DNA of 63,965 nucleotides, the filler included, from an uncultured bacterium (GTDB lineage: Bacteria; Hinthialibacterota; Hinthialibacteria; Hinthialibacterales; Hinthialibacteraceae): NCBI GenBank assembly GCA_964449065.1. It is 3 parts of 3 records of this genome, joined end to end, with 100 filler letters (N's around TTAATTAATTAA, not from the genome) between each part and the next. Parts side by side here need not be neighbours in the genome. Positions count along the whole stretch, not along the records: positions 50,090 to 63,965 come from CAYVAZ010000124.1; 2 more parts are not named here. One strand, given 5' to 3'. Each line of letters starts with the position of its first letter. The first letter of the stretch is position 1. A program made the translations under genes and the position numbers. This document shows, piece by piece, positions 1 to 63,965 of this stretch. Under the pieces are notes generated by a model, which made no database searches, was not told the origin of the DNA, and saw only the letters and a list, made by a program, of their open reading frames with translations.

Positions 1-71
1 CCCCTAGCCCCCCTTAACAAGGGGGGAACAACGGATAGCCAGCCGTCATTCTTTGATTGACAGAGTACTAG
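1..71. repeat. Palindromic intergenic repeat family B (CCCCTAGCCCCCCTTAACAAGGGGGG...ACTAG), copy 1, cut by the window start
   Basis: Near-identical to 59519-59590; contains the hairpin CCCCCCTT-AAC-AAGGGGGG. Confidence 0.85.
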
Positions 72-160
72 TGTTGCAGTGTCTTGTTTCTAGTATTTTG
101 AATTCATAACGAGTAAAAAAAACTATAGTCAGTCAAAAATGCGTTCTGATTTAATCGAAC

Positions 161-194
161 GGTACTTTCTGCCCGGCGGGAGCTTCCCCCTCCC
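161..194 (+). repeat. REP-like repeat family A, degenerate copy
   Basis: GCCCGGCGGGAGCTTCCCCCTCCC resembles CGGCTCGGCGGGAGCCTCGCCCTCCC, found five more times in the window. Confidence 0.65.
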
Positions 195-246
195 AAAACG
201 AACATACTTTTGGCAACGACTCTAAATAACCAGGGAACGAAAAACT

Positions 247-591
247 ATGCCAACTATTGAAATCTTTGACAACGCCTATCCCAACCGGGATTACCTCATC
301 GTGCATGAATGCCCGGAATTCACCTCGATGTGCCCCAAAACCGGCCATCCCGATTTCGGCACTATCCGCATTTCGTATACCCCGGATCAAAAGTGCATCG
401 AACTGAAGTCGCTCAAGTTTTACATCCATGCCTACCGCAACGAAGGCATTTTTTATGAGATGGTGGTGAACAAAATCCTCGATGATTTGGTGGAGGCCTG
501 CCGGCCGCGCTGGATGAAAATCGAGGGCGAATTCAATACACGCGGCGGCATCCGTTCGGTTGTCACGGCGGAATACCGCCGGCAAAAATAA
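247..591 (+). CDS. queF: NADPH-dependent 7-cyano-7-deazaguanine (preQ0) reductase, type I
   Basis: EFTSMCPKTGHPDF catalytic Cys/Asp motif, ELKSLKFY QueF motif, FNTRGGI C-terminus. Confidence 0.95.
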   Translation: MPTIEIFDNAYPNRDYLIVHECPEFTSMCPKTGHPDFGTIRISYTPDQKCIELKSLKFYIHAYRNEGIFYEMVVNKILDDLVEACRPRWMKIEGEFNTRGGIRSVVTAEYRRQK

Positions 592-595
592 CGGC

Positions 596-1789
596 TTACC
601 CCGGTTTTTGATCCGTTACTTTGATGGAAGCTTCGACATCCAAATCCAGATTCATAGTTACGGTAATGTTGTCTTTCTGCCCTTCCATTACTCCGGAAAC
701 ATTGATGAACTCTTTGTTGTAAAAAATCTTGTTCTCTTTCAGATTAAAATAGGTAATTGTGTTGTGGCTTAAGTTTAACCGCTTCGCTTTGATGATTCCA
801 CCGCCTTCAAAGGGAGAGTGCTCTATATTCGCGGCGAACTGATCCAGCACAAACTCGGCCGATTCAAAATCCAAATCCGCGCTCAAAATCGCCACTGGAT
901 CGCCATCCATTGCCACGACATCCAACAAGGTGATGTCCAAATCCACCCGGCTGAACTCTCCGGTATCGTCATCCACGTGCTGGCGGTTTTTTTTCCAGGA
1001 ATCTCCCACCGCCACCGGTTTATCCGGCATCATAAAAAATAAATCCCGGCTGATATCCTGCATGAATTCGGTTGGGGAATCAAAAATATGTTCCGGGTCA
1101 TAACTTTGATCCATGCCTTCGACTTCTCCGTTTGATTTCACGCGGATGGTTTCGGTTTCTTCTTTTTTCCCCAGCATCCACGAAGGGATGCTGAATTTTC
1201 GGTTGTTGACAAAAAAAGTTAGACCCAATTTATCATTATGGATCTTCATTGACGCGGTTCCGTCGTGGTCTACGTGAGTGATATAGGATGAATGCAAAAT
1301 ATTCACCAAAAATGACATGAGATACCGGTTTTCTTTCCGTTCTTGATTGTGAAGATGAAAGGTGAAGGTGGCATCGACGATGGTGTATTCCAACTGTTTG
1401 CTTTTAAATTGCGGTTTTAGTTCATACTTTTCATCCGGCTCGGCAATGCTTTTGTATCCAAAGGTGAAGGAGCCTTCTTTCTTGGGTTTGGGTTTAAACG
1501 TTTTCGGAAACAGGTATTTTTGGTATTCCAAGTTGTTGGGGCCGTAGATGCGGATAAACTCATTATCTTCCACGGGCGTTTCATCCAGAATCTCGATTGA
1601 ATCCAACGCGCGGATGGTGAGCCCGGTTTTGGTCATAATTACGATGGTGTGGCTGTCTTTTTTCACAATCGCGCCTTCGAGCGCGGCGTGTTCCGCGGGC
1701 ATGTTTTTGAGGTGAAATTTGGACGCGCCGGACGGAAGTGAGTGGATGAACGCTGCGCAGAACGCGAAAAGAAGAACAAATAGACGCAT
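596..1789 (-). CDS. Exported hypothetical protein
   Basis: Long ORF; likely start MRLFVLLFAFC at 1789 after GAGGG; signal-peptide-like N-terminus; PDKPVAVGDSW segment. Confidence 0.7.
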   Translation of the reverse strand: MRLFVLLFAFCAAFIHSLPSGASKFHLKNMPAEHAALEGAIVKKDSHTIVIMTKTGLTIRALDSIEILDETPVEDNEFIRIYGPNNLEYQKYLFPKTFKPKPKKEGSFTFGYKSIAEPDEKYELKPQFKSKQLEYTIVDATFTFHLHNQERKENRYLMSFLVNILHSSYITHVDHDGTASMKIHNDKLGLTFFVNNRKFSIPSWMLGKKEETETIRVKSNGEVEGMDQSYDPEHIFDSPTEFMQDISRDLFFMMPDKPVAVGDSWKKNRQHVDDDTGEFSRVDLDITLLDVVAMDGDPVAILSADLDFESAEFVLDQFAANIEHSPFEGGGIIKAKRLNLSHNTITYFNLKENKIFYNKEFINVSGVMEGQKDNITVTMNLDLDVEASIKVTDQKPG

Positions 1790-1869
1790 TGCTTTTCCCT
1801 CAAGTGAATTGTCTTTATAATGCCTAAACCTAAACAAAAGTCAATAAAGAAAGAAAGGATCCAAATCGT

Positions 1870-2478
1870 ATGAACAATTGGTGGGCGTGGATTTTGTGTG
1901 TTGGTGCCGGAGTCGTTTCCGGATGTGGTACGCCGCAAATACAGCCGAAGAGCAGATCCGGAATGGATCAACTGATGTCGTCGCTTTCTCTACAAAACGC
2001 GTTAAATGAATTGGAAATCGAACAGATCGTGGCGGAGAAACAGGTATCGTTTTTGGTAACCGGCCATAGTGAAGAAATAGACTACCTGGCAGAAATTATC
2101 CCAGCATATCTCCACAAATGGAACGCGACGCATGTACAAGAAAACCCGGATATTCATCTCACGTTTATCATCGATGCTTCCGGTAGCGATACGGCAAAAG
2201 GAGGCTTAGCTCTCCCCATTCCTCTCCCTTCCATCACGACAGGAATCACCATCACGCAAATTGATATCGGCACGGTGACCGAACAGTGGAATACAAACCG
2301 CTTGTGGGTCTATGCCGCAAACCATGAAGGACAAGTGGTTTATTCATCTGATCCGGCATACGACTCGTTATGGATTAAAAACTTCAACTTATTCGGATTA
2401 AGCGTCGGCCGGGTAAAAAATTTTGATGAAGATCAAAAAATAATAACCGCACCGGATGAAAACGCACGGGAACCATAA
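1870..2478 (+). CDS. Putative lipoprotein, unknown function
   Basis: Hydrophobic N-terminus ending in lipobox-like VSGC; 202-aa ORF. Confidence 0.65.
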   Translation: MNNWWAWILCVGAGVVSGCGTPQIQPKSRSGMDQLMSSLSLQNALNELEIEQIVAEKQVSFLVTGHSEEIDYLAEIIPAYLHKWNATHVQENPDIHLTFIIDASGSDTAKGGLALPIPLPSITTGITITQIDIGTVTEQWNTNRLWVYAANHEGQVVYSSDPAYDSLWIKNFNLFGLSVGRVKNFDEDQKIITAPDENAREP

Positions 2479-2574
2479 TGGAACGGCCTTTCAGCATATA
2501 CTCTACATTTAAAGACAGGTAACAGGTCAGCGATATGAAGTGCATTTTCAAAAAACCGAATCGATTTTCTCATT

Positions 2575-2664
2575 CCTCCCCCAATGCAATGGGGGAGGCT
2601 AGGTGGGGGTTAAACGCTCAGTGCTTCAAACCCTCCCCTAACCTCTCCCACCTTTGGGAGGGGA
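2575..2664. repeat. Paired palindromic repeat, family C-like (CCTCCCCC..GGGGGAGG..GGTGGGG / CCCTCCCCTAACCTCTCCC..GGGAGGGG)
   Basis: Two GC-rich hairpin modules in inverted arrangement between convergent genes. Confidence 0.6.
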
Positions 2665-2733
2665 AATTTCTCTTCAAGCGGCTGACCTATTACAGAGACA
2701 GCAATATAGTTCATGCTATCAATTATCTCAAAC

Positions 2734-4668
2734 TTATTTTAAATTGAATTTAAAAACCGTCACACTAATTGGTGACACACTCACTTCACCCGCGTTCCAC
2801 ATGACCGGGCGTTCTTCAATGGTTACGGCCGGGGGGGCGCCCGGTTCGTTGTGCGCCATTTTATCCGGCCCGGTGATTTCATACAGTTGGCCGACATCCT
2901 GAAACTTTGCGCCTTTTACGTTGAGGTTGAGATACTGCTGTTTCTGTGTTGGATTCACGATTCCGATGGTAATCGTATCGCGGTCCGGGGTTAACGCCGC
3001 CGCGATATCCAGCGGTTTGGGCACATCCGTCACCCGCATGGGGATTTCACCGAAGTGCCGACGGTAGAGTTGCAAGACCAAGCCGGTGGTTTCCATTTGC
3101 GCGTCGGTCTTGCTTGTTTTGATGGCGCCGATTACGTTCACGGTTTGCGCGTAATTCGCCATAAAGAAGATATCGCTGTTTCTATAGTATTCATGCAATC
3201 CGGCAGCAATGCCCAACCCATCCTGCAAGTGATATTGGCAGCCGAGCTCACCATAAATGTATTGGCCGTACCAGTGGTTCCATTCATCCATCGCGACGCG
3301 GATGTCTTTCCCTGCCAAACCGTCTATCTCCTTGCGGTATTCGCGGTGCGCGTCTGCCACGTTTTTGATGGCGTTGGGAATCAGGCCGACATGCTTGGCC
3401 AAATTCGGCGCGGATTTTTGGTAAATATGTTCACTGAGTAAATCCATATGATCCGCGCTTACCTTCAGCATGGTTTCGCTCCACTCGCCCACACTACCGA
3501 CCGCGATGAGTTGTATGGAGGGGTCTTTCTCATACATAAGTTCGGCGCAGCGGTTGTGCTTTTTTACATATTCTTCCAGCGGCATGTGTCCCTTTTGCCA
3601 GTCGCCGTACATCTCATTGCCGACCGCCCACCAACGCACGGCAAAGGGTTCGGGATGACCGTTTTCCGCGCGCAGTTTCCCCATGGGGGTATCGATAGAA
3701 CCGTTGCAATACTCAACCTCTTCGGCAGCCAATTCCACCGAGCCTAAGCCTGTGTTAACCGCGATGAACGGTTCGGTATCAATCAGTTCACATAGCGTTA
3801 TGAATTCATGAATGCCGACATCATTATGCTCAATACCCGTCCAGGCAGGATTTTTTCTCGGCGGGCGTTTGTCGCGGTCGCCGATGCCGTCTTTCCAGTT
3901 GTAGTCGCTGACGAAGTTGCCGCCCGGCCAGCGGTATACGGGCGAATCCAGATCTTTCATCAATTGCAAGGTATCCGGGCGGAAGCCTTTGATGTTATCC
4001 GCGGGCATCAGCGATACCGTGCCGATTTGAAACTTGCCTTTACCATGCCCAACAATCCGCAAGCGCGCATCGGGAGTATCGGCATTGGAGCGAAACGTGA
4101 AAGGATGTTTGGTATATTCACCGGAAAGCGTATCAATCGTAAACGAATCGATCACGACTTCATTCGCTTTGACGAGATTAACTTTAATCGGGGCGGCGCT
4201 TTCAACTCCGGCGAGGATGACATAGCCTGAGTATTCCTTGCCTTTCAAGAGAGCCAACTCTCTTTGCTCAATCCCTGCCGGAGAGTTTTGCAGCGTAATC
4301 TCCGGAGTGTGCTCTCCAACATATGAATCATCCGTATTCATCCGCAAGGAGTCTTCCGGCCCGATGACTTTCCAGGGAGACGCGGTTAAAACGGGAAACT
4401 CTCCCCCGCCCCAGAAGCCGCCTTCTTCTTGAGTTCCCCAAGGGTCGTATTCATCGGTGACGGGATAGTAGAACTTGCGGTCTTCCAGCATCTCGGCCCA
4501 AATACCGCCGTAGATGCAGCGGCCCAAGTGCTCAATAAACTGGCCGTAGATGTATTTTGAGATGGGCTCCCCGGTTTGCAGCGTATGGATGGTGACAGGG
4601 TTGCCGCCCCAAACAAAGCATGGAAGCGTAAACAGGCTGATGATGAGAGAGAGTGTTTTGAGTTTCAT
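2734..4668 (-). CDS. Secreted alpha-L-arabinofuranosidase, GH51
   Basis: IYGQFIEHLGRCIYGGIW, RWPGGNF, VGNE (acid/base) and DEWN (nucleophile) motifs; signal peptide. Confidence 0.92.
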   Translation of the reverse strand: MKLKTLSLIISLFTLPCFVWGGNPVTIHTLQTGEPISKYIYGQFIEHLGRCIYGGIWAEMLEDRKFYYPVTDEYDPWGTQEEGGFWGGGEFPVLTASPWKVIGPEDSLRMNTDDSYVGEHTPEITLQNSPAGIEQRELALLKGKEYSGYVILAGVESAAPIKVNLVKANEVVIDSFTIDTLSGEYTKHPFTFRSNADTPDARLRIVGHGKGKFQIGTVSLMPADNIKGFRPDTLQLMKDLDSPVYRWPGGNFVSDYNWKDGIGDRDKRPPRKNPAWTGIEHNDVGIHEFITLCELIDTEPFIAVNTGLGSVELAAEEVEYCNGSIDTPMGKLRAENGHPEPFAVRWWAVGNEMYGDWQKGHMPLEEYVKKHNRCAELMYEKDPSIQLIAVGSVGEWSETMLKVSADHMDLLSEHIYQKSAPNLAKHVGLIPNAIKNVADAHREYRKEIDGLAGKDIRVAMDEWNHWYGQYIYGELGCQYHLQDGLGIAAGLHEYYRNSDIFFMANYAQTVNVIGAIKTSKTDAQMETTGLVLQLYRRHFGEIPMRVTDVPKPLDIAAALTPDRDTITIGIVNPTQKQQYLNLNVKGAKFQDVGQLYEITGPDKMAHNEPGAPPAVTIEERPVMWNAGEVSVSPISVTVFKFNLK

Positions 4669-4833
4669 TTTTGATTCCCCTATATTGATATGAGCAAAGA
4701 TAACGCGAAAAACAAATCACTCAAAGAGTCGCTATGAGGGTTTGGTTTGTTCCTGAAATTTTATTTTACGGGTTTTGATTTTTTATATTAAATATAGTAT
4801 TGTTGAACTATATTACCCCATATTTAAGGGTCG

Positions 4834-5041
4834 GGGTGGCAAGGGCAAGGCTGTTCGTCTGCCCTTGCGAAGAGAGAGATCACGATTCATGTGTGAGAAT
4901 GTTGATAAGAGCGTGCTGCTTAAAATGTCATGCGAAGTTTTCCTTTGAGTTAAGCGTAAGAAAAGGAACAGCGAATGACAATAGGCGGTGAGAAAATGAA
5001 AGATGATCGACAAGGGGAGAGAAAACTTCTCCTTGCCACCC
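4834..5041. repeat. REP-like repeat family D pair (GGGTGGCAAGGGCA..TGCCCTTGC / CCTTGCCACCC)
   Basis: Hairpin at 4834-4868 and inverted partner at 5031-5041; TGCCCTTGCCACCC recurs at 24771-24784. Confidence 0.55.
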
Positions 5042-5156
5042 GTCCAACCCCAGCATCCCCATCACGCTTGTAGTGCAAAACGGCGGTGAGAATATCAATT
5101 CCACCATTTTTGTGGATGACCTGTTTTTGAGCAGACGGTAAGGCTTTGCGTACTTC

Positions 5157-5182
5157 CGGCTCGGCGGGAGCCTCGCCCTCCC
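5157..5182 (+). repeat. REP-like repeat family A
   Basis: CGGCTCGGCGGGAGCCTCGCCCTCCC with GGCTC/GAGCC stem. Confidence 0.85.
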
Positions 5183-5256
5183 AAATACAAATGAGAAGGC
5201 ATAGGATGGGCAAGAATGTATCTTGCCCATTGGTATCATGTTCATGAGGGGCGTAA

Positions 5257-6144
5257 TTACGGCTTGGCCGCATGAATATACGACGAGCACAAGACATCCT
5301 CTATCTGCATATCCGGCAGCCATTCGCGGATAATTTCATGACTGTTGTCTTTCGGTTTGATCTCCACATTGGTAAAACCTACTTCCGCCAGCATGGTATT
5401 CAATTCATCCATCTGCAGTGCGCCTGACATGCATCCGCAATACAGGCTCATATCCTCTTTCAACTTCTCCGGGACCGGGGCCGTCGCCACAATGTCTGAT
5501 ATCGCTATCCGTCCGCCGGATTTCAACACGCGAAAACATTCGCGAAACACCTGCCGCTTGTTGGGGGATAAATTCACCACACAGTTCGAAATGATTACAT
5601 CCACCGTGTTGTCTGCCACCGGCAGGTTCTCAATCTCTCCCAGCCGGAACTCCACGTTTGTAAAACCATTTTCCGCCGCATTGTTCCGCGCTTTGGTAAT
5701 CATCGACGGGGTCATATCCACACCGATGGCGCGCCCGGTCTCGCCGATTTGCTTTGCGGAAAGGAATATATCGATTCCCGCACCGCTGCCCAAATCGACT
5801 ACCACTTCACCCGGCTTCATTTTTGCCGCTAAGATGGGATTTCCGCATCCCAATCCGTAGTTCGAGGCTTCGGGGATAACGGCCAAGTCTTCCTCGGTGT
5901 AGTCCAGTAGTTTTCCGTACCGCTTTTTGTCTGAAGCGGGTGTGTCTCCACAACAGCCGGGAGCGCAGGATTCTTCTTTTTCTTCGATTATACTGCCATA
6001 ATGGCTGCGCACTTGATCACGGATTCGGTCTTCGCTCACGGCGGTGTTCGTTGGACCGCTATCGTCGCAGCATCCCGAGCCTGGTGTACAGCATGATTCT
6101 TCTTGAACAGTTTCCTTATTCGTAGTGTTGATCGATTCTGTCAT
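5257..6144 (-). CDS. arsM: Arsenite S-adenosylmethionine methyltransferase
   Basis: GLGCGNP, VVDLGSGAGID SAM motif, IISNCVVNL, YCGC; Cys-rich N-terminus. Confidence 0.9.
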   Translation of the reverse strand: MTESINTTNKETVQEESCCTPGSGCCDDSGPTNTAVSEDRIRDQVRSHYGSIIEEKEESCAPGCCGDTPASDKKRYGKLLDYTEEDLAVIPEASNYGLGCGNPILAAKMKPGEVVVDLGSGAGIDIFLSAKQIGETGRAIGVDMTPSMITKARNNAAENGFTNVEFRLGEIENLPVADNTVDVIISNCVVNLSPNKRQVFRECFRVLKSGGRIAISDIVATAPVPEKLKEDMSLYCGCMSGALQMDELNTMLAEVGFTNVEIKPKDNSHEIIREWLPDMQIEDVLCSSYIHAAKP

Positions 6145-6209
6145 GTTAATTCCTCCATTTTTATCTAGTTATAGTTTATGATGTGAACGGTTCTATTCAA
6201 AATTTAACT

Positions 6210-6430
6210 CTAAATTATATCATCAATCTTTAGAAAAGAAGTAATCTCTTCAACATTTTTCAGATCAATCCAGCAATTTCCCCATACGTTCGCGGCAAAT
6301 CAAACCCACCCTCCGCAATTCCGTTATGTGGTGTGATACGGTAGACGGCGCCAGTCCGGAGCCTTCGCTTTATTTACCCACACACGCGCACGATACCGGG
6401 CCGCCCTGAATCGTTTGCCCGGGAAAACGA
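6210..6430 (-). pseudogene. arsR: Decayed ArsR/SmtB-family repressor
   Basis: Manual translation ..SCACVGK*SEGSGLAPSTVSHHITELRRVGLICRERMGK, frameshift, then CWIDLKNVEEITSFL; in-frame TAA at 6370-6372; no intact start found. Confidence 0.75.
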
Positions 6431-6460
6431 GGTCAATACATAATTTTGTGGATAGAGGGA

Positions 6461-7960
6461 TTAATTGATTAGTTTCAAACACGCCATTTGATTGTGATTA
6501 CGCACCAACAAATAGCCGTCCGAAAGCGCGGGGAAATTCCAGGTTTTGCCCTGAAGAACTTCCATCCGGGCGATTTCCTTGTGTTCTTCGGGTGTAGCCT
6601 TCACCAACACCACATCCCCGGTTTCCGTCAGGATGATGATGTGCCCGTCGGCAAAGGCGATTTGTCCGTGCCCGTAGCGGCCGCCTTTCCAAACACGGTT
6701 GCCTTCCATGTCGAGGCATACCATGATGGATTCATCCAATCCGTAAATGTGGTCTTCAAAATAGATGGGGCTGGAAAAGCGGTTTTTCATGTTGCGGTTG
6801 TGCCACAACTTTTCGGTCTTGTATTCATCCCCTTCTTTAACCACTTTGAACAGATCGCAGCCATAGCCGTAACCCGATGACGCGAACACCATATCCCCGC
6901 CAAGTACAATCGGCTGGCCGATTTTGTGATCGATCCCCGGTTTGGTCTCGTAGTAGTAACTCCACAACAGGGCACCGTCTTTTGGAGAAAGCCCCACCAC
7001 CCGTTCCTGCGAGGTATAGATGATTTGCTCTTCACCCAGGATTGTTCCCAAAAACGGTGACGAATATTTGATTTGATCGCCCAGCGTGCCCCACTTCTTT
7101 TCGCCGGTAACTTTGTCATACGCAACCATCATTTGTTGGTTTGTCCCGCCGGGAACCGTGATGACAAGATCGTTCACAATCAACGGAGAAGCCGAGATTC
7201 CCCAGGTGATGGTTTTCCCGTCGTTGTCTTCCAGAATGTTGACATCCCATATCTTTTCACCGGTATCGGCGCTGAGGCAGACCAAATGCCCGATGGCTCC
7301 CATCGCGTAAACTTTGCCGTCATCCCAAACCGGAGTGGCACGGGGTCCGTCGCCGCCCATGGCTTCTTGAAAGAAGGCCGGCCAACTGTGGTTCCATAAC
7401 TCGTTGCCGTTGGTGATGTCATAGGCGGCCACCACTTCTTCATCACGCCGCTGCTCAATGGTGTAAGCGACGCCTTTGGCGATGGTGAACGAAGCATATC
7501 CGCCGCCGCAGGGCTGCTGCCAGACGAGTTCCCAAGGGTCTTCATCCACATTGGCGCGGATCGGCGTTTGATCGTACTTGCCGTCAAAATTCGGGCCCCA
7601 GAAGTTCGTCCAGTAGGTGGTTTCGAGAGCATTGGCTTTGGATGCGAGGGCAATATCGATGTTTTGATCGGCGCGGGTTTCCTCAATTTTTTGGTAGTGC
7701 GATTCGGTGCCGCCGCGTTTGATGAAGAATTCAAAGTCCATTACATCGCCACTGAATTCAAGGTATCCGCTGGAGGCCAGAAAAAAGACGGTGACAAAGA
7801 AATGGATCACGCCCACCACGAGGATGGGGATGGTGGAAAGCGCGCGCCAGAGGATTTTGGATTCTTTCCGCATCCACAAAAGCACCAGTCCTAAAACCGG
7901 CAAGAGGATGGAAGCGGCAATGATCGTGATAATGCGGCGGTACCAGGGGATGGGAAGCAT
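6461..7960 (-). CDS. Membrane-anchored PQQ-like beta-propeller protein (BamB-like repeats)
   Basis: Two N-terminal TM segments; GGGYAS, GPRATP, TGEKIW, ASPLI, TWNFPAL repeat motifs. Confidence 0.85.
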   Translation of the reverse strand: MLPIPWYRRIITIIAASILLPVLGLVLLWMRKESKILWRALSTIPILVVGVIHFFVTVFFLASSGYLEFSGDVMDFEFFIKRGGTESHYQKIEETRADQNIDIALASKANALETTYWTNFWGPNFDGKYDQTPIRANVDEDPWELVWQQPCGGGYASFTIAKGVAYTIEQRRDEEVVAAYDITNGNELWNHSWPAFFQEAMGGDGPRATPVWDDGKVYAMGAIGHLVCLSADTGEKIWDVNILEDNDGKTITWGISASPLIVNDLVITVPGGTNQQMMVAYDKVTGEKKWGTLGDQIKYSSPFLGTILGEEQIIYTSQERVVGLSPKDGALLWSYYYETKPGIDHKIGQPIVLGGDMVFASSGYGYGCDLFKVVKEGDEYKTEKLWHNRNMKNRFSSPIYFEDHIYGLDESIMVCLDMEGNRVWKGGRYGHGQIAFADGHIIILTETGDVVLVKATPEEHKEIARMEVLQGKTWNFPALSDGYLLVRNHNQMACLKLIN

Positions 7961-8139
7961 TAGTATTGTATCCTTGTTAGAATTGATAGGATAACTTTAC
8001 AGTGAAATGTTCCATCTAGCCAGAGTAGTGCCGGGTCTTCCTTTGCATGTTTTGCAATATCAGTTCGCATTTTCTTTGCGATATGGCAATCACTCTTCCG
8101 AATGATTGCAGTGCCGGCAACGGAAGTAATTGGTGTGGG

Positions 8140-8333
8140 AAAGGGGTTCATTGCATGGACCGCTTTTGCGCATTGCTCTGTACTATCGGTAGAGCCGTCA
8201 TTCACCCATAACGCTTCATATTGCCAGCCGGATGGGGACAACACCGCATCAATCTCCTGCGCCAGGGGTCGATGTTGCCTGCCTCGTTGTGAAACGGGAT
8301 GACTATGGAAAGCTGTAGTTTTTCTGCAAGCAT
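8140..8333 (-). pseudogene. N-terminal fragment of a GT2 glycosyltransferase (DPM1/ArnC-like), frameshifted and truncated
   Basis: MLAEKLQLSIVIPFHNEAGNIDP, frameshift, LAQEIDAVLSPSGWQYEALWVNDGSTDST; no recognisable GT2 sequence after that. Confidence 0.8.
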
Positions 8334-8653
8334 AAGATTATCTACTATCAAATGTCAATATGACTTCTCCTTTATTATTCCTCTAAGTTTTGAATATCTT
8401 TATACTCGAATACAGTCTTAAATATAACGGATTCATTATCTTTATATGCCATCACTAGTGTCTGGTTATTACTCCTTGAATTTACAGGGGTTAGTAAACT
8501 AAGAACGGGAAAAAGTGTAAATTGCACATAAAAACACCTGGAAAATAGGCGTTTTTTGAATAGTAGTCGATCGTAGTCCTAGGAGAAAAGTGTAGAATAT
8601 TACATTTTATCTTAGTCAATTCACTCGTTGTATCCTTGGCGATCCTTATTATT

Positions 8654-9075
8654 CTAAACCTTCAAATAATGGAAATCGTTTTTTTTCCAAAATCATACGA
8701 TCCCTGATCTCTGATTCGGAAAACAACTGATCAATCGGTCGCTTTTCGAACGGAGTTACACTCAATATTTGAAGAATGATATACATACTCTGATCGAAGT
8801 TTCATTGTTTTCACAGGATTGCCACTAAGACATACACGGATATTGCGATCCAGATTTGTGTCTTCAGCGCGTTCTCCGAGGTCCCATAAAATGACTTGAT
8901 CCGTAGATGCTGCTTGATCCATTTGAAAAACAATTCTACCTGCCAGCGGCATCGAAAATATCCGCGATGGCTAATGCCGGAACCTCAAAATTGTTCGTCA
9001 GATAATCGAACCTCCTCTGTTTCTCCTTGTCATAATATCCCACACGGCGCAGATGATCGGGATAATCCTTCGCCT
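8654..9075 (-). mobile_element. IS4-family DDE transposase C-terminal remnant (frameshift and stop codons)
   Basis: YPDHLRRVGYYD..FDYLTNNF, then in a shifted frame RCRWQVELFFKWIKQHLRIKSFYGTSENALKTQIWIA, the IS4 Y..RW.IE..F..K signature. Confidence 0.85.
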
Positions 9076-9226
9076 CATACGCCGAAAGGATCGTATCGAA
9101 ATCATCCCCGGCAGCGAGAATTCCTAAAATATGTTCAACCGCTAACCGCTTCCAGCGAATAATGGGTTTGCCGTTGAAGATTTCAGGATTATAGGTTATT
9201 CGTTTTAGCAAATCATGTTCGTTCAT
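9076..9226 (-). pseudogene. DUF433-family (putative antitoxin) N-terminal part, fused to the IS4 remnant
   Basis: RITYNPEIFNGKPIIR..RLAVEHILGILAAGD...IL..Y matches the DUF433 pattern; normal C-terminal helix missing. Confidence 0.75.
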
Positions 9227-9371
9227 GAGTGCATTCCTTATCGTTTTATAGCAGATTTTCTCTTTTGTGAATAAAGGATAATCGTTGAAATCGTGATCAC
9301 GATTATTTTCAGAATCCAGTAATCGAAGTATGATTAATTCCGTGTAGATAAAAATATTTTAGGAGCAGATT

Positions 9372-10763
9372 ATGTCATACCGAACCGAAAAAGACACCAT
9401 GGGCGAAGTCCAAGTCCCATCCAAAGCCTATTATGGGGCGCAATCCGCCCGTTCGCTGGTGAATTTTGCCATCGGCTGGGAGACGTTCCCCCGCGAAATG
9501 ATCCGCGCGTTCGGCATCCTCAAAAAATCCTGCGCGTTGGTCAATGCGGAGTTGGGCGTTCTCCCACAAGAAAAGTGCGATCTAATCGTCCAAGCCGCCG
9601 ATGAAGTGATCGAAGGCAAACTGGATGAGCATTTTCCCCTTTCGGTATGGCAGACCGGCAGCGGGACGCAAAGCAACATGAACTCGAACGAAGTTATCGC
9701 CAACCGCTCGATTGAAATCTCCGGCGGGGAACTGGGCAGCAAAAAACCCATCCATCCTAACGATGATGTGAATAAATCGCAGTCATCAAACGATACCTTT
9801 CCAACCGCCATGCACATCGCCGCGGTGTCGGAAATCCATGCGCGGCTGATCCCATCCCTCACCACGCTGATGAAGACGTTTGAAGAAAAAGCCGAACAAT
9901 ATAAAGATGTCATCAAAATAGGACGTACCCACTTGATGGACGCGACACCGTTAACACTGGGGAATGAGTTTTCCGGCTATGCCACTCAACTGAAGCACGG
10001 CCTCAAACGCATTGAAAACGCCTTGCCTCATCTCTATGAACTCGCCATCGGCGGGACTGCGGTCGGAACGGGGCTCAATACACCGAACGGCTTTGCAGAG
10101 AAGGTAGCGGCAAAGATTGCTAAGCTCACCGGGCATCCATTTGTATCCGCAGAGAGCAAGTTTGAGGCGCTATCCGCGCATGACGCATTGGTGGAGGTGA
10201 GCGGCCAGTTAAAGGTGATTGCCGCTTCGCTGATGAAAATCGCCAACGATGTGCGCTGGTACGCATCCGGCCCCCGCTGCGGCATCGGTGAACTGAATAT
10301 CCCCGAAAACGAGCCCGGTTCCAGCATCATGCCTGGTAAGGTCAATCCAACCCAAAGCGAGGCGATGACCATGGTCGCCGCGCAGGTGATCGGCAATGAT
10401 ATCACGGTGGGCATTGCAGGCTCAATGGGGAACTTTCAACTCAACGTGTTCAAGCCGGTGATGATCTACAATGTACTGCAATCCATCCGCTTGCTTTCGG
10501 ATGCCTGTGTCAGCTTCAACGACAAATGCGCGGTTGGAATCGAGCCCAATGAGGCGAACATCCAAAAGAACCTCAACAACTCGCTAATGCTGGTGACGGC
10601 GTTGAATACGCATATCGGTTATGAGAAAGCCGCGGAGATCGCCCACAAGGCCCATCATGATGCTACAACCTTAAAAGAAGCCGCCACCGCGTTGGGATAT
10701 CTAAGCGAAGAAGAATTTGATAACATTGTCCGGCCGGAAAAGATGATCGGGCCGAAAGAGTAA
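9372..10763 (+). CDS. fumC: Fumarate hydratase class II
   Basis: [33 protein letters not shown] signature. Confidence 0.98.
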
Positions 10764-10856
10764 GAAGTTGATTTCATGGATTTTATCATCGTGGTTTGTG
10801 GTCGTAGAGTGGAAATGGCTATAACACAAATTGATGTATACTGATAGCAAAGGGAA

Positions 10857-11240
10857 ATGCCGAAAACAGATGTAGTGTTTTACAAAGATGACGGTGGTAA
10901 GATTCCGGTGCTGGAATGGATGGATAGTCTTTCAATAAAAGGACGTAGAAAGTGTTTAATGCGTCTTGGAATACTTGAAGAACTTGGACATGAAGTCCGC
11001 CGGCCGGTTGGTGATTATCTGAGAGACGGAATCTATGAACTTCGCGCCAGTTCACAAGGTATTCACTATCGTATCCTTTATTTCTTTCACGGTATAAAGC
11101 TGGTTGTGGTTTCTCACAGAATCAAGAATGAAAAAGAGATACCTTCAAAAGAGATCGAGAGAGCGGTACAAAATAAGAATATTTTTGAAACGGATCCGAT
11201 ACGTTATTCGTTCTCATGGAGTCAAAATCATGACACATAA
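10857..11240 (+). CDS. Type II toxin, RelE/ParE superfamily (HigB/Gp49-like)
   Basis: LRDGIYELR..YRILYFF..VVVSH..K...P..EIERA pattern; toxin-first order with an HTH gene. Confidence 0.85.
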   Translation: MPKTDVVFYKDDGGKIPVLEWMDSLSIKGRRKCLMRLGILEELGHEVRRPVGDYLRDGIYELRASSQGIHYRILYFFHGIKLVVVSHRIKNEKEIPSKEIERAVQNKNIFETDPIRYSFSWSQNHDT

Positions 11241-11526
11241 ATTATCCGGTATGATGCAGTTTCTTTCTGACCGCTATATAGGGGATGATCCCGTTCTAGT
11301 GGAAGCGCTAGAAGAAGAACGTTGGAATAATCATATTGCTCAACTTGTATATGACCTCCGTATTCAAACCGGTTTGAGCCAAAAAGAATTGGCTGACAAA
11401 GCCGGTATTCATGAATCTGTTGTTGCTCAATTGGAAGAGGCCGATTATGACGGTAATGTCATGGATATGTTTAGAACGATCGTTACCGCGCTGGATAAGA
11501 AGATTGAAATTCGCGTTGTGGCATAG
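11230..11526 (+). CDS. XRE-family HTH antitoxin (HigA-like)
   Basis: Likely ATG at 11230 overlapping the toxin end; LRIQTGLSQKELADKAGIHESVVAQLE HTH. Confidence 0.85.
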   Translation: MTHKLSGMMQFLSDRYIGDDPVLVEALEEERWNNHIAQLVYDLRIQTGLSQKELADKAGIHESVVAQLEEADYDGNVMDMFRTIVTALDKKIEIRVVA

Positions 11527-11742
11527 AATTTTGATGAATATGGTATTTGTATCGATAATTCAAAGAATCCTGCGAGTCTAAATGTAGGTAAGGTTTACCG
11601 TACTTTGCCGGAATCTGATGATTCATATATCATGCTTCGTGTGATTGAAGAGGATTTATCTGAGCCGGATGGGTATCTTTATTCAGCATTTCTTTTTGCA
11701 CTGGTTGAGATTACAGAAGAAGCAAAACGTGCCTTGAAATAA
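11527..11742 (+). pseudogene. Start-less small hypothetical gene, in frame with the preceding TAG
   Basis: 71 open codons NFDEYGICIDNSKNPASLNVGKVYRTLPE..MLRVIEED..DGYLY..LF..VEI; protein-like, no ATG near its 5' end. Confidence 0.55.
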
Positions 11743-11769
11743 TCAGAAAATAATAAAAGGAGCATTTCA

Positions 11770-11991
11770 ATGGGATATTTGATAACCTTGGATTTATCTG
11801 AAAACGTGTATAGACCAATAGAGAAAATGGCTTCCAATCTTGGACAAACGCCGGAAGAACTTGTTATGGAGTGGATTGTGAGTGCGAGTCAAACGGCTGG
11901 TGCAGATCCAATCGAGAGTTGTATTGGGGCAATTGAAAGTACCATACCCGATTGGGTAGACAACCACGATAAATATTTGGGACAGTCTTAA
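11770..11991 (+). CDS. Putative antitoxin partner of the downstream VapC
   Basis: RBS AAGGAG; RHH-like N-terminus; WVDNHDKYL C-terminus; directly upstream of a PIN gene. Confidence 0.7.
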   Translation: MGYLITLDLSENVYRPIEKMASNLGQTPEELVMEWIVSASQTAGADPIESCIGAIESTIPDWVDNHDKYLGQS

Positions 11992-12023
11992 TTTTGATCC
12001 AATAGATATAACCGGAATTTACA

Positions 12024-12440
12024 ATGCTTGAAATTTTTGCGGATACATCAGGTTGGGGCCATCTGTTTGATCCAAAGCAATCCTTTCATTTACAGGCGGC
12101 TTCCATATACCGGGCTAACCGAAATCGGGGTAACAGAATAATTACCACGAATTATATTATTGCGGAATTGGTAGCAATGATGAGCAGTCCATTGAGACTA
12201 TCCAGAACTGAAATCGTTCGTTTTATAGAAAGTATAAAAACGTCAGCATTTGTAGATATTGTTCATATTGATATACAGTTAGATCAAATGGCTTGGCAAA
12301 TCCTTAAACAACATCAAGATAAAGATTGGAGTTTAACGGATTGTGCTAGTTTTGCTGTAATGAAACAGCGAAATATTACAGAAGTATTAACCCATGATCA
12401 TCATTTTGAACAATATGGTTTTGTTCGAATGCTTAAGTGA
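12024..12440 (+). CDS. VapC-family PIN-domain toxin
   Basis: FADTSGW, TTNYIIAE, SLTDCASF, LTHDHHF acidic PIN motifs. Confidence 0.9.
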   Translation: MLEIFADTSGWGHLFDPKQSFHLQAASIYRANRNRGNRIITTNYIIAELVAMMSSPLRLSRTEIVRFIESIKTSAFVDIVHIDIQLDQMAWQILKQHQDKDWSLTDCASFAVMKQRNITEVLTHDHHFEQYGFVRMLK

Positions 12441-12540
12441 TGCCATAACACTTAAAGAAGCTGCAATTGCGCTGGGATATCTTAGAGAAGAAGTATTTGA
12501 TAAAATTGTTCCATCGAAAACGTTGATTGACCCGAAAGAG
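12438..12540 (+). repeat. Diverged duplicate of the last 103 bp of the fumC coding sequence
   Basis: Gap-free alignment to 10658-10760, about 79/103 identical by hand count; encodes DAITLKEAAIALGYLREEVFDKIVPSKTLIDPKE. Confidence 0.9.
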
Positions 12541-12546
12541 ATAGAA

Positions 12547-12828
12547 ATGCAAAATAAAACGTTTGAAGTATCTGTACCCGCTAGTTTACTTGAATACGGT
12601 TTTGATAAAAACCAAATCCAGCAATCCATTAATGAATGGCTGGTATTATCATTATATACCGAAGGGAAAATCTCAAGCGGAAAGTCTGCCAATTTACTGA
12701 ATATAACTCGACTGGATTTTTTGGAGTTGCTTCGAAGACGTGGTTTCTCATATATTGATTTCACGCCTGAAGAATGGAAAGATGAAATGGAAGCGGTTAA
12801 TAAATTGAGTTCTGAAGTGAAAGAATGA
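12547..12828 (+). CDS. UPF0175-family antitoxin
   Basis: LYTEGKISSGKSANLLNITRLDFLELLRRRG pattern; likely ATG at 12547. Confidence 0.85.
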   Translation: MQNKTFEVSVPASLLEYGFDKNQIQQSINEWLVLSLYTEGKISSGKSANLLNITRLDFLELLRRRGFSYIDFTPEEWKDEMEAVNKLSSEVKE

Positions 12829-13313
12829 AAGTTGTTTCCAATACAACGCCATTAATCGGGCTTGCATCTATAGACAGGCTTGATTTGCTTCCAAAGATTT
12901 TTGGAGAAATACAAATTCCTCAGGCTGTTTGGGATGAGTTAATAGTAAAAGACAACAAGCAAGATAAAAAACATCTTGAAATGTTTACCAAGCACTGGAT
13001 TCACATTACATCAGTTCAAAACAACCTTGCGAGAGATGTATTGCTTGATGAACTTGATTTAGGCGAGGCAGAAACGATTGTATTGGCACAAGAAATTGGA
13101 GCCGATTGGATTTTAATGGATGAAAAGAAAGGCCGGCGAAAATTGAATCAATTCGGAATGCCGAAGATTGGCACAGTCGGAATACTACTTCGAGCCAAAC
13201 AAGTAGGTTTAATAACCGATTTACGAAATGAGTTGTTTCATCTTAGAAATCGAGGTTTTAGTATAAGCCAATATGTAGTTGACTCAGTTGTTGAAGAAGC
13301 GGGTGAATTATAA
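12825..13313 (+). CDS. DUF3368-family PIN-domain toxin
   Basis: VVSNTTPLI, IPQAVWDE, LDLGEAETI, LMDEKKGR, GTVGILLRAK; ATGA overlap with the antitoxin. Confidence 0.88.
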   Translation: MKVVSNTTPLIGLASIDRLDLLPKIFGEIQIPQAVWDELIVKDNKQDKKHLEMFTKHWIHITSVQNNLARDVLLDELDLGEAETIVLAQEIGADWILMDEKKGRRKLNQFGMPKIGTVGILLRAKQVGLITDLRNELFHLRNRGFSISQYVVDSVVEEAGEL

Positions 13314-13364
13314 AGTTTATGTTATTGCTAAACACAAAATAATCTTTTTTTGGGAGAAACCAAC

Positions 13365-14438
13365 ATGAAACGTCGTGAGGTATTGGGAATGGCAGCAGGA
13401 AGCGCAGTAGCATTATCGTCGATGAACGCATTGGCGATGTCGCATGGCAAGAAAAAACGCGGCATCAAGCTGGGGTTCGATAACTTTTGTATCCGCGCGC
13501 TGGGGTGGAAGGCTCCGAAGTTGATTGAATACGCCGCGGAACATAATGTCGATGTGTTGATGATGTCTGATCTGAATGTCTATGAAAGCTTTGATGATGA
13601 TTACCTCAAAAAAGTGAAAGCACAGGCCGATGAAGCCGGGTTGCAGCTCCACGCGGGGACAGGAAGCATCTGTCCCTCATCGAATTCATTTAACGATAAG
13701 CACGGCACGGCAGAAGAGCATCTCAAACTCACAATTCGGGTCGCAAAAGCACTAGGCTCCCCGGTTGCCCGCTGTTATTTGGGCAACAGCCGCGACCGCC
13801 GCGGCGACGGCGGTATCTATCGCCATATCGAAAACACCGTCAACGTGTGCCGCAGTGTCCGCAGCTATGCAATCGATTCCGGTGTCAAAATCGCCATCGA
13901 AAACCACGCGGGCGATATGCAGGCGTGGGAACTCAAAGACTTGATCGAAGCTGCCGGTTCGGATTATATCGGCACCACCATCGATTCAGGCAATGCCACT
14001 TGGACCTTGGAAAACCCCATCGAAAACTTACGCATCCTTGGACCCTATGCCGTTTCCGCGGGCATGCGCGATAGCGCCATTTGGAGATCCGAAAACGGCG
14101 CCATGGTCGAGTGGACCAACATGGGAGACGGCCACGTCGATTGGAATGACTATCTCGATCTGTGGGAAAAACTCTGCCCGGATTGCCCGTTCGTGCTCGA
14201 AATCATTTCCGGCATTGGTGCGCGTGAGTATCCTTATTTGCAAAAAGAATTTTGGGAGCCATTCCAAAAAGCCAACGCCGCCCAATTCTCACGCTTTGTC
14301 GCGATGGCAGAAAAAGGCAAACCGTTTGAGGCACCGGCAGACCGGCCGAAAGAAGACAGCAAAAAGCAACAGGTTTATGACTTAGAGCAAAGCTTGGCCT
14401 ATTGCAAAAACGAACTTGGTATAGGAACAAAAAGCTAA
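13365..14438 (+). CDS. Sugar phosphate isomerase/epimerase (xylose-isomerase-like TIM barrel) with Tat signal
   Basis: MKRREVL twin-arginine leader; IAIENHAGD, TIDSGN, MGDGHVD motifs. Confidence 0.8.
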   Translation: MKRREVLGMAAGSAVALSSMNALAMSHGKKKRGIKLGFDNFCIRALGWKAPKLIEYAAEHNVDVLMMSDLNVYESFDDDYLKKVKAQADEAGLQLHAGTGSICPSSNSFNDKHGTAEEHLKLTIRVAKALGSPVARCYLGNSRDRRGDGGIYRHIENTVNVCRSVRSYAIDSGVKIAIENHAGDMQAWELKDLIEAAGSDYIGTTIDSGNATWTLENPIENLRILGPYAVSAGMRDSAIWRSENGAMVEWTNMGDGHVDWNDYLDLWEKLCPDCPFVLEIISGIGAREYPYLQKEFWEPFQKANAAQFSRFVAMAEKGKPFEAPADRPKEDSKKQQVYDLEQSLAYCKNELGIGTKS

Positions 14439-14827
14439 TACCATTTCCAAGAAAGAAGGACTTAGCACCTTTCTTACCTGATCATCCGTATAACATCGGT
14501 ATAAGAAGGGTTTGCAGGCTTCCTGACAACCTTGGGCTGCATATCACTTCTCGCGAGGTTAGTTGGCGAATTGGGTTCCTGGGTGGATTTACGAAGCAGA
14601 GTCAATCCAAGCATAACCAACGGCAAAAATCCCCCGGAGCCTGCGGCTCCATCCTCTTCTGCAAGGGGGGGGTATGGCACGACATTTCAACATTCTCTTA
14701 CAGGCATAACAGCCTATATTTTTGCTGTATTTCTACTTATTAAATGACAATAGAGGCTTGGTCTGAGGTTCGTAACAATACCCTCCATCTAGGACAAGGG
14801 CCTCCAACTGTAACATTGCCTCTATGA

Positions 14828-16126
14828 TTATTTTTTATGAATCTTCGGTTCAGGGGAGTTTTGATATTGGTCCAACATCAAACCGGAAAAATTGACAGAG
14901 GTTATTTTATATGGATGATCTACAGGTTCTGACTGCGCTTTGCTTTTTTCACTGTTTGTTTCTTCTACTTGGTTCAGTGTTTGTCCTTGTTTTAAATAAC
15001 CTACCGAATTATCTTTAGAAGAGAGATATCTTTTATATTGGTTTGGCAATGAGTTAAACGTGTATTTTGATGGAAACATATCGCTATACAAACCAACCCG
15101 ATCATAAAATAAATCATCATCATTTACACGTATTTTAAATCTTTCTAAGGGTATACCCTTGTTCACTCGACTCGCTTCCGTATTTAAAATGTATTGTACT
15201 TGTTCAATTAGATTATCATTATCTATATTTGAATACAGATATGTTTTCGCCAAATAAATTAAATCACCGCCATCTTTAAATTCATGATAGGATATGTCTG
15301 AAATGATATTGTGGTGAACGACAACACCGTCACCGGTTGTTGTAAATGACCATTCTTTATGATACAATAAACCACCATGGTCGAGCGAATATTGTAATTT
15401 TTGAATCTCGCCATGTTTTGGAATTTCAATCTCCATCTTGACTATATTTATACCATCTTCCGTCGTATCCTTTTCAATCGTTTTCAATACTGCGGCTGCA
15501 GAAAGAATGTCATATATTTTTTGTTCTAGAGGATGGCGTTCAAATGAAGTTGAGGTGAATTTATTCGGTACGCCTAACGTCTGATTTTCATCACTCGATA
15601 CGACATTCCACGATGAATTTTGAGAGATGTTCGTTGGAATATCTCCAGACATAGTCACCTCTTCTCTATGGATAGTCACTTCCGGGTCGACAATATATTC
15701 TCTGTCACTGTGTTGCTGCATTGCAAACAGAGTATCATTTTGTTGAAGCAAAGCCATACTGTTCGTATATGCGTTTCGGTAATACTTGCACACTTGGCTT
15801 TGCATGATTTGGCCATGCTCTACTTCAGGATTTGGTATATCTTCACCTGTAACAACACCGGAAAATCGTTTCTGAGCAAGATGTTCCAACCGTTCCGGCG
15901 AACGAAATGTATTTTTAACAAAATAAAGTTCTACGTCACGAATGTTATCTTCATTCGCTTTTCTTAATTTCAATAAATGGATTAACGTAACTGCATCTTC
16001 TTTATTTATATTTTCAACTTGAGACAACTTCGCCTGCGGTATAAGCCACTCAATTGCACAAACATAATTTGATATGAATAATACAATTGTCAATATTGCC
16101 CCAATTAAATGTCTCATTTCCTTCAT
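14828..16126 (-). CDS. AT-rich exported hypothetical protein
   Basis: 432-aa ORF with signal-peptide-like start; composition differs from core genes. Confidence 0.7.
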   Translation of the reverse strand: MKEMRHLIGAILTIVLFISNYVCAIEWLIPQAKLSQVENINKEDAVTLIHLLKLRKANEDNIRDVELYFVKNTFRSPERLEHLAQKRFSGVVTGEDIPNPEVEHGQIMQSQVCKYYRNAYTNSMALLQQNDTLFAMQQHSDREYIVDPEVTIHREEVTMSGDIPTNISQNSSWNVVSSDENQTLGVPNKFTSTSFERHPLEQKIYDILSAAAVLKTIEKDTTEDGINIVKMEIEIPKHGEIQKLQYSLDHGGLLYHKEWSFTTTGDGVVVHHNIISDISYHEFKDGGDLIYLAKTYLYSNIDNDNLIEQVQYILNTEASRVNKGIPLERFKIRVNDDDLFYDRVGLYSDMFPSKYTFNSLPNQYKRYLSSKDNSVGYLKQGQTLNQVEETNSEKSKAQSEPVDHPYKITSVNFSGLMLDQYQNSPEPKIHKK

Positions 16127-16403
16127 CTCCTTTTATTTTGGAAGCATTTTTTGGTTTTCGATACAACTACTCTACGTAAAAACGAAGTGGCGCTATTGGG
16201 GTTGTTTAAAAAACTATATCACAAGAAATCACAAATTGTGAGGAAAAAATGATTTTTTTGATCCGGCATTCGGGAGCGATTCAGGTTGCAGAGGCAGGAT
16301 TGAAGCCGTTCCGGTTCGCATCGTTTTTGGAGAGGATTGGAGTGAGAATGTGTAGTAGGAGGAACCTACCCACTGAAAAATAACACCGGAACGATGGCTT
16401 GGC

Positions 16404-16451
16404 TGTGGAATAATCGTTAAAAATTTGATACCCTGTGGGGAATGAATTGAA
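16404..16451 (+). repeat. 48-bp direct repeat, left copy (47/48 identical to 18723-18770)
   Basis: TGTGGAATAATCGTTAAAAATTTGATAC[C/T]CTGTGGGGAATGAATTGAA; weaker similarity extends about 40 bp leftwards. Confidence 0.9.
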
Positions 16452-16496
16452 AAAAGTAGACAATAAAAATATTAACAAAATTAAATCTTTCAACAT
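16452..16496 (-). pseudogene. Truncated start of an exported-protein gene
   Basis: Strong RBS AAAGGAGA, then MLKDLILLIFLLSTF running straight into the 48-bp repeat. Confidence 0.55.
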
Positions 16497-16525
16497 GGTT
16501 ATATCTCCTTTGATTATATTGTTTA

Positions 16526-17350
16526 TTAATTATTTAACTCATCAGCACTTAATTGATTCCCAGCAAAACTTTGTTTAATATATGTACCTTCTGCAGGTTC
16601 TATATGATAATTTATCTCTTTAAAATTATCCACATTATTAAGGCTGTTTATCTGAATTGCAATATATTTTCGATTACTTTCTTCTGATTTATTAGGACGT
16701 GTAATTAAAACCTGCTCGGGGAACATAAATCCATTATAATTTAATGTAAAATCAATAAACTCAATAGATTCTAGATGAGTACCATCTCTAAAATAATCAA
16801 TTTTGGTTACCGGCTCTTTAGGTATACTTTTTGATTTATTTAAGACTACATTTGTATATTTCTTAGAACGGGTATTCAATTCGTTTAAAAATATACTCTC
16901 ATATCCACTTGATTCTTTTTCGCTTTTAATAGTAGATACATTTTTTAACGGACTATATACAATTAAAAGTGGATTGATATCAAAAACAAATTTCTTCTCT
17001 TCATTTTCAACATTTAATGTTGTAATAAATTTATCATTAGATGTAAGAGGTATCATTAATTCTTTTGTTTCTTTTCCATTCCACAATATCTTTTGTATAT
17101 AGCTTACATTATCATTATTGACAGGTTTACTTTCTATTTCTGCATACCACCAATTTTCATTTTTATATATTAATTTTATCTTTGTTCCTTCAGGTGGATT
17201 GTTTTCATATTTGTTCCATTTACCTTCATGATATAATGTATATTTTAATTCAATTGGTTCAGTAAATGGATTAATATTTTCAATCTGTGAAATAGCGAAG
17301 TTCGTTAACGTTAAAGACAAATAAATAACTAGATAAGATAATGATTTCAT
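16526..17350 (-). CDS. Very AT-rich exported hypothetical protein
   Basis: RBS AAGGAG, signal peptide MKSLSYLVIYLSLTLTNFAIS, 274 aa. Confidence 0.75.
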   Translation of the reverse strand: MKSLSYLVIYLSLTLTNFAISQIENINPFTEPIELKYTLYHEGKWNKYENNPPEGTKIKLIYKNENWWYAEIESKPVNNDNVSYIQKILWNGKETKELMIPLTSNDKFITTLNVENEEKKFVFDINPLLIVYSPLKNVSTIKSEKESSGYESIFLNELNTRSKKYTNVVLNKSKSIPKEPVTKIDYFRDGTHLESIEFIDFTLNYNGFMFPEQVLITRPNKSEESNRKYIAIQINSLNNVDNFKEINYHIEPAEGTYIKQSFAGNQLSADELNN

Positions 17351-17817
17351 GATATGTCTCCTTTTTTAATGTATATTGAAACAGATTTTAATCATTTTCA
17401 AATCACACTCAAGTCACCTACTAATTTACGTAGGAATATTATACAAAAAAATCTATCATATTACACACCCTCGAAAAACTTTAGCGCTTTTATCCCCTAA
17501 CGGCATCTTGCGCAATACTACGATGAAAACAACCGTTACGGTATAATATTATTCCTCACTTTCTATTCATTTTTTTGATAAACCTTATTTATGATTTCCT
17601 CAGAATTTGATTCAAATACATTAGGGATAATGACAGAATAATTTTCTAATGTATATATTTCGGTTAGTTGAGGCCAATATACGTTTCCTTGATACTTCTC
17701 AAGCAGTGAATTGAAGTGCTTCCAGCCTCAAAGGGGCAAACCCAACATCCGTTTTGAAAAACCCCTTCATTAATATAGACGGTAAAATCAGAAAAAAGTC
17801 ACAAAAAATTTCATTTT

Positions 17818-18426
17818 TTACAAAATATTTTCCAGTTCTTCTTTCAGGGCAGCTCTGACGCGATAGGCTATATTTTTGACTTGATTTTTATTCCTCCCCA
17901 AAAGCTCAGCGATTTCCGCGTATGGCTGACCCTCTAAATAATGCATTTCAAGCACTTTACGCAGCGTGTCTGGCAGTTCGGCTAACGCTTGCAAGGCCAA
18001 TGCCTCCTGTACCGCCTGCTCTGGGTGCGGCTGATTTGCTTCGGGATATTCTTCCAACCAATCCGGTAGAGTACCATCATCGCTGAGTTCGCTGAATAAA
18101 AGGATTATACCCTTTTTTCTGGCCTTCACGAAATCGATACTCAAATTAATTACAGATTTCATTAGATAGGCTTTGAAATCGTTGACGGGCTCATTTTCCT
18201 TGATTTTCTTAAAAACATTTAAGAACGCATCATTCACGGCCTCCTCCGCGTCCGCTTGGTTTTTAATGATGCTATTCGCCTTCAGCAGGGCAGATTTATG
18301 ATACCGCTTATATAACAGTATCTCGGCCGAGGCATTTCCGTCACGCAGTGCCTGCATCAGCTCTTCGACGGAGCATTGGTGTAATTCGGCATGAGAATCC
18401 CCGGTATTTTTACCCTGCTTCTCCAT
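17818..18426 (-). CDS. ECF RNA polymerase sigma factor (sigma70 family)
   Basis: Region 2 DAEEAVNDAFL..FKAYL....NLSID and region 4 LPDTLRKVLEMHYLEGQPYAEIAELLG; likely ATG at 18426. Confidence 0.9.
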   Translation of the reverse strand: MEKQGKNTGDSHAELHQCSVEELMQALRDGNASAEILLYKRYHKSALLKANSIIKNQADAEEAVNDAFLNVFKKIKENEPVNDFKAYLMKSVINLSIDFVKARKKGIILLFSELSDDGTLPDWLEEYPEANQPHPEQAVQEALALQALAELPDTLRKVLEMHYLEGQPYAEIAELLGRNKNQVKNIAYRVRAALKEELENIL

Positions 18427-18488
18427 GTTTTTTCCCACTATCGATTGCAAAGGGATTGCCCGCAATCGGATACCTATGTTGAATAAAG

Positions 18489-18505
18489 TACAACATCCAT
18501 GCCAA
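18489..18505 (-). promoter_or_regulatory. Possible sigma54 (-24/-12) promoter for the ECF gene
   Basis: Minus strand TTGGCATGGATGTTGTA versus consensus TGGCACG-N4-TTGC; the -12 GC is GT; upstream palindromes at 18578-18593 and 18651-18675. Confidence 0.4.
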
Positions 18506-18722
18506 AACTGTCATTTATATAACATCTGTAAATACAGCAATATAAAAAAAATCGAATGAATAAATACACTTGGATCTTGCCCGCTATCGGGCATTAAAGC
18601 GGGGTGGGTGACATAAAGTATTACAATTCAACAACTTATTTTAAACTACCCACAAATGGGCGCTGCCCAATTGTGATGCAAAGCTTACCCGCTGGAAAAA
18701 TCAACCGGATTGATAACACAGA

Positions 18723-18770
18723 TGTGGAATAATCGTTAAAAATTTGATACTCTGTGGGGAATGAATTGAA
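18723..18770 (+). repeat. 48-bp direct repeat, right copy (upstream region of the sulfatase)
   Basis: Matches 16404-16451; followed directly by the sulfatase RBS AGGAGG. Confidence 0.9.
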
Positions 18771-18785
18771 TTAGGAGGATAATCC

Positions 18786-20213
18786 ATGTCGAGCCAACAA
18801 ACCAACCGCAGACAATTTTTGCAATCAACCACAGCCGCAGCCGCCGGCCTTGCCGCGAGTCCATTATCGGGGTTTACGCAATCATCCGGCAGCAAGCCGT
18901 TGAACTTCATCCTCATCTTTTGTGATGATTTGGGCTATGGCGACCTGAGCGTGTTCGGCCACCCCACCATCCGCACGCCGCATTTAGACCGCATGGCGCA
19001 TGAGGGGCAAAAGTGGACGCAGTTTTATGCGGCCGCCAGCGTGTGCACTCCCAGCCGCGCCGCCATCTTGACCGGGCGCTATCCCATCCGCAGCGGCATG
19101 TGCAGCGATAAGCGCCGGGTGCTGTTTCCCGATTCAGCGGGGGGACTGCCATCGAGTGAAGTGACCATTGCCGAAGCGTTAAAAGCCAAAGGGTATGCCA
19201 CCGCGTGTGTCGGCAAATGGCATTTGGGGCACCTGCCGCAATACTTGCCCACCAGCCACGGGTTCGATTCATACTACGGCATCCCCTATAGCAACGATAT
19301 GGATAAAGATGTCCCGGAAGGCGGCAAGACGTGGGACGATTATAAATACGAATACTTCAATGTTCCGCTAATGCGTGATGAAGATATTATCGAACGCCCG
19401 GCGGATCAAACCACCATCACCAAACGCTATACCGAAGAAACGGTGAAGTTGATCAAACAGAACAAAGACAATCCCTTCTTCATCTATTTCGCGCACAGCC
19501 TGCCGCATGTGCCCCTGTTTACCCACGAACGCTTTAAGGGCACCAGCCTGCGCGGGTTGTACGGCGACGTGATCGAAGAGATTGATTGGAGCGTGGGGCA
19601 AGTTCTGCAAACGCTTCGGGATGAAGGCCTGGATGAAAACACGGTAGTGGTCTTTACATCGGATAACGGGCCGTGGCTGAGTTTTGATGAGCAGGGCGGA
19701 TCCTCCGGTCTATTACGGCAAGGTAAAGGGATGACCTTTGAAGGCGGTGTACGCGAACCGACCGTATTCTGGGGGCCGGGTACCGTCAAACCGGGTATTG
19801 TGCGTGATATGGGTTCCACCATGGATTTGCTGCCGACCTTCTGCAATATGGCGGGAGCCGATGTGCCGGATGACCGCGTCATCGACGGTGTTGATTTAAC
19901 CAACGTCATCAAACGCGAAGGGCACAGTGAACGCGATAACCTGATTTACTATCGCGGCCAACAGATATACGCCGCCCGTTTGGGCAAATACAAAGCCCAT
20001 TACATCACCCAGCTTGCGTATGTTCGTGACACCCAAAAAACAGAACACAATCCACCCTTGTTGTATGATTTGGAACATGATCCATCGGAAAAATACAACA
20101 TCGCCGAGCAGCATCCGGAAGTGATTGAGCAGATCAACAAAATGGTGGAAGAACATAAGAAATCCGTAATACCGGTGAAAGACCAACTGGCTGACCGGAT
20201 CGCGAAACAATAG
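18786..20213 (+). CDS. Tat-exported arylsulfatase (Cys-type, formylglycine-dependent)
   Basis: NRRQFL Tat leader; DDLGYGD, CTPSRAAILTGR, GKWHLG, SDNG motifs. Confidence 0.95.
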   Translation: MSSQQTNRRQFLQSTTAAAAGLAASPLSGFTQSSGSKPLNFILIFCDDLGYGDLSVFGHPTIRTPHLDRMAHEGQKWTQFYAAASVCTPSRAAILTGRYPIRSGMCSDKRRVLFPDSAGGLPSSEVTIAEALKAKGYATACVGKWHLGHLPQYLPTSHGFDSYYGIPYSNDMDKDVPEGGKTWDDYKYEYFNVPLMRDEDIIERPADQTTITKRYTEETVKLIKQNKDNPFFIYFAHSLPHVPLFTHERFKGTSLRGLYGDVIEEIDWSVGQVLQTLRDEGLDENTVVVFTSDNGPWLSFDEQGGSSGLLRQGKGMTFEGGVREPTVFWGPGTVKPGIVRDMGSTMDLLPTFCNMAGADVPDDRVIDGVDLTNVIKREGHSERDNLIYYRGQQIYAARLGKYKAHYITQLAYVRDTQKTEHNPPLLYDLEHDPSEKYNIAEQHPEVIEQINKMVEEHKKSVIPVKDQLADRIAKQ

Positions 20214-20222
20214 GGGAACACC

Positions 20223-20879
20223 ATGAAGACGTTTATTGTTAGTTGTTTCTTCGTTCTACTATCATTGCCGGGTTTCGCGCAAGAGAAAATCCGTTTTGAA
20301 AAGCCCGTGCTGGAAGGGGAGTATTCTCTCGAAGAGCTACTCTGGCAAAGGCGCTCGGTGCGTGAGTATCAAGACAAAACCCCGTCATGGGAACACATCG
20401 GCAAACTGCTGTGGGCGGCGCAGGGGATTACCCGCCCCGAATCCGGCGGACGAACATCGCCTTCCGCCTGGGGTTCGTACCCCTTGGACATCTATGTAAT
20501 CGTTGATTCGGGCGTATACCACTACCTTCCCAAAGACCATTCGGTTGAGCAGATCAAAGATTATGATGTGCGCGATGAACTGGAACAAGCAGGCATTGCC
20601 AGATCCATCGTCCACAACGCGCCCTGTGTGTTTGTGTTTGCCGCGGATATAAGCCGACTGACAACGTTCTGTGAGATTTTAGGCGATGTGCTGCGCTATA
20701 TTCATCAAGAAAGCGGGCACTCCGCGCAGAATTTGATCCTGCAAGCGGGGGCACTCGGTATGGGCGGTGTGCCCATCGGCGCGAACATTCCGCTCAAAGG
20801 CCAGCAAGTGATCGGTATTCCCGCCGAACAAAAATCCGTGTATATCATCGCGGCGGGATATAAGAAAGAATCCGAATAA
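20223..20879 (+). CDS. Nitroreductase-family (SagB/ThcOx-like) protein with signal peptide
   Basis: RRSVREY, LLWAAQG, RTSPSA..YPL, ESGHSAQNL motifs. Confidence 0.85.
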   Translation: MKTFIVSCFFVLLSLPGFAQEKIRFEKPVLEGEYSLEELLWQRRSVREYQDKTPSWEHIGKLLWAAQGITRPESGGRTSPSAWGSYPLDIYVIVDSGVYHYLPKDHSVEQIKDYDVRDELEQAGIARSIVHNAPCVFVFAADISRLTTFCEILGDVLRYIHQESGHSAQNLILQAGALGMGGVPIGANIPLKGQQVIGIPAEQKSVYIIAAGYKKESE

Positions 20880-20892
20880 AGGAGAAGCCCTA

Positions 20893-21792
20893 ATGTTGCA
20901 GCGTATTGTTATTCTTAGTTTTTGTATTTTACCATTTCTTGCGTTTACGGATGACGAACACCATGAGCCGATACTAATGCTCAATTCGGAAGTGGAGAAA
21001 TTGGGCGGCGGCTATAAGTTCACCGAAGGCCCCGCGGTTGATAAAGACGGCAATGTGTTTTTTACCGATCAGCCCAACGACCGTATATTACGTTGGGATG
21101 CCGAAACGGGTGAAATCACCACCTTCATGCAGCCCTGCGGCCGCTCGAACGGATTGTTCTTTGACCACGACGGCAACCTGCTCGCTTGCGCGGATGAAAA
21201 GAACGAACTGTGGTCAATCACTCCCGAAGGCGAAGTTACGGTGTTGGTGAAAGACTTTGAGGGCAAAAAACTCAACGGCCCCAATGATCTGTGGGTGCAT
21301 CCCGACGGTGCCATTTACTTTACCGATCCCTTCTACAAACGTCCCTGGTGGGATCACGAGGAGCCGGAACTGGACGTCAAAGGTGTATACCGTTTATCGT
21401 CCGACCGCAAAACCCTGATGCGGGTGGCGGAAGGATTTCAGCAGCCCAACGGCATCATCGGCAGCCGCGATGGTAAGACTTTATACGTAGCGGATATCGG
21501 AGATAAGAAGATTTATAAATACGAAATCGCGGATAACGGCTCGTTGCAAAACCGCAAACTCTTCTGCGAACACGGCTCGGACGGTATGACCATCGATAGC
21601 GAAGGCCATGTCTACCTCACCGGAGACGGAGTCTTAATCTTCAACAAAGAAGGCGAACAGGTCGAGCATATTAAAGTGGATGAACGCTGGACGGCTAACG
21701 TCTGCTTCGGCGGTACAGACCGCCATCTGTTATTCATTACCGCCAGCACTGGTGTATACGGTATCCGCACCCGAACGTTTGGCGTGCAATAA
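20893..21792 (+). CDS. SMP-30/gluconolactonase family protein
   Basis: FTEGP, SNGL, GPNDL, PNGI, SDGMTID, ANVCFGG motifs. Confidence 0.92.
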   Translation: MLQRIVILSFCILPFLAFTDDEHHEPILMLNSEVEKLGGGYKFTEGPAVDKDGNVFFTDQPNDRILRWDAETGEITTFMQPCGRSNGLFFDHDGNLLACADEKNELWSITPEGEVTVLVKDFEGKKLNGPNDLWVHPDGAIYFTDPFYKRPWWDHEEPELDVKGVYRLSSDRKTLMRVAEGFQQPNGIIGSRDGKTLYVADIGDKKIYKYEIADNGSLQNRKLFCEHGSDGMTIDSEGHVYLTGDGVLIFNKEGEQVEHIKVDERWTANVCFGGTDRHLLFITASTGVYGIRTRTFGVQ

Positions 21793-21798
21793 ATACCC

Positions 21799-21823
21799 CA
21801 CAGAGGCACGGAGAGCACAGAGA
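21799..21823 (+). repeat. CAC(A/G)GAG 8-9-bp periodic repeat (family G)
   Basis: CACAGAGG-CACGGAGAG-CACAGAGA just after a stop codon; recurs at 23385-23409. Confidence 0.7.
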
Positions 21824-21925
21824 ATTTTTTTTCAGGTAAGCGAGTCAGCCGTAACGGCCCTCCTCAAGATTCAGGCTTCTCTCGGCACAATGAAGCCGAC
21901 CGGGTATGTTCATACTGATTTTTTT

Positions 21926-21955
21926 ATTCGCGTTCATTCGCGTGTATTCGCGGTT
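21926..21955 (+). repeat. Solo right arm of the GxxExxY-associated unit (family F)
   Basis: ATTCGCGTTC-ATTCGCGTGT-ATTCGCGGTT, 29/30 identical to 62859-62888. Confidence 0.9.
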
Positions 21956-22019
21956 TAATTATAAAGAATCAGCACCACAAAGACATGAAGCAGCCAGTAT
22001 GGCTGAAAGGGGGATTGGC

Positions 22020-23375
22020 ATGAAATTCAATCGCAGACAATGGCTTCACAACACCGCTTTAGGCGCCGGAGGAATGGCGCTATCCGGCTGTATGGGAACG
22101 CAAAGGCAACCCGGCGGCAAGCAGCCCAACATCGTGATGATCATTTCAGACGATCAGGCGTGGGATGATTATTCATTCATGGGGCATGAGGCGGTTCAAA
22201 CCCCGAATATAGACCGCCTCAGCCGCCAGGGAGTGACCTTCACCCGGGGTTATGCGGCTTCACCGTTATGCTGCCCCTCCCTCGCTTCGCTTCTTACCGG
22301 CCTGCATCCGCACCAGCATCGAATAACCAGCAACGATCCGCCGAATGACAGCAAAGGGCCGCGGTACTCTCCCAAAGACTGGTCGGATGAACGCAAACAG
22401 GCCCGCGAACAAATGATATCCAATGTTGATTGGGTGCCATCCTTGCCCCGTATATTAGGAGAGCAAGGTTACCTTAGTATGCAAACCGGAAAGTGGTGGC
22501 TGGGGCACTACAGCCGTGGCGGTTTTACCCACGGCATGACGCACGGCGACATCATGAACGGAGGCCGCCACGGCGACGAGGGACTCAAAATCGGCCGCGA
22601 AGGCATGAAGCCCATCCATGATTTCATCGCCGAATCGCAAGCGAAGAATAACCCCTTCTTCTTATGGTATGCCCCCTTCTTGCCGCATACGCCGCACAAC
22701 CCGCCGGAACGCTTGCTCAAAAAGTACCGTGACAAAGCGGATTCAATCCACATCGCGCGCTATTGGGCCATGTGCGAGTGGTTCGATGAAACCTGCGGGC
22801 AGCTGCTGGATCATTTGGATGAAAAAGGCATTGCCGAAGACACGATTGTGCTGTATGCCTGCGACAACGGCTGGATTCAAAAGCCGCACGAACGCGGTTA
22901 TGCCCCCCGCTCAAAACGCACGCCATACGAGGGAGGAATCCGCACCCCCATCATGGTGCGCTGGCCGGGTCATGTGCAGCCGCGATTTGATGAGGACACG
23001 CTGATAAGCACCGTGGATCTGGCCCCGACAATTCTACACGCCTGCGGCTTGCAGCCGGATGCGCAAATGCAGGGCATTAACTTGCTCAACACATCCGCCC
23101 TGCGGCAGCGTGATACGGTTCTTGGTGCGGCATACACCCACGACGCGGTGGTGGTTGATCAACCCCTCACCAGCTTGCAGTACACCTACGCGCTGGAAGA
23201 CCATTGGAAACTGATTCAACCCACCGGACGCAACGATACCGGTACGAACCCTGAGTTATACAATGTCAAAGCCGACCCGTACGAAACCAGGGACTTGGCG
23301 CAGGTGAATCCCGCAATGGTCAGGCATCTGCAAGAGCGGATCCACAACTGGTGGCCGGAAGCGGTTGCGGTTTGA
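22020..23375 (+). CDS. Tat-exported sulfatase
   Basis: Likely ATG at 22020 (MKFNRRQWL); SDDQ, CCPSLASLLTG, GKWW, DNG motifs. Confidence 0.9.
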   Translation: MKFNRRQWLHNTALGAGGMALSGCMGTQRQPGGKQPNIVMIISDDQAWDDYSFMGHEAVQTPNIDRLSRQGVTFTRGYAASPLCCPSLASLLTGLHPHQHRITSNDPPNDSKGPRYSPKDWSDERKQAREQMISNVDWVPSLPRILGEQGYLSMQTGKWWLGHYSRGGFTHGMTHGDIMNGGRHGDEGLKIGREGMKPIHDFIAESQAKNNPFFLWYAPFLPHTPHNPPERLLKKYRDKADSIHIARYWAMCEWFDETCGQLLDHLDEKGIAEDTIVLYACDNGWIQKPHERGYAPRSKRTPYEGGIRTPIMVRWPGHVQPRFDEDTLISTVDLAPTILHACGLQPDAQMQGINLLNTSALRQRDTVLGAAYTHDAVVVDQPLTSLQYTYALEDHWKLIQPTGRNDTGTNPELYNVKADPYETRDLAQVNPAMVRHLQERIHNWWPEAVAV

Positions 23376-23384
23376 TTATCTCAC

Positions 23385-23409
23385 CATAGAGACACGGAGA
23401 GCACAGAGA
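23385..23409 (+). repeat. CAC(A/G)GAG periodic repeat (family G), copy 2
   Basis: Shares CACGGAGAGCACAGAGA with 21807-21823; 10 bp after a stop codon. Confidence 0.7.
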
Positions 23410-23414
23410 AAAAA

Positions 23415-24257
23415 ATGAACTATAAAATAGGTGAAAAGTTAATCATAAGTTTGGTAGGTGTTTTGATATTTGCAATGAATTCTTCCGCCCAATACGATAG
23501 CTTCGCCAATTTGAACAAAGAGAAACCCTTTCCGTGGAAAGAGGGTAAACGCTGTGCCGTCAGCTTAACCTTTGACGATGCCCGCCTAAGCCAGGTGGAT
23601 GTGGGTATGGACTTGTTTAAGAAACACAACGTACGCGCAACCTTTTATGTGATCCCCAGCCGTATGGAACAGCGGATGGACGAATGGAAGCAGATGATCC
23701 AACACGGCCACGAGCTGGGCAACCACACCGTCTCCCACCCCTGTTCCGGCAATTTTGAATTTACACGGGGTAACGCGTTAGAAAATTATACGTTAGACCA
23801 AATCGAAAACGAATTGGATGAAGCCAACCAAAGGATTATGGACCGCTTCGGCGTTGCGATGACCAGTTTCGCTTACCCCTGCGGGCATTCGTTTGTGGGG
23901 CGGGGAACCGAAGTGAAGAGTTACGTGCCAATCGTGGCTGAGTTGTTCACCTCAGGCCGGGGGTGGATGGGTGAAGATTCCAATGATCCCTGGTTCTGCG
24001 ATATGGCGCAGCTGCAAGGGATGGAAAGCGACGGCAAACCGTTTGACGAGATTCTGGAACGGGTGCGCAAAGCCGAACGCGAAGGCCGTTGGCTGATTCT
24101 GGCCGGACACGAAATTGGTGAGGGCGGCCGCCAAACCACATTGGTTTCCACATTAGAAAAACTGTTTGACTACGCGAACGATGACAAAAACGGCATCTGG
24201 CTCGACACCGTCGGCAATGTGTCCGAACATATTTTGGAAATGCGCGGGAAAGAGTAG
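23415..24257 (+). CDS. Polysaccharide deacetylase (CE4/NodB-like), exported
   Basis: SLTFDD, HELGNHTVSH, FAYPCG motifs. Confidence 0.88.
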   Translation: MNYKIGEKLIISLVGVLIFAMNSSAQYDSFANLNKEKPFPWKEGKRCAVSLTFDDARLSQVDVGMDLFKKHNVRATFYVIPSRMEQRMDEWKQMIQHGHELGNHTVSHPCSGNFEFTRGNALENYTLDQIENELDEANQRIMDRFGVAMTSFAYPCGHSFVGRGTEVKSYVPIVAELFTSGRGWMGEDSNDPWFCDMAQLQGMESDGKPFDEILERVRKAEREGRWLILAGHEIGEGGRQTTLVSTLEKLFDYANDDKNGIWLDTVGNVSEHILEMRGKE

Positions 24258-24326
24258 AATAGAAAGTGAATGGAAAACGAATTCTGATCTCCCCAACCAG
24301 TAGGAGATATTAATTGAGTTGATCGT

Positions 24327-24734
24327 ATGTCTATGCAGTCAAAGAAGAAAAGAGACCAAAAGAAAAAAAAGCAAAAAAAGAAATCCTCACTGAAATCGGC
24401 GGGTTTCAGTAAGAACCAGCGCGAAGAACACATGGATGTTTTGCAAAACATTGAATTCACGTTGATCACTGCTTACCGCAAAGACAAAACCGTCGATGAT
24501 TTTGTGCTCGGCAATTCCTTGCGGGAGTTGATCTACAACAAAACAATCGATGACTCGCGATCCAATGCAATCGCGGACCGCTTGCGGGAAGTTAGGGAAA
24601 TGCGTAGTGATATTTCGGATAAAATCTGGATCAAAGCGCTGCATACCATCATGGAATCCATCCATTTGCATTCGGCGCTGAATCCCGGTTCGAGAGGGTA
24701 CATCCATTTCATTTCTGAATTTATTCCGGGGTAG
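24327..24734 (+). CDS. Hypothetical protein
   Basis: 135-aa ORF with basic N-terminus, DVLQNIEF and RGYIHFI segments. Confidence 0.65.
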   Translation: MSMQSKKKRDQKKKKQKKKSSLKSAGFSKNQREEHMDVLQNIEFTLITAYRKDKTVDDFVLGNSLRELIYNKTIDDSRSNAIADRLREVREMRSDISDKIWIKALHTIMESIHLHSALNPGSRGYIHFISEFIPG

Positions 24735-25141
24735 GGTAGAGTATTGGGATTCACAAATGTACATGGGATTTGCCCTTGCCACCCGTTATTGCGCCAACGG
24801 GGAAAAGAACAGCACCTGGCTCGACATTCTCAGCAACATCTCACATTCCATCTTGGAAGTCTGCGAGAAAGCGGTGAGAGTAGCGTGACGGAATCCAATG
24901 GAAATAGAGCGCTTTATGCCAATTCTATTTTAGGATTGGTACGAGCGAAAACCGCTACGTCTTTCTTTCGCTAGGGGTTATCGCCGCGCTTAATCAACAA
25001 TCCTCACTGGAAACGGTATTACTACTGTAGGGAATGCCCCTTTGGCTGCCCTGTGGTGGGTTAACCACTGTGGGTTAGCCCTATCAAAATAAAAGATGGA
25101 ATAACGCACGTTTTGTATGCAACTTTGTTAAGATAACTCAA

Positions 25142-25231
25142 GTTACGCACTACATTATGATATGCCCGTTTTTCTCATCGTTCGCTGAATCTATCGCCCT
25201 CGCCCACTGGGAGAGGGACGGGGTGAGGGTT
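25142..25231 (-). repeat. Repeat family C (AACCCTCACCCC..CCTCTCCC..GGGCGAGGGCGATAGA), inverted relative to 27397-27486
   Basis: Reverse complement aligns over about 90 bp with 27397-27486. Confidence 0.8.
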
Positions 25232-25254
25232 CGGGAGGAATAAACCTCTAATGA

Positions 25255-25354
25255 NNNNNNNNNNNNNNNNNNNNNNNNNNNNNNNNNNNNNNNNNNNNTT
25301 AATTAATTAANNNNNNNNNNNNNNNNNNNNNNNNNNNNNNNNNNNNNNNNNNNN
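25255..25354. other. Artificial contig linker (N44-TTAATTAATTAA-N44)
   Basis: N runs around a six-frame-stop spacer; same structure at 49990-50089. Confidence 0.97.
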
Positions 25355-25382
25355 ACGTTCGGATTGGGAGGAACTGAACCTC

Positions 25383-25408
25383 CGGCTCGGCGGGAGCCTC
25401 GCCCTCCC
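25383..25408 (+). repeat. REP-like repeat family A
   Basis: Exact CGGCTCGGCGGGAGCCTCGCCCTCCC. Confidence 0.85.
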
Positions 25409-25434
25409 AAGCCGGACAGGTATGGATGATTGCT

Positions 25435-26871
25435 CTAGGCGGAATTTTCTTTTGCTTCGAGATAGGCAATTGCTTTTTGTAAGCGTTCGATAATGGAGTC
25501 TTTTGATAACACCACAAAGCAATTGAAGATGGGCGGGCTGATTTTTGTTCCGGTGAGGGCGATGCGGACAGCGGGGCCGAGTTTGTTCATTTTGATCTCA
25601 TGCTGTTCCATCAACTCATGAAATTTTTCTTCCCACGTTTGCATGGAAACATCTTCCGCACTTTCTTTGGTGAATTCCAGCAGGTCTTTTAGCGGCTCTA
25701 AGGCGACGGGTTTCAGCATCTTTTTGGCGTCTTGATCCACATATTCGAACGGTTCTTTTAAAACGAAATTCGACATTTCGAGCATTTCCACCAACGTTTT
25801 GGACCGTTCCTGCACCGCTTCAACCAGATTTAGCAGCCATTCATTTTTTTCCGGCTCATCAAATTGGCTGCTTTGGAAATGGCCGTGTATTCTGCCGAAC
25901 TCAACCAATCGTTTGGCGAGTTCTTCTTTTGGCATGGCGCGGATGTGTTCGGCGTTCAGCCATTCCAATTTTTTGGGATCGAACACGGCGGAGGATTTGT
26001 TGCATTTGCTAATTTCAAAGAGTTTGATCAGTTCGTCCTTTGTGAAGAATTCCTGATCGCCGTGCCCCCAGCCTAAGCGGGCGAGGTAGTTGATCATGGC
26101 TTCGGGAAGATAGCCTTGATCGCGGTATTCCATAACACCGGTGGCACCGTGACGTTTGGAGAGGCGCGCTTTGTCTTCCCCTAAAATTTGCGGGAGATGG
26201 ATGAATTTTGGCAGTGAATAGTTCAACGCTTGAAAGATGAGAACTTGGCGCGCGGTGTTGTTGAGGTGGTCATCCCCGCGGATGACATGGGTGATTTTCA
26301 TATCGACATCATCTACTACGACTGCGAGATTGTATGTGGGAGAGCCGTCGGTGCGGAGAAGAACCAAATCATCCATTTGGGTATTGTCGATCACAATGCT
26401 GCCGCGAATCGGGTCTTCCACCGTGGTTGAGCCTTCCAGCGGGGTTTTTAAACGGACACAAAATGGCGTGCCGTCATCCGGATAGTTTTCGTTTCGGCAG
26501 CGGCCGTCATAGGCAGGGGTTTTTCCGGCTTTTTGCTGCTCTTCGCGCAGGGCTTCTATGCGTCCGGTGGAACAGCGGCAACGGTATGCCGTTCCGTCAT
26601 CCAGCATACGGTGGACTTCGCTTTTGTGGCGCTGCAGATGCGCGCTTTGATAGACCGGATCCTCGTCGAAGTCCAACCCCATCCACCGCATGGATTCCAA
26701 GATGGCGTGTTCGAACTCTTTTTTGGAGCGTTCTTTATCGGTATCTTCGATTCGCACAAAATATTGGCCGTTGTTATGCCGGGCGAATAGAAAGTTGTAT
26801 AAGGCGGTGCGGAAGTTACCGATATGGGGGTTTCCGGTTGGGCTGGGAGCAAAGCGAACACGAACGGACAT
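25435..26871 (-). CDS. gltX: Glutamate--tRNA ligase
   Basis: RFAPSPTG, HIGN, RIEDTD, IRGDDH, LSKRH motifs. Confidence 0.97.
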   Translation of the reverse strand: MSVRVRFAPSPTGNPHIGNFRTALYNFLFARHNNGQYFVRIEDTDKERSKKEFEHAILESMRWMGLDFDEDPVYQSAHLQRHKSEVHRMLDDGTAYRCRCSTGRIEALREEQQKAGKTPAYDGRCRNENYPDDGTPFCVRLKTPLEGSTTVEDPIRGSIVIDNTQMDDLVLLRTDGSPTYNLAVVVDDVDMKITHVIRGDDHLNNTARQVLIFQALNYSLPKFIHLPQILGEDKARLSKRHGATGVMEYRDQGYLPEAMINYLARLGWGHGDQEFFTKDELIKLFEISKCNKSSAVFDPKKLEWLNAEHIRAMPKEELAKRLVEFGRIHGHFQSSQFDEPEKNEWLLNLVEAVQERSKTLVEMLEMSNFVLKEPFEYVDQDAKKMLKPVALEPLKDLLEFTKESAEDVSMQTWEEKFHELMEQHEIKMNKLGPAVRIALTGTKISPPIFNCFVVLSKDSIIERLQKAIAYLEAKENSA

Positions 26872-26979
26872 TGGTTTTCCTTATTCAAAACAAAATCACA
26901 ACAATAGTGCAATAAATTTTTGTCTGAAATTGATTATGTGGAAGGGATGCATATAGTATAAACTTAAAAACAGTGATTA

Positions 26980-27270
26980 GTGACAAGCACCGAACCCTCA
27001 AAAAAGCCTTGAGGGATAGACCGAAAATGAAACACTTGGAATCTTGTAGCACAGGCTTCCAGCCTGAAATTGAGTGATTTAGCAAGATGCTCATACGACT
27101 AGACTTACAAAAGTGTTTCTTAGGAGTGACGAGCACCGAACCCTCAGATATAGCGTTGAGGGATATAGCGAAAGGCTAACACGATAAGGCTGTTAGTACG
27201 TAATCCATCCTGAGTTTAAGTTAGTGAAGATACGCAAATGATGATTGACTACAGAGGATTTTGTTATAGA
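26980..27270. repeat. Two diverged tandem units, about 146-bp period, each with a CCCTCA/TGAGGG hairpin
   Basis: GTGAC(A/G)AGCACCGAACCCTCA at 26980 and 27126. Confidence 0.65.
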
Positions 27271-27396
27271 CCAAATTGTCTTAGTCAAATGCAATATCTA
27301 TCGTCTTCTCCCTTTGGGAGAAGATAAGAGATGAGGGTGAAGAGAGCGATTGCTCCCTTTGACGCAACAGCGTTGTTAGGGGTAATTGTCACCATA

Positions 27397-27486
27397 AACC
27401 CTCACCCCACACCTCTCCCGGTGGGCGAGGGCGATAGATGCAGCGAATGATTAGAATATCGAGTATATCGTAACAACTGTGTAACC
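27397..27486 (+). repeat. Repeat family C copy, with a degenerate inverted partner at about 27305-27340
   Basis: AACCCTCACCCCACACCTCTCCCGGTGGGCGAGGGCGATAGATGCAGCGAATGA. Confidence 0.8.
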
Positions 27487-27490
27487 TCAG

Positions 27491-28024
27491 TTATTGATAT
27501 TGGGATTTGAACATCGCCAGAACCAGTTGGGATGACTCGCTGAATTCATTGTTGAATTCTTCTAAATCGATCACTTTCTTTTCCAGTAAAAGATCTAAAA
27601 GTCTAAAGACGGCTTGGCGTTGTTGGGCGGTTTTGGCTGCCAGAGGGTTTCTGGGTTTTCCACCTTCTACCACATGGCGGAGGGATTCGAAGGAGCGGAT
27701 GGCATCGACCTTGGTTTCGAACTTTTCAAACAGGTCCAGCACTTTACTGATGTTCATAAAGCGTTTCACAACATTGCCGGGACGGAGTATTTTGACGGCG
27801 CCGCCGGAGGCCAATACTTCCCGGTTGGCTTTTAATAAAACCATGATGGCTTGGCTATCGATGAATTGGATTTCTTCAAAGTTGAGCAAGACGCAGACGC
27901 GAGAGCGATCAATCAGCTTATTGATAATTTGTTCCAGCTGCTGGGCGCTGGTTTTGTTCATCTCACCGGATAGATTTAAGATGGTGACGATATCGCGGTC
28001 TTCAACTGTGATTCGCATAGGCAC
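27491..28024 (-). CDS. STAS-domain anti-sigma-factor antagonist with C-terminal extension
   Basis: ILNLSGE..LLNFEEIQFIDSQAI STAS motif. Confidence 0.85.
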   Translation of the reverse strand: MPMRITVEDRDIVTILNLSGEMNKTSAQQLEQIINKLIDRSRVCVLLNFEEIQFIDSQAIMVLLKANREVLASGGAVKILRPGNVVKRFMNISKVLDLFEKFETKVDAIRSFESLRHVVEGGKPRNPLAAKTAQQRQAVFRLLDLLLEKKVIDLEEFNNEFSESSQLVLAMFKSQYQ

Positions 28025-28103
28025 CTTTTAACGTGAAGATGGCTGAATTATAAATCCATATTAGACTATTTTAAAATAAATTTTCGGTTTTAAGAGAATT
28101 ATC

Positions 28104-30026
28104 TTACCATGTTGTGAGGGTTGCATCCGCGTTGTCATCGAATTCTTCGAGTGTTTCTTGTGCGATTGCGGTAAATTGTTCGCAGAGTTCTTTCATGCCG
28201 TGGAAGTAGGTTTCGTAACGGGTAATTGACTTTTTAATGTTCACATCGGTAATCGCATCGGTCGCGGGGCGGTTTTCGTATTGGATGAAGGGGTGAAGGA
28301 CGCGGTCGGCCGCTTCATCCAACACGGAATAGATTTTGTGGTTTTGTACGAGGCTCACGTGGATTTGGTGGAGATGATCGATTTCTTCATCGATTAATTT
28401 GGAATCGGGAGATTTGCCGGCGGCAATCGATTTTACGGCTTCGATTTGGCTTAAGCCTTCTTCCGCTTTGGATTGCGCATACTTGAGAATGTTGAGGGCT
28501 TCTTCCAGCACAACTTTGCCTTCGTTTTGATCGACACCAAAGAAGAACCCGACCGACATTTGCAAGGTGCTGTTGATCATGCAGTCTTTCACACACACAT
28601 CTTGTATGGTTTGCGCTAATGGTTGGATTTCAGTACCTTCGATATTGGCGCCGCCTTCGGTGCTGTTAATGACCCGCGCACTGGTTTTGTGGATTTCTTC
28701 TTCAAATGAACGCAGATAGCCGAACCAGAATTTGCTGGTCGCCACGTTTCTGCCGTCATTCCCGGGCACGATGATGGGTGTGAATTCTTCCCATTCGGGT
28801 TTGTCCGCAATTAGTTCCACTTGCAATTTATTCTGTGTTTCTGTTTGTTTAATGGTTCGCTGCAATGCGGTACCGGTGGCGTGGGTTTTGCCGCCTTCGA
28901 GGGGAAAGGAGAGATCTAAGCCTGTGAGCACGATGGGATTGCAGCCTGCCATTCTGGCTAAATTGAAAGCGGTTTGCCCTACATTGGTGCCGGTTGCCAT
29001 ATAGTTCATGTCTCCAAGAGCATTGCCGAATACTTTTAGAATGCGTGAACCGGGAAGCGGAAGAATAAGTTTTGTGCTTTCAATTTGGCGCGGGATTTTA
29101 TGATAGATGCTTGGAGATACGGCGAAAATAGTTTCTCCCATATCGGCAATGTTCTCGAAGTGCTTTGAGTTTAGATACGTGGGGTCTGTGCTGACGACGA
29201 TATGGGGTTGTATGCCCAGATTCATTAGTTTTTTGTATACGGTATCAACGGCAATGAGCAAGCCACGGTCTTGGATCGCTTTCAATTGCTCAACGTTTTT
29301 ATCCAATGAGGGACCGGCGCACACGATAAATGCCGGGATGTTTTGAAAGATGCCCTGCAACGCGGACGCGGCGGGATGCTGTAATACGAGCGGGATGTTG
29401 CGGATGATGTTTTCTTGAATCATGCCGCCGAGTTGAACTTTGGTGCGCAGAATGACTTCACCGCTTTGAAGGGATTCGTTGATTTCTTGTTTGATTTCCT
29501 TGTAGTATTGTGGATTGACCGCTATGGACGCGGGATGTTCCACGATTTCCAGTCCGTTGATCACAAAGGGGGTGAGGTGATCGTTCATGAATTTGCGGAT
29601 GCCCCGCTTATCGGGAGAGGCAAGAAAGAAAACCATTTTGGTTTGCAAAAAAGGAGATAAATCGGTGTGCTGAAACACGGCATGGAGAACATCCATATCG
29701 TGTTCTATTACAGCCAAGTGTTTTAGATTGCTGTGAAAACGCTTAACCAATGCAACGGCATGGTGCATCATCCCGCAGCCGAGGATCATCAGATTGTACA
29801 TGGAGTTCAGTTCGAATGTGTTCAGCCAGCGTTCGACTTCGCGTTCGGGGTCGCGGGAACTGTGGAGTAGAAAGGTTTTGTCATCCATCGTTAAGCGAAG
29901 CGACAGCTTTCCGGTTGGGGTTTCGAATACCTCTGCCCTGCCCCCAGGATGGTAAGAACGGAGGGTATCCGCCAAGTGGGGATCGTACTCTTGAAGAAGG
30001 GTTAGGTTTGACTCAAAGAAACTCAT
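28104..30026 (-). CDS. Motility-associated factor (Maf/DUF115) glycosyltransferase-family protein
   Basis: LHSSRDP..E, AGPSLDKN, AVDT, GCNPIVLTGLDL, INSTEGGA motifs. Confidence 0.85.
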   Translation of the reverse strand: MSFFESNLTLLQEYDPHLADTLRSYHPGGRAEVFETPTGKLSLRLTMDDKTFLLHSSRDPEREVERWLNTFELNSMYNLMILGCGMMHHAVALVKRFHSNLKHLAVIEHDMDVLHAVFQHTDLSPFLQTKMVFFLASPDKRGIRKFMNDHLTPFVINGLEIVEHPASIAVNPQYYKEIKQEINESLQSGEVILRTKVQLGGMIQENIIRNIPLVLQHPAASALQGIFQNIPAFIVCAGPSLDKNVEQLKAIQDRGLLIAVDTVYKKLMNLGIQPHIVVSTDPTYLNSKHFENIADMGETIFAVSPSIYHKIPRQIESTKLILPLPGSRILKVFGNALGDMNYMATGTNVGQTAFNLARMAGCNPIVLTGLDLSFPLEGGKTHATGTALQRTIKQTETQNKLQVELIADKPEWEEFTPIIVPGNDGRNVATSKFWFGYLRSFEEEIHKTSARVINSTEGGANIEGTEIQPLAQTIQDVCVKDCMINSTLQMSVGFFFGVDQNEGKVVLEEALNILKYAQSKAEEGLSQIEAVKSIAAGKSPDSKLIDEEIDHLHQIHVSLVQNHKIYSVLDEAADRVLHPFIQYENRPATDAITDVNIKKSITRYETYFHGMKELCEQFTAIAQETLEEFDDNADATLTTW

Positions 30027-30032
30027 AGCGGC

Positions 30033-30515
30033 CTATTTAGCAGGTGTACCGGAAGACGGTTGCTGTTTTTCAATAAATCTTGTTAATTCGTCATAGAACT
30101 CATTCAAGTCTTTGAATTGCCGGTAGACGGACGCGAACCGAACATACGCGACTTGATCGAGTTCGCCCAAACGGCGCATGACATCCTCGCCGATGATTTG
30201 GCTGGGGATTTCGCGCTGCTGCATGGAAAACAAATTGTGCTCTACTTTTGCGGTTATTGCATCAATAGCTTCTTCAGAGACCGGGCGTTTTTGACAGGCA
30301 ATGCGAATGCTGCGTGAGATTTTTTTCCGGTCAAAGGGTTCGCGCCGTTCATCGCGTTTGATGACCATGAGGGGAATTTCTTCCACCCGCTCATAGGTGG
30401 TAAAGCGTTGGTTGCAGGATAGACATTCACGGCGCCGGCGAATGCTGACCCCTTCCATCATCGAACGGGAATCCACCACTTTATCGTCATTGGCTCCACA
30501 GAAGGGACATTTCAA
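30033..30515 (-). CDS. nrdR: Transcriptional repressor NrdR
   Basis: MKCPFC, RRRRECLSC, RFTTYE, VAYVRFASVY. Confidence 0.97.
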   Translation of the reverse strand: MKCPFCGANDDKVVDSRSMMEGVSIRRRRECLSCNQRFTTYERVEEIPLMVIKRDERREPFDRKKISRSIRIACQKRPVSEEAIDAITAKVEHNLFSMQQREIPSQIIGEDVMRRLGELDQVAYVRFASVYRQFKDLNEFYDELTRFIEKQQPSSGTPAK

Positions 30516-30540
30516 TTTTCGTTACCTCAAAACGAACCGG

Positions 30541-31818
30541 TTACATTGGCAATTCGCGCCAAGGTGTATACAGTGGAAATGAACCGGCCAATTCGGCGAT
30601 TTTCTTTTGGACATCCGCAATGGAAGACTCGCTTAATTTATCTTCAAGCAGCTGGGCGATACAGCCGGCGATGACTTTCATTTCTTCGGTCCCCATACCC
30701 CTTGATGTTAACGCAGGAGTGCCGATTCGTATACCACTGGTCACGAAGGGTGTTTGGGTATCAAACGGGATCATGTTTTTGTTGACGGTAATGGATGCTT
30801 TATCCAAGGCTTTTTCAACCTCTTTTCCGGTCAGACCATTATGGCCGACATCCAATAAAAGCAGGTGCGTGTCGGTTCCGCCGGATACCATTTTGATGTT
30901 GCGGTTGTGGAACTCTACTTCCAACGCTTTGGCGTTATCCAGGATTTGCTGTTGGTAGGTTTTAAATTCGGGCCGCATGGCTTCTTTAAAGGCCACGGCT
31001 TTGGCGGCGATGATGTGCATCAGCGGGCCGCCCTGGTTGCCCGGGAACAACTGCTTATCGACCGCTTTCGCGTGTTCTTGTTTGCAAAGCACCAATCCGC
31101 CGCGGGGTCCGCGAAGGGTTTTGTGGGTGGTGGTGGTTACAATATCCATGTGGGGTACCGGGTCGGGATGAAGCCCGGTGGCGACCAAACCGGAAATGTG
31201 AGCGATATCCGCCAATGCTTTGGAACCGGATTCTTTGATGATTTTTCCCAATGCTTCAAAATCGATCTGACGTGGGTAGGCGGATGCACCAAGAATGACT
31301 AGATCGGGTTTGTATTCTTCGATTTGTTTTTGGAATGTATCGTGATCAATGAGATGGGTATCTTTGGAGACACCATAGGATTGAACTTGAAAGAGGTTGC
31401 CGGAAAAGTTGACCGGGCTGCCGTGGGTTAGGTGGCCGCCTTGGGAAAGATCCAAGCCCATGATTTTGGCGCCTTGTTCAATTAGAGCGAAAAAGGCGGC
31501 CACGTTGGCTTGTGAGCCGGAATGAGGCTGAACGTTGGCGTGTTCGGCTTTGAATATTTCTTTGGCGCGGTCCCGTGCCAGATTCTCGGCGACATCGACG
31601 TACTCGCAACCGCCATAATAGCGCTTGCCGGGATAGCCTTCAGCGTATTTGTTGGTGAGGGGAGTACCGGCGGCTTCGAGAACGGCTTCGGAAACAAAAT
31701 TTTCGGAAGCGATCATTTCCAACTTATCGTTTTGGCGGTTTACTTCTTGCAGGATGGCTTTATAGATTTCGGGGTCTGTTTGTTTGACGTGTTCTAACAC
31801 AACGTTGCTCCTTACCAT
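30541..31818 (-). CDS. glyA: Serine hydroxymethyltransferase
   Basis: [36 protein letters not shown]. Confidence 0.98.
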
Positions 31819-32005
31819 TACAGTTCAAAATATTTTTGGTGAAATCTTTTTAATTCTCTTCAATAAAGTCATGAATACTTGAAGGTAAATGCAATCATGA
31901 AAATTGTTTCTCTCCCTTGTTCCGGCGAGGGAAGTCTTATCGAGTATTTAAATTGAAAAGACAGTTATATCTATTTCAATATATCTTTAAACTTGACCTT
32001 TCTTC

Positions 32006-32031
32006 CGGCTCGGCGGGAGCCTCGCCTTCCC
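32006..32031 (+). repeat. REP-like repeat family A
   Basis: CGGCTCGGCGGGAGCCTCGCCTTCCC (one mismatch). Confidence 0.85.
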
Positions 32032-32068
32032 AGCATGATACAATCATCGATCTGTATTCTTGTATGTA

Positions 32069-33034
32069 TTATACCGGCTGAGATTGCTGGTACAGTGTAC
32101 CGCTTTCGTAAGCCGATATCATATTGATGCGGCGTTGATATTTTCCGCCCAGGAAATCTTCTTTGAGCCAAATATTGCAGATGGATTTCATGTCTTCAAC
32201 CGGCAGATAATCCGCGCCCAATACCAATACATTGGCATTGTTGTGCGAGCGTGAAAGTTTGGCGTGTTCGGGATTGAAGGGCAAAACCGCACGCACCATC
32301 GGTACTTTGTTGGAGGAGATCACCATCCCGTGGCCGGAGGAACAGATAAGGATTCCACGGTCGGCGCGGCCTAACGCGACTTGTTCCGATACGGCAAAGG
32401 CGTATTGTGGATGATCGCAGGAATCGGCGGAATGGGTGCCGCAATCGATGATGGGATAATCCAGCGATTCGAGATATTCGCGGATGAGGTTTTTGGACGC
32501 GTAACCGCGGTGGTCTGTACCAATAGATAATACGTATTTGCGCTCAGAGAAGAAGCGGGATTGGAAGACATCGAAGTTTTCGGCAATCGCTTCCACGGCT
32601 GCATCTATGGTTTTCGCGACTTGGGCGTAGGATTCCGCGTCGGCGCCGTACGGGTCCATGATATTGACTAAGAAGGGATCGTTGCTCACGAGAGAACCAA
32701 GCAGGCGTATTTGATCCGATTTATGGGGAAAATGCTCTTCAATATAATCGCGGTGTTGTGTTTCCATGACAAAGATGAGATGAACGTCTTCTAAAAAATC
32801 TTCATCCACTTGTTTGGAGGTAAATTCATCGAGAGAGAAGTCAAACGCTTTGGCGATTTTTTTTGCGCCATCAGAGGCCGGCATTCCCGCATTGGCTTGT
32901 ATACCTGCTGAGGATACCCGAACGTGTTGATCCATTTCTTTCCGTTGAAGTATTTTGCGGAATAAGGTTTCCGCAACCGGACTGCGGCAGGTGTTTCCCG
33001 TACAGATAAAAGCGATATGAAACGTGTCAGTCAT
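32069..33034 (-). CDS. Fusion of an LMW protein-arginine/tyrosine phosphatase (YwlE-like) and ribose-5-phosphate isomerase B
   Basis: Likely ATG at 33034; CTGNTCRS P-loop and DPYG; then GTDHRG, ICSSG, HNNAN RpiB motifs. Confidence 0.88.
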   Translation of the reverse strand: MTDTFHIAFICTGNTCRSPVAETLFRKILQRKEMDQHVRVSSAGIQANAGMPASDGAKKIAKAFDFSLDEFTSKQVDEDFLEDVHLIFVMETQHRDYIEEHFPHKSDQIRLLGSLVSNDPFLVNIMDPYGADAESYAQVAKTIDAAVEAIAENFDVFQSRFFSERKYVLSIGTDHRGYASKNLIREYLESLDYPIIDCGTHSADSCDHPQYAFAVSEQVALGRADRGILICSSGHGMVISSNKVPMVRAVLPFNPEHAKLSRSHNNANVLVLGADYLPVEDMKSICNIWLKEDFLGGKYQRRINMISAYESGTLYQQSQPV

Positions 33035-33053
33035 TTGTAACTCTAACCTGCGA

Positions 33054-34520
33054 CTAAAGTGAAGGACGCTTAAGATGATGCCGCGTTCCCTGTTGAAAGC
33101 AATGGGATATTTGAACCAGCCGCTCTTCTTGTAAAACCGGCGCAATAAATTGAATTCCTAATGGTAACCCATCCTGTGTAAACCCGCCAGGAATGGAGAT
33201 GCCGGGCAGACCGGATAAATTGAGCGGAGCGGTAAAGACATCCGAGAGATACATTTCCAAGGGATCATCCAGTTTGGCTCCTGCTGGAAACGGCGGAGAA
33301 GGCGTTGAAGGGCACAAGACCACATCCACCGTTTCAAACGCTTTGTCGAAATCCTGTTTGATTAAATTTCTTACCCGTTGCGCGCGGCGGTAATAGGCAT
33401 CATAAAACCCGGCGCTTAGAACATAGGTGCCGAGCATGATGCGGCGTTTTACTTCAGTGCCAAAGCCTTCGCTGCGGGTTTTGCAGTACATTTCGACGAT
33501 GTTCTCGTAGGGTCCCGGGCTTCGGTACCCGAAAACAACACCGTCATAGCGGGCCAAATTGCTGGAAGCTTCCGCTGTACAGATCATATAATAGGTCGCG
33601 ATCGCGTATTCGGTATGGGGTAAAGATATCTCAACGAGTTCAGCGCCTTGCGATTCAAAAAACGCTGCCGCATCATCGACCGCGCGTTTGGCCTCGGGAT
33701 TCATGCCTTCGATGGAGTACTCTTTGGGCAGGCCGATCTTTAAGCCTTTTACGTCTCGTTCTAAGTTGGCGGTATAATCCGGAACCGGTTCGTTGATGGA
33801 GGTTGAGTCGTTGGGATCCAAACCGGAGATGATCGTGAGCAATTCCGCGGCATCGCGTGCATCTTTGGTAATCGGGCCGATTTGATCCAAAGAGGACGCG
33901 AAGGCGATTAAGCCGTAGCGGGAGACTCTGCCGTAGGTGGGCTTCATGCCGGTAACGGAACAGAATGCCGCGGGCTGACGGATGGAACCGCCGGTATCTG
34001 ATCCAAGCGCGACGGTTGCTTCATCGGCGATAACGGCTGCTGTTGAGCCGCCGCTGGAGCCGCCGGGAACGCATTCGAAGTTCCAGGGATTGTTGGTTCT
34101 GCCAAAATAGGAATGTTCCGTGGATGATCCCATCGCGAATTCATCCATGATGGTTTTGCCGATGGGGATCATGCCAACATCCATCATTTTACGGACCACA
34201 GTCGCGTTGTAGGGAGGGATGAAGTTTTCCAGCATCTTGGAGGAGCAAGTGGTTTTATGACCGGCGCTGCACATGTTGTCTTTTAGGGCGACCGGAATGC
34301 CCGCCCAGGGATGGAGGGCTTCGCCTTTCGCGCGTTTTTCGTCAACGGCTGCCGCTTTTTCGATGGCTTCATCACGCAATACGGTGTGATAGGCATGGAT
34401 TTTATCTTCCACCGCGTCAACGCGGGAAATGATAGATTCCACTAACTCTTTGGACGAAAGAGACTTTTTTTGCAGTTCGGCCGAGGCTTGCCATGCTGTC
34501 AGTTGAAACGGTTCGGTCAT
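33054..34520 (-). CDS. gatA: Asp/Glu-tRNA amidotransferase subunit A
   Basis: PGGSSGGS, GSDTGGSIRQPA, SSNLARYDG, EVKRRIMLGTY. Confidence 0.97.
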   Translation of the reverse strand: MTEPFQLTAWQASAELQKKSLSSKELVESIISRVDAVEDKIHAYHTVLRDEAIEKAAAVDEKRAKGEALHPWAGIPVALKDNMCSAGHKTTCSSKMLENFIPPYNATVVRKMMDVGMIPIGKTIMDEFAMGSSTEHSYFGRTNNPWNFECVPGGSSGGSTAAVIADEATVALGSDTGGSIRQPAAFCSVTGMKPTYGRVSRYGLIAFASSLDQIGPITKDARDAAELLTIISGLDPNDSTSINEPVPDYTANLERDVKGLKIGLPKEYSIEGMNPEAKRAVDDAAAFFESQGAELVEISLPHTEYAIATYYMICTAEASSNLARYDGVVFGYRSPGPYENIVEMYCKTRSEGFGTEVKRRIMLGTYVLSAGFYDAYYRRAQRVRNLIKQDFDKAFETVDVVLCPSTPSPPFPAGAKLDDPLEMYLSDVFTAPLNLSGLPGISIPGGFTQDGLPLGIQFIAPVLQEERLVQISHCFQQGTRHHLKRPSL

Positions 34521-34715
34521 GATACATTCCCAATGAGAAAAGGGGTAATAGGTTACTATTCGTGTTCAATAACCGTTCGGACGCGGATTGATATTTTAGA
34601 AAAGAGGAACATGCAATTTGCTGCTTAATCCCAACCCAAGTTCAAGCGGTATTTTAATAAGAAATGATCAAAAACGGAGATGCAGATACTGCATTTCCGG
34701 TATTGTATCACGAAT

Positions 34716-34752
34716 TAAAAAGCCAGAAGCGGTAGAAGCAGCTTCTGGCTTT
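34716..34752 (-). terminator. Intrinsic terminator of the ribosomal/alpha operon
   Basis: AAAGCCAGAAGC-loop-GCTTCTGGCTTT stem followed by a T run on the minus strand, just after the rplQ stop. Confidence 0.75.
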
Positions 34753-34774
34753 GGAAAATACAGTTCAGGAACCC

Positions 34775-35170
34775 TTATTCTTCCGTATCATCTTCGTCTT
34801 CAAACTCTTCCGGTACGAAGCCGGTGAGTTGAATGTAAGACATAAACGCGCCGTCGTTGGCACGGGGACCGATATGGAAGATTTGGGTATAGCCGCCATT
34901 GCGCTCTTGAAACCCGGGCGCAATTTCAGAAAACAATTTAGACAAGACTTCTTTATCGCGAATGGTTCTTGCGACAAAGCGGCGCGCGTGCACTGTATCC
35001 TGCTTGGCTCTATTGATAATCGGTTCCACCACAGTGCGTAATTCTTTACTTTTTTGCAGAGTGGTTTTGATTCTTCCATGCCGGAGCAAAGAAGTGGCCA
35101 TATTTGCGAACATGGCTTCCCGGTGTGATTTGGTTCGGTTTAATTTTCTACCCCGCATCCTATGTCTCAT
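34775..35170 (-). CDS. rplQ: 50S ribosomal protein L17
   Basis: MRHR..GRKLNR..SHR, RNGGYT. Confidence 0.97.
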   Translation of the reverse strand: MRHRMRGRKLNRTKSHREAMFANMATSLLRHGRIKTTLQKSKELRTVVEPIINRAKQDTVHARRFVARTIRDKEVLSKLFSEIAPGFQERNGGYTQIFHIGPRANDGAFMSYIQLTGFVPEEFEDEDDTEE

Positions 35171-35191
35171 AATTTTACAACTCCGTTTCTC

Positions 35192-36265
35192 TTATTCTTC
35201 GTCATCATCTTCATCACCGACTACCACATCGATCAAATCGGTATCGTCTTCCAACATGGCGGGAGCGATTTCCTCGCCGGAACTTGCTTTGCCTGATTTG
35301 TATTGGGATAAATCCATCCCCAAATGCAAATTGTATTTCGTTAACACGTCTTTGATTTCGTTCAGCGACTTTTTACCGAAATTTCGGTATTTCAGCATTT
35401 CGCTTTCGGTGCGTTCCACCAGTTCGCCGACCGTTTTAATGTTGGCGGCACGCAAGCAGTTGTAGGATCGAACAGAAAGTTCCAATTCTTCCACCCCTTT
35501 GGAGAGATAGGGATTGATAGGGGTTTCTTCTTCTTGTTGGGTATCGGAAACCAGTTCGTCTTCATCCGGGAAGTGGATAAAGATAAGCAAGTGGTCTTTG
35601 AGAATCTTAGCGGCGTAAGCTAAAGAGTCTTTCGGCAAAACAGTGCCATCCGTCCATACTTCCATGATTAAGCGGTCATAGTCGGTGATATCGCCTACCC
35701 GCGCGTTTTCAACCTGATACCGTACCCGTTCAATCGGCGTAAACACCGCATCCAATAGGATCGTATTTACGGGATAGATATCCGGTTGTGGGGTATGGCG
35801 TTCGCCGGGTTGATACCCGCGTCCCACATCCACAAAGAGTTCCATTTCCAATTCGCCGTCTTTGTCTAAGGTGGCGATATGGTGTTCCGGATTCATAATC
35901 TCAATGTCGGCGTTGGATTCGATTTGGCTTGCTTTGACTTCGCCTTTTTCATTGGCGTTCAAGTATAAAGTCACCGGTCCGTTGCGGTGGTTTTTGAGCC
36001 GTATTCCTTTAATATTCAAGATAATATCGGTGACATCTTCAACCACGCCGGGAATAAAGGCGGTTTCTTGTAAAACGCTGCTGATTCGTACTGCTTTAAT
36101 GGCCGAACCTTGCACGGAGGATAACAAAACACGCCGTAATGAGTTTCCCAACGTCGTACCGAAACCGCGTTCTAATGGTTCAACTATAAACTTTCCGTAA
36201 CGGTCCGTTGATGAGGCTTCTTCCGTTTGGATACGACCGGGCATGACAACTGATTTGAACTTCAT
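35192..36265 (-). CDS. rpoA: RNA polymerase subunit alpha
   Basis: EPLERGFGTTLGNSLRR, LELSVRSYNCL, NFGKKSL; likely ATG at 36265. Confidence 0.97.
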   Translation of the reverse strand: MKFKSVVMPGRIQTEEASSTDRYGKFIVEPLERGFGTTLGNSLRRVLLSSVQGSAIKAVRISSVLQETAFIPGVVEDVTDIILNIKGIRLKNHRNGPVTLYLNANEKGEVKASQIESNADIEIMNPEHHIATLDKDGELEMELFVDVGRGYQPGERHTPQPDIYPVNTILLDAVFTPIERVRYQVENARVGDITDYDRLIMEVWTDGTVLPKDSLAYAAKILKDHLLIFIHFPDEDELVSDTQQEEETPINPYLSKGVEELELSVRSYNCLRAANIKTVGELVERTESEMLKYRNFGKKSLNEIKDVLTKYNLHLGMDLSQYKSGKASSGEEIAPAMLEDDTDLIDVVVGDEDDDEE

Positions 36266-36321
36266 GGGAAAAGATCCCCCTCTGAATTTTACCAAACTGA
36301 ATTTGATAAATCGCTTGATTG

Positions 36322-36374
36322 GTTACTGCGAATTACATTCGTTACTGCGAGTTACATTCGTTACTGCGAATTAC
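36322..36374. repeat. 19-bp tandem repeat (about 2.8 copies) overlapping the rpsD stop
   Basis: GTTACTGCGA(A/G)TTACATTC units at 36322, 36341 and 36360. Confidence 0.85.
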
Positions 36375-37000
36375 TTTGAGTACAATTCGATGATCAACTG
36401 CTCTTTGACCGGAATGCCGATTTCTTCCACCGAAGGAAGCCTCGTCATTGAGCCGGACATATCTTTCATGTTTACTTCCATCCATTCATAGCCTCCGGCG
36501 GAACGGCGAAGTTGTAAGGCTTCCGTAATCAACGGGATTTCTCTGCTCTTATCGTTGATTTCGACGGTATCACCGAGGCGGACGTGATAGGAGGGAATGT
36601 TTACCCGGATTCCATTCACTTTGATGTGGTTGTGACGGATAATTTGCCGTGCCTGCGCGCGGGAATTGGCAAATCCCATTCTGTAAATGACACTATCCAA
36701 ACGGGATTCCAGAAGTTGGAGAAGGTTTTCACCGGTAACCCCCCGGCGTCTTTCCGCTTCGTGGTAATAGCGGCGAAACTGACGTTCTAAAATCCCGTAA
36801 ATCCGTTTGGCTTTTTGCTTTTCACGCAACTGCACGCCGTAATCAGAAAGTTTGGCAGAACGTTTGCGTCCATGCATCCCCGGTGGATAGTTGCGGTTGT
36901 TGATCGGGCATTTTGCCGAAAGGCATTTTTTGCCTTTTAAGAAGAGTTTCACCCCTTCCGCTCTACATAATTTACAGTCTGGACCAGTATAACGAGCCAC
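36371..37000 (-). CDS. rpsD: 30S ribosomal protein S4
   Basis: MARYTGP.CK.CR, QLREKQK, LESRLD. Confidence 0.98.
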   Translation of the reverse strand: MARYTGPDCKLCRAEGVKLFLKGKKCLSAKCPINNRNYPPGMHGRKRSAKLSDYGVQLREKQKAKRIYGILERQFRRYYHEAERRRGVTGENLLQLLESRLDSVIYRMGFANSRAQARQIIRHNHIKVNGIRVNIPSYHVRLGDTVEINDKSREIPLITEALQLRRSAGGYEWMEVNMKDMSGSMTRLPSVEEIGIPVKEQLIIELYSK

Positions 37001-37034
37001 GTATTCTTCCTCCTGTCAATTTCGTATCTGTCAT

Positions 37035-37430
37035 TTACACACGACGCCGTTGTGGTGGCCGGCAACCATTGTGTGGAATGGGTGTAATATCTTTAATTAA
37101 ACGTATTTTCAACCCGGCAACTTGAATAGAGCGAATGGCGGCCTCTCTACCGGAACCGGGGCCTTTTACATAGACTTCCACTTCGTGAAGACCATGTTCC
37201 TTGGCTTTATCGGCGGCGGTTTGCGCCGTTACCTGGGCGGCATAAGGCGTACTTTTTCTGGACCCTTTAAAACCGGTATTGCCGGAGGTGGCCCAGGAAA
37301 TCGTGTTGCCATTCATATCCGTGATGGTCACAACGGTATTGTTAAAGGTGGCTTGGATGTACACCCGGCCTTTGGGAATATTCTTTTTGACCTTTTTCTT
37401 TGCTTTGGTACCACGAGCGGCACGAGCCAT
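37035..37430 (-). CDS. rpsK: 30S ribosomal protein S11
   Basis: [25 protein letters not shown]. Confidence 0.98.
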
Positions 37431-37457
37431 AGTTGTTCTCCTTACCAGTTAAAGCGA

Positions 37458-37829
37458 TTAAGATTTCTTTTTCGCGCCGATGGTTCGTTTCGGCCCTTTA
37501 CGAGTGCGGGAATTGGTACGCGTTTGCTGACCGCGGCAGGGCAACCCTTTGCGGTGGCGCAACCCGCGGTAGCAACCGATATCCATCAGCCGTTTGATGT
37601 TCATATTGACTTCCCGGCGCAAATCCCCTTCTACGATACATTCACGCTGAATGATGTTGGAAATATTGCTGATTTCTTCTTCCGTCAAATCTTTCACCCG
37701 TGTATCCAAGTTGATATTGGCAACTTGCAGTATTTTTCGGGACAATGACGGTCCAATTCCGTAGATATAGGTCAAGCCGTATTCAATGCGTTTGTCTCTG
37801 GGTAAATCCGTTCCTGCGATGCGAGCCAC
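37458..37829 (-). CDS. rpsM: 30S ribosomal protein S13
   Basis: ARIAG, IYGIG, YRGLRH..GLP.RGQ.T. Confidence 0.98.
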
Positions 37830-37847
37830 GTTCTTTCCTCCTTAGGG

Positions 37848-37964
37848 TTACCCCTGACGCTGTTTGTGTTTGGGATTCTTCTTGCAAATCACACGAACAA
37901 GTCCACGACGGCGAATCACTTTGCAGTGTTCACAAATGGGTTTAGCAGAAGCTTGTACTTTCAT
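37848..37964 (-). CDS. rpmJ: 50S ribosomal protein L36 (Zn-binding type), absent from the ORF track
   Basis: Manual translation [38 protein letters not shown]. Confidence 0.97.
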
Positions 37965-38006
37965 TGTATTTTTTCACCTTTAGTTGGCTTCTCTTTGTTT
38001 TGGATA

Positions 38007-38225
38007 TTACGCTTGTCTATAGGTAATTCTTCCCCGTGATAAATCGTACGGGGATAATTCTACGGTAACGGTGTCTCCGGGAAGAATGCGAATATAGTGC
38101 ATTCTCATTTTTCCGGAGATATGAGCTAACACTTTATGGCCGTTTTCTAACTCGACCCGAAACATCGCATTGGGGAGAGTTTCAACGATTTTCCCTTTGA
38201 CTTCAATGACATCTTTTTTCGCCAT
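38007..38225 (-). CDS. infA: Translation initiation factor IF-1
   Basis: [36 protein letters not shown]. Confidence 0.98.
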
Positions 38226-38242
38226 AAACGTACCTTGTATCC

Positions 38243-39046
38243 TTAATTGACCGCCACTTCTTGTATTGGTTGTTCCAACTCTTCGGGATAGGATCGACCC
38301 GGTGCCCTTGATAATATTTTCGGTCCCTCTTCGGTGATTGCAACCATATCTTCCACATGAACAGAGGGTTTGTGATCTTTGGTTACCACTGTCCATTTGT
38401 CTTTTAACACCTTTACATCACCGGTACCAATGTTGTACATCGGTTCGATACAAATCACCATACCCGGTTTCAGCCTGGGGCCGGATCCGGGTTTGCCGTA
38501 ATTTGGGATTTGCGGGTCTTCATGCATTTTTTTCCCGACACCATGACCAACAAAATCCCGTACAATACCGTACCCATACAGTTCCGCGATTCGTTGAACC
38601 GTATAGGAAATATCGCCGACCCGTTTGCCGGCTTGCGCGACTTTGCAACCTTCGCGCAGGGCATGGTATGAACGCCTGATTAAAAGGTCTTTTTCTTCTG
38701 AAAGCGTTCCTACCCCATAGCTGCGGGCAATGTCACCCACATAACCGTTGTAAATCGCGCCGATATCCAAACTTAAAATGTCCCCATTTTTCAGTTTCCG
38801 CTTGGAGGGGAATCCATGTACAACTTGTTCGTCAATGGAAACACAAACCGAATATGGAAAGCCTTTGTATCCTTTAAAAGCCGGTACAGCACCATATCCT
38901 TTGAGTGTTTTCTCCACCAGAATATCGATTTCGATAGTCGGGAGCCCCGGTTCTACCATCTCGATGATTTTTTGGTGTACTTCCGAAACCAGATCCGCAC
39001 TTTCTTGAATTTTCTCAATTTCTTTGACGGACCGTAGATGTATCAT
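38243..39046 (-). CDS. map: Methionine aminopeptidase type I
   Basis: [32 protein letters not shown]. Confidence 0.96.
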
Positions 39047-39264
39047 TATTGATTGATATCTTATTCTTAAAATTCGTTCGTTTTAGAACCGCACAAAATT
39101 TCGGAGAGGCCTAAATAGTATATACTTACCGGCTTGAAGCCGGTGCTTCCCGTCTATTTAACTCTAAAACGTTCTCGTTTAAAAATAGTCTAAAAATAAC
39201 CGAAGCTTAACATTCTAGCAAGAACTCAAAAGAATTAAAGCTATCTTTAGTTGTTTTTTTTCTA

Positions 39265-40617
39265 TTACATACCGGAACGGCCTCGGACTTTTCCTTTTTT
39301 CAAGAATCCGTCATAGTTGCGCACACGAAGATGGTTTTCCAGTTGGTTCACGGTATCCAACGCGACACCGACGATGATGATAATGGATGTACCGCCCAGT
39401 AAGTAAGCGATATCCTGTGGAACGTTCATAAATTGAGCCATGATATCCGGCATAACGGCCACAGAGGCCAGGAAAATCGAACCGGAGAATGTAATTCTGC
39501 TTAGAATTTTTGTTAAATAGGCTTCCGTGCGATGACCGTGGCTGTATCCGGGAATGGTGGCTCCAGATTTTTGTAAATTTTCGGCAACATCTTTGGGGTT
39601 AAAGGTAATTGCAGTGTAGTAGTAACAGAAGAAAATAATCAGTAGGATGTAGAAAATCGAGTAGATAAATTGTCCGGGCTGCATTTGGTTGCTGAGCCAA
39701 AAGAATGAATCATAAACCCACCCAAAATTATCACTGACTTGCAAAGGAGTCGCCAACTGCACAACAAATTGCGGCAATGACAATATCGCGGCGGCAAAAA
39801 TAACGGGGATAACACCCGCAGTGTTGATTCGCAATGGTAAGTAGGAGTTGGCTTGTGAGGCAAACATTCTCGATCCGCGTACTTGCCTTCCCCGCTTGAT
39901 AGGGACACGCCGTTGTCCGAACTGAATGTATACAACACCGGCAATAACAATCACCATAACAGCAAAGGTAATGATTGCAGTTAAGGGTGTAAATGAGGGA
40001 TCATCTCTATAAAGGAGAACTGAGGCTCTACTCACAGCGGCTGGAATTGCAGCGACGATGTTGGCAAAAATGATTAGGGAAATCCCATTGCCGATACCGT
40101 GTTCTGTGATGAGTTCACCCATCCACATTAAGAGGACGGAACCGGTTGTCATGGAAATGACGCACATAATTCGAAAGGACCATCCCGGTTGGTATACTAC
40201 ATCCCCCAAAAGCCCCGCTTCGAGAGAGAAGGAAAGCATAAACGACTGAATCAGTGTGATTAAAACGGTGCCGTAACGAGTGTATTGATTGATCTTACGG
40301 CGTCCTTCTTCGCCTTTTTTCGAGAGTTCTTCCAGGTAAGGTGAGGTAACAGTCATTAATTGAAGGATAATAGACGCACTGATATAGGGCATGATCCCCA
40401 GCGCGAAAATGGAGCATTGGCCGAAAGCCCCGCCGGAAAACATGTTCAATAAACTGAACAACCCACCCTGGGATAAATACTGATTTAAAGCGGCAGGATT
40501 GACCAATGGAATGGTGACGAACTGTCCGACTTGAATGAGTGCTAAGATGACCAACGTGAAAATGACACGCTGCCTTAATTCCGGAATTCTGAATATGTTT
40601 GAAATTGCATCGAGCAT
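39265..40617 (-). CDS. secY: Preprotein translocase subunit SecY
   Basis: SIFALGIMPYISASI, GIGNGISLII, AGVIPVIFA. Confidence 0.98.
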   Translation of the reverse strand: MLDAISNIFRIPELRQRVIFTLVILALIQVGQFVTIPLVNPAALNQYLSQGGLFSLLNMFSGGAFGQCSIFALGIMPYISASIILQLMTVTSPYLEELSKKGEEGRRKINQYTRYGTVLITLIQSFMLSFSLEAGLLGDVVYQPGWSFRIMCVISMTTGSVLLMWMGELITEHGIGNGISLIIFANIVAAIPAAVSRASVLLYRDDPSFTPLTAIITFAVMVIVIAGVVYIQFGQRRVPIKRGRQVRGSRMFASQANSYLPLRINTAGVIPVIFAAAILSLPQFVVQLATPLQVSDNFGWVYDSFFWLSNQMQPGQFIYSIFYILLIIFFCYYYTAITFNPKDVAENLQKSGATIPGYSHGHRTEAYLTKILSRITFSGSIFLASVAVMPDIMAQFMNVPQDIAYLLGGTSIIIIVGVALDTVNQLENHLRVRNYDGFLKKGKVRGRSGM

Positions 40618-40646
40618 GATGGCTCTAACTTCTTCCTCTCAACCAC

Positions 40647-41114
40647 TTATTCAGCCGTTGAGTTTGGCTGTTTAAAGGGTTTGGGTTCAATTTGACCACC
40701 GGCTTGGGTGATCTTTTCTGCTGCTGATTTGGTAAATTTATTGGCCTGGACTGTCAGTTTTTTATTCAATACACCCGTCCCTAAAATTTTGACCGGTGTT
40801 TTGTTGTTACGAATCAGCCCGTGCTGGATCAAATCGTCAATGGTAACGGACGCGCCGTCATCAAAACGAGATTCTAATCCGGAAACGTTCACAATCTGAT
40901 ATTCGACGCGGTTAAATGATTTAAATCCACGTTTGGGAACGCGGCGTTGCAACGGCATTTGACCGCCTTCAAACCACGCTCTAAATTTAAAACCGGAACG
41001 GGAACGCTGTCCATTTTGACCCCGGCCACAGGTTTTACCGTTACCAGACCCGGGGCCGCGTCCGACGCGGCTTCTATTCGGCTTAGCTTTCACATCTAAT
41101 TCACTGATATTCAT
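40647..41114 (-). CDS. rplO: 50S ribosomal protein L15
   Basis: RVGRGPGSG.GKT.GRG, FEGGQMPL.RR.PKRGF. Confidence 0.98.
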   Translation of the reverse strand: MNISELDVKAKPNRSRVGRGPGSGNGKTCGRGQNGQRSRSGFKFRAWFEGGQMPLQRRVPKRGFKSFNRVEYQIVNVSGLESRFDDGASVTIDDLIQHGLIRNNKTPVKILGTGVLNKKLTVQANKFTKSAAEKITQAGGQIEPKPFKQPNSTAE

Positions 41115-41142
41115 AATCTTACCTATCTATCCTTAACAATAT

Positions 41143-41331
41143 CTATTCACTTACTTCTTCTACTTGAAGCATGTAATCAATCGACCGGATCATGCCTCTT
41201 ACTTGAGGGGTATCATTGTGAAAAACAAATTTGTTGGTATGAGACAGTCCCAAGGCTTTTACGGTTCGTTTATGCTTGGGAACACGGCCGATTGCGCTTC
41301 TGGTTAAGGTGATTTTTAATAGATTCGCCAT
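41143..41331 (-). CDS. rpmD: 50S ribosomal protein L30
   Basis: LKITLTRSAIG...KHKRTVKALGL; position in the spc operon. Confidence 0.95.
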   Translation of the reverse strand: MANLLKITLTRSAIGRVPKHKRTVKALGLSHTNKFVFHNDTPQVRGMIRSIDYMLQVEEVSE

Positions 41332-41840
41332 TAGAGAATCTCCTTGGGATCTTTGCCGCGTAGTTTGGCAACGGTTTGAAGATCGCGCAGTTCTTGCAGC
41401 CCTTTAATCGTAGCTTTGGCGATATTCATTTGGTTGTTGGTGCCCAGTGATTTGGTCAAAATATCCTGGATGCCCGCCGCTTCAATAACAGCGCGTACCG
41501 GACCGCCGGCGATAACCCCTGTACCGCGTGTTGCCGGCTTCAGCAATACTTTTCCAGCGCCATGTTTAATGAATACTTCATGGGGAATGGTATTGTTGAT
41601 CATGGGAATGGTAAACAGGTTTTTTTTGGCGCGCTCAACCGCCTTGCTGATGGCGTTGGCGACTTCCCCGGCTTTGCCGAACCCAAGACCCAATGTCCCT
41701 TTTTCATTGCCGACAACGACAAGCGCGTTGAAGCTGAAACGGCGCCCGCCCTTCAAAACCTTCGCGACACGTTTTACGTGAATGACCCGGTCTTTAAATT
41801 CTTCTTCTTTTTTGTCATGCAAATCAACTACATTAACCAT
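41331..41840 (-). CDS. rpsE: 30S ribosomal protein S5
   Basis: [22 protein letters not shown]. Confidence 0.98.
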
Positions 41841-41876
41841 ATTCGTAATCCTCGTTTCGTCATTGCACCGAATGGG

Positions 41877-42251
41877 TTATATTTGAATACCGCCATCCCG
41901 AACGCCTTGTGCCAGTGCGGCAACGCGGCCGTGGTATAGATAACCACCGCGATCAAATACCACTTTGTCTAGGCCTTTTTCTTGCAATTTGATGGCGATC
42001 AACTTACCGACCGCTTTGGCTTGCTTGATTTTATGGGAGTCATCCCCCTCAATTTCAGGGAGGTTTTTCATGAGAGTACATGCTGAAAGAATCGTGCTGC
42101 CTTGCTCATCATCCACAACTTGAGCGTAAATATGTTTGGTACTGCGAAACACGCACAAGCGTGGTCGAACCGTTGTGCCCGCGAGTTTTTTGCGGATACG
42201 GAAGTGGCGTTTTGTTCGTGGAGTTTTAAAGCGTTTTTTAAACTGTTTCAT
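41877..42251 (-). CDS. rplR: 50S ribosomal protein L18
   Basis: [28 protein letters not shown]. Confidence 0.98.
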
Positions 42252-42319
42252 AGCCGTTTCACCGAATCGAATTATGCGTAATGCTTGTGCGCATTGCGCA
42301 TTTTAAGCGTTTTTTCTTG

Positions 42320-42856
42320 TTAAGCGTTTTTCTTGCCAACTTTTCTTCGAACGTATTCATCCGAGTATCTGACACCCTTGCCTTTGTAAGGTTCGGGCGG
42401 TCTGAATTTGCGGATTTCCGCTGCCGTTTGGCCCAAGACTTCTTTATTGATGGAGGTTAAAGTGATTTCTGTATTTTTCTCCACCTTGGCTTCGACTTCA
42501 TTTGGTAATTCGTAGTCAATGGGATGGGAGAAACCGAGTTCGAGATTCAAGATATTTCCCTTGACATTGGCACGGTACCCTACCCCGTTGATTTCTAATT
42601 TCCGTTCAAACCCTTGAGAAACTCCGTGAACCATGTTCGCGATAATCGCACGGGTGGTGCCATGCAACGCGCGGTTTTTCCGTTCATTGTTTGGCCGAGT
42701 AACCGTCAGAACAGAGTCTTCTTGATTGACGGTGATCGGTTCGGGGATATCCCATTGCAATTCCCCTTTTGGTCCTTTTACCTTCACATGGCGGTCTTGA
42801 AGGTTTAATTCAACACCGGAAGGTATTTTGATCGGATTGTTGCCTACTTTCGACAT
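42320..42856 (-). CDS. rplF: 50S ribosomal protein L6
   Basis: Start MSKVG at 42856; GVGYRA, RPPEPYKGKG. Confidence 0.98.
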   Translation of the reverse strand: MSKVGNNPIKIPSGVELNLQDRHVKVKGPKGELQWDIPEPITVNQEDSVLTVTRPNNERKNRALHGTTRAIIANMVHGVSQGFERKLEINGVGYRANVKGNILNLELGFSHPIDYELPNEVEAKVEKNTEITLTSINKEVLGQTAAEIRKFRPPEPYKGKGVRYSDEYVRRKVGKKNA

Positions 42857-42902
42857 AATCTTTATACCTGAATTTTCAAAGATGTATTTCGTAAAAATTT
42901 TT

Positions 42903-43301
42903 CTACCAAATTCGGCAGAGAACTTCACCACCAATGCCCTGCAAACGGGCATCCCGGTCCGTCATTAAACCGCGTGAAGTGGAGATGATACATATACCCA
43001 GTCCGCCCTGCGATCTAGGAATAGAATCCTTAGCGGTATAGCGGCGAACACTTGGTTTGCTGAACCGTTCTAAATGCGAAATAACACGTTCTTGCCTATT
43101 GCCATATTTTAAATAAATCCGAATCATTTCATGACCTTGCACTTCTACCGTGCGGTAGTTACGGATATATCCTTCATTTTTCAGGATTTCGACTATCGCC
43201 TTTTTAATTTTGGATGAAGGAACTTCTACTTTCTCTTTTTTCGCGACATTCGCGTTTCTGATTCGAGTAAGAAGATCCGCAATAGGATCGGTTACCGGCA
43301 T
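42903..43301 (-). CDS. rpsH: 30S ribosomal protein S8
   Basis: [28 protein letters not shown]. Confidence 0.98.
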
Positions 43302-43333
43302 GAAATTGTCTCCTTCTTTCTAATCATACTAAT

Positions 43334-43519
43334 TTACCAACTGGATTTGGTCATTCCGGGAATGTAGCCTTTCAGGGCTAATTCACGCAAGCAAATACGG
43401 CACAACTGAAATTTTCGGTAATAGCCGCGAGGACGTCCGCATCGCTGACAGCGGTTGTATTCACGGACTTTAAATTTTTGTTTTCGTTTTTGTTTAACTT
43501 TTAGAGACGTTTTTGCCAT
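43334..43519 (-). CDS. rpsN: 30S ribosomal protein S14 (Zn-binding, type Z)
   Basis: RCQRCGR...[12 protein letters not shown]; 61 aa. Confidence 0.97.
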
Positions 43520-43530
43520 GATTTCCCTCG

Positions 43531-44130
43531 TTATTTTCTGAACGGCATGCCCAATTGTTTCAACAAAGCACGGCCTTCTTCATCGGTTTTGGCTGTGGTA
43601 ACAATACAGATATCCATTCCTTGCACAGTCGGTATCTTATCGTAATCAACTTCCGGAAAGATCAACTGTTCTTTCACACCGACTGAGTAGTTGCCCCTGC
43701 CATCGAACGATTTTGGATTCAAGCCGCGAAAGTCACGAATTCGGGGTACGGAAATATTGATAAAGCGGTCAAGAAAATCGTACATTCTGCTTTTCCGCAA
43801 TGTGACCGAGCAGCCCACTCCCATACCTTGGCGGATTTTAAAGTTCGAAATCGCCAATTTCGCTTTGGTAATGAGGGCCTTTTGTCCGGCGATGGTTTCC
43901 ATGTTTTCCCGCAAGGCATCCAGCAACTTTTGATCACGGCTGCCTTCACCGGATCCCATATTCAGTACGATCTTTTCAAGTTTGGGCACTTCCATGCGGT
44001 TTTTGTAGCCGAATTCTTTCATCAGTTCAGGAATCACTTGCTCTTTGTACCGCGATTGCAACCGAGATACATACCCTTTCGGCAGTTCCTGAGCTGACAC
44101 TTCATCTTTTTTCTTTTTATCGTTTGCCAT
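43531..44130 (-). CDS. rplE: 50S ribosomal protein L5
   Basis: [26 protein letters not shown]. Confidence 0.98.
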
Positions 44131-44142
44131 GATCGTCTCTCA

Positions 44143-44373
44143 CTACTTAATTATCTTTACATTGGAGGGATGAATCGGTCCCTCTCGTTCAATGATTCCA
44201 CCGGGTTGATTGTTTTGCGGATTGGCCCGGCGGTGGCGTTTGAGCATATTGACCCCTTCGACAAAGAGTCTGCCGGCTTTGCGGTCAATGTGCATAACTT
44301 TTCCTGTTTTGCCTTTATCTTCTCCGGCAATCACTTCAACGATATCACCGGATTTCAAGCGAATCTTCAGCAT
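44143..44373 (-). CDS. rplX: 50S ribosomal protein L24 (short, 76 aa)
   Basis: KOW motif GDIVEVIAGEDKGKTG, VEGVN, EGPIHPSNV. Confidence 0.95.
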   Translation of the reverse strand: MLKIRLKSGDIVEVIAGEDKGKTGKVMHIDRKAGRLFVEGVNMLKRHRRANPQNNQPGGIIEREGPIHPSNVKIIK

Positions 44374-44741
44374 TACAGTACCTCCGGCGCTAACGATACG
44401 ATTTTCATAAATTTCCGGTCGCGGAGTTCACGGGCGACCGGACCGAAAATGCGGGTACCGACCGGCTCTTTGGCGTTGTTGATAATAACCGCCGCATTGT
44501 TATCGAACCGGATGGTGGAACCGTCCGGACGTTTTAATTCTTTGGTTTGTCTAACAATGACTGCTTCGACAACAGAGCCTTTTTTAATGTTCGATTCCGG
44601 AATCGCTTCCCGGACGCTGCATTTCACAATATCGCCGATACGGGCATAGCGTCGTTTGGAACCGCCCAACACTTTAAAACAGCGTAACTTACGGGCGCCC
44701 GAATTATCGGCGACTTCGAGATTGGTATAATCTTGAATCAC
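44373..44741 (-). CDS. rplN: 50S ribosomal protein L14
   Basis: [25 protein letters not shown]. Confidence 0.98.
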
Positions 44742-44760
44742 AATGTTTTCCTCCGGTTAA

Positions 44761-45045
44761 TTAAACCACAACCGCTTCACGAATCGTTTCTACATACCGC
44801 CAGTTTTTGGTTTTACTCAGCGGACGCGTTTCCATAATACGAATCAAATCGCCAACTTTGCAGGCTCCGTCTTCGTCATGCGCTTTTACCTTATTGAAGC
44901 GGCTAATGACCTTACCGTAGCGTTTGTGGCGAACCAAGCGCTCGACTTTGACCACAATGGTTTTGTCCATTGACGTACTGACAACGATGCCTTCACGAAC
45001 TTTTCGTGTGGATGACCGTGTGCTTGTTGATTGAGAATCGCTCAT
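44761..45045 (-). CDS. rpsQ: 30S ribosomal protein S17
   Basis: GIVVS..MDKT, AHDE, ETRPLSKTK. Confidence 0.97.
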   Translation of the reverse strand: MSDSQSTSTRSSTRKVREGIVVSTSMDKTIVVKVERLVRHKRYGKVISRFNKVKAHDEDGACKVGDLIRIMETRPLSKTKNWRYVETIREAVVV

Positions 45046-45275
45046 TATTCACCTTCCGCCAGCGTAGCCGGTTGCGCATTGCTTTCTTGCGCAGTCAATT
45101 CGAAGCGAACCGTTAACGCACGGGCAATATCCCGTTTGGTATCGCGAATTTGGTTCGCGTTGGTTAGTTGGTTGGATTGCAATTGCACTTTCATATTGAA
45201 CACTTGTTTGCGCATATCCTGTACTTTGGCATCCAACTCTTCCAAACTGAGTGAACGAAAATCGTCCGCCTTCAT
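45045..45275 (-). CDS. rpmC: 50S ribosomal protein L29
   Basis: Position between rplP and rpsQ; IR..KRDIAR..T. Confidence 0.93.
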   Translation of the reverse strand: MKADDFRSLSLEELDAKVQDMRKQVFNMKVQLQSNQLTNANQIRDTKRDIARALTVRFELTAQESNAQPATLAEGE

Positions 45276-45284
45276 AGTAACTCC

Positions 45285-45701
45285 TTATGCTGAATCTCCA
45301 CGGGTGGTAAAGCTGATCTTTACCGGCAATTTATGTCCCGCTCTGGTAAATGCTTCTTTGGCTAAATCTTCCGGCACACCGGAAAGTTCAAACAAAATGT
45401 GACCGGGTTTTACAACGGCAACGTGTTTTTCGGGCGCGCCTTTCCCGCTTCCCATCCGGGTTTCGGCGGGGTGTTTGGTAATCGGCTTTTGCGGGAAGAT
45501 TCGAATCCATACTTTACCTTTCCGCTTGATATGCCGGTTGATGGCAATACGTGCGGCTTCGATTTGACGGGAGGTTACCCATCCGCCGGTCATCGCTTTG
45601 ATGCCGAATTCACCGAAGCTGACATTGGTGCCGCGGCAGGCGATTCCACGCCGGTTGCCTCTATGTACCCGTCTATATTTCTCTCTTGATGGCAATAACA
45701 T
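45285..45701 (-). CDS. rplP: 50S ribosomal protein L16
   Basis: [21 protein letters not shown]. Confidence 0.98.
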
Positions 45702-46378
45702 TAAGAAGAAGCCTCCTGCTGCTGTTGAATCTTGTCAACTTGTTCGATTCCTTTGTGAGTAAATTCGCCTTTGTATAGCCAAACCTTCACCCCGATGCGG
45801 CCGTATTGGGTGTGGGCTTCGGCGAAGCCATAATCCACATTCGCGCGAAGCGTATGGAGCGGCACGCGGCCTTCACGATACCATTCCGTTCGCGACATTT
45901 CCGCGCCGCCCAAGCGGCCGGCGACCATGACTTTTACGCCGAGCGCGCCGGCTTGGCGGCTGGTTTGCAGTCCGCGTTTCAGCGCGCGGCGGAACGAAAC
46001 GCGACGTTCCAGTTGTAAGGCAATACTTTCCGCCTGGAGTTGGGCATCCATTTCCGGCTTTTTAATTTCTTTAATGTTGATGTGTACTTGGCGGTCTGTC
46101 ATACCCGCCAGCATTTTTTTCAACCGTTCAACTTCCACACCTTTGCGTCCAATAATAATACCGGGACGGGCGGCAAAGATATTGATGCGCATACGCTGGG
46201 TAAAGCGCTCAATTTCGATTTCACTGATGCCGGCGTGGTAAAGGCGCTTTTTTACGGCTTTGCGGATGTTCAGATCTTCATGCAGAAGATTGGCGTATTC
46301 TTTTTCCGCATACCAGCGCGACTTCCAATTTTTGAAGACTCCAACCCGGAATCCGTATGGATGAACTTTTTGTCCCAC
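45701..46378 (-). CDS. rpsC: 30S ribosomal protein S3
   Basis: [27 protein letters not shown]. Confidence 0.98.
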
Positions 46379-46395
46379 GTCTTTACCTCGCTTTT

Positions 46396-46728
46396 TTAGA
46401 GTCCCAATTCTATTGTAATGTGGCTTAAAGGCTTTTTGATGCGTACCGCTCTTCCCATCGGCGCGGGGCGAATCCGTTTTAACGATCGACCACCGTCCAC
46501 CATGATTTTGCGGACAAACAATTCATCCGGATCAAATTCGGTCGTTTCTTCTACATTGGCGGCGGCCGATTTTAACAACTTCAGAATGATTGAAGACGCT
46601 TTTTGTTTCGGCAAAAACATCAACGTATGAACGGCTTCTTGATACGGTTTATTGCGGACTGCATCCGCCACCAAACGCAATTTAAAGGGTGACATGCGGC
46701 AGTGCCGAAGGGTTGCGTGCATCGCCAT
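46396..46728 (-). CDS. rplV: 50S ribosomal protein L22
   Basis: [30 protein letters not shown]. Confidence 0.96.
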
Positions 46729-46741
46729 GATTCCACTACTC

Positions 46742-47023
46742 CTATTTTTTCATTACACGAGCGGTTTTGCCGCCATGAGATTTGAACGTTCTTGTGGGAG
46801 AAAACTCTCCCAATTTATGGCCGACCATGTTTTCGGTCATGAAAACCGGCACAAATTTTTTGCCGTTGTGCACGGCGACGGTGTGTCCAACCATATCGGG
46901 CATAATGGTGCAGTCACGCGACCAGGTTTTCAGCACTTTTTTTTCCCCGCGATCATTCAATTCATGAATGCGCTTTAAAAGTCGTTGATCTACGTTCGGT
47001 CCTTTTTTTAATGAACGGCCCAT
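46742..47023 (-). CDS. rpsS: 30S ribosomal protein S19
   Basis: [26 protein letters not shown]. Confidence 0.98.
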
Positions 47024-47070
47024 ATCTTATCACCTGTATTGTTACAAGAATGTTTAGCGTCTTTCACGGT

Positions 47071-47904
47071 TTAGCGTCTTTTCTTTTTCCGGCGTTCCAC
47101 AATCATGCTATCGGTGCGCTTGTTGTGACGGGTTTTGTATCCCTTGCACGGCACTCCCCACGGTGTACAGGGCTGGCGGCCGCCATTGGTTGACCCTTCA
47201 CCGCCACCAAGCGGATGGTCATGCGGGTTCATCGCGGTCCCACGAACCGTAGGACGCTTGCCCAACCAGCGTTGGCGTCCGGCTTTTCCGATAGAGATGT
47301 TTTCGTGATCGGTGTTGGAAGTGGTGCCGATGGTGGCACGGCATTCCAAATGCACCAGCCGCATTTCTCCGGAAGGCAATTTGATTCGCGCATAGTTCCC
47401 GCCGCGACCAACCACCTGCGCGAAGGTTCCGGCGGAACGGGCCAATGCGGCCCCTTTGCCGATTTTTAATTCAACGGCATGAATAAAGGTTCCATCCAGA
47501 ATATTTTTGAGTGGAAGACAATTGCCATTTTTATGCGGGGCATCGGATCCCGAGTACAGCACATCGCCCACAGCCACTTTATCAGGCGCGATGATATAGC
47601 GCTTTTCGCCATCGGCATAACTTAACAGGGCAATCCAAGCCGTGCGGTTCGGGTCGTACTCAAGAGAGCTGACCTTTGCGGGGATGCCGTCTTTGCGCCG
47701 TTTAAAGTCAATGATGCGGTATCTGCGTTTGTGGCCACCGCCTTGATGGCGAACGGTAATCCGGCCATTGTTATTGCGTCCGGCTTTTTTCGGCAATTTC
47801 TCCGTGAGGCTTTTTTCCGGTTCTGTTTTTGTTAAATGCGCGAACGAAGACGTCGATTGAAACCGTCGTGTCGGCGTTACGGGTTTATAGGTTTTAATTG
47901 CCAC
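47071..47904 (-). CDS. rplB: 50S ribosomal protein L2
   Basis: [36 protein letters not shown]. Confidence 0.98.
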
Positions 47905-47948
47905 GATTCTGTCTCCAAATCCTCATGTACTCTTTTTGGTGTATCCTG

Positions 47949-48236
47949 TTACGCGAAGTCAATGTTGTGTCCGCTTTCCAATTGAACCATTGCTTTTTTG
48001 TATTTCCTGGTTTTTCCGGTTACGCCCCGGCGGGCATCACGCTTGGTTTGCGGACGTACATTTAATGTGCGAACCGTTGCCACTTTCACGTTAAAGGCTT
48101 CTTCGACTGCTTCTTTAATTTGCAGCTTGTTCGCATTTGGATTGACCTTGAACGTGTATATGTTTTGTTCTTCCGAGAGTGTGGTTGAACGTTCGGTGAA
48201 AACAACATTTTTGATCACGTTGAACTTATGCAGCAT
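47949..48236 (-). CDS. rplW: 50S ribosomal protein L23
   Basis: TER, YTFKV...ANK.QIK.AVE..F.VKV, KKAMV. Confidence 0.96.
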   Translation of the reverse strand: MLHKFNVIKNVVFTERSTTLSEEQNIYTFKVNPNANKLQIKEAVEEAFNVKVATVRTLNVRPQTKRDARRGVTGKTRKYKKAMVQLESGHNIDFA

Positions 48237-48876
48237 TGGATTTTACCTCCGGTTTCGCGTAACGGTTTTGCAGTTCCTCTGCCGCGGATTTAGTGAGAAA
48301 CACAAAATCGGCTTTAAAAATATCCAACGGAGAACACGAACCGGTTTGTTCGAACTCCACATCATGTAAGTTGCGAATGGAAAGCGCCGCGTTACCGGAT
48401 AACTCTTTATCGACAAACAATACACGGCCTTCAACGTTAAAAGCGTCTAACAGACCGGCAGCCAATTTGGTTTTGGGTTCACTGAATTTTAAATCGGAGA
48501 GGATAAAAAGTTGTTCGTTGTGAACTTTATGGGATAAACACTGGCGGAAGGATTCTTGGCGCATGCTGCGGGTAATTCGATGACGGTAGGAGCGGGGATG
48601 CGGCCCGAATTGTGTAGCCCCACCGCGATGGTGAGCGACCCCTACTTCGCCCATTCTTGCCCGGCCGGTACCTTTTTGACGGTACGCCTTTTTTGAAGAA
48701 CCATTAATCATACTGCGGTCTTTGGTTTGGTGTGTTCCTTGCCGTTTGTTGGCTTCATAGCCCACCAAAACCTGATGAAGAAAGACATCGTTGACCGCGG
48801 TTTGGAAAACCGAGTCATCAAGACTGATGGTTTCTATGATGGTTTTGTTATGATCGAATATTTCGAAATCCGCCAT
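48226..48876 (-). CDS. rplD: 50S ribosomal protein L4
   Basis: RQGTH.TK.R, RQKGTGRAR.G, GG...FGP.P. Confidence 0.97.
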   Translation of the reverse strand: MADFEIFDHNKTIIETISLDDSVFQTAVNDVFLHQVLVGYEANKRQGTHQTKDRSMINGSSKKAYRQKGTGRARMGEVGVAHHRGGATQFGPHPRSYRHRITRSMRQESFRQCLSHKVHNEQLFILSDLKFSEPKTKLAAGLLDAFNVEGRVLFVDKELSGNAALSIRNLHDVEFEQTGSCSPLDIFKADFVFLTKSAAEELQNRYAKPEVKSNAA

Positions 48877-48893
48877 GATCTATTTCCTACCTG

Positions 48894-49532
48894 TTACGCT
48901 TTCTTGTTCTTAGTTGTTTGTTTCACAAAAACGTATCCGCCATTGGGACCGGGGATACCGCCTTTGACGAAGATGACGCCGTTTTCGGCATCCACTTTGA
49001 TTAATTCCAGGTTTTGCACGGTCACGGTTTCGTTGCCCATGTGTCCCGGCAGTGTTTTCCCGCGGACAACCCGGCTCAAGCCGGTACCGGGAGCGATTGC
49101 ACCAATCGCGCGGTGGAACATGGAGCCATGGGTTTTGCGTCCACCGCCCCAGTTGTGGCGTCGAACACCACCGGCAAAACCACGTCCTTTGCTGATACCG
49201 GTTACATCCAAGTGTTCGCCTTCTTCAAAAACGGAAGCATCCAAACTTTTGCCGATTTCAAACTCATCCGTTGAATCGACCCGGACTTCTTTGAGGACAT
49301 CGGTTGGGGCGACCTTGGCTTTTTCAAAATGTCCTTTTACCGGTTTGGTTAATTTTTTTTCTTTCACCGGTTGATAGCCGATTTGAATCGCGTTGTAGCC
49401 ATCCTTCTCGGTGGTCTTGATCTGAACAATCGGACAGGGACCTACTTCAATCGCCGTTAACGGAACACGAACGCCGCTGTCAAGAAACAGTTGTGTCATC
49501 CGCAGTTTTTTGCCTAACAATGCTTTGACCAT
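48894..49532 (-). CDS. rplC: 50S ribosomal protein L3
   Basis: LGKK..MTQ, DGYNAIQ, SKGRGFAG, PGHMG. Confidence 0.98.
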   Translation of the reverse strand: MVKALLGKKLRMTQLFLDSGVRVPLTAIEVGPCPIVQIKTTEKDGYNAIQIGYQPVKEKKLTKPVKGHFEKAKVAPTDVLKEVRVDSTDEFEIGKSLDASVFEEGEHLDVTGISKGRGFAGGVRRHNWGGGRKTHGSMFHRAIGAIAPGTGLSRVVRGKTLPGHMGNETVTVQNLELIKVDAENGVIFVKGGIPGPNGGYVFVKQTTKNKKA

Positions 49533-49565
49533 CTTATTTACCTATTCGATTGATTTCGTCGCAGT

Positions 49566-49880
49566 CTATAACTTAATTTCCACATGAACCCCGGCGGGGA
49601 GTTCAAGTTGCGTGAGAGCGTCCATTGTTTTTGGGCTCCAATCCATAATTTCCACCAGCCGTTTATGAGAGCGGATTTCAAACTGCTCACGCGATTTTTT
49701 ATCGACGTGCGGTGATTTCAGTACGGTGTACTTAGAAATCCGTGTGGGCAATGGAATCGGCCCAACAATTTTGGCTCCGGTCCGTTTTGCGGTATCTACG
49801 ATTTGATCGGTCGATGAATCCAGCAAACGAAAGTCATAGCCTTTTAAGCGAATTCGTATTTTGGGTTGCTCTGCTGCCAT
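49566..49880 (-). CDS. rpsJ: 30S ribosomal protein S10
   Basis: [28 protein letters not shown]. Confidence 0.98.
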
Positions 49881-49934
49881 TCTAGGCTTCCATTTTCTTT
49901 TTTGATTTGTATGAATAAATTTTCGCGTTCTTGA

Positions 49935-49989
49935 CTATTCAATAATTTTATCAACAACACCCGCGCCGACGGTGCGTCCGCCTTCCCGA
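49935..49989 (-). CDS. tuf: Elongation factor Tu, last codons only (cut by the contig end)
   Basis: Manual translation REGGRTVGAGVVDKIIE*, upstream of rpsJ. Confidence 0.93.
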
Positions 49990-50089
49990 NNNNNNNNNNN
50001 NNNNNNNNNNNNNNNNNNNNNNNNNNNNNNNNNTTAATTAATTAANNNNNNNNNNNNNNNNNNNNNNNNNNNNNNNNNNNNNNNNNNNN
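49990..50089. other. Artificial contig linker (N44-TTAATTAATTAA-N44)
   Basis: Same structure as 25255-25354. Confidence 0.97.
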
Positions 50090-50180
50090 TTTAAGAGTGT
50101 TGAGCCCATCCTACGAAATACCGGCTGGGAGGCGGTGCTACCCACACAATTGAATCGGACATTCTTCATTGCAAATGGTA

Positions 50181-51524
50181 TTACGCTTTCTTTAATGCTT
50201 CGGCGTTGTGTTGGATTTTACGGACGGCGGCGGCGATATCCTCCATCGCCTTGCGGTCGGAGAGGAGCATGAACTGGAAGAACCAGACGGCTTCCTCGCA
50301 CAACGCGTCGTTTTCCGGGCAGCCGCTTTCCTTGAGCACATGTTCGATGTAAGGAGTATCGTATATCCGCTGATAGGCTTCGGATTTAAGCGCTTTTTCG
50401 AAGAAGGGTTCTTTGTTGAGCGGGGAGTAACCGCTCGCGCAGGGGATGCCTTCTTTTCTCAGCGCTTCCAAAAACTTCGCTCTCGGCAGGCCTTGAAACG
50501 CATCTGGGTTATAGCGCATCATGTAGAGGTGATAGGCGTTGCGGGTGGTGCCTTTGTACTCGGATGCCGGGGTTAAGCCTTTCACATCGGCCAATAGTTC
50601 ATCCAGATAGGCTGCGTTTTCTTCGCGGGTGGTGGATTCGGCGTCGAGTTTTTCCATCCCGGCCAAGAGCAGCGCGGCTTGGAATTCGGTCATACGGATG
50701 TTGGCTCCATTGTTGATGTAGCTGAAGCCATAGGTGTTTGCGCGTTCACGCCCGTTGGAATGGAAGGAATAGCAGCGGTCCATGACATCCTGCTTGCTGC
50801 ATAGAATCGCGCCGCCCTCGCCGCTGCTGAGGTTTTTGGTGACTTGAAAGCTGAAGCAACCGGTATCGCCGATAGAACCAACCCTTTTGCCTTTCCATTC
50901 GGCCAGGTGCGATTGGCAGGCGTCTTCAATCACAGCCAGATTGTGTTTTTTCGCGACGGCCATGATGGTATCCATATCGGCAACGTTTCCGCCGAGGTGT
51001 ACCGGCAGAATGCACTTGGTGCGTTTGGTGATTTTGTCTTCCAACTTCCGCGCGTCGATTTGAAAGGTATCGCGGTCGGTATCGACAAACACGGGGATGG
51101 CGTGCTGCATCAGGACAACATTGATGGTGGCGACAAAGGTGTATGGAGGTACCAACACTTCATCGCCCGGGCCGACTCCCAGCGCGTTGAGCGAGCAATA
51201 GAGTGAACTGGTTCCGCTGTTGACGGCCAGGCATTCCTTGGCGCCATTCAGTTGGGCGTAGGCTTTTTCAAAGCGGGCGGCGAAATCGCCGTCGAGGCGG
51301 CACCAGCCTTTTTCTTCAAGCACATCCTTCCACTGCTTGCGGTAGAGGCTGTTGACCTTCGGCCAGCTGGGGAACGAGGTTTCGCGCACCGGTTTTCCAC
51401 CCAAGAGGGCGGGGGTTCCGGTTTCGGATGCCGAATCAGAGTTGATCAACGGGGCAGTGACCGCCAAAGCGGTTGCGGCTGCGGTTTTTTGGATGAAGGT
51501 GCGGCGGGTTGTGGGTATGTTCAT
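50181..51524 (-). CDS. DegT/DnrJ/EryC1/StrS PLP-dependent aminotransferase with Tat-like leader
   Basis: TRRTFI leader; NSGT, EDACQSH, FSFQVTKNL..GEGG. Confidence 0.92.
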   Translation of the reverse strand: MNIPTTRRTFIQKTAAATALAVTAPLINSDSASETGTPALLGGKPVRETSFPSWPKVNSLYRKQWKDVLEEKGWCRLDGDFAARFEKAYAQLNGAKECLAVNSGTSSLYCSLNALGVGPGDEVLVPPYTFVATINVVLMQHAIPVFVDTDRDTFQIDARKLEDKITKRTKCILPVHLGGNVADMDTIMAVAKKHNLAVIEDACQSHLAEWKGKRVGSIGDTGCFSFQVTKNLSSGEGGAILCSKQDVMDRCYSFHSNGRERANTYGFSYINNGANIRMTEFQAALLLAGMEKLDAESTTREENAAYLDELLADVKGLTPASEYKGTTRNAYHLYMMRYNPDAFQGLPRAKFLEALRKEGIPCASGYSPLNKEPFFEKALKSEAYQRIYDTPYIEHVLKESGCPENDALCEEAVWFFQFMLLSDRKAMEDIAAAVRKIQHNAEALKKA

Positions 51525-51827
51525 GGTATGCCTCCAGCGGATAGCAATATTCTATAATCATTACCATATTTGTTGTTGTGAATCAAGATAGTTGGGAGGT
51601 GGTTGTATGCAAAGTGGTTGCCTTCGTCAATCTTGGGAGTTGAGTATTCGTTTCCATTTGTAGTTTTGAATAAATACACACTGCATTCGGCTGAAAACGT
51701 GCTTTTTTTTCGGCGGGGGCGACTGGTTTTTTTCAATGCGCTCTGCATACCTTAACATCACACGATCTCTTGCCAAAATATGCGGAACAGAACGTTTTGT
51801 TTAATTTCATCTGGATGGAAGAACGGT

Positions 51828-52940
51828 ATGAAGGTTTTGGTTACAGGTGGAGCCGGGTTTATCGGCTCGTTTATTGTGGATGAATTGGTGCGGAGAGGGC
51901 ATACCGTTCGGATATTTGATAATCTTGATCCGCAGGTTCATCCCGGCCGCCAACAGCCTCCGTATTTAAATTCGGAAGCCGAGTTCGTTGAGGGGGATGT
52001 GCGCGATTATGACGCGTTGAAAAAAGCCGTCGATGGACAGGAAGCGGTCTTTCACAAAGCCGCCGCTGTGGGGATGGGGCAATCGCAGTATCAGATCAAG
52101 CATTATGTGGATGTTAACACCGGCGGAACGGCGAATCTGCTGGATATCTTAGCCAATCATAAACATAGCATTCAAAAGATGGTGGTGGCGGCATCACAAT
52201 CCAGCTACGGCGAAGGGATGTGTGCTTGTCCAAAACACGGTCCCATCAAACCGGAATCCCGTGGAGAAGAACAGTTGAACGATTCGCGTTGGGAACACGA
52301 ATGCCCGGAATGCGGCGCGGTGATGCATCCGGTGCCGACGCCAGAAACGACAGCGATGAACTGCAAAGCGATCTATGCGATCACCAAGCGCGATCAAGAA
52401 GATATGGTACTGAATATCGGGGAAACATACGGTATTCCATCGGTGGCGCTGCGCTATTTTAATGTGTACGGTCCGCGGCAGTCGCTTTCGAATCCATACA
52501 CCGGGGTGCTGGCAATCTTTATGAGCCGCATCGCCAACGGCAATCCCCCCGTGATTTATGAAGACGGCGGCCAAACCCGCGATTTTGTATCCGTGCATGA
52601 TGTGGTACAGGCAAACATGCTGGCATTGGAAAAAGACGAAGCCAACTATCAAGCCTTGAATGTGGGATATGGCGAACCCACAACCATAAAAGATTCGGCA
52701 TTGATGCTGGCAAAAGTCTATGGCAAAGACATAGAGCCGGAAATCACCGGCCGGTTTCGCAAAGGCGATACCCGCCACAGCTACGCGGATTTAAGTAAAG
52801 TCCAATCAAAACTCGGCTATCATCCCAAGACAACCTTGGAAGCAGGACTCAAAGAGCTGGTTGAGTGGTCGCGCACCACCACAGCTGAGGATCAATTTGA
52901 AACAGCCGCGCACGAACTTAAAAAACGGGGGTTGGCTTAA
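51828..52940 (+). CDS. NAD-dependent epimerase/dehydratase (extended SDR)
   Basis: Likely start MKVLVTGGAGFIG at 51828; YAITK, LRYFNVYGP, RDFV. Confidence 0.92.
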   Translation: MKVLVTGGAGFIGSFIVDELVRRGHTVRIFDNLDPQVHPGRQQPPYLNSEAEFVEGDVRDYDALKKAVDGQEAVFHKAAAVGMGQSQYQIKHYVDVNTGGTANLLDILANHKHSIQKMVVAASQSSYGEGMCACPKHGPIKPESRGEEQLNDSRWEHECPECGAVMHPVPTPETTAMNCKAIYAITKRDQEDMVLNIGETYGIPSVALRYFNVYGPRQSLSNPYTGVLAIFMSRIANGNPPVIYEDGGQTRDFVSVHDVVQANMLALEKDEANYQALNVGYGEPTTIKDSALMLAKVYGKDIEPEITGRFRKGDTRHSYADLSKVQSKLGYHPKTTLEAGLKELVEWSRTTTAEDQFETAAHELKKRGLA

Positions 52941-54008
52941 TTATTCAATCGTTCCCCGCTCCAAAAAACGCAAGAGTTCGTTGTCGGTGTTTAAGATTAA
53001 CGAAGTATTTGAATCCAGTCCCGCCTCCAGCGCCTGCAATGAGCGGATGAAATGGTAAAATTCGGGATTGCTTTCAATCCCCAAAATTTGTTCTTGCCCG
53101 ACACCGGTTACTTCTTTGATAAAACCATTGGCGTAGATATTTGCCGCATCCGCATCCGCCTTTCCTTTTAATGCTTGGGCTTTGCGTTCGGCTTCGGCGA
53201 TCATGGTTTTGACGATACGGTCGGTTTCGGCTTTGATGAAGGATGCATCCCGCTCTCCCTGGCTGCGGTATTGCTTCGCGATCCGTTCCCGTTCCGACTG
53301 CATGTTTTGGAAAATGGATTGCAGGTTTTCGTCAGGGAGGTCGGCGCGTTTGATGCGTACATCCACAATATAGATGCCGAATTTCTCCGCGTCTTCACGG
53401 CAGGTTTCGGTGACTTCCTGCATAATATTATCCCGGCCGCCCTGTATGGGGACCAACTTGGCTTCGGGAATTTGGCTGCTTTCGTCTTCAAGCAACGCGT
53501 TGGTGCTGCGGATGATGTGGATAAAATTGTGTTCACCCAAAAGGTTGCGCAATGCGGATTTAATGATGCTGTCCAGACGGTTGCTGGCCACGGCTTCGCT
53601 ACCGATGGCTTGTTTGAATAAAAGCGGATTGCTGATGCGCCAACGCGCGAAACTATCGAGAATCAAACGCTTTTTGTCTTTCGAGGTGATCGGTGCCGGG
53701 TCGCTGTCATATTCAAGGAGGCGGTCTTCAAAGATTTCCACATCCTGGATGAAGGGGGTTTTGAAATAGAGCCCCGCGCCAAAATTCAGCCCCACAGTGG
53801 TTGTCGATTCTTCGGAATACTCTTGGATTTGCTCTTCGATCTCTTCTTGAAATGTGAACGGCGAGTTCCCCACAACCACATGTACCGGCCGTCCGAATTG
53901 CGTGACAACGGCTTGTTCGTACTCGGAGATGATGAATAGCGAGTTTGCCAGAATGATCAAAGCGATGACTGCAATTGCGGGAATTGTATATTTTATCATG
54001 GTGTTCAT
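52941..54008 (-). CDS. hflC: FtsH protease modulator HflC
   Basis: SPFH domain, QAVVTQFG, DKKRL..D, DVRIKRADLP, M.SERER.A..YRSQG; follows hflK. Confidence 0.92.
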   Translation of the reverse strand: MNTMIKYTIPAIAVIALIILANSLFIISEYEQAVVTQFGRPVHVVVGNSPFTFQEEIEEQIQEYSEESTTTVGLNFGAGLYFKTPFIQDVEIFEDRLLEYDSDPAPITSKDKKRLILDSFARWRISNPLLFKQAIGSEAVASNRLDSIIKSALRNLLGEHNFIHIIRSTNALLEDESSQIPEAKLVPIQGGRDNIMQEVTETCREDAEKFGIYIVDVRIKRADLPDENLQSIFQNMQSERERIAKQYRSQGERDASFIKAETDRIVKTMIAEAERKAQALKGKADADAANIYANGFIKEVTGVGQEQILGIESNPEFYHFIRSLQALEAGLDSNTSLILNTDNELLRFLERGTIE

Positions 54009-55048
54009 CGTCCCACCCCCTGGAAGGATTGCGTGGCTCCCGGAAGGTTGGGAGGGCTAATGTTCATAAACTTCAGCAAATCCTTTTGTGTATCGGAATT
54101 TAAAATCAATTTCGGTTTTCCTGCCAAGACTTTTTCGAGCGTTTCCAAATACAGGCGCGATTTGGTGATATCGGGTGCGAGCCGGTATTCTTTTAAGATG
54201 GACGAGAATCGCTCGACTTCTCCCTTGGCGTTGTTTACCCGTTCGGCATAAAAGGCTTCTGCTTCTTGCAGGGTTTTTTGCACAACCCCTTCGGCTTGGG
54301 GGATTTGTTCGTTTTTGTAGGCCTCAGCCTGATTGATGAAGCGGTTTTTGTCTTCGCGCGCGTTGACGACATCATTAAACGCGGGTTCGACCGGTCCGGG
54401 CGGCTGTGTGGTTAGCAGTTGCACTTCGTCGATCAAGATTCCCATTACATAGCGGTTGGAGATTTTTTGAATGATTTCTTTGATGTTGGTTTGAATTTCA
54501 TTTCGTCCTTCTGTTAAGGCCGCGTCGATGGCGTTGTCGCCGATGACCTGCCGTTCGGCGGATTCGGCGATGTCTTTCAGTGTGTCTTCGACGCCGACAA
54601 CGTTAAACAGATAGTTTTCCGGTTGTGCGGGGTCGATCTGATAGCGCACGATCATCTGCGATTCAATGACATTCTCATCGCCGGTTAACATGCGTGCTTC
54701 GTCTTGCACCATTCGCTGGGTATTGCTCCCACCGGAGCGGAAGCCGATTTCGATGGAGTACATGCGGGTCACATTGGGAGTGAATACCTCTTCAATGGGA
54801 TAGGGATAGCGAAAATGGAACCCCGGCCCTGTGGTGCGGTCGTATTTCCCTAAAAACAGCACCACCCCGCGCTGCTGCGGTTGCACCGTAAACCACGGGC
54901 GGAACGCGATAAACAAGAGGATTACAAACACAATGATCGCGATCGGAAGAACTTTTTTCCAGTGAATGTTGAGTTGCTGCAAATCGGGTTTCTTTTTGTT
55001 GCCCTTGTTTTGCGGATCGATTTCTAAACTTTCAAACCAGTCGGCCAT
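54005..55048 (-). CDS. hflK: FtsH protease modulator HflK
   Basis: MLTGDEN, AFNDV..AR, AEAY.N..IP.A.G, RLYLETLE. Confidence 0.93.
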   Translation of the reverse strand: MADWFESLEIDPQNKGNKKKPDLQQLNIHWKKVLPIAIIVFVILLFIAFRPWFTVQPQQRGVVLFLGKYDRTTGPGFHFRYPYPIEEVFTPNVTRMYSIEIGFRSGGSNTQRMVQDEARMLTGDENVIESQMIVRYQIDPAQPENYLFNVVGVEDTLKDIAESAERQVIGDNAIDAALTEGRNEIQTNIKEIIQKISNRYVMGILIDEVQLLTTQPPGPVEPAFNDVVNAREDKNRFINQAEAYKNEQIPQAEGVVQKTLQEAEAFYAERVNNAKGEVERFSSILKEYRLAPDITKSRLYLETLEKVLAGKPKLILNSDTQKDLLKFMNISPPNLPGATQSFQGVGR

Positions 55049-55153
55049 GTTTTCTCCCTTGTTCTACTGTTTATGGGATTGTACCGGAAATTAAGCGGAT
55101 GTGAATTGTACAAAAGGAGGAATTCTAATAATTCTTGCTTAGCAAATTCAATC

Positions 55154-56416
55154 TCATGTTTGCAGGGTGAATTGCGCGTCTTTTTCAATGACTAAAAGCC
55201 GGTTGTATTTGGCGAGGCGTTCGGATTGGGTGATCGAGCCGACTTTAATTTGGTTGCCGCTCCATCCGACGGCTAAATCGGCCAGCCAGTCGTCTTCGGT
55301 TTCGCCGCTGCGGGCGCTGATGGTGACCTGCCATCCCGCGCGTTTGGCGAGTTGCAGCGCTTGGGCGGCTTCCGTCAATGTGCCGATTTGATTCACTTTT
55401 AACAGTAACGCATTGGCGGCTTGCGTGTCGATGGCGTGTTGAATTCGGTTGGGATTGGTGCAGAGCAGATCATCGCCCAGAACAAGAACCTTTTCTCCGA
55501 TGCGTTCATTTAATATCGGCCAATGCTCCCAGTCTTCTTCCGCCAGTCCGTCTTCGATGCTTACGATGGGGAAGTGTTTTGTCCAACCATCCAGGTAGGC
55601 GATCATATCGGTGCTGTTTAAGATTTCTTTGCCGATTTTGTAATAGCCATCGCTATAGAAGTGGCTGGAAGCGACATCGACTGCCAACGCGACATCGGTA
55701 CCTGGTTCGTAGCCGGCTTTTTCGATGGCCTCCACGGCATCTTGCAGCATTTGACCGGCAGAGAGGAATCGCGGGGCCAAACCGCCTTCATCGGCGGTAA
55801 GCAAGCGCATATCGTATTTCTTCAAACACAAATCCGCAGCGGTGTGATAGATTCCATAGGTGACGGCTAAACACTCCTCAATGGTAGGGGCGGAAAGAGG
55901 CACCACCAACACGTCTTGAATCGGGACTTGAAAACCGGCATGTTTGCCCCCACTGAACAGGTTGATCGTCGGGCGGGGAAGGGTTTCGGCCTTTGCGTCA
56001 ATCATGGCGGCAAAATGTTGATATAAGGGGGTATTATCTTGAACCGAGGCGGCACGGGCAAAGGCGAGTGAAACAGATAATATCGCGTTGGCGCCCAGGC
56101 GGGATTTGTGTTCCGTTCCATCCAATTCAAGTAATAAATGGTCGAGTTCGTGTTGATGGGATAACGGTTTGTTGACGATGGCTTGTTGGATTGCCGTGTT
56201 GACGTTTTCCACCGCTTGGAGACAGCCTTTGCCGCGGTAGCGTGAATGATCGCCGTCGCGGAGTTCATGGGCCTCAGATAATCCCGTCGAAGCGCCGGAG
56301 GGGACCGATGCCTGCGCCACCGCTCCGCTTCGCAATTCGCAGCGTGTTAGAAGTGTGGGTCTGCCGCGGCTGTCTAGGATTTCGTAGGCTTGGATAGTTT
56401 TTATCTTACATGTCAT
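55154..56416 (-). CDS. Enolase paralogue with non-canonical active-site residues
   Basis: EILDSRGRPT, VPSGASTG, DEGG, SIEDG, GDDL, LLKVNQIG present, but IQD for IQE, SARSGE for SHRSGE and QSER for RSER. Confidence 0.85.
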   Translation of the reverse strand: MTCKIKTIQAYEILDSRGRPTLLTRCELRSGAVAQASVPSGASTGLSEAHELRDGDHSRYRGKGCLQAVENVNTAIQQAIVNKPLSHQHELDHLLLELDGTEHKSRLGANAILSVSLAFARAASVQDNTPLYQHFAAMIDAKAETLPRPTINLFSGGKHAGFQVPIQDVLVVPLSAPTIEECLAVTYGIYHTAADLCLKKYDMRLLTADEGGLAPRFLSAGQMLQDAVEAIEKAGYEPGTDVALAVDVASSHFYSDGYYKIGKEILNSTDMIAYLDGWTKHFPIVSIEDGLAEEDWEHWPILNERIGEKVLVLGDDLLCTNPNRIQHAIDTQAANALLLKVNQIGTLTEAAQALQLAKRAGWQVTISARSGETEDDWLADLAVGWSGNQIKVGSITQSERLAKYNRLLVIEKDAQFTLQT

Positions 56417-57425
56417 GATTCAGTCCATTCACAAATTGGTTGATCAACTCATGCATTTCCGCAGGCGGGTTTTGCATGAATGAGACGCTTAGATTTTTTT
56501 GTGTATCTTTATGCTTGGGTGTGAAATAATTCATCGTCGATCTGCCTGCCGCACGGGCCAATAAGCATCCCAAAGTGTGCCGTACACAACGCGCTTCCAT
56601 GTGAGCATCCCAAATTCGGTTTACCAATTCGAGATAGGTTTTCCAATACATTACCGCGGCATTGCCGAACCGGGTTCGGTGCGGCGGCAGAGCGTGCGCT
56701 TTGCTCAGCAAGTGTGCCATCGAGAATCCAATATCAAAGGCGGGGTCGCCGAAATGGATGACCTCATGATCGAGCAAGATCAATTGATTCTGGTGAACCA
56801 AGATGTTTTTCGGGCTGTAGTCGCCGTGGACGAGGGTTTTGTGGAGCGAGCGGGTTTCTTGGATTAATGACATTAAAAAGGGTTGGGCGCTTTCAATATA
56901 GGATGCCGGGTATTCATAAAATGGTTCTAAGCGCAATTGCTCAAAAAAGGTTTTGTCATCGAAGATTCGGGAAAGTTCATCTCGTTTTTGGAAGGATTGT
57001 ATGTGTATATTGGCAAGAAGACGAGCGAATTGCACAAAATGATCGGGGATAATTTCTCCGTTCAGCAGCATCTCTTTCCAATTTTGATGGGGTTGGGGTA
57101 CCGCTTTCATGGCGATGATGTGGTGGTCATGGTCTTCAAATATCAGAGGTACGGTTGAGCCTTTTGGCGCGAGTTCTTGCAGCCAACGTATCCCCAGCGC
57201 TTCGCGGTGCACGCGTTTGGGACTGCAAAACCAATCGACTTGTACCCGAAGTTTTTCCAGCGCTTGTTTGAGCACCCAGTCGTCGCCGTTGGGAAAGTTC
57301 AAGAGAACCGTGCGGTTGGAAACCCCGCCTTCCAACACATGAAATTTGATAGGTTCATTTGCCGAAATGCGGTTATTTTCTATCAAATAAGCGCGAAGGA
57401 GTTCTTGATTTTCGATGTCAAACAT
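56406..57425 (-). CDS. APH/choline-kinase-like phosphotransferase (5-methylthioribose-kinase-like)
   Basis: GGVSN, VLKQ, LVHGDYSPKN, LLDHE..HFGDPAFD; overlaps the enolase start; start at 57425 or 57455. Confidence 0.85.
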   Translation of the reverse strand: MFDIENQELLRAYLIENNRISANEPIKFHVLEGGVSNRTVLLNFPNGDDWVLKQALEKLRVQVDWFCSPKRVHREALGIRWLQELAPKGSTVPLIFEDHDHHIIAMKAVPQPHQNWKEMLLNGEIIPDHFVQFARLLANIHIQSFQKRDELSRIFDDKTFFEQLRLEPFYEYPASYIESAQPFLMSLIQETRSLHKTLVHGDYSPKNILVHQNQLILLDHEVIHFGDPAFDIGFSMAHLLSKAHALPPHRTRFGNAAVMYWKTYLELVNRIWDAHMEARCVRHTLGCLLARAAGRSTMNYFTPKHKDTQKNLSVSFMQNPPAEMHELINQFVNGLNHDM

Positions 57426-57726
57426 GGTTAATTTTCTGTTTAAATTAGAGTTCATTTGTAAGACGTTATATCGAAAGTGCAGGAAAATCTAGCGCTGAAA
57501 TGACCGGAGATATTTGTGGAAGACAGCGTGTAAGATCAATTAAATGAATGGGTAAGAAAAATTATACGACAGCACTTGTTTTGCCGGTAAAATTTTACTC
57601 GCATAGAAAAGATGTTGGAGTTACAATAGAAAAAGATGGGCGAGGATGAAAAGGATATAGACAATTCAATCGAATCTGTGGTAGAGTGAATGGATTTCAA
57701 AACGGTTGGATTGTTGAATCCATTAT

Positions 57727-58371
57727 TTGATCATGAACAAGATTACTTCTACATACCATAAGCGGTCAACCCGAAGCGGATTTTCTTTGGTCGAATTAAT
57801 CGTGACCATTGGGATCATCGGTATATTGGCTGTGATTGCGATTCCCAACTTTAAGAATGCCAAAGTGCGGACGGATATAGTTAAAACCTACTCAAACTTT
57901 CGGGCGCTTTCGTATTCCATCTCGCATTATCAAATCGACCAAGGCAAACTGATTCCATACAACCCCATCCGGGGGAGAAGTTTTTTGTATTTAACCAGCC
58001 CGATCATTTATTTATCGGACTTAGAAGTGGCGAGCGACCCCTTTTCAAAGACGGTGGTGAACCAAGAGGGTGCGGTTGTGAAGAATCCCAACGCGTATTT
58101 TGATTATATTCCATTTCGCAACCATTATTTATCCGCGTTTTTTGAACAGGACCGGGCTAAGCATCGAAGCGATCCTCTCCTGGTAAACATTGCCGGAAAA
58201 CAATTGCGCAATCCCGGATTCGCGCTACAGTCGATCGGGCCTTCCAAGCACTTCGGACCACGAACCTTTTTGATCGATAAAACCTACCAAATTCCCAACG
58301 TGTATTCACCATCCAACGGCTTGTATTCGACCGGTTCATTGATCGCCATTGACGGCGCGATTTACAACTAA
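57727..58371 (+). CDS. Prepilin-type N-terminal cleavage/methylation protein (pseudopilin-like)
   Basis: GFSLVELIVTIGIIGILAVIAIPNF; LTSPIIYL..DPF; SIGP; YSPSNG. Confidence 0.88.
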   Translation: MIMNKITSTYHKRSTRSGFSLVELIVTIGIIGILAVIAIPNFKNAKVRTDIVKTYSNFRALSYSISHYQIDQGKLIPYNPIRGRSFLYLTSPIIYLSDLEVASDPFSKTVVNQEGAVVKNPNAYFDYIPFRNHYLSAFFEQDRAKHRSDPLLVNIAGKQLRNPGFALQSIGPSKHFGPRTFLIDKTYQIPNVYSPSNGLYSTGSLIAIDGAIYN

Positions 58372-58404
58372 TCTCACAATCCTTCATTGCTATTCTTATC
58401 TTCT

Positions 58405-58989
58405 TCAAGGCATGGGGAAATCCACTTTGGGCCGTCCGGGGACATAGCGCCGGATCACACCGATGCTATATACACCATTAGATAAATCGTAGGGATGCCA
58501 GTCCAATGTGCTTTGCCCTTTGTAGGATGTGGTGGGGCCGTGGCCAAAAATCAGGCCGATGGATTGTTGCCGCGGGCCGAAATCGGGATTGATGGAAGAA
58601 TCGAAATAGCGGGGAGTGAGTCCGCCGTGATAGCGCAGGTCCCATGGGTCCCAGTGGTATTGCCTTTTGGAAAAGCCGATGCGCGAGTTGTCGCCGAAAA
58701 GGCTTTTGGCTTCGGCAATATCTTGAAACGGGTCATATAAAAAGCCGTTGAGGTATGCGACCGGCGTGGTGAGCCACCAGTTTTGATTGAGGTCGTGAGA
58801 ATGCGGCGGGTTGTCGTTGGCATCGAACATATATTGCAGGATGGCTTGTTCCAGCGTTTTTAAATCCGCCTGAGACCGGGCGACTTTCGCCCGTACCTGC
58901 GCGCTTAAAAAGTTCGGTACCGCAATGGCTGCCAGAATCCCGATAATGGCGACGACAATCAGCAATTCAATTAAAGTAAACCCCTTCAT
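58405..58989 (-). CDS. Prepilin-type N-terminal cleavage/methylation protein (pseudopilin-like)
   Basis: GFTLIELLIVVAIIGILAAIAVPNF; LTTPVAYL..DPF; GHGP; YDLSNG. Confidence 0.9.
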   Translation of the reverse strand: MKGFTLIELLIVVAIIGILAAIAVPNFLSAQVRAKVARSQADLKTLEQAILQYMFDANDNPPHSHDLNQNWWLTTPVAYLNGFLYDPFQDIAEAKSLFGDNSRIGFSKRQYHWDPWDLRYHGGLTPRYFDSSINPDFGPRQQSIGLIFGHGPTTSYKGQSTLDWHPYDLSNGVYSIGVIRRYVPGRPKVDFPMP

Positions 58990-59251
58990 GGTTATGCCTC
59001 CCCTATTGTAAACGTATTGTAATTGTAAAAAGAGTTAATCATGTTATAACATATTTTCGATAGTTTGGATAATGTTTTTGTAATAGGTCAGCCGTTTGAA
59101 GAGAGATTTCCCCTCCCAAGCCTGCTAAGGTTTACCCACAACTATTAACAGTGTGTGGCCCTGTGTTATGTCAGAGTGCCCATTTGGGGCGTTTTCGTTA
59201 TTTATAGCGGTGTTGCCAACAATACGTTCGGATTGGAATGAAGCGTACTTC

Positions 59252-59277
59252 CGGCTCGGCGGGAGCCTTGCCCTCCC
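59252..59277 (+). repeat. REP-like repeat family A
   Basis: CGGCTCGGCGGGAGCCTTGCCCTCCC, preceded by ACGTTCGGATTGG as at 25355. Confidence 0.85.
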
Positions 59278-59325
59278 AAGGGCTCGTGCTTGATTAAGGA
59301 TTGAATGTATTCATCCGCTTTTTTA

Positions 59326-59355
59326 AACCGCGAATAAACGCGAATGCACGCCAAT
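59326..59355 (+). repeat. Solo left arm of the GxxExxY-associated unit (family F)
   Basis: AACCGCGAAT-AAACGCGAAT-GCACGCCAAT, same 3x10-bp design as 62743-62772. Confidence 0.85.
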
Positions 59356-59426
59356 AAAGGCTCGGTTTATTTTTTCTCAAAGCGTAGGGATAGTTTGGCT
59401 CTTAATTTTATGTGAATCCGTACTTC

Positions 59427-59452
59427 TGGCTCGGCGGGAGCCTCGCCCTCCC
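59427..59452 (+). repeat. REP-like repeat family A
   Basis: TGGCTCGGCGGGAGCCTCGCCCTCCC. Confidence 0.85.
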
Positions 59453-59518
59453 AAAAAACATTGTTTGGACAACTTTTTTCGAGTACAGTATCAACGATTA
59501 AATGACGTGGGTCGATCC

Positions 59519-59590
59519 CCCCTAGCCCCCCTTAACAAGGGGGGAAACAACGAATAGCCAGCCGTCATTTTTTGACTGACAGAGTACTAG
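59519..59590. repeat. Palindromic repeat family B, copy 2
   Basis: Near-identical to 1-71; both end at GAGTACTAG. Confidence 0.85.
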
Positions 59591-59697
59591 ACCGGCGAAT
59601 CGTAAAAAATCTTCTGTCAGAGAAACTTTCAGCATAACTTGTCATTTGTTTATCCGTTGGGTATACATCTTTGTGAAACATACCGAAATAACACAGT

Positions 59698-61242
59698 ATG
59701 GAGAAAATCATGGGCTTTAAAGAGGGGAAGAGCAGTCTGAAAATCCTGGCGATTGCTTTATTAGCACTGCTTATTGCATGGTGTCTGCTGCAACTGCCAG
59801 CGTGGAAAGATCAATGGCTGCATGGTTTTTATACCAATCAGCAGGTCTTGAAAGCGGTACAGACGGCGAATGATATCAATCCGTTTGTAACGGAAGACCA
59901 CAGTTTAGGCAGCCATATCCGGTTTCAAAATCTACTGCGGCAAGCCGGCGCCGAACAGCGGCTTTTGGAACACTATCAACAAACCGCCGAAAATTATCCC
60001 CAAGATGCCAATGTGCAGGCCTATTATGCCCGTGTATTAGAAGATGAAGAAAAGAAAGTCAACATATTAGAAAAAGCGCGGGAACTGAATCCGAATGATC
60101 CGGCGGTCTTATTTGTTTTGGCGGAACATCAATTACAAAACGGTCAAGCTAAAGAAACCCTAAAACTCATCCGGAATATGGACAGCGGTACATGGTATAT
60201 TCATGCGCTACGTGCAAAGGCTTATTCTCAAACCGGAGAGATTGAACAAGCGCGGAGTGAATATAGGAAAGCCATTCAGGCAGAGAATTCCCCTGCATCT
60301 GTTTTATTGTCTTACGCGGAATTTTTGCTGGAGAGTGGGCAGGAAGAAGCGGAAAGCCCCTTTAAAAAGTGGAGCGAAGACGAGCGAATCGAAGAGCCAT
60401 TGGCTTATGCCTATCATGCCTATTTTAGCGGGCAGGATATCCAGACTTTCGCGGAGGATCTGCCGAGCGGGGTGGGCTACGATCCCAAGGCGCTGCTGAT
60501 CTTAGCCAAGGCCGCCTTGCGCCGGGATGAAGTGAATACGGCGGAACGGCTGCTGCTGCGGGCAGAGCAATTTGCCCCGGAAAACCCCATGATTCGCTTT
60601 TACCGCGGTTTGGCGGCATTGCGGCAAGGAAACGAAGTGATGGCGGATACATTGCTGCATCCAAAAGAAAACTTGTCGGAGAAAGAACACGCGGAACTCG
60701 GTACGGCTTTATGGAAAGAAGGCCAAAAAGAGTTTGCCGTGAAGCATTTTCAACACGCGGGTGTTCATACACCGCCGAATCCGGAAGTAACAGTGGAACT
60801 GGTGAAGTATTATTTGGATCAAAATAAGTGTGAACATGCGGGGACCATTGTAGACAGAAATTTGAATCTATTTTTGAATCAGGGTGAAACCTCTTTGGCA
60901 ATCGGTCAGCAGCTCGAGGCATGTGGAGAATTCGAAAACGCGGCTGAATTATATGGCAGTGTATTAGATCATGATTTTCACAACAAAGAGGCCCGTGATT
61001 TACTTGCCAATGTGTATGTACAGCTGGGGGAAAAGAACCGCGCGATTCTCTTGTATGATGTTTATTTAAAAAATAACGCGAATGATGCCCATAGTTTTGC
61101 AAAAGTCGCCAAGATTCACAGGCATTTTGGGGATCATAAAAACGCCCGCGAGATTTTGGATTATGTGTTGAACAATCCGGATAAGTTTGAAGATATTTCC
61201 CTGGCAAAACGGCTGGACAAAGAGTGGAAAGAGAAAAGCTAA
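59698..61242 (+). CDS. Membrane-anchored tetratricopeptide-repeat protein
   Basis: N-terminal TM helix; repeated A..L.P and G...A..Y..A helical TPR patterns. Confidence 0.85.
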   Translation: MEKIMGFKEGKSSLKILAIALLALLIAWCLLQLPAWKDQWLHGFYTNQQVLKAVQTANDINPFVTEDHSLGSHIRFQNLLRQAGAEQRLLEHYQQTAENYPQDANVQAYYARVLEDEEKKVNILEKARELNPNDPAVLFVLAEHQLQNGQAKETLKLIRNMDSGTWYIHALRAKAYSQTGEIEQARSEYRKAIQAENSPASVLLSYAEFLLESGQEEAESPFKKWSEDERIEEPLAYAYHAYFSGQDIQTFAEDLPSGVGYDPKALLILAKAALRRDEVNTAERLLLRAEQFAPENPMIRFYRGLAALRQGNEVMADTLLHPKENLSEKEHAELGTALWKEGQKEFAVKHFQHAGVHTPPNPEVTVELVKYYLDQNKCEHAGTIVDRNLNLFLNQGETSLAIGQQLEACGEFENAAELYGSVLDHDFHNKEARDLLANVYVQLGEKNRAILLYDVYLKNNANDAHSFAKVAKIHRHFGDHKNAREILDYVLNNPDKFEDISLAKRLDKEWKEKS

Positions 61243-61429
61243 AGAAACTTCGTTTTATCTCAAAGATGCTCCTATTATTGTGTTTATACGGATTCAAATA
61301 AATTCTGTGTGATTCCTCCATAAAAGGGGAGCATCGGCTTCCAGCCGGTACCGCACACCGCATATTATTTCATTGAAGCGGTTTTACATGCCCAAGACAT
61401 TTTCGGGCAAAGGCCGGATCATTATGGCG

Positions 61430-61457
61430 TTGACAAAAGCTTATTCCCCGTAATAAT
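61430..61457 (+). promoter_or_regulatory. Possible sigma70 promoter of carA
   Basis: Perfect TTGACA at 61430 followed by TAATAAT at 61451-61457. Confidence 0.45.
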
Positions 61458-61575
61458 CAAACAGTATATATGATGCAAATGTATGAATTGTTGTAACTCA
61501 TTCAAATCGTATGGGTTAGATGTCTTTGCAGTTGGATGATCCTAAAAAAACTCTTTGTGAACCTATCAAAACAAT

Positions 61576-62739
61576 ATGGCCGAATTTTTCTTAAAACTAA
61601 CTCCACGCAATCCCGCCACACTCGTATTGGAAGACGGAACACTCTATCACGGACAATCGTTCGGGGCTGCCGGCGAAACGGGAGGAGAAGTGGTTTTTAA
61701 CACTTCCATGACCGGATATCAGGAAATCCTGACAGATCCCTCGTATTCCGGACAGCTGGTGACGATGACTTATCCCCTTATCGGAAACTATGGCGTCAAT
61801 GATGAAGATATGGAATCGACCCGGATACAAGCGGCGGGATTCATCATCAAAGAATTATCGCTGATCCCCAGCAACTGGCGCTGCAAGACTTCGTTGGAAG
61901 AGTGGATGAAGATACAAGGTGTGGTCGGCATTTTGGGTATTGATACCCGTGCTTTGGTACGCAAACTGCGGAACGTTGGGGTTATGCGTGGTGTGATTAC
62001 CACCGCCGATTGCAGTGAAGCGGAACTGAAAGAAAAGGTGGAAAAGATTCCGTCGATGGCCGGTCTGGATTTGGTGAAGACAAACACCTGCGAGAAGGTT
62101 TACGGGTGGGATGACCGGCTGCATGTATATCATCAATCACCCAAGTTTAAACGAAACAACGATGAACCGCTTAAGGTTACCGCGTTTGATTATGGGGTAA
62201 AACATAATATTTTGAGGCATTTAACCGAACGCGGCTGCCAAGTCAAGATTGTCCCCGCCGGTACCAGCGCGGAAGAAATTCTGGCGGATGATCCCGACGG
62301 TATTTTTATGTCAAACGGGCCGGGCGACCCGGAACCGGTTGATTACGCGGTAGAGACGGTCAAAAAATTATTGGGGAAAAAGCCGATCTTTGGCATCTGC
62401 TTAGGGCATCAAATTTTGGGGTTAGCCCTTGGGGGCAAAACATACAAATTGAAGTTTGGACACCGGGGCGCGAATCAACCCGTAAAAGAATTGGCGACCG
62501 GAAAAGTCGATATTACCTCACAGAATCACGGGTTCGCGATTGATTCAAAAAGTTTACCCGGCAATGTGAAAGAATCCTACATCAACCTGAATGATAACAC
62601 ATGCCAGGGGCTGGAATGCGAAGAGATGAAATGCTTTTCGGTGCAGTATCACCCGGAAGCATCGCCGGGGCCGCACGACGCCGCGCATCACTTTGACCGC
62701 TTCTTGGACCTGATGCTGGCGAATCGAAAAAAGAATTAA
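61576..62739 (+). CDS. carA: Carbamoyl-phosphate synthase small subunit
   Basis: GEVVFNTSMTGYQE, SNGPGDP, GICLGHQ, QYHPEASPGPHD. Confidence 0.98.
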   Translation: MAEFFLKLTPRNPATLVLEDGTLYHGQSFGAAGETGGEVVFNTSMTGYQEILTDPSYSGQLVTMTYPLIGNYGVNDEDMESTRIQAAGFIIKELSLIPSNWRCKTSLEEWMKIQGVVGILGIDTRALVRKLRNVGVMRGVITTADCSEAELKEKVEKIPSMAGLDLVKTNTCEKVYGWDDRLHVYHQSPKFKRNNDEPLKVTAFDYGVKHNILRHLTERGCQVKIVPAGTSAEEILADDPDGIFMSNGPGDPEPVDYAVETVKKLLGKKPIFGICLGHQILGLALGGKTYKLKFGHRGANQPVKELATGKVDITSQNHGFAIDSKSLPGNVKESYINLNDNTCQGLECEEMKCFSVQYHPEASPGPHDAAHHFDRFLDLMLANRKKN

Positions 62740-62742
62740 TGC

Positions 62743-62888
62743 AACCGCGAATGAACGCCAATACACGCGAATAAAGACAAGGCGTTCCGTTGATGAAAAG
62801 AAAGAGTATTTCATAAGCCGGTAGGTTTGATAAGAAGAACAGCGCGAGACAACCAAATATTCGCGTTCATTCGCGTGAATTCGCGGTT
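62743..62888. repeat. 146-bp unit with inverted 3x10-bp terminal arms, copy 1
   Basis: Left arm AACCGCGAAT-GAACGCCAAT-ACACGCGAAT, 86-bp core, right arm ATTCGCGTTC-ATTCGCGTGA-ATTCGCGGTT. Confidence 0.95.
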
Positions 62889-62912
62889 AATTTTTTATGG
62901 TGAGCACTACGA

Positions 62913-63003
62913 ATGCAAAGATCTTATAACAATCTTGATAGAGAGTTGTTGTTAAAAGAGGATGATCATCGGCGCAGCAATGAAGGTATCCAATGTTTTA
63001 GGG
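62913..63003 (+). pseudogene. Truncated 5' copy of the GxxExxY gene (8-bp internal deletion)
   Basis: Aligns to 63206-63304, then switches to a carA tail copy. Confidence 0.9.
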
Positions 63004-63032
63004 TGATGCTGGCGAATCGAAAAAAGAATTAA
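63004..63032 (+). repeat. Exact duplicate of the carA 3' end including the stop codon
   Basis: TGATGCTGGCGAATCGAAAAAAGAATTAA = 62711-62739. Confidence 0.93.
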
Positions 63033-63035
63033 TGC

Positions 63036-63181
63036 AACCGCGAATGAACGCCAATACACGCGAATAAAGACAAGGCGTTCCGTTGATGAAAAGAAAGAGT
63101 ATTTCATAAGCCGGTAGGTTTGATAAGAAGAACAGCGCGAGACAACCAAATATTCGCGTTCATTCGCGTGAATTCGCGGTT
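63036..63181. repeat. 146-bp unit, copy 2
   Basis: Identical to copy 1 by eye, offset 293 bp. Confidence 0.95.
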
Positions 63182-63205
63182 AATTTTTTTTGGTGAGCAC
63201 TACGA

Positions 63206-63610
63206 ATGCGAAGATCTTATAACAATCTTGATAGAGAGTTGTTGTTAAAAGAGGAAGTGTTTTTGATTATCGGTGCTGCAATGGAGGTATCCAATATTTT
63301 AGGGTGTGGCTTTCTAGAAGCGGTTTATCAAGAAGCACTGGCTGTGGAATTTAGAGAAAGAGATATACCATTTGAGGAACAGAAACATATACAAATCCAT
63401 TACAAAGGAAAAGAATTACAAAAAGAATATATTGCTGATTTCGTTTGCTTTCAACAAATTATTCTTGAAATTAAAGCAATCAGAAGGATATCGGAGATAG
63501 AAGAGGCTCAAATATTGAATTACTTAAAGGCGACAAAAATGCCTGTTGGATTAATCATCAATTTTGGGGATAGCCATTTAGAATGGCAGAGATTTGTTTG
63601 TACAAAATAA
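63206..63610 (+). CDS. GxxExxY protein (PD-(D/E)XK nuclease superfamily)
   Basis: LGCGFLEAVYQEAL motif, ADF.....IILEIKA (D..ExK), AQILNYLK, GLIINFG. Confidence 0.93.
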   Translation: MRRSYNNLDRELLLKEEVFLIIGAAMEVSNILGCGFLEAVYQEALAVEFRERDIPFEEQKHIQIHYKGKELQKEYIADFVCFQQIILEIKAIRRISEIEEAQILNYLKATKMPVGLIINFGDSHLEWQRFVCTK

Positions 63611-63614
63611 ATGC

Positions 63615-63760
63615 AACCGCGAATGAACGCCAATACACGCGAATAAAGACAAGGCGTTTCGTTGATGAAAAAGAAGAGTATTTCATAAGCCGGTAGGATT
63701 GATAAGAAGAACAGCGTGAGACAACCAAATATTCGCGTTCATTCGCGTGAATTCGCGGTT
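63615..63760. repeat. 146-bp unit, copy 3
   Basis: Arms identical to copies 1 and 2; about 5 substitutions, all in the core. Confidence 0.95.
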
Positions 63761-63784
63761 AAATTTATTTGGTGAGCACTACGA

Positions 63785-63886
63785 ATGCAAAGATATTATA
63801 ACAATCTTGATAGGAAGTTATTGTTAAAAGAGGAAGTGTTTTTGATTATCGGTGTTGCAATGGAGGTATCCAATGCTTTAGGGTAA
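63785..63886 (+). pseudogene. Second truncated 5' copy of the GxxExxY gene
   Basis: MQRYYNNLDRKLLLKEEVFLIIGVAMEVSNALG*, same breakpoint as the first fragment. Confidence 0.9.
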
Positions 63887-63912
63887 TGCTGGAGAATCGT
63901 AAACAGAATTAA
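63884..63912 (+). repeat. Diverged duplicate of the carA 3' end
   Basis: TAATGCTGGAGAATCGTAAACAGAATTAA, 4 mismatches to 62711-62739. Confidence 0.88.
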
Positions 63913-63915
63913 TGC

Positions 63916-63965
63916 AACCGCGAATGAACGCCAATACACGCGAATAAAGACAAGGCGTTTCGTTG
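63916..63965. repeat. 146-bp unit, copy 4 (cut by the window end)
   Basis: Left arm plus start of the core, carrying the copy-3 variant GGCGTTTCG. Confidence 0.9.

Follow-up and report, generated by a model that had tools for sequence, protein, structure and literature searches.

A GxxExxY gene with flanking repeat arms: an apparently undescribed nuclease-and-repeat family in bacteria

The GxxExxY array behind carA

The window, i.e., the whole stretch of 63,965 nucleotides analysed here, consists of three joined contigs from an 87%-complete, 5.2-Mb genome of an uncultured member of the Hinthialibacteraceae. The array described below lies at the very end of contig C124, and the end of the window is the end of that contig. 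It follows the host gene carA, which encodes the carbamoyl-phosphate synthase small subunit (positions 61576–62739, plus strand; TIGR01368, 510 bits) and whose last 29 nt are duplicated within the array. A 146-bp unit (U1, positions 62743–62888) starts 4 bp after the carA stop codon and is composed of a left arm (62743–62773), an 84-bp spacer, and an inverted right arm (62858–62888). Behind it lie a 5′ fragment of a GxxExxY gene (62913–63003, plus strand), which carries an 8-bp deletion and stops where codon 33 ends in the intact gene, a 29-nt copy of the carA tail identical to carA (63004–63032, plus strand), and a second unit (U2, 63036–63181) identical to U1. The intact GxxExxY gene (63206–63610, plus strand), which matches TIGR04256 and PF13366, encodes 134 amino acids with a predicted PD-(D/E)XK nuclease fold, and a third unit (U3, 63615–63760), with 5 substitutions in 146 positions relative to U1 and U2, starts 5 bp after its stop codon. 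The array ends with a second GxxExxY 5′ fragment with the same breakpoint as the first (63785–63883, plus strand), a diverged carA-tail copy with four substitutions (63884–63912, plus strand), and a fourth unit (U4, 63916–63965), which is cut by the contig end and has the variant of U3 in the part present. The three GxxExxY 5′ regions differ pairwise by 7–13 substitutions. The order of the parts, the two offsets from stop codons, and the differences among the copies all agree with the initial annotation of this DNA.

Each 31-bp arm contains three boxes (core CGCGAAT) at 10-bp spacing; the boxes are conserved and the 2-nt linkers between them are variable, even in arms that stand alone. The complete unit folded better than shuffled sequences, both as DNA (z −2.5) and as RNA (z −2.85; 1 of 200 shuffles was as good). 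The four single arms that were folded did no better than their shuffles (z −0.8 to −1.2), i.e., they formed no significant hairpins alone, and an Rfam search of positions 59000–63965 gave no match.

The initial annotation took the gene plus the 146-bp unit to be a mobile module; however, the 84-bp spacer of the unit was found only at this locus, and solely the 31-bp arm is dispersed. The arm matched 85 places in the genome (at most 7 mismatches in 31), including 77 solo arms, and singlets far outnumber doublets, with 3 full doublets and one intact GxxExxY gene in the genome. The reversed arm, used as a control, matched none, which excludes chance as the source of the matches. Two solo arms of the same family lie within the window, at positions 59326–59356 (plus strand; C124:9237) and 21925–21955 (minus strand; contig C26). 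Based on crude ORF calls, a called gene lay no more than 60 nt from the outer end of the arm in 21 of 62 cases and from the inner end in 4 of 47 (p 0.002). Twelve arms follow stop codons and nine precede start codons; the proposal that insertion occurs just behind the stops of housekeeping genes therefore holds as far as arm outer ends abut genes, but not in its restriction to stops. Among the 77 solo arms, 43 have flanks that belong to a single shared cluster, 33 lie next to REP-like repeats, and the flanks of 26 are unique; three matches to the Y1 transposase domain (PF01797) were also found in the genome, all on other contigs. The shared flanks and the REP-like neighbours suggest that part of the arm amplification may be hitch-hiking. 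The generic arm pattern missed CACAGAG-type arms, ten of which were recovered with a looser pattern, and three of these ten second-family arms face an arm of the main family 60–87 bp away, forming hybrid doublets.

As the initial annotation had proposed, the region downstream of carA was compared with relatives. In all 16 family relatives fetched (of 19 searched), carB starts 7–163 nt after carA, and the site is thus empty in all of them, indicating that the junction was filled in the present lineage. The array thus fills a junction that is normally tight. The assembly of this genome lacks the first half of carB and has the second half on another contig. Truncation at the end of codon 33 is common to the two GxxExxY fragments, and both join carA at one and the same base, with 2-nt microhomology, which argues for one tandem duplication that was copied later and against repeated insertion behind a stop codon, as the array had earlier been read. 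The array is best explained, from these sequence comparisons, by one 293-bp tandem duplication plus unequal recombination. A cassette of the form U–gene–U would first have filled the carA–carB gap, a 293-bp tandem duplication would then have fused the gene at codon 33 with carA at a position 29 nt short of its end, and unequal exchange between U copies would later have multiplied and mixed the pieces. In other words, the local array is for the most part a by-product of recombination and gives a snapshot of such exchange among arms. The carA tail was also considered as a target-site duplication; this was rejected, since the breakpoint is common to the two fragments and each tail copy accompanies its fragment. 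U1 and U2 are exactly identical, yet the fragments adjoining them differ by 6% (7 substitutions plus the 8-bp deletion; p 0.001), which is compatible with gene conversion or with collapse by the assembler.

The array was further checked against public contigs. Contigs of run X1, which is possibly the source sample itself, cover the stretches from carA to the tail, from U to the intact gene, and from the intact gene across the truncation point; one of them covers the junction of the second fragment and its tail (63825–63934) with no differences. Run X2, from another sample of the same study, supplied the 3′ half of the intact gene and a piece with U3 plus fragment. Most junction types of the array are therefore supported by public contigs of two samples, but copy number and order are not: among the listed X1 and X2 contig pieces, none spans the array, and the first fragment/tail junction is absent. 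The local array may in part be an assembly product, in which strain variants of a simpler carA–U–gene–U locus were chained together. The contig ends inside U4, the contigs of run X1 include a U variant that differs from U1 at 3 positions and none of them carries the U1 allele at position 62787, and collapse could have given the identity of U1 and U2 beside diverged fragments. We nevertheless consider this explanation improbable, because the fragment/tail junction occurs in an X1 contig without differences and there are three distinct gene 5′ sequences; a pure artefact is unlikely, as the initial annotation had argued. Moreover, the explanation touches only the copy number, not the family-wide association of gene and repeat.

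The GxxExxY protein and its arms across bacteria

The intact GxxExxY protein, the only intact copy found in this incomplete genome, scored well above the curated cut-offs of TIGR04256 (148 bits; cut-off 35) and PF13366 (142 bits; cut-off 22). Residues E38, D78, E88, and K90 and the motif Q102-x3-Y106 are present; D78, K90, and Y41 occur without exception in the 104 family proteins, and E38 and E88 in 103 of them. The best Foldseek match of the predicted structure (pLDDT 93) was Cas4 SSO0001 (E 4e-4, TM 0.56), which in VIA gave a Z of 7.5 with an rmsd of 4.5 over 102 aligned residues. In a wide structure search, restriction enzymes, Cas4, and uncharacterised PD-(D/E)XK proteins tied at Z 7–7.8, the best being the restriction enzyme BpuSI (7.8) and none reaching 8. 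When the sequences of solved structures were searched with the family alignment, there were 0 matches at E 1, and a search of the ESM Atlas returned GxxExxY clusters only. The structural scores are thus of middling height; the conserved D78, E88, and K90 and the matches in fold to PD-(D/E)XK enzymes place the protein in that nuclease superfamily. In both sequence and model, GxxExxY is a Cas4/RecB-like PD-(D/E)XK nuclease with a predicted intact active site. It resembles the Cas4/RecB family (Cas4 SSO0001, AddAB, MGME1) in fold and in having D-x9-E-x-K and QxxxY motifs, the latter being a label of the RecB family, but it has only 134 residues, shares 14–17% identity, and is matched equally well by restriction enzymes. 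No Fe-S cluster cysteines are conserved in the family alignment, and no cas genes were seen beside GxxExxY at this locus. Profile searches found no transposase domain in the protein, PF13366 being the sole Pfam match.

GxxExxY genes were found in 23 of 41 genomes searched. Loci were collected from this genome and its relatives (30 loci) and from a scan of species genomes (the best 80 of at least 591); the 98 scored loci are this set minus the locus of the window itself, an outlier, and 10 loci whose flanks were short. At 84 of the 98 loci, one flank carries an inverted repeat of the other; the controls gave 5 among 257 shifted windows and 3 among 161 neighbouring genes, and the enrichment anticipated in the initial annotation is clearly seen. 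At many loci, the gene has an arm on either side, with boxes at a period of 9 or 10 bp. A strict periodicity score was reached on either side at 48 of the 98 loci (11 of 257 controls), the low count reflecting the variable linkers. The cassette has the same orientation as both neighbours at 60 of 87 loci (crude ORF calls), and the neighbouring genes are functionally unrelated. In the genomes compared, operon junctions are patchily occupied by the cassette.

On the protein tree, which is unrooted and has branch support mostly under 95, the distribution of arm types requires 31 changes, compared with a mean of 59 and a minimum of 52 in 500 shuffles (90 labelled of 104 rows). Individual protein clades that share a single arm type extend over many phyla, and the protein of the window groups not with those of its own family but with proteins that have the same arm and come from a delta proteobacterium, Lentisphaerota, and an unclassified bacterium. 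Judging from these sequences, arm type follows protein clade across phyla; however, kin share arm labels on a tree, so the clustering is not proof of co-evolution.

The arm pattern of this genome has 65 matches here, 1, 1, and 3 in three of 40 relatives, and none in the others; the arm is therefore amplified in this genome and nearly absent from its kin. The same pattern was counted in 10 distant genomes with close proteins, picked from the 12 best protein matches after the flanks had been seen (L084 and L087 being left out), and gave 1, 11, 13, 2, 2, 2, 1, 9, 27, and 0 copies, i.e., the arm was present in nine of the ten, with 9–27 copies in four and 0–2 in six. A second arm pattern peaks at 68 copies in G013, which carries a gene of the matching clade; a third has 70 copies in G006, 48 in G016, and 26 in G009, all with a gene of the matching clade; and a fourth has 0–3 copies in all 41 genomes. 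Since these three other patterns were drawn from gene flanks of the same genomes, the comparison of counts is partly circular and no proof of co-evolution either. In the 18 genomes in which no gene was found, arm counts were at most 8 (8 in G021, 6 in G014, and 5 in G019). Carrying a GxxExxY gene does not ensure arm amplification.

Occupancy was also compared within Flavobacterium, using the 30 best loci among 151 genomes, a selection in which gene carriers are over-represented. Among 16 loci with rfbD and rfbB, GxxExxY lay between these two genes in two, one of which is the query's own genome; one junction later, the gene was found in 8 of the 30 loci, two of them broken or partial, and four empty sites had arm-like relics by eye. 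Other sites are held across species, e.g., the one after gmd in L126, L135, and L138. In two genomes with two GxxExxY copies in one operon, the copies were 74% (protein) and 80% (DNA) alike, and six other within-genome pairs were 34–42% alike. Near-identical copies within a genome were not seen among the compared pairs, and this divergence gives no sign of recent jumping. By eye, no target-site duplication was visible at the 14 loci, out of 21, for which the two ends could be located, these being old insertions compared without empty sites from the same species. GxxExxY occurred in 8 of 72,556 plasmid records and was not found in 50,697 phage records, both collections favouring other host groups. 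The picture is one of slow, local relocation and occasional transfer, not of bursts like those of insertion sequences.

Proposed cut-and-repair spread of the arms and its alternatives

The nuclease-and-repeat family is real and apparently undescribed. A literature search with the terms GxxExxY, PDDEXK_3, PF13366, and TIGR04256, covering text outside subscription journals and supplements, found no description of a repeat-armed cassette. In the accessible parts of the papers found, GxxExxY receives passing mentions (PMC8934634, PMC3424549), including a table row in which the family is listed as “Unknown” with multiple transfers (PMC3424549).

We put the chances at about even that, in this widespread cassette, the GxxExxY nuclease recognises and cuts its own arm type and that host repair then copies, moves, or deletes DNA bounded by arms. 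The enzyme would bind the phased boxes on double-stranded DNA and cut near the arm, and the arms would be copied by host recombination, spreading by recombination or gene conversion instead of strand transfer. PD-(D/E)XK enzymes hydrolyse DNA, so the spread of arms would most simply need host repair. Cutting and repair by a cognate nuclease would account for the clade-specific arms, the solo arms, the hybrids, the local arrays, and the lack of target duplications; mobilisation of the arms by the enzyme is inferred. Free-standing and intron-encoded homing endonucleases of the PD-(D/E)XK type, such as I-Ssp6803I, offer a parallel in that a small nuclease would rely on cleavage followed by host repair for its spread and would leave no target duplication. 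However, homing uses one conserved site, whereas the cassettes occupy many unrelated junctions and bring their own repeats.

The bolder proposal, which is possible but doubtful, is that the cassette represents a new class of mobile DNA, in which a PD-(D/E)XK enzyme of about 130 residues recognises the helically phased boxes of its own arms and, alone or with host repair, moves and shuffles the DNA between arms from one operon junction to another in many phyla. If true, no smaller self-mobilising nuclease-repeat system would be known, and this one would work independently of DDE, HUH, serine, and tyrosine enzymes. The cut-and-repair model would give a large family without an established function a testable role, for which the clade-specific arms of about 30 bp provide ready substrate–enzyme pairs, with non-cognate pairs as controls. 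The activity would also explain abundant intergenic repeats in uncultured bacteria, which number 65–70 in some genomes, as well as the variability of gene junctions within operons for housekeeping functions and surface polysaccharides, and a very small nuclease whose specificity varies with clade could serve as a tool.

The main rival to the cut-and-repair model is that the gene serves the host, e.g., in repair or defence, and that the arms are binding or expression signals travelling with it, which spread passively via REP/RAYT-driven composite repeats, gene conversion, and the decay of old cassettes. Over half of the solo arms belong to composite repeats that they share, 33 of the 77 have a REP-like sequence next to them, and Y1 transposase genes are present in the genome. 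The common orientation of cassette and neighbours (by crude ORF calls), the sites held across species such as the one after gmd, and the rarity on plasmids and absence from the phage records searched are also in its favour. In contrast, the 26 solo arms with unique flanks, the functionally unrelated neighbouring genes, and the restriction of high arm counts to genomes with a gene of the matching clade speak against it, and we regard it as rather unlikely.

The analogy with REP/RAYT systems drawn in the initial annotation holds for the layout but not for the enzyme, the hairpins, or the mode of inheritance. In the accessible text of one study, each repeat type has one RAYT gene flanked by its own repeats and many dispersed copies; REPs occur as singlets and as doublets (REPINs) with conserved ends and a variable middle; divergent paralogues each have their own repeat; and inheritance is almost exclusively vertical (10.1101/2022.05.22.493013). 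The cassette likewise has repeats flanking a single-copy enzyme gene and many dispersed copies, and it shares with these systems the singlets, the doublets in which the ends are conserved and the middle varies, and the divergent paralogues with a repeat of their own. It differs in that its enzyme is a PD-(D/E)XK protein (PF13366) and not a Y1 HUH transposase (PF01797), its arms are direct 9–10-bp repeats without significant lone hairpins whereas REPs are hairpin palindromes, and its singlets far outnumber doublets in this genome. Furthermore, the GxxExxY tree mixes phyla, the nearest proteins coming from other phyla, unlike the near-exclusively vertical descent that the same text gives for RAYTs.

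Alternatively, the cassette could be a true insertion sequence with a tiny new transposase that performs both excision and strand transfer, the arms being terminal inverted repeats and U a MITE. Inverted ends surround a single gene at the 84 loci noted above, many with one arm on each side, there are short gene-less doublets, and the cassette has spread across phyla. Phased boxes of this kind also resemble the ends to which transposases bind. MITEs are described, in the accessible part of one source, as short gene-less doublets under 200 bp (PMC3184786). The cassette, however, has no known transposase domain, no near-identical gene copies, and no target-site duplication visible by eye at loci with both ends found; its ends are periodic and imperfect, U occurs at this locus only, it is nearly absent from plasmids, and the fold matches are hydrolytic nucleases. 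We consider this reading quite improbable.

It is very improbable that the arms act as RNA, forming a long stem in the operon transcript that either undergoes processing in the manner of an rRNA intervening sequence or modulates expression downstream: U does fold better than its shuffles as RNA, cassettes are co-oriented with operons, and right arms end in weak terminator-like stems (5 found against 2.8 expected), but left–right mismatches have no sense-strand G-U bias (217 against 223 over 85 loci; in 21 anchored pairs, 33 against 21, p 0.13, beside 57 transversions), 77 arms have no partner, and the three hybrid doublets combine families that are not complementary. Selection on an RNA stem was rejected for the lack of G-U bias, and promoter and terminator counts are near chance. 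None of the samples listed for the locus was of RNA. The 23S rRNA intervening sequences, in which a four-helix-bundle gene lies inside a stem-forming inverted repeat, share with the cassette a small gene in such a repeat; the cassette differs in lying between protein genes, in encoding another protein, and in having neither an Rfam match nor a sense-strand pairing bias.

In the relative G006, a GxxExxY cassette lies in the gap of a natively split carB. That the cassette itself splits carB was rejected, because the split has the same position in 13 of 15 family genomes examined, and 12 of these lack the cassette. The congener G019 has no cassette there, and its 36-nt gap resembles an arm relic; either a loss in G019 or a gain in G006 is possible.

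The split carB gene

Among the family genomes collected (loci L061–L075), carB was split into two genes in 13 of 15, at the same point in each case. The gap between the two halves ranged from 6 to 623 nt in the family relatives, and the cargo that has gathered there included a GxxExxY cassette, clusters of REP sequences, and small ORFs. In the genome of the window, a HicB-like gene and a HicA-like gene lie ahead of the second carB half (contig C192, positions 1–672), the HicA-like gene carrying an early stop; both family names were read from the translations rather than taken from database matches.

REP-like repeats and arm combinations

A repeat of approximately 97 bp lies 5′ of carA (window positions 61284–61386). 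Other contigs carry about 20 nearly identical copies of it, and its REP-like core matched 94 places. A second REP-like repeat, with 134 matches, was observed at about positions 59320–59480 of the window and genome-wide. This second repeat was often located approximately 70 nt inside solo arms, the single dispersed copies of the carA-array arm family, forming composite BIME-like elements. Three matches to a Y1 transposase were found in the same genome. Hybrid doublets, in which an arm of the carA-array family faces an arm of the CACAGAG family, occurred at C14:14571–14657, C34:7931–7994, and C108:1428–1488 of this genome (G000). At L167–L168 (G052 C13:40000–66000), same-direction arms occupied nearly every gap between tandemly arrayed paralogues that look like genes for secreted proteins, and these arms were apparently duplicated together with the intergenic DNA of the array.

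Other GxxExxY loci and window features

At three loci (L081, L082, and L086), the last codons and the stop of the upstream gene come from the left arm. At L124, a 5′-truncated GxxExxY gene lies immediately upstream of an intact one, and the arm types differ. The N runs at window positions 25255–25354 and 49990–50089 mark where three separate contigs were joined; the window does not represent contiguous DNA. At positions 57727–58989, two genes bearing prepilin-type N-methylation motifs converge.
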